A stretch of 6,160 nt of DNA from a virus. Both the position numbers and the translations under genes were made by a program. Numbering within the stretch: position 1 is the stretch's first letter; each line of letters opens with the position of its first letter. The notes beneath the pieces are model-generated. The model saw only the letters and a list, made by a program, of their open reading frames with translations, ran no database searches and was not told the DNA's origin. The stretch lies in the IMG/VR virus record IMGVR_UViG_3300020026_000001, positions 1 through 6,160 of that record; one strand, 5' to 3'. This document shows positions 1 to 6,160 of the stretch, piece by piece.

Positions 1-121
1 CTCGGTTATATGTATTGTTCGACGACGACACAGCCGAAGGATAGAACTGACTCTCAAAATAAGCATCGAGGAATTCGAGATTTCCGAATCTTTGCGAGAA
101 AAACCTCGACACGTCGCCGAA
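1..121. repeat. Terminal direct repeat, copy 1; marks the end redundancy of a circular 6039-nt genome
   Basis: Read directly: 1..121 (ctcggttatatgtattgttcgacg...acgtcgccgaa) matches 6040..6160 base for base. The offset is 6039. Confidence 0.95.
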
Positions 122-742
122 CTGAAGAGTATTATACGCGGTACCGGTGCTATTGGGAATCAGATACCAAGTACTGGGCCAAGCGAAAGAATAGAGTCCC
201 CACTGGGAATAACTATAGTAATTGCGGACAATGTCCCAATAAGCAAGATAAGAATCGGCAGTACACCAGCCTAAAGGATACGACAACTGGGCCGTTGTAA
301 GATTAGCAGACACCGGAACATTACTCGAGGTCGGAGTCGGTATAGACCCGGGAATAACACGCAACCAACGAAGCAGCGAATTAGAATACGGATAATTATC
401 AGACGTAAATTCGTACGAACCTGTAGAAGAAGCGGCAATAAAATTCAAACTCAAATCGTTCATATCAAACTTACTACTATTCGTTCGCATCTCCGGATGG
501 TACAGCTGTAAAGGCACCCAAAAACGGTGAAGTCGAATAGTATAGGGATTGAATGTCGGAACAGCAAGCGGGTTACTGCGAATATCAACTCCTTGTTCAA
601 TGGATACACGATCCCGGGCGTTAATAAAATCGATCCGCACCGGATACAAAATACCCGGTGTACACGTAAAGGCCTTACTCTCAGGGACATCATAACGAGA
701 GTAGCCATTAACGGCATGTGAGATAAAAGGTTGTTTTCCCAT
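1..742 (-). CDS. VP1: Major capsid protein VP1 (phiX174 F-like), N-terminal part; continues across the circular junction into 6039..4991
   Basis: The ATG is at 742..740. I checked all 247 minus-strand codons from 742 down to position 2 and found no stop. It translates as MGKQPFISHAVNGYSRYDVPESKAFTCTPGILYPVRIDFINARDRVSIEQGVDIRSNPLAVPTFNPYTIRLHRFWVPLQLYHPEMR...LAYWDIVRNYYSYSQW...FGD, then runs into VSRFFSQ. The frame matches ORF 4991..6151 (6151-6039=112; both 742 and 112 are 1 mod 3). The PTFNPY..RLHRFWVP and YWDIVRNYY blocks resemble conserved Microviridae capsid segments, from memory. The ORF track misses this piece because it runs off the window edge. Confidence 0.9.
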   Translation of the reverse strand, partial: MGKQPFISHAVNGYSRYDVPESKAFTCTPGILYPVRIDFINARDRVSIEQGVDIRSNPLAVPTFNPYTIRLHRFWVPLQLYHPEMRTNSSKFDMNDLSLNFIAASSTGSYEFTSDNYPYSNSLLRWLRVIPGSIPTPTSSNVPVSANLTTAQLSYPLGWCTADSYLAYWDIVRNYYSYSQWGLYSFAWPSTWYLIPNSTGTAYNTLQFGDVSRFFSQRFGNLEFLDAYFESQFYPSAVSSSNNTYNR

Positions 743-745
743 AAA

Positions 746-1816
746 TTAAATGTTTAGTTGAAGTTTATAGTGATCTCTCCAAAACTGAAGAATATTCATA
801 TCCAGAAAAACAGGGGGGTCAAAATCGGGCATCCTGCGAGAAGAAGCAGCGAAGCGCATCATTTGCTTCTGCTCCCACGTATACGACGCTCTACGGGATA
901 CGGCGGAACTGAGATTGAACCGCTTAACACACAAAGACACAACACGCCTAACCAGAGAAGACTTGCTAAAACGTGCATAAGAATCAGCAGCGGTAATCGA
1001 ACGACAAACTTCATCTTCAGGTTTGAGATACTTAAGATAGTATCGAGGAATCGAGTAATTGTAATCGATACGCTTCTCAAAATCAAAATAAGACCACGAC
1101 GAAGTACGAGCAGAAGGGCGAGGCATATAACCGAGAAAATCACCAACGCCAGCAGATACGAATTTTCGCGTATAACGGCGATGTTGGAGGAGGCAAGATA
1201 AAGGGACAGAGTTTCCATCTACAGTAACATATTTATCCGAAATTTCTTCGGGGTTGAATTGAATTTGTTTAGTAACATACTTAACGCAGTAACGAGCACG
1301 CTTATGGGTAGCTTTCGCCAGCCACACAAAACCGAGGTCTCGAACAGCAGAGCGAATCGTATTGTAGAGAACATTCGTGTCAAACAAGAAGCCATGAAAA
1401 TGCAAGCGGGGTTCGTTGCCCGTCTCAGGGTGCGTGCCAAACTCCTGAAAAAAGGCATGCTTGAACGAATGACCGAGTTTGTGACGCAGGCGTTCGTTGA
1501 ATCTCCGAATAAAACAGGACGGATCGATCAAAGCTTGGTCATAATACTTCGGAGCAATCGTTATCGTAATAAAAATAGCCTGCTGAGACTCGGCCTTACA
1601 GCGAGCAAGCTCGCGCTCTAAACGCACGAACCAATCATTGCGCTGACGACGCAGACAGTCTTCGCACCTTCCACAAGGAACCATGAGCCATTGGCGGGCA
1701 ATATCCCAGGGGCGGAGCGCCAAAGCCGACTTCGCAACGTCAGAGCCATCACGACAGGGATTCTTCTTGTCGAAATAGCGACGATTACGTATCCATATGG
1801 GAGACGAACAAGGCAT
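746..1816 (-). CDS. VP4: Rolling-circle replication initiator (Microviridae VP4, phiX174 gpA-like HUH endonuclease), 356 aa
   Basis: Starts with ATG at 1816..1814. Motif I-like FITITIA is at aa 82-88. The HUH motif is RLHFHGFLF, with H139 and H141 at codons 1402..1400 and 1396..1394 (checked). The two-tyrosine motif is YCVKYVTK, with Y176 and Y180 at codons 1291..1289 and 1279..1277 (checked). An upstream Cys cluster reads PCGRCEDCLRRQRNDW. Its stop codon lies 3 nt before the VP1 ATG. Confidence 0.93.
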   Translation of the reverse strand: MPCSSPIWIRNRRYFDKKNPCRDGSDVAKSALALRPWDIARQWLMVPCGRCEDCLRRQRNDWFVRLERELARCKAESQQAIFITITIAPKYYDQALIDPSCFIRRFNERLRHKLGHSFKHAFFQEFGTHPETGNEPRLHFHGFLFDTNVLYNTIRSAVRDLGFVWLAKATHKRARYCVKYVTKQIQFNPEEISDKYVTVDGNSVPLSCLLQHRRYTRKFVSAGVGDFLGYMPRPSARTSSWSYFDFEKRIDYNYSIPRYYLKYLKPEDEVCRSITAADSYARFSKSSLVRRVVSLCVKRFNLSSAVSRRASYTWEQKQMMRFAASSRRMPDFDPPVFLDMNILQFWRDHYKLQLNI

Positions 1817-2016
1817 TACAAGAAACTTCTAAGACAATCAAATCTAATAGCAGGATAATCGAGACGACAGCGAATGAGGTAATCATTAGCGGGCTCTTCG
1901 TTGGAAAACCAGGCGATAACAACTCGCTTCTTGCCTCGATATGCTCCAATAGAAAAACGGTAAGGAATACTGTCAATCACAGGAGAAAAACGGGGGCGAA
2001 AATCAAATATATCCAT
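1816..2016 (-). CDS. Hypothetical 66-aa protein upstream of, and overlapping, Rep
   Basis: Starts with ATG at 2016..2014. Its TAA stop (1818..1816) shares one base with the Rep ATG (TAATG). It is the first ORF after the 243-nt non-coding region. Its +1 frame is open (ORF 1785..1976), as in the confirmed genes. I recognise no motif in it. Confidence 0.5.
   Translation of the reverse strand: MDIFDFRPRFSPVIDSIPYRFSIGAYRGKKRVVIAWFSNEEPANDYLIRCRLDYPAIRFDCLRSFL
1839..1846 (-). promoter_or_regulatory. Possible -7 element (TAGATTTG, fits TAnnTTTG) 23 nt upstream of the Rep ATG
   Basis: Plus-strand CAAATCTA at 1839..1846 is a perfect match to the Bacteroides -7 consensus on the minus strand. No TTTG -33 partner sits at the expected spacing. 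Confidence 0.2.
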
Positions 2017-2259
2017 AATCGTAAAATAATACTTTGCGCTTCGAAAGGCGGTACTTTCGAGCGCGAGAACTACTTCGTTACGCCGGCCGACCGCCTAACG
2101 GCGGGGACGCTACGCGTCTTCGGCCTCCATGGCTCCACTTCGTGATTCTATATACCGGATAAATCCGGTGAGTCTACGGCAAAAACACCCAGGAGAGAAA
2201 AAACTCTCCCGGGGCTTCACAGTCAAAGAACTCTTCCACCAAGAGGGCGGGTTACAATT
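2017..2259 (-). other. Structured, G+C-rich non-coding region (hairpin cluster) between the small-ORF cassette and ORF66/Rep
   Basis: Hairpins read by eye, in plus coordinates. 2036..2064: 11 bp with one bulged T. 2091..2104: ccgcc/ggcgg. 2106..2118: gacgc/gcgtc. 2154..2169: accgga-taaa-tccggt. 2188..2213: 10 bp. 2231..2245: ctctt/aagag. Positions 2036..2120 are about 64% G+C by hand count. No ORF of any length is present. Confidence 0.75.
2180..2214 (-). terminator. Rho-independent terminator after the 2583..2260 ORF
   Basis: The minus-strand RNA reads cccgggagag-uuuuuu-cucuccuggg followed by UGUUUUUG. The stem is 10 bp with a 6-nt loop. Its one non-Watson-Crick pair is G.U on the minus strand but A.C on the plus strand, so the structure is strand-specific. 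It starts about 45 nt past the stop at 2262..2260. Confidence 0.6.
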
Positions 2260-2583
2260 TTAGTTCCTTTTCCTTTCTTCTTTCGGCGCGCTTTCATCGG
2301 AATCGAGATTAAAATCAAACATAAGGACAAGTGTATTGTCAAAAAAATCAACTCGGAAATGAGGTAGGCTACCGCAGGTAGTGACAAGTTCAAAAATTTC
2401 CGAATGATCGACGTAAAGCGAATCGCTAATGAAAGAACTGTTCAGAAAACGCGCGATAGGAGTATCCATAAGAGCACTGAGCGGAAGGGATACAAATTGA
2501 TTATCCTTGAGATAACCTACCTGGGCGAGGTCAATTTTGAGAGCCGGGTTGACGCGGCGAATAACAACGTGAATCTGTTTCAT
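2260..2583 (-). CDS. Hypothetical acidic-tailed protein, 107 aa from ATG 2583 (the track's 131-aa version starts at a TTG at 2655)
   Basis: ATG at 2583..2581 lies 11 nt after the stop of the upstream ORF. Sequence: MKQIHVVIRRVNPALKIDL...FDFNLDSDESAPKEERKRN. The 2655 start is TTG and would overlap the upstream gene by 61 nt. I recognise no family. Confidence 0.6.
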   Translation of the reverse strand: MKQIHVVIRRVNPALKIDLAQVGYLKDNQFVSLPLSALMDTPIARFLNSSFISDSLYVDHSEIFELVTTCGSLPHFRVDFFDNTLVLMFDFNLDSDESAPKEERKRN

Positions 2584-2594
2584 AACAATGTAAT

Positions 2595-2915
2595 TTAAAG
2601 TTTCGATTGAAATTTGAGGTAAAAACACCTCCAAGCGTCGGAATACTTTCTCCAAAAATCATAGCCCTCGGGCGTCGTGTCAAACCAGAAAGCGGTAGAA
2701 ATGAGGTAGGTAGGACCTAAACTCGGGTTGCAAAGAGAGCGCCGAATATGGGCACGCAAACGGTCGCGAAACCCCCCGTAGGGCGAAACGACGACATCGT
2801 AGTTCGTCTTAAAAGCGACGAATATTCCTTGACGAACGAGCCACTCGGTGAAAGCGTAATCGATAACGTCGACAATCAAATCGCCAGCCTTGAAATTTTT
2901 ACTTTCTTTTTTCAT
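2595..2915 (-). CDS. Hypothetical 106-aa, Trp/aromatic-rich protein
   Basis: Starts with ATG at 2915..2913 and stops with TAA at 2597..2595. It is preceded by the promoter-like motif. The C-terminal block reads AFWFDTTPEGYDFWRKYSDAWRCFY. It is not one of the canonical microvirus proteins that I recognise. Confidence 0.65.
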   Translation of the reverse strand: MKKESKNFKAGDLIVDVIDYAFTEWLVRQGIFVAFKTNYDVVVSPYGGFRDRLRAHIRRSLCNPSLGPTYLISTAFWFDTTPEGYDFWRKYSDAWRCFYLKFQSKL

Positions 2916-2941
2916 GGTATTGTGGTTATTGGTTTACAGCA

Positions 2942-2973
2942 CAAAGATACAACCAAAAAGAATAAACGGCAAA
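2942..2973 (-). promoter_or_regulatory. Bacteroides-type promoter candidate: TTTG (-33), 20-nt spacer, TATCTTTG (-7)
   Basis: The minus strand reads TTTGccgtttattctttttggttgTATCTTTG (plus CAAAGATA 2942..2949 and CAAA 2970..2973). This exactly fits the TTTG / TAnnTTTG consensus of Bacteroides primary-sigma promoters. It sits 27 nt upstream of ATG 2915, in the 81-nt gap after VP2. It is the only one of five TAnnTTTG matches I found on this strand that has a correctly spaced -33 element. Confidence 0.45.
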
Positions 2974-2996
2974 GTTCAAAAAGTCGGGGAACTTGT

Positions 2997-4259
2997 TCAA
3001 TTCCTCCTAAAATAGCTGCGGCGAGTGTATGTAGCACCAATTTGATCTCCGGAAGGGCCGTAAACATCGCGCATCTCATCATAGCCAGCAGGAGCAGAAG
3101 CGCCTTTGGTAAGCGCTACGCCGCTAATAGCAAGAGCACCGGCAAGAGCGGTGCGGGCCATCGAATAACCAAAAGCATTCTTCTCTGATCGATTAGAGAA
3201 CCATTGAGCGGAAAGGCCTTGCGACGCATTGGCGGCGGCCATACTCAAAAGATGTTCGTGTATCTGACGGCCGGTTAATTTAACAGTTTTACCAGTAGGC
3301 TTGCCTGATTCGGTGACCTGGGGGACTTCAATTTCGGCTTCCCAGTTGACGCGAAACCACTCACGAAGATCGGACAAACGAACTTTGGCTATATTGAACT
3401 CAGCTTTCGCGAGGTCGCCTGTAGCGGCAGAACTGTAGGCGGCAGCGTAATCGCGAGCAATTTGTGCGGCGTAAATTTGATCAAAATACTTCGAATTGAA
3501 TTCCTTAATCTGAACGGCTTCCTCGACATGCTTACTATATTGGGCAACAAAATCTTGAAATTTATAAGTAGCCATCAAATCTGCATATTCAGCGTCGGCC
3601 ATATGAATATTAGCAAGAGCGCGATTAAGATCAGCAAGAGCAGCAGCGTTATTGACGTTGTGCGTACGAATCTGCTTATCCAACTCGTCGATGTCCTTAC
3701 GCCATTCAACAGTATGTGTATTTCCACGAAGAAGATCAGCCTCGGCGTTGTCACGATTAGAAGCAGCATCGTTACGATCAACCGTAGATTTTGCAACCAT
3801 ATTCTGTGCAATAGCAGTAGGATCGGCAGCGGCAAAACCACCAGGGGCAACGGGAGCACCACCGGAAGGGCCAGAGGCGGAAGACATAGAGGCAGAGCCG
3901 CCCGACATGGTGGCATTGACGCCGACACCCGAAGAGCCTAAAACGGCCGCGGGCGTTACACCAGCCTTCAAATAGCGGTCGAAAACCTTCGAAGGGTCAT
4001 TATATGCATTCTCGTAATCAAACTGTTTCTGCCAATTAGCATAAGAAAGTTCAGACTGCTTTTGCATCTGCTCTAAGGCGTACTGCTGTTGAAGCTTCAT
4101 TTGTTTTTGCTGATAACGCCATTGGCGACGGGCGTTCATACCGCCAAAAAGCTGGCCGAGAGCGCCAGTAATAAGGCCGGTAGTACCGGTAGATGCAGCA
4201 GACTGACCAAGAGCCCGTCCAAAAGATGAGGAGGCGGCGGCAGCAACAGGAATAGCCAT
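2997..4259 (-). CDS. VP2: Minor capsid / DNA pilot protein (Microviridae VP2, phiX174 H-like), 420 aa
   Basis: Starts with ATG at 4259..4257. The N-terminus is Gly/Ala-rich (AAAASSSFGRALGQSAASTGTTGLITGALGQLFGG). A Gln-rich, coiled-coil-like stretch follows (QQKQMKLQQQYALEQMQKQ). Next comes NAYNDPSKVFDRYLKAGVTPAAVLG, which resembles the conserved ..AG.NP.. block of VP2 proteins from memory. A Gly/Ser/Ala low-complexity linker spans aa 108-146. The rest is a long alpha-helical-looking region. This composition and the gene's size are typical of pilot proteins. Confidence 0.8.
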   Translation of the reverse strand: MAIPVAAAASSSFGRALGQSAASTGTTGLITGALGQLFGGMNARRQWRYQQKQMKLQQQYALEQMQKQSELSYANWQKQFDYENAYNDPSKVFDRYLKAGVTPAAVLGSSGVGVNATMSGGSASMSSASGPSGGAPVAPGGFAAADPTAIAQNMVAKSTVDRNDAASNRDNAEADLLRGNTHTVEWRKDIDELDKQIRTHNVNNAAALADLNRALANIHMADAEYADLMATYKFQDFVAQYSKHVEEAVQIKEFNSKYFDQIYAAQIARDYAAAYSSAATGDLAKAEFNIAKVRLSDLREWFRVNWEAEIEVPQVTESGKPTGKTVKLTGRQIHEHLLSMAAANASQGLSAQWFSNRSEKNAFGYSMARTALAGALAISGVALTKGASAPAGYDEMRDVYGPSGDQIGATYTRRSYFRRN

Positions 4260-4260
4260 A

Positions 4261-4452
4261 CTAAATACGAGTTAAATTGTTAGAACGAATAATGTAATCA
4301 ACGCGGACAGTATCAATATGAACGCCGCTACGCTGCACTCTTGCTTGAGCCGAACAAGACGAAAGGAAAAAAGCAGCCAACGCAGCAATAATAGATGAAA
4401 CGAGCGTCCAAAAAGCCTTTGATTTATAAAACGGTTGTTTGACGTCTGACAT
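4261..4452 (-). CDS. Small predicted lipoprotein (63 aa; signal peptide plus lipobox LSSC), translationally coupled to VP2
   Basis: Sequence: MSDVKQPFYKSK-AFWTLVSSIIAALAAFFL-SSC. It has a basic n-region, an 18-residue hydrophobic core and the lipobox L30-S31-S32-C33 (Cys codon 4356..4354, checked). That leaves a 31-residue mature peptide. Its TAG stop (4263..4261) lies 1 nt before the VP2 ATG. Confidence 0.6.
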   Translation of the reverse strand: MSDVKQPFYKSKAFWTLVSSIIAALAAFFLSSCSAQARVQRSGVHIDTVRVDYIIRSNNLTRI

Positions 4453-4681
4453 GATATTAAAAATTTAAGGGAAGCTACGGTGCCGCACCCCCACTTCGTT
4501 CGGGGCGGTTCTCCGAACCGCGAAATGCGTCACCTCGCCACAACGGTGTAAACAATTGAATAAAGAACGATAGAAAAATGCGCGACCTCTCCCGCAGTCG
4601 CTACCAATAACCTTCAACAATTCACGAACTCTTGCAGAAGGGGTTCGCGCACGTAGCATATATCGTCAAGTAAAGAGGGTA
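4453..4681 (-). other. Second structured, G+C-rich region (hairpin cluster), nominally intergenic
   Basis: Hairpins in plus coordinates. 4505..4521: gcggttc-tcc-gaaccgc, 7 bp. 4623..4649: 7 bp, with one pair that is G.U on the minus strand and A.C on the plus strand. 4582..4601: gcgac/gtcgc, followed on the minus strand by GCAUUUUU. 4489..4505: cccc/gggg alternative. Positions 4471..4550 are about 64% G+C by hand count, against about 32% for 4261..4320. Confidence 0.7.
4465..4659 (-). CDS. Doubtful arginine-rich 64-aa ORF inside the structured region (possible J/VP8-like DNA-binding protein, or non-coding)
   Basis: It has an ATG at 4659..4657 and 12 Arg in 64 residues (MLRARTPSARVRELLKV...AVRRTAPNEVGVRHRSFP). 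However, it exactly spans the hairpin cluster, where high G+C alone would give CGN-rich frames. It also contains a weak terminator-like hairpin. Confidence 0.2.
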   Translation of the reverse strand: MLRARTPSARVRELLKVIGSDCGRGRAFFYRSLFNCLHRCGEVTHFAVRRTAPNEVGVRHRSFP

Positions 4682-4978
4682 CTATTTTTCTTCAAGTTTA
4701 GGGGGTTTCGCAGCGGCCTTCGATCTATCTATCTCTGAATCAATGAGTTCCTGGCCAACCTCGAGACCGTCGAACTTATCCATACGAGAGAATGAGTTAG
4801 GGTCGAAATCAATCTCGGGGTCGAACCTTTCACCCTTATCGAAATCAGACGGGGACGCCTCGACATCTGGGCGACCAGGAAGGACATCAACAGAACCAGA
4901 ACCGTTAAGAACGGAAAGAATACGCTGACCACGAGAAATATAGGTAGGAGCGTCCTCAAGTAACCAATTAAGTGCCAT
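4682..4978 (-). CDS. Hypothetical acidic 98-aa protein immediately downstream of VP1 (possible scaffolding-type protein)
   Basis: ATG at 4978..4976 lies 12 nt after the VP1 stop. It has about 21 Asp/Glu against 12 Lys/Arg (DFDKGERFDPEIDFDPNSFSRMDKFDGLEVGQELIDSEIDR) and a Lys/Pro tail (AAAKPPKLEEK). I recognise no family. Confidence 0.6.
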   Translation of the reverse strand: MALNWLLEDAPTYISRGQRILSVLNGSGSVDVLPGRPDVEASPSDFDKGERFDPEIDFDPNSFSRMDKFDGLEVGQELIDSEIDRSKAAAKPPKLEEK

Positions 4979-4990
4979 AAAACCAGTGTA

Positions 4991-6160
4991 TTAACGATTA
5001 GACAAACGGGTTGCAAATGTTTTATTAACCAGGTTCTTCTTCTGAACAGAATACGAAAGATTGACAAAGAAGTTATCTTCCAGCTTGGAGGAAAACGGGG
5101 AGTTTACCTGATCAATATCCACGAACAAAAGGGAATAATACTTATTATAGCTCGCCGACAGAACACGCTGTTGAACCCAATAAGAATAAAGAGGGATACT
5201 GTTATAGGCTTTTTGGAATCGAGACAGCTGGCCAAGAACCTCGTCAAACGAGGACCGAAACTCATTGAAACACGGTTCGTAAGCCACAGCTTCTGAGGCC
5301 GATGTGGTTCCGAATCCGAATTGGAATCCGGGAACATCCTGGTACCCAATATCATTATAGATCGGATTAAAATAATCGGCACCAGTATAATGGAGATAGT
5401 CAGGGTAAACACCTGCCCAATAGTAGACGGGGCGAATGCTCAGCATATCAATCATATAGCCAGGCTCGCGGAAGTAATAAGACTGTCGGCGACCAAGACG
5501 ATCATTGAAGGCGATAGCACCACCTTGCTGTCCCAAGGGACCATTTAAGCTCGAACCGGAAAAATTGTTTCCTCCAGCCTGATTCATCACAACCTGAACG
5601 TTAACAGTCTGAGATGCGCTAAACAACAATTTGGGCCGATCGACGTGTTCGATTTTCGAAGCAAAAAAGGTTTCCAACCAGTCACTGTAACGAGAACCTC
5701 CAGCGCCAAGCAAATCCTTGTATTCTTGAAGACGCGAAGCAATAGCCAGCTGCGGTACGGTTGAGACGCCGGACATGGAGACGCCTTCGGAGCTACCAAC
5801 AGGAAGCAATCGACTATAACGATCGGGATTCGAAGGTATAACGGCCATCGGATGGGCGACAAGGAACGATCCAAGCGTAGTAAGAGTCGTAGCGGCAGCG
5901 CCAGTAGCGAATTGACTTGCAGGACCCGCGGTAGTCAGCGTAGTATTTCCGGGATAGATGGTAGAGACGGGGTAGCCATCCTTAGATGCGGTAATCGTAG
6001 CGCCAAGGTCTGAAAGCAATATCTGAGAAAAAAGATTTCCTCGGTTATATGTATTGTTCGACGACGACACAGCCGAAGGATAGAACTGACTCTCAAAATA
6101 AGCATCGAGGAATTCGAGATTTCCGAATCTTTGCGAGAAAAACCTCGACACGTCGCCGAA
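4991..6160 (-). CDS. VP1: Major capsid protein VP1, C-terminal part (5' end lies across the junction; full gene is 742..1 joined to 6039..4991, 596 aa)
   Basis: This is the longest ORF in the window. It is open to the window edge and stops with TAA at 4993..4991. The 'M' the track places at 6151 is really an internal GTG (Val) codon. The joined length of 596 aa fits large-type microvirus capsid proteins. Confidence 0.92.
   Translation of the reverse strand, partial: FGDVSRFFSQRFGNLEFLDAYFESQFYPSAVSSSNNTYNRGNLFSQILLSDLGATITASKDGYPVSTIYPGNTTLTTAGPASQFATGAAATTLTTLGSFLVAHPMAVIPSNPDRYSRLLPVGSSEGVSMSGVSTVPQLAIASRLQEYKDLLGAGGSRYSDWLETFFASKIEHVDRPKLLFSASQTVNVQVVMNQAGGNNFSGSSLNGPLGQQGGAIAFNDRLGRRQSYYFREPGYMIDMLSIRPVYYWAGVYPDYLHYTGADYFNPIYNDIGYQDVPGFQFGFGTTSASEAVAYEPCFNEFRSSFDEVLGQLSRFQKAYNSIPLYSYWVQQRVLSASYNKYYSLLFVDIDQVNSPFSSKLEDNFFVNLSYSVQKKNLVNKTFATRLSNR
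6040..6160. repeat. Terminal direct repeat, copy 2 (identical to 1..121)
   Basis: Same comparison as copy 1. The repeat runs to the last base of the window. Confidence 0.95.

Follow-up and report, generated by a model that had tools for sequence, protein, structure and literature searches.

The region between VP2 and the replication gene (Rep) of this microvirus genome is probably a conserved, discrete core expression unit that hides a J-like gene and works as proposed below, and not an inserted cassette. A promoter with a short leader, three real genes and a terminator-like hairpin make up the unit, and these signals are conserved in position among relatives. The first gene, ORF-A, is dispensable, while the other two, ORF-B and the overlapping orf24, are core to the lineage.

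Organization of the unit

The window, i.e., the whole stretch of 6,160 nt that was analyzed, is a circular microvirus genome of 6,039 nt with a 121-nt duplication at its termini. All of its genes lie on the minus strand, in the order VP2-(ORF-A)-ORF-B-orf24-...-Rep. The features considered are as follows.

2973..2970, minus strand: -33 box TTTG of a sigma-ABfr-type promoter; exact match, in a column conserved across 63 distinct gaps
2949..2942, minus strand: -7 box TATCTTTG (TAnnTTTG); exact match, separated from the -33 box by a 20-nt spacer
2924..2937, minus strand: invariant block GTAAACCAATAACC; predicted transcription start and A-rich leader lacking a Shine-Dalgarno motif
2915..2595, minus strand: ORF-A, 106 aa, pI 9.3; four-helix orphan, dispensable and fast-evolving
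2583..2260, minus strand: ORF-B, 107 aa, pI 5.2; orphan of the alpha/beta type whose tail is disordered, core to the lineage
2316..2347, minus strand: secondary promoter-like site (9/10 positions) inside ORF-B, upstream of the orf24 ATG
2297..2223, minus strand: orf24, 24 aa, MKARRKKKGKGTKIVTRPLGGRVL, frame +1 with respect to ORF-B; candidate DNA-packaging protein of the J/VP8 type
2179..2213, minus strand: terminator-like hairpin (2213..2188) and T-tract (2185..2181), starting 9 nt past the orf24 stop
2017..2222, minus strand: structured, non-coding stretch that separates the unit from orf66/Rep; listed for context

The VP2 stop occupies 2999..2997 (minus strand) and the ORF-A ATG lies at 2915, which leaves a gap of 81 nt, and ORF-A and ORF-B are 11 nt apart. 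A preliminary description of this DNA had placed here a promoter, the 81-nt gap, two ORFs of 106 and 107 aa separated by 11 nt, and a terminator, and all of these coordinates proved correct. It missed orf24, which lies inside the interval that it delimited, as well as the circularity of the genome with its terminal duplication.

The relatives considered comprise 86 loci; gene presence and absence were scored in 81 typed genomes, and the hairpin in 83 distinct sequences. The promoter survey covered 62 complete circular relatives (369,850 nt), and the gap alignment covered 63 distinct post-VP2 gaps. Nowhere is the genome more variable than in the VP2/ORF-A/ORF-B block. The GC content of the unit, 43-46%, is inside the genome range of 40-53%, i.e., its composition is not foreign. 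An Rfam search with the whole window yielded no match.

Promoter and leader after VP2

The window holds one exact match to TTTG-N17-23-TAnnTTTG with both strands counted, which bears out the earlier statement that this is the only perfect promoter match on the coding strand and extends it to either strand. Taken in the window alone, the match is not significant, given that 0.19 matches are expected and at least one was found in 35 of 200 shuffles (a chance of about 0.18). Among the 62 complete relatives, 38 of the 40 exact coding-strand matches are located within the first 100 nt past the VP2 stop, and the opposite strand has 0. At this same spot, the remaining genomes match 9/10 positions (18 genomes) or 8/10 (6 genomes), against 6-7 in most random 90-nt windows, so that at least 9/10 promoter positions are matched after VP2 in 56 of the 62. 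The TA and TTTG of the -7 box are near-invariant over the 63 distinct gaps, both "nn" positions and the spacer are variable, and the spacer in relatives measures 19 or 20 nt, where the sigma-ABfr type calls for about 19-21 nt. The -7 box is retained in two genomes devoid of ORF-A (L003 and L052), and the promoter appears to serve whichever gene is first. A conserved consensus promoter before orf66/Rep was not found in the 62 genomes.

The block GTAAACCAATAACC is the best-conserved stretch of the post-VP2 gap; each genome has a single copy, always on the coding strand, and 63 of the 86 loci carry the exact sequence. A reading of the block as a phiX-like Rep nick site, suggested by a 6-nt resemblance (AATAAC), was set aside. 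With the block in this place, A is present at -3, -6, -11, -12, -14 and -15 from the ORF-A ATG, i.e., at six of the seven preferred positions, which ranks ORF-A at the top of the ten genes. No Shine-Dalgarno-like motif precedes any of these ten genes, and this, together with the A-rich leader, indirectly supports a promoter and a host of the Bacteroidota type.

The sigma-ABfr promoter consensus and the leader rules of the Bacteroidota (A-rich, without Shine-Dalgarno motifs) were defined in PMC7366714. The window shares with the Bacteroides promoters the TTTG at -33, the 20 nt and the TAnnTTTG at -7, and with the Bacteroides leaders the A at -3, -6 and -11 to -15; the modal 5'UTR is 23 nt in the latter, compared with about 20 nt predicted here. 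Unlike those promoters, that of the window is carried on a phage genome and its start is a predicted one, and the invariance of the 14-nt block with which the leader begins goes further than the published Bacteroides rules demand. We infer from these features that the promoter is active and that the host belongs to the Bacteroidota. No prophage relative or host was found among 185,579 cellular genomes with the ORF-B and VP1 profiles, the VP1 scan consisting of two N-terminal peptide patterns of limited reach.

ORF-A, an orphan and dispensable gene

ORF-A yielded an all-helical AF2 model with a pLDDT of 89. When this model was compared with the PDB by Foldseek, no fold match was obtained (best E of 6.5) and no microvirus chain was among the matches listed. 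No known anti-defence or regulatory family was found to resemble it in Pfam, in PHROGs or in the PDB fold search. PHROGs returned only weak matches of unknown function, located over the Trp motif. The family comprises about 209 clusters, and among the matches listed the contigs are about 6 kb or less, with one of about 12 kb; a deep profile search added further members and no new context. The Trp-rich block, which had been proposed as a conserved signature, is indeed the core signature of the family, with F76, G84, F87, W88 and W95 invariant.

The gene is retained in 77 of the 81 typed genomes and missing in four (L003, L004, L006 and L052); it is also missing in the distant relatives L194-L196. 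Among these, L052 is a clear deletion derivative, in which the first ~25 nt of the gene are left and the ATG has become ATT. ORF-A is the fastest-evolving gene, with a median identity of 50%, the lowest of all, when Rep is at 88%. Recombination breakpoints flank it on both sides, as in L017, L010, L070 and L080. These observations indicate that ORF-A is dispensable and behaves like an accessory gene. Positive selection was considered and is ruled out gene-wide, given a dN/dS of 0.23.

ORF-B, an orphan core gene

ORF-B was found in 82 of the 86 loci, and the misses correspond to incomplete contigs and to L006, whose copy was picked up by HMM and fold. No relative whose region was open to examination lacks it, even where VP1 identity is as low as 41-61%, and ORF-B is a core gene of the lineage. 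At 90% identity the family has 423 clusters, while an exhaustive profile search over 1.84 billion proteins gave only 17 clusters at 50%; a 669-aa match (P0204) was rejected as spurious, since it is a low-complexity, mucin-like repeat protein. No match was found in 185,579 cellular genomes. With a dN/dS of 0.27 versus 0.085, ORF-B evolves about three times faster than Rep.

The AF2 model (pLDDT of 87) is compact and folded. Its fold matches in BFVD, obtained with Foldseek, are uncharacterised Microviridae proteins only, down to 14-22% identity. In the PDB no microvirus chain was among the matches listed, and the best match, GFRP, was discarded as not significant (E = 0.13, TM 0.31-0.38). GFRP forms pentamers.

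The preliminary description had also stated that neither ORF is a canonical microvirus protein, and this is supported: neither was matched to such a protein by Pfam, PHROGs, hhalign or Foldseek. The methods used detected no resemblance of ORF-A or ORF-B to VP3, VP5, B, C or D, and Pfam scans of their family members (29 or 30) gave no match with E up to 5. VP3 scaffolds (PF09675) are acidic and have about 150 aa, whereas the two ORFs have 106 and 107 aa, ORF-A is basic, and hhalign gave a probability of at most 0.2%. The suggestion of a divergent VP3-type internal scaffold finds no VP3 profile match for either of them. For VP5, hhalign gave at most 0.3% for ORF-A, ORF-B, orf98 and orf66 with a two-sequence VP5 profile of low sensitivity, and only ORF-B is like VP5 in size and pI. 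Among the PDB matches listed by Foldseek, neither model showed fold similarity to the phiX174 scaffolds B and D. Among the matches listed, no homologs of ORF-A or ORF-B occur beyond microvirus-sized contigs. The acidic orf98, located after VP1, has a pI of 4.4 and a net charge of -9, like Chp2 VP3.

orf24, a J/VP8-like gene overlapping ORF-B

orf24 overlaps the last 35 nt of ORF-B before the ORF-B stop, and its own stop is 37 nt further downstream, 9 nt before the hairpin. A direct translation scan found it in 82 of the 86 loci, and relatives as distant as 41-61% in VP1 identity retain it. Past the ORF-B stop, the minor-allele sums at codon positions 1/2/3 are 26/13/191 (76 distinct nucleotide versions), and within the ORF-B overlap they are 28/32/208. 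The ATG is invariant, and the overlapping ORF-B codon is limited to NAT (D/N/H). orf24 is thus a real gene, core to the lineage and more conserved than ORF-B. It is unannotated in the GenBank relatives, and one record annotates a wrong 135-aa ORF over it.

J/VP8 proteins are defined as very small, basic, DNA-binding packaging proteins (PMC3091885, PMC11281519), of which only the last four residues are structurally conserved, buried in a hydrophobic pocket of the capsid (PMC11281519). The orf24 product is very small and K/R-rich, with ten K/R, no D/E and a pI of 12, and its tail TRPLGG[RK][VI]L is near-invariant in the 82 loci. In pattern, its C-terminus ...GGRVL resembles those of Chp2 ORF8 (...GGIRF), phiMH2K (...GGIRL) and phiX174 J (...GGQQF), the common form being GGxx[L/F/Y], i.e., both the size and charge and the C-terminal anchor pattern agree with J/VP8. 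The back-translated C-terminal motif, used as a degenerate DNA pattern, hit 112 viral-contig stretches out of 2.9 million, and among the roughly 80 of these 112 that were listed all contigs have 4.2-6.3 kb. Profile comparison yielded no Pfam or PHROG match and an hhalign value below 1% against J/VP8, yet the control comparison of a gokushovirus J-like protein with phiX174 J fails as well, so that this comparison does not discriminate. We infer that orf24 is a J/VP8-type packaging protein.

With 24 aa, orf24 is within or just below the 25-44 aa known for J (phiX174, G4, alpha3) and VP8. It is the last gene before the Rep region, a position that the J-like gene also takes in Chp2 and phiMH2K, just before Rep. 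Compared with J/VP8, orf24 differs in that it shares 35 nt with the gene before it, read in a different frame. In Bacteroidetes microvirus proviruses a J/VP8-type gene was reported as not found (PMC3091885), and orf24 is a candidate for it here.

The translation-initiation context of orf24 is weak, with 3/7 preferred A positions. The secondary site in ORF-B forms a positional peak in 26 of 62 genomes and shows a mild synonymous-site bias toward the -7 box, while the -33 box is not conserved; an internal promoter for orf24 at this place is speculative.

Hairpin and structured region downstream

The hairpin has ten pairs, seven of them G-C, and a 6-nt loop, and is followed by TGTTTTTG. It reaches -25 kcal/mol with z = -5.4 and is the strongest terminator-like site of the window, which thus contains both the GC-rich stem-loop and the T-tract of an intrinsic terminator. 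When relatives were folded sequence by sequence, a helix of at least 8 bp was kept in 83 of the 83 distinct versions, with loop lengths that vary; given that 52 different 5' arms occur, many compensatory changes have taken place. These values agree with the earlier view that a good terminator motif closes the unit. The T-tract (at least five T in the next 9 nt) is present in at least 47 of the 83, and the L013 and L001 types have no clean tract. Its lower conservation suggests that the hairpin may have an additional role. In the distant relative L004, a 7-bp hairpin and then TTTTTG follow the J-like gene. The RNA fold of 2262..2017 has -100.9 kcal/mol and z = -5.28.

From its form, the hairpin would end transcripts. 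Given that it is the only strong terminator in a circular genome with all genes on one strand, it probably stops all transcription that reaches it, beyond that of the unit itself.

Proposed working of the unit and comparison with phiX174

In the proposed mechanism, the sigma-ABfr-type promoter, 24-55 nt past the VP2 stop, would initiate transcription at about 2936-2933, and the A-rich leader of about 20 nt, without a Shine-Dalgarno motif, would be near ideal for translation in Bacteroidota. The mRNA would encode three proteins: the basic and losable ORF-A, as an optional partner in the unit, the acidic ORF-B, and the Arg/Lys-rich, overprinted orf24. The last of these would act like phiX174 J or gokushovirus VP8, with a basic N-terminus that neutralises and guides the ssDNA in packaging and a C-terminal ...GGRVL held by the capsid protein as an anchor, in a hydrophobic pocket. 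The GC-rich hairpin and T-tract, 9 nt past orf24, would terminate this transcript and probably longer upstream transcripts too.

The closest parallel is the phiX174 unit pD - D (E overprinted) - J - TJ. In phiX174 the expression of D, E and J exceeds that of B, K and C by 2-3 times, and the existence of the terminator TJ is documented (PMC11527146). Both belong to circular, one-strand ssDNA genomes and have in common an internal promoter, one or more morphogenesis genes with an overprinted gene, a tiny basic last cistron and an adjoining terminator. The pD unit is the most highly expressed of phiX174. The two differ in that the promoter is of the sigma-70 type in phiX174 and of the Bacteroidota sigma-ABfr type in the window, and in that neither ORF-A nor ORF-B resembles D or E in sequence or fold. 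The overprinted gene is E in phiX174, whereas in the window it is, in part, the J-like gene itself. Moreover, the phiX174 unit precedes the capsid gene, while the present one follows the pilot gene and precedes Rep. On this parallel, ORF-B may be produced in high copy along with the packaging protein, as a factor in morphogenesis or DNA maturation; since it resembles none of VP3, VP5, B, C and D, this role is argued from co-expression, synteny and conservation.

Alternative explanations

The preliminary description compared the block to a moron or accessory cassette inserted between VP2 and Rep. That the whole promoter-ORFs-terminator block is such a cassette, used for takeover, anti-defence or superinfection control and unneeded for virions, seems highly improbable to us, although the block has start and stop signals of its own, its proteins are orphans, it falls in the most variable stretch of the genome (VP2/ORF-A/ORF-B), and accessory peptidases of the Alpavirinae are known to have been inserted between VP2 and VP4 (PMC3394797). 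Tailed-phage morons likewise lie between core genes with their own promoter and terminator, and ORF-A is polymorphic and exchanged as a module; the Alpavirinae peptidases were acquired in the same interval as the unit. However, presence and absence vary for ORF-A only, and two of the three genes, unlike morons, are core: ORF-B and orf24 are found wherever the region is complete, down to relatives with 41-61% VP1 identity, and orf24 is a candidate J/VP8-like packaging gene. Nor does the block look foreign, given its GC content, the absence of ORF-B from the 185,579 cellular genomes and, among the matches listed, the absence of homologs outside microvirus-sized contigs; in gokushoviruses, moreover, this interval is occupied by core genes (VP3, VP5, J-like). 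Since the lineage inherited this layout from its ancestor, calling the block "inserted" is unjustified. The synteny comparison that the preliminary description had suggested found ORF-A variable and ORF-B and orf24 constant; the accessory label holds for ORF-A, which is absent in 4/81, evolves fastest and is bounded by breakpoints, and not for ORF-B, orf24 or the unit as a whole. Conservation of both ORFs in every relative, which was to count against a cassette, was found for ORF-B and not for ORF-A, and a VP3/VP5 profile match, likewise named as contrary evidence, was found for neither. A narrower reading takes ORF-A alone as accessory, a dispensable and fast-diverging host-interaction factor in the best-expressed first slot of a core unit. 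It is compatible with the main explanation and adds a specific role for ORF-A. The natural deletants and the absence in L194-L196 are in its favour, as are the lowest median identity, the flanking breakpoints, the best leader context of all genes, the basic charge and the orphan fold. We regard it as possible, though doubtful, because the dN/dS of 0.23 leaves no gene-wide positive selection, the gene is nearly fixed in the close clade (77/81), no known anti-defence or regulatory family matches it in Pfam, PHROGs or PDB folds, and a non-essential assembly helper is equally possible.

For ORF-B, the alternative is a diverged internal scaffold (VP3/B) or a C/VP5-type switch to ssDNA packaging. 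The synteny with Chp2 (VP2-VP3-ORF8(J-like)-Rep) and phiMH2K (VP2-VP3-VP5-J-like-Rep) points in this direction, and ORF-B, with 107 aa and a pI of 5.2, is not far from the 84 aa and pI 4.7-5.6 of VP5. In Bacteroidetes proviruses, Krupovic and Forterre found a homolog of neither C/VP5 nor J/VP8 and assigned the VP3-like gene to a position after VP1 (PMC3091885), which makes a VP5-like role possible for ORF-B. Against this, Pfam is negative for the family, hhalign stays below 1% versus VP3 and VP5, BFVD gives only unnamed microvirus proteins and the PDB nothing significant; ORF-B is compact and folded while scaffolds are extended and largely disordered, and VP3 finds a better analogue in the acidic orf98, which follows VP1. 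Such an identity for ORF-B is possible, though doubtful. The closing of the unit can also be disputed: the hairpin at 2213..2188 and the structured region might mainly be ssDNA replication signals (a complementary-strand origin or priming site), in which case the unit would not be closed and transcription from the post-VP2 promoter would continue through orf66, Rep and VP1. Conservation is higher for the hairpin than for the T-tract, three more GC-rich hairpins follow the former in a region with z = -5.3, the viral strand of ssDNA phages has mRNA polarity, so these hairpins form in packaged DNA too, and no conserved consensus promoter precedes orf66/Rep; in phiX174, moreover, terminators are leaky, with 40-60% efficiency (PMC11527146). 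Yet the form is that of a classical terminator (10-bp GC-rich stem, 6-nt loop, T5 run), and L004 has a hairpin and TTTTTG after its J-like gene. The two roles are not mutually exclusive, and a mainly replicative one seems rather unlikely.

Implications

Gut microviruses of this kind are abundant and uncultured, and VP1, VP2 and VP4 alone are routinely annotated in them. The largest microvirus survey deliberately omitted overprinted genes (PMC9239249), and standard gene calling misses orf24, a candidate for the missing packaging protein of the lineage. The conserved promoter and its leader would form a small and usable natural signal for expression in Bacteroidota, borne by a phage, and this pair argues for a Bacteroidota host. 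Once an optional, fast and modular ORF-A is set apart from the core ORF-B and orf24, two loosely defined hypothetical proteins give way to three hypotheses that can be tested, and there is less risk of calling the block a moron. A bolder combination, which we hold to be unlikely, is that ORF-A represents a true accessory family of microviruses (anti-defence, takeover or exclusion), swapped as a module and placed first in a core late unit, while the unit supplies the missing J/VP8 from the overprinted orf24; if true, even such minimal phages would carry arms-race cargo, and clean genetic handles would result.

Genome organization and relatives

The first 121 nt of the window are identical to its last 121 nt; hence, the genome is circular and 6,039 nt long, and the minus strand carries all its credible genes.

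Gene order and features of the genome (window coordinates)
742..1 then 6039..4991, minus: VP1, 596 aa (Pfam and PHROGs)
4682-4978, minus: orf98, acidic, directly after VP1
within 4261-4659, minus: orf64 and orf63, between orf98 and VP2
4259..2997, minus: VP2, pilot protein (Pfam and PHROGs)
2937..2924, minus: invariant block GTAAACCAATAACC, between the -7 box and the ATG
2915..2595, minus: ORF-A, 106 aa
2583..2260, minus: ORF-B, 107 aa
2297..2223, minus: orf24, 24 codons, +1 frame relative to ORF-B
2017-2222, minus: non-coding region of 206 nt, before orf66/Rep
2016..1816, minus: orf66, 66 aa, basic
1816..746, minus: Rep/VP4 (Pfam and PHROGs)

Given that a single promoter match in a single genome carries little weight, relatives were collected: 80 close relatives retrieved via Rep, which adjoins the unit under study (the post-VP2 promoter, ORF-A, ORF-B, orf24 and a hairpin) and lies outside it, plus GenBank genomes. 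The approximately 69 GenBank relatives are all uncultured and were obtained from the gut or faeces of animals. The 80 retrieved genomes (L007-L086) are mosaic: VP1 falls into two types, one sharing about 67-70% and the other 88-95% identity with the window, unrelated to Rep identity (85-93%), and VP2 identity ranges from 41% to 95%. The farther apart two genes lie, the weaker their correlation, a sign of frequent modular recombination.

Predicted promoter and leader

The promoter lies where the preliminary description had placed it, with TTTG (2973..2970), 20 nt and TATCTTTG (2949..2942) on the minus strand, in a post-VP2 gap confirmed to measure 81 nt. It is the sole exact match on both strands of the window, for which 0.19 matches are expected by chance (at least one was obtained in 35 of 200 shuffles). 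Over the 369,850 nt of 62 complete circular genomes, TTTG-N19-21-TAnnTTTG yielded 40 exact matches on the coding strand, 38 of them at most 100 nt past the VP2 stop, and none on the opposite strand; genomes without an exact match score 9/10 or 8/10 at the post-VP2 spot. When 63 distinct gaps were aligned, the -33 TTTG and the -7 TA and TTTG columns were conserved and the "nn" and spacer columns variable, a pattern expected for a working promoter of the sigma-ABfr consensus (PMC7366714).

Each genome has a single copy of the GTAAACCAATAACC block, always on the coding strand, and the block exceeds both the rest of the gap and the neighbouring coding sequence in conservation. It puts A at -3, -6, -11, -12, -14 and -15, positions at which A favours translation in Bacteroidota, without Shine-Dalgarno sequences (PMC7366714). 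The predicted 5'UTR of the unit is about 20 nt, the modal value in B. thetaiotaomicron being 23 nt (PMC7366714), and none of the ten genes in the window presents a Shine-Dalgarno-like motif. The block is compatible with an A-rich Bacteroidota leader, yet its invariance exceeds that requirement.

A further near-consensus promoter-like site (9/10) is found at 2653-2684 on the minus strand, about 70 nt ahead of ORF-B; it overlaps the stretch that encodes the Trp motif of ORF-A (FDTTPEGYDFW) and forms a positional peak in 15 of the 62 genomes. It could be an internal ORF-B promoter or a by-product of conserved codons.

ORF-A and ORF-B

The two ORFs are as first described, of 106 and 107 aa and separated by 11 nt, and in profile and fold searches neither matches a Pfam family, a PDB fold or a known microvirus protein. 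Both are under purifying selection, with dN/dS of 0.23 for ORF-A and 0.27 for ORF-B. Both AF2 models are confident: that of ORF-A is a four-helix structure (pLDDT 89), and that of ORF-B is alpha/beta with a disordered tail (pLDDT 87). Fold searches with ORF-B gave confident matches only to uncharacterised proteins from other microviruses, at 14-53% identity.

The interval 2180-2973 had been read as a moron or accessory cassette inserted between VP2 and the Rep block. This reading holds for ORF-A and not for the unit as a whole. ORF-A is missing in four loci (L003, L004, L006 and L052), where ORF-B directly follows the same promoter; in L052 the initial ~25 nt of ORF-A persist, with ATT in place of the ATG, and this genome is therefore a deletion derivative. 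ORF-A is also the fastest-diverging gene (median identity of 50% at 88% for Rep), has recombination breakpoints on both sides in mosaic genomes, and is missing from relatives with 41-61% VP1 identity, two of which have an unrelated 124-127-aa ORF behind an ORF-B-like gene. ORF-B, on the other hand, is found in 82 of 86 loci. The composition of the unit is ordinary, with no foreign signature found, and no homolog of ORF-A or ORF-B outside microvirus-sized contigs appears among the matches listed.

An overprinted gene at the end of ORF-B

The stretch of ~35 nt that follows the ORF-B stop is highly conserved, and what variation it has recurs with a period of 3 nt. This stretch belongs to orf24, which starts from an ATG at 2297 within ORF-B, encodes MKARRKKKGKGTKIVTRPLGGRVL and is found in 82 of 86 loci. 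Counted over 76 distinct nucleotide versions, the variation in codon positions 1/2/3 of orf24 amounts to 26/13/191 downstream of the ORF-B stop and to 28/32/208 where the two genes overlap. The orf24 frame is therefore the predominant source of constraint, and this explains why the ORF-B tail has a conserved KEERKR-like sequence and is disordered. The orf24 ATG is invariant, and the overlapping ORF-B residue is restricted to NAT codons (D/N/H). Distant relatives carry the versions MKARRKKTKSNGSRRVVRPLLGKVL, MSRKRRPRRGGRRVVSRPLLGPVK and MSRKNRRRKKSGRRVVHRPLLGPVM. The back-translated C-terminus was found in 112 stretches of viral-contig DNA out of 2.9 million; among the matches listed, roughly 80, every one is on a contig of 4.2-6.3 kb.

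The product is a 2.7-kDa peptide with 10 K/R and no D/E, and is most likely a J/VP8-like DNA-packaging protein, judging from its sequence. In size, charge and terminal GG-x-x-hydrophobic motif it resembles J of phiX174 (ending in GGQQF), ORF8 of Chp2 (GGIRF) and the J-like protein of phiMH2K (GGIRL). In Chp2 and phiMH2K the J-like gene is the last one ahead of Rep, behind VP3 or VP5. Profile methods produced no match between orf24 and J/VP8, and the positive control was likewise without a match. According to the SpV4 structure paper, structural conservation of J/VP8 is limited to the last four residues, located in a buried hydrophobic capsid pocket (PMC11281519). In their study of Bacteroidetes proviruses, Krupovic and Forterre found neither a J/VP8 nor a C/VP5 homolog (PMC3091885).

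None of the GenBank relatives examined has orf24 annotated. In a more distant relative (L195:4436-4843, PQ007003.1), GenBank has a 135-aa ORF, the N-terminus of which (MKKKKSDVKKTS) corresponds to the J-like gene region read in an alternative frame; this ORF is probably a mis-annotation arising from the overlooked small gene.

Putative terminator hairpin and structured region

The closing hairpin was recovered at its described place (2213..2188, followed by TGTTTTTG), 9 nt from the orf24 stop, and is the strongest terminator-like site of the window. A helix of at least 8 bp is kept in all 83 distinct sequences despite 52 different 5' arms, implying many compensatory changes, and a T-tract follows in at least 47 of the 83. 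Since the genome has no other strong terminator and all its genes lie on one strand, the hairpin probably also ends transcripts from upstream. No conserved consensus sigma-ABfr promoter was found before orf66/Rep, including 2017-2222, so read-through into these genes is possible.

The non-coding region beyond it shows strong structure (z = -5.28) that includes several GC-rich hairpins; Rfam gave no match. Replication or priming of ssDNA is a candidate function for this region, and, because of its structure, the terminator hairpin could also serve ssDNA replication.

In eight loci (L001, L003, L023, L026, L034, L045, L065 and L069) the terminator hairpin, about 10-90 nt past the orf24 stop, is composite: inserted in its loop are two GC-rich mini-hairpins, ACAACCGAAGGTTGT and CCGCGAAGCGG, whose own loops are of the GAA/GAAG type. 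Comparable mini-hairpins recur at other intergenic places, which suggests small mobile or expandable modules.

Other genes of the genome

The orf98 product is hydrophilic, with a pI of 4.4 and a net charge of -9, similar to Chp2 VP3 (pI 4.8, net charge -9), and is 72-94% conserved in close IMG/VR relatives. A VP3-like scaffold has been placed after VP1 (PMC3091885), and orf98 would fit the internal-scaffold role proposed in the literature for the ORF at this position in Bacteroidetes-type microviruses, although hhalign detected no similarity.

Conserved in 85 of 86 loci, orf66 has a stop codon that shares bases with the Rep start (TAATG), so the two genes may be translationally coupled; profile searches and hhalign returned no known family and no VP5 similarity. 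A promoter-like site (8/10, -7 box TAGATTTG) lies inside orf66, about 23 nt ahead of the Rep ATG.

The orf64/orf63 region (window 4261-4659, minus strand; L001:3218-3520) presents two population types. A single 100-aa ORF, in which the orf64 N-terminus is fused to orf63, is found in 43 relatives, and a stand-alone 63-aa ORF in 33 genomes including the window, where a ~110-nt GC-rich hairpin-forming stretch stands behind the conserved N-terminal 33 codons of orf64. In orf63 a lipobox-like L-[AST]-S-C comes after a hydrophobic segment that is conserved, so orf63 may be a lipoprotein, perhaps for lysis or exclusion.

Proposed function of the unit

The chief finding beyond the preliminary description is orf24, an overprinted gene of J/VP8-like type. 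The order promoter, optimal leader, ORF-A, ORF-B, orf24 and terminator would constitute a high-expression unit, in which the packaging protein is made along with ORF-B as a core factor and ORF-A as an optional one. This layout parallels pD - D (with E overprinted) - J - TJ of phiX174, the most strongly expressed unit of that phage (PMC11527146).

Follow-up and report, generated by a model that had tools for sequence, protein, structure and literature searches.

A 63-codon gene lying immediately upstream of the DNA pilot protein gene VP2 is, judged by comparative sequence analysis, a real core gene of a clade of gut microviruses, with both halves of its protein under strong purifying selection. 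The gene, here called lipo63, encodes a predicted product that at the sequence level looks in every respect like a Sec/LspA (type II) prolipoprotein, and it represents a new, uncharacterized family of small putative phage lipoproteins with unusual features. We tentatively favor a role for lipo63 as an exported envelope effector of lysis or release, acting alone or with a second membrane protein that would be encoded within the Rep gene.

The window analyzed is a stretch of 6,160 nucleotides (positions 1 to 6,160 of IMG/VR virus record IMGVR_UViG_3300020026_000001), and it represents a circular genome of 6039 nt, since its first and last 121 bases are identical. Every gene of the genome lies on the minus strand (Table 1), including lipo63, for which an initial annotation made from the letters of the window had given no strand. 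The relatives in GenBank are uncultured Microviridae, recovered from the feces of pigs, deer, rodents, lemurs, tortoises, and humans, and an identical 63-aa lipo63 protein is also found on a Human Microbiome Project metagenome contig. No Shine-Dalgarno motif precedes any of the window genes, lipo63 and VP2 included, and their leaders are AT-rich; genes of this kind, lacking the motif and preceded by AT-rich leaders, are typical of Bacteroidota. An Rfam scan of the whole window gave no match. Microviruses are among the most abundant gut phages (PMC3394797).

Table 1. Features of the microvirus genome, in window coordinates.
Feature	Position	Strand	Description
VP1	wraps window ends	minus	596 aa; Phage_F, phrog_514
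Acidic ORF	4682-4978	minus	98 aa
Intergenic region upstream of lipo63	4453-4681	minus	upstream-region alignment, terminator scan
Highly conserved block	4646-4675		in lipo63 upstream region
Terminator-like hairpin and T-run	4572-4601		in lipo63 upstream region
Variable GC-rich insertion	4466-4560		95 nt; in 15 loci at 95-98% identity
lipo63	4261-4452	minus	63-aa ORF, 63 codons plus TAG; predicted prolipoprotein
lipo63 signal peptide, codons 1-32	4357-4452	minus	K-rich n-region, h-region FWTLVSSIIAALAAFFL, lipobox L-S-S; most conserved part of the family
Cys33 codon TGT	4354-4356	minus	predicted lipidation site, mature +1 residue
lipo63 mature peptide after Cys33, codons 34-63	4264-4353	minus	SAQARVQRSGVHIDTVRVDYIIRSNNLTRI; beta-strand-like alternation
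lipo63/VP2 stop-restart junction TAG-T-ATG	4257-4263	minus	VP2 ATG 4259-4257
VP2 DNA pilot protein	2997-4259	minus	420 aa; phrog_8689 'pilot protein for DNA ejection', E 5.2e-8
ORFs of 106, 131, and 66 aa		minus	
Basic gene, J/VP8-like	2223-2297	minus	MKARRKKKGKGTKIVTRPLGGRVL; 24 codons, own ATG
VP4/Rep	746-1816	minus	PF23343, phrog_942
Embedded ORF in VP4/Rep, +1 frame	859-1218	minus	119 codons, very hydrophobic

Conservation was assessed in 80 IMG/VR genomes, which were retrieved through VP2 and thus independently of lipo63, together with GenBank relatives, giving 85 loci. The gene was found directly upstream of VP2 in 81 of these, which are all of the loci that cover the site, and 71 of the 81 orthologues contain exactly 63 codons, with start, stop, and length conserved. 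Across the 71 orthologues pN is 0.080 and pS is 0.618 (dN/dS ~0.06), so that synonymous sites are near saturation; nearly every codon varies synonymously and 30-odd residues are fixed. Cys33 is invariant in 71/71, and the fixed residues of the mature part are G43, H45, D47, T48, V49, R50, D52, Y53, I55, R56, and S57. The selection on the protein and the conserved gene boundaries bear out the proposal in the initial annotation that this small frame is a real gene and is really translated. The expectation that homologues occupy the same position holds for all 81 site-covering relatives but fails in a sister group, where the module is found upstream of Rep.

lipo63 is the best-conserved protein of the clade. 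Its median identity to the window protein is 89%, compared with 87% for VP4/Rep, 82% for the 98-aa protein, 70% for VP1, and 66% for VP2. The protein is 84-95% identical across genomes whose VP1 is ~68% or ~89% identical and whose VP2 is 45-95% identical, and it stays at 84-95% where VP2 is only 45-57% identical. It tracks neither the VP1 types (~68% and ~89%) nor the VP2 types (47, 55, 73, and 92%).

lipo63 runs from an ATG at 4452-4450 to a TAG at 4263-4261 on the minus strand, encoding the 63-residue protein MSDVKQPFYKSKAFWTLVSSIIAALAAFFLSSCSAQARVQRSGVHIDTVRVDYIIRSNNLTRI. The n-region (residues 1-13) contains three lysines (K5, K10, and K12) and one aspartate, while the h-region (residues 14-30) has a mean Kyte-Doolittle hydropathy of 2.18 and contains no charged residue, which gives the protein the positively charged n-region and the uncharged h-region of 7-22 residues expected of type II lipoproteins. 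The lipobox is L30-S31-S32-C33, and the mature part including Cys33 comprises 31 residues. Two rule-based patterns, PROSITE PS51257 and G+LPPv2, were applied ([LVI][ASTVI][GAS]C, with the Cys at position 15-35), and lipo63 satisfies both. PS51257 was passed by 80 of the 81 orthologues versus 5 of the 2015 remaining ORFs (40 aa or longer) in the related genomes, a frequency far above chance, and G+LPPv2 was passed by 81/81 orthologues versus 7/2015 control ORFs. The 63-aa ORF with a type II signal peptide described in the initial annotation, with its K-rich n-region, hydrophobic core, LSSC lipobox, and Cys33, is thus recovered by both patterns, and the coordinates agree with its mature peptide of 31 residues.

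The protein has a single hydrophobic segment (residues 12-35), the mean hydropathy of the C-terminal half being -0.24, and the distribution of charges places the C-terminal part outside the cytoplasm. An AF2 model built from a 21-sequence alignment predicts a helix at residues 12-36 with a pLDDT of ~87; the rest is not confident, with a pLDDT of <50 in the mature part. No acidic residue is present at positions +2 to +5 after Cys33.

We found 385 close database homologues of lipo63, among them one nr entry auto-named 'MAG TPA: lipoprotein [Microviridae sp.]'. No family in Pfam (at E<=0.1 for the window protein), PHROG, or NCBIfam matches the protein, and no published description of it was found in the Microviridae literature searched for lipoprotein, lipobox, and lysis. 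A profile search of 1.84 billion representative proteins returned only 79 clusters, all in microvirus-sized contexts. The profile also matched the giant repeat proteins P0219 and P0225, which contain fn3 and Schlafen repeats and were rejected as chance beta-strand matches.

The Cys aligns in 264 of 270 distinct homologues; register errors, frameshifts, or one non-member account for the remaining 6. Within the 264, only S, G, or A occurs at -1, and the lipobox varies only within the allowed residues with few exceptions. These include six clusters of family 2, a group that shares the n- and h-regions and the Cys of lipo63 but has a different mature peptide (TTRHYVVQSASSVKSGDTTRTTITYEQVGNFKRP); they carry LESC, a non-canonical lipobox with E at -2. 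Phage lipoboxes can deviate from the consensus and yet work (PMC6139136). At positions +2 to +5, D or E occurs in 0/264 homologues. Acidic residues after the Cys direct surface export in Bacteroidota, and their absence argues for a product that faces the periplasm.

The family-wide invariant residues are S11, K12, F14, W15, T16, L17, A24, L25, A27, F29, and C33, with D47 alone in the mature part, and the signal-peptide half is accordingly more conserved than the mature half. Synonymous sites of the signal-peptide half are nearly saturated, which shows that the constraint acts on the peptide. This greater conservation suggests that the signal-peptide helix is itself functional.

A single base (4260) separates the lipo63 stop from the VP2 ATG, as had been noted at the outset, and the resulting junction, TAGTATG, is kept as TA(G/A)TATG in nearly all of the 63-aa orthologues. 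In other relatives the two genes are separated by 2 nt (family 2 and loci L101, L105, and L140) or 11 nt (L003), or they overlap by 17 nt (L085). The stop-N-ATG arrangement behind the proposed coupling to VP2 is kept in nearly all close relatives, but such coupling is not a property of the whole family, given the position of the module upstream of Rep in the sister group.

The region upstream of lipo63 contains, in addition to the elements listed in Table 1, an AT-rich leader. The in-frame extension upstream of the lipo63 start varies in length among relatives (1, 4, 14, 17, 20, 23, 38, 39, and more). A '64-aa ORF' at 4465-4659 and the 100-aa versions of the protein in databases were rejected as coding because the length of the extension is not constant and the region, which contains hairpins, is conserved as a non-coding block. 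Folding of the region is unremarkable (z = -1.7), a sigma-70 promoter scan gave chance-level results, and the Bacteroides -7 motif TAnnTTTG shows no conservation upstream of lipo63.

In the sister group (type B), VP1 starts with MALMFLSRR and the lipoprotein module lies just upstream of Rep, not VP2. A search of 185,579 species genomes with the lipoprotein alignment returned one locus, a microvirus of this sister group integrated in the genome of Alistipes montrealensis kh20. Its gene order is module-tail ORF, Rep, VP1, 112-aa ORF, VP2, and it is flanked by recA, relA/spoT-like, and HIT-family genes. A VP1 probe found no prophage in the same 185,579 genomes, and no integrated genome of the window type was found there. 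The relative integrated as a prophage in Alistipes points to Bacteroidota as the host phylum.

The exit routes known for microviruses are the E protein of phiX174 and a few acquired M15 peptidases. In the present genome, no canonical ORF contains a peptidase or endolysin domain (Pfam), no endolysin or holin family is matched (Pfam, PHROG), and no peptidase or endolysin is annotated in the GenBank relatives. Some other gut microviruses do carry M15 peptidases (PMC3394797; PMC13064476). The initial annotation was right that a peptidase is absent, but its further claim that no lysis gene is evident elsewhere in the genome does not hold. Overprinted genes were explicitly omitted from an earlier survey (PMC9239249), and when all alternative-frame ORFs were screened here for conservation, ORF 859-1218, embedded in VP4/Rep, stood out, being kept open in the +1 frame in 80 of 81 relatives. 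Synonymous codon diversity of Rep is 0.21 inside 859-1218 versus 0.47 outside it (Mann-Whitney p = 4.5e-24), and the start and C-terminal end (PPYPVERRIRGSKSK) of the predicted protein are conserved, the most divergent genomes included. Hydropathy analysis predicts at least two strong TM segments and a basic C-terminal end, with a net charge of +9. These patterns place the ORF under clear dual-coding constraint. Two other alternative-frame ORFs, 4729-5067 (over the 98-aa gene) and 3575-3928 (in VP2), were rejected as lysis genes, being open in only 7-13% of relatives.

ORF 859-1218 shares with phiX174 E the layout of an overprinted small membrane protein (E-in-D type) and is at least as good an E-like lysis candidate as lipo63. 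The case for lipo63 as the lysis gene by default consequently no longer holds, and the embedded ORF is a rival or a possible partner for this role. Overall, the reading of lipo63 as a candidate lysis or exclusion factor in the initial annotation is partly supported. lipo63 also resembles phiX174 E in being a small microvirus protein with an N-terminal membrane helix under sequence-specific constraint in a genome without a murein hydrolase (PMC3394797). E, however, is overprinted in the scaffold gene D, has no lipobox, and is N-out, whereas lipo63 is free-standing, has a lipobox, and shows no constraint at synonymous sites (pS 0.62), so that E-type overprinting does not apply to it.

By size and chemistry, and without homology, the closest functional analogue of lipo63 appears to be the colicin-release lipoprotein. 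In colicin lysis proteins a lipopeptide of ~30 residues causes quasi-lysis without a murein hydrolase (PMC9517006). Like lipo63, the colicin lysis or bacteriocin release proteins (BRPs) are tiny prolipoproteins with a mature lipopeptide of ~30 residues (31 in lipo63); both are expressed downstream in an operon alongside the cargo gene, and the members of each family closely resemble one another in sequence. The signal peptide of the BRPs is stable and adds to their killing effect, behavior that would fit the over-conserved helix of lipo63. The colicin proteins differ in being plasmid-encoded in Enterobacteriaceae, whereas lipo63 is virus-encoded in Bacteroidota, and there is no sequence similarity: neither Lysis_col nor any other Pfam family matched any of 21 lipo63 family members at E<=10.

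In the effector reading that we tentatively prefer, the precursor would insert in the membrane of the Bacteroidota host with its N-terminus in the cytoplasm, Cys33 would be diacylglyceryl-modified, and cleavage would occur between S32 and C33. The product would be a lipopeptide of 31 residues located on the envelope's periplasmic side, and the 32-residue signal-peptide helix may remain in the inner membrane. The conserved helix, with its small-xxx-small motif (A23..A27), is envisaged to bind a conserved host membrane protein, and a lipid-anchored beta-hairpin to bind a periplasmic or outer-membrane partner. Expression would be tied to that of VP2 by termination-reinitiation at TAGTATG. The protein would be needed in every lytic cycle, where it would take part in host lysis or release either by itself, in the manner of the colicin-release lipoproteins, or with the multi-TM protein of ORF 859-1218.

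Since lipo63 is universal and highly constrained, an essential role in the lytic cycle fits better than an accessory one, and its indifference to swaps of VP1 and VP2 type fits a function exercised in every cycle and aimed at a conserved target. Also in favor of the effector reading, family 2 retains the Cys and the helix despite having a different mature part, the genome has no peptidase or endolysin, and the colicin lysis proteins provide a precedent (PMC9517006). Against a lysis role, the high conservation of lipo63 is the opposite of what is seen for known single-gene lysis proteins, which evolve fast and are poorly conserved (PMC7693330), and ORF 859-1218 is an equally good or better E-like candidate. 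The VP1-like AT-rich leader and the coupling to a structural gene suggest substantial, non-delayed expression, which would be awkward for a lysis trigger, and a periplasmic lysis factor leaves unexplained why the module forms one ORF with a J-like, DNA-packaging-type tail in sister genomes. The lipoprotein part of the model is itself opposed by the LESC of six family-2 clusters and by the A-x-A that directly follows the Cys in family 1, at which cleavage by signal peptidase I (SPase I) is conceivable.

Superinfection exclusion or protection of progeny is possible, though we consider it rather unlikely. On this view the lipopeptide in the periplasm would attach either to the receptor on its periplasmic face, in the manner of T5 Llp and Cor, or to the conduit formed by incoming VP2, and DNA ejection by later virions, or by virions that meet debris, would be stopped. 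The Ltp lipoprotein of phage TP-J34 blocks a tape-measure channel in this way. Llp and Cor are small phage lipoproteins that act from the periplasmic side on an envelope protein (PMC9586334), and lipo63 resembles them as a small, phage-encoded lipoprotein predicted to face the periplasm, consistent with the lack of acidic residues at +2 to +5 in all 264 sequences. In this clade lipo63 adjoins the pilot gene VP2, whose product has invariant stretches that a conserved peptide could recognize (e.g. WRYQQKQM and NWQKQFDY); at least one relative is a prophage, a setting in which exclusion genes are common; and the sole PADLOC match of lipo63, a weak one, is to the candidate defense family PDC-M02A (E 0.003-0.04). 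The mature part of T5 Llp is about twice as long as that of lipo63, has a folded domain with a Cys11-Cys58 disulfide, and is paired with a particular receptor-binding protein. lipo63 differs in having no second Cys, in showing no such cognate pairing or co-variation with VP1 or VP2 types, and in behaving as a universal core gene, the most conserved of the clade. No PHROG or Pfam match of any kind, to Llp or Cor included, was obtained for lipo63. Exclusion also leaves unexplained why the signal peptide is conserved above the mature part, and it has to contend with the position of the gene away from VP2 in sister genomes and with the absence of integrated window-type genomes among the 185,579 species genomes.

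The structure of the module in the sister group raises another reading, which we judge unlikely, in which lipo63 would be an inner-membrane-anchored morphogenesis or DNA-packaging factor: an uncleaved anchor or precursor, tethered by its helix, would work with a J-like peptide, and the lipobox would be secondary or regulatory. In 10/10 type-B genomes the module, a linker, and a J-like tail form one ORF. The linker (~110 aa) is S/T-rich, poorly conserved, and overprinted on a gene of ~135 aa, and the fused ORF ends in the conserved basic tail RRGGRRKGKPKPKxKxIPLGGSHL. Given the overlapped gene, the chance of the fused frame being open is 0.05-0.48 per genome, and that it stays open across several divergent lineages suggests selection on the fused frame. 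In locus L094 the module and tail genes are separate but adjacent, and the standing of the helix as the most conserved part, as well as conservation at the level of a core gene such as Rep, would also suit a tether of this kind. In the window, however, this tail is encoded on its own, 2 kb from lipo63, by the 24-codon basic gene, which is conserved with its own ATG in 63 of the 85 loci. The invariant Cys and the always-small -1 residue are the signature of LspA processing and not of a plain anchor, the charges put the C-terminal part outside the cytoplasm, where a DNA-binding tail would have no role, and the fused ORF might be read only in part.

A more specific form of the effector reading, which we regard as a long shot, is that lipo63 is a lipidated 'protein antibiotic' and a new type of single-gene lysis protein, one whose helix and lipid-anchored hairpin would jam a conserved machine of the Bacteroidota envelope, and which could act with the Rep-overprinted membrane protein. 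Candidate targets would be lipoprotein maturation and trafficking (Lgt, LspA, or Lol) or the lipid II step.

Spanins were also considered. Rz1-type o-spanins, which occur in phages of diderm hosts, are small lipoproteins of the outer membrane whose gene is packed tightly against that of a protein with an N-terminal TM segment and a coiled coil (PMC6139136). lipo63 is alike in its small size and its tight packing against the gene of a TM and coiled-coil protein (VP2), but it differs in having no proline-rich region, no intermolecular Cys, no holin/endolysin cassette, and no Pfam or PHROG spanin match. Spanins act only after the murein has been degraded. A two-component spanin was ruled out, since the neighbor is the pilot protein VP2 and not an i-spanin, and the sister-group module is not beside VP2. 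A unimolecular spanin of the T1 gp11 type was also rejected, because lipo63 has only one hydrophobic segment and no C-terminal TM.

Cleavage by SPase I at A-Q-A|R, four residues past the Cys, would release a free 26-residue periplasmic peptide, an outcome that we consider very improbable. A small-x-small motif does occur at +2 to +5 in 213 of the 264 homologues, with SAQA and AAQA dominating, but family 2 (TARH, TTRH) has no acceptable -1 residue there and yet keeps the Cys and lipobox, and the invariant feature is the Cys, not A-x-A. Finally, although many GenBank relatives lack an annotation for lipo63 or absorb it into a VP2 call that extends too far, a chance ORF or annotation artifact in a non-coding spacer can be dismissed with near certainty given its dN/dS of ~0.06, its pS of 0.62, and its presence in 81/81 relatives.

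This clade of human and animal fecal microviruses thus combines the lack of a hydrolase with two conserved, envelope-directed small proteins, lipo63, which exceeds the capsid protein in conservation, and a membrane protein hidden in Rep. Either protein, or the pair, makes the question of microvirus lysis directly testable in Bacteroidales. If lipo63 is a small effector acting on a conserved Bacteroidota envelope function, it would be a useful probe or an antibacterial lead. If it serves exclusion, Microviridae would gain their first known system of this kind, and if it proves to be a 'protein antibiotic', microviruses other than the phiX174 group would have their first defined lysis mechanism.

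The VP4/Rep replication gene contains an overlapping gene of 119 codons, whose frame is uninterrupted in 80 of 81 relatives. Synonymous diversity of Rep falls to 0.21 exactly over this frame, compared with 0.47 otherwise (p = 4.5e-24). The predicted product is strongly hydrophobic, has at least two transmembrane segments and ends in a basic C-terminus, PPYPVERRIRGSRSK. Searches of Pfam, NCBIfam and PADLOC gave no match, and the single PHROG match (phrog_25470, E 0.023) was not significant. The product is a candidate E-like lysis protein, or else a K-like membrane protein.

Features in the window and in sister genomes
Feature	Location	Strand	Remarks
Overlapping 119-codon gene, +1 frame of VP4/Rep (746-1816)	859-1218	minus	open frame; dip in Rep synonymous diversity
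24-codon gene, MKARRKKKGKGTKIVTRPLGGRVL	2223-2297	minus	conserved; overlaps end of the 131-aa ORF between VP2 and Rep
Hairpin and T-run	4572-4601	minus	GCGACTGCGGGAGAGGTCGC GCATTTTTCT
Stretch within the conserved non-coding block	4646-4675	minus	CTTTACTTGACGATATATGCTACGTGCGCG
Fused module-linker-tail ORF	L086 4097-4672; L087 4688-5320; L089 7977-8585; also L090-L096, L113

Of 85 related loci, 63 retain the 24-codon gene with an ATG of its own. Its product is similar to J and VP8, the small basic DNA-packaging proteins of other microviruses; a far less likely reading is a cationic 'disruptin' that acts on the outer membrane (bioRxiv 10.1101/515445). A J-like basic tail is also found in the sister group of microviruses, where the part homologous to lipo63 (the 63-codon predicted prolipoprotein gene upstream of the VP2 pilot protein gene), an S/T-rich linker of ~110 aa and the tail form one ORF of 190-210 aa that adjoins Rep on its upstream side in all ten sister genomes. 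The linker is overprinted, the fused ORF being overlapped in another frame by a gene of ~135 aa.

Many relatives deposited in GenBank leave the lipoprotein gene unannotated, and in others it is engulfed by a VP2 call prolonged upstream in a different frame, as in the 541-aa 'VP2' of MG945498. Deposits in which the gene is unannotated or swallowed include, besides MG945498, MG945680/683/716, MG945664 and others.

Upstream of lipo63, the non-coding block that follows the acidic 98-aa gene (4572-4681, minus strand) shows higher conservation than most of the coding sequence. Its stretch at 4646-4675 is reminiscent of the phiX174 origin core ACTTGATAT, and together with the hairpin it is a candidate replication origin plus terminator or complementary-strand origin. 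This conserved block is separated from the lipo63 leader by a 95-nt GC-rich and hairpin-rich insertion (4466-4560), of which 15 related genomes carry a same-site copy at 95-98% identity, far above that of the flanks, while the others lack it. The insertion has no match in Rfam and could be an indel that spread recently, or a small mobile element. A 64-aa ORF at 4465-4659 is spurious and owes its existence to this insertion.

An exact 121-nt direct repeat at the window ends (1-121 and 6040-6160) is an assembly overlap; the genome is circular, of 6039 nt, with the VP1 capsid gene spanning the junction. Across 80 related loci (L005-L084), identity values split VP1 into two classes (about 68% and about 89%) and VP2 into about four (about 47, 55, 73 and 92%). 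The two sets of classes sort independently of each other and Rep and lipo63 are uniform, a pattern that indicates frequent modular recombination inside the clade.

One sister locus, L089, is an integrated microvirus prophage of Alistipes montrealensis kh20 (NZ_JAGYXY010000001 123510-139662), with the virus at about 7935-12793 of the locus in the order module-tail ORF, Rep, VP1, 112-aa ORF and VP2. Host genes lie on either side, and an HTH-protein gene (7101-7565) is positioned just upstream. This prophage gives the host phylum, Bacteroidota, for the virus group of the window.
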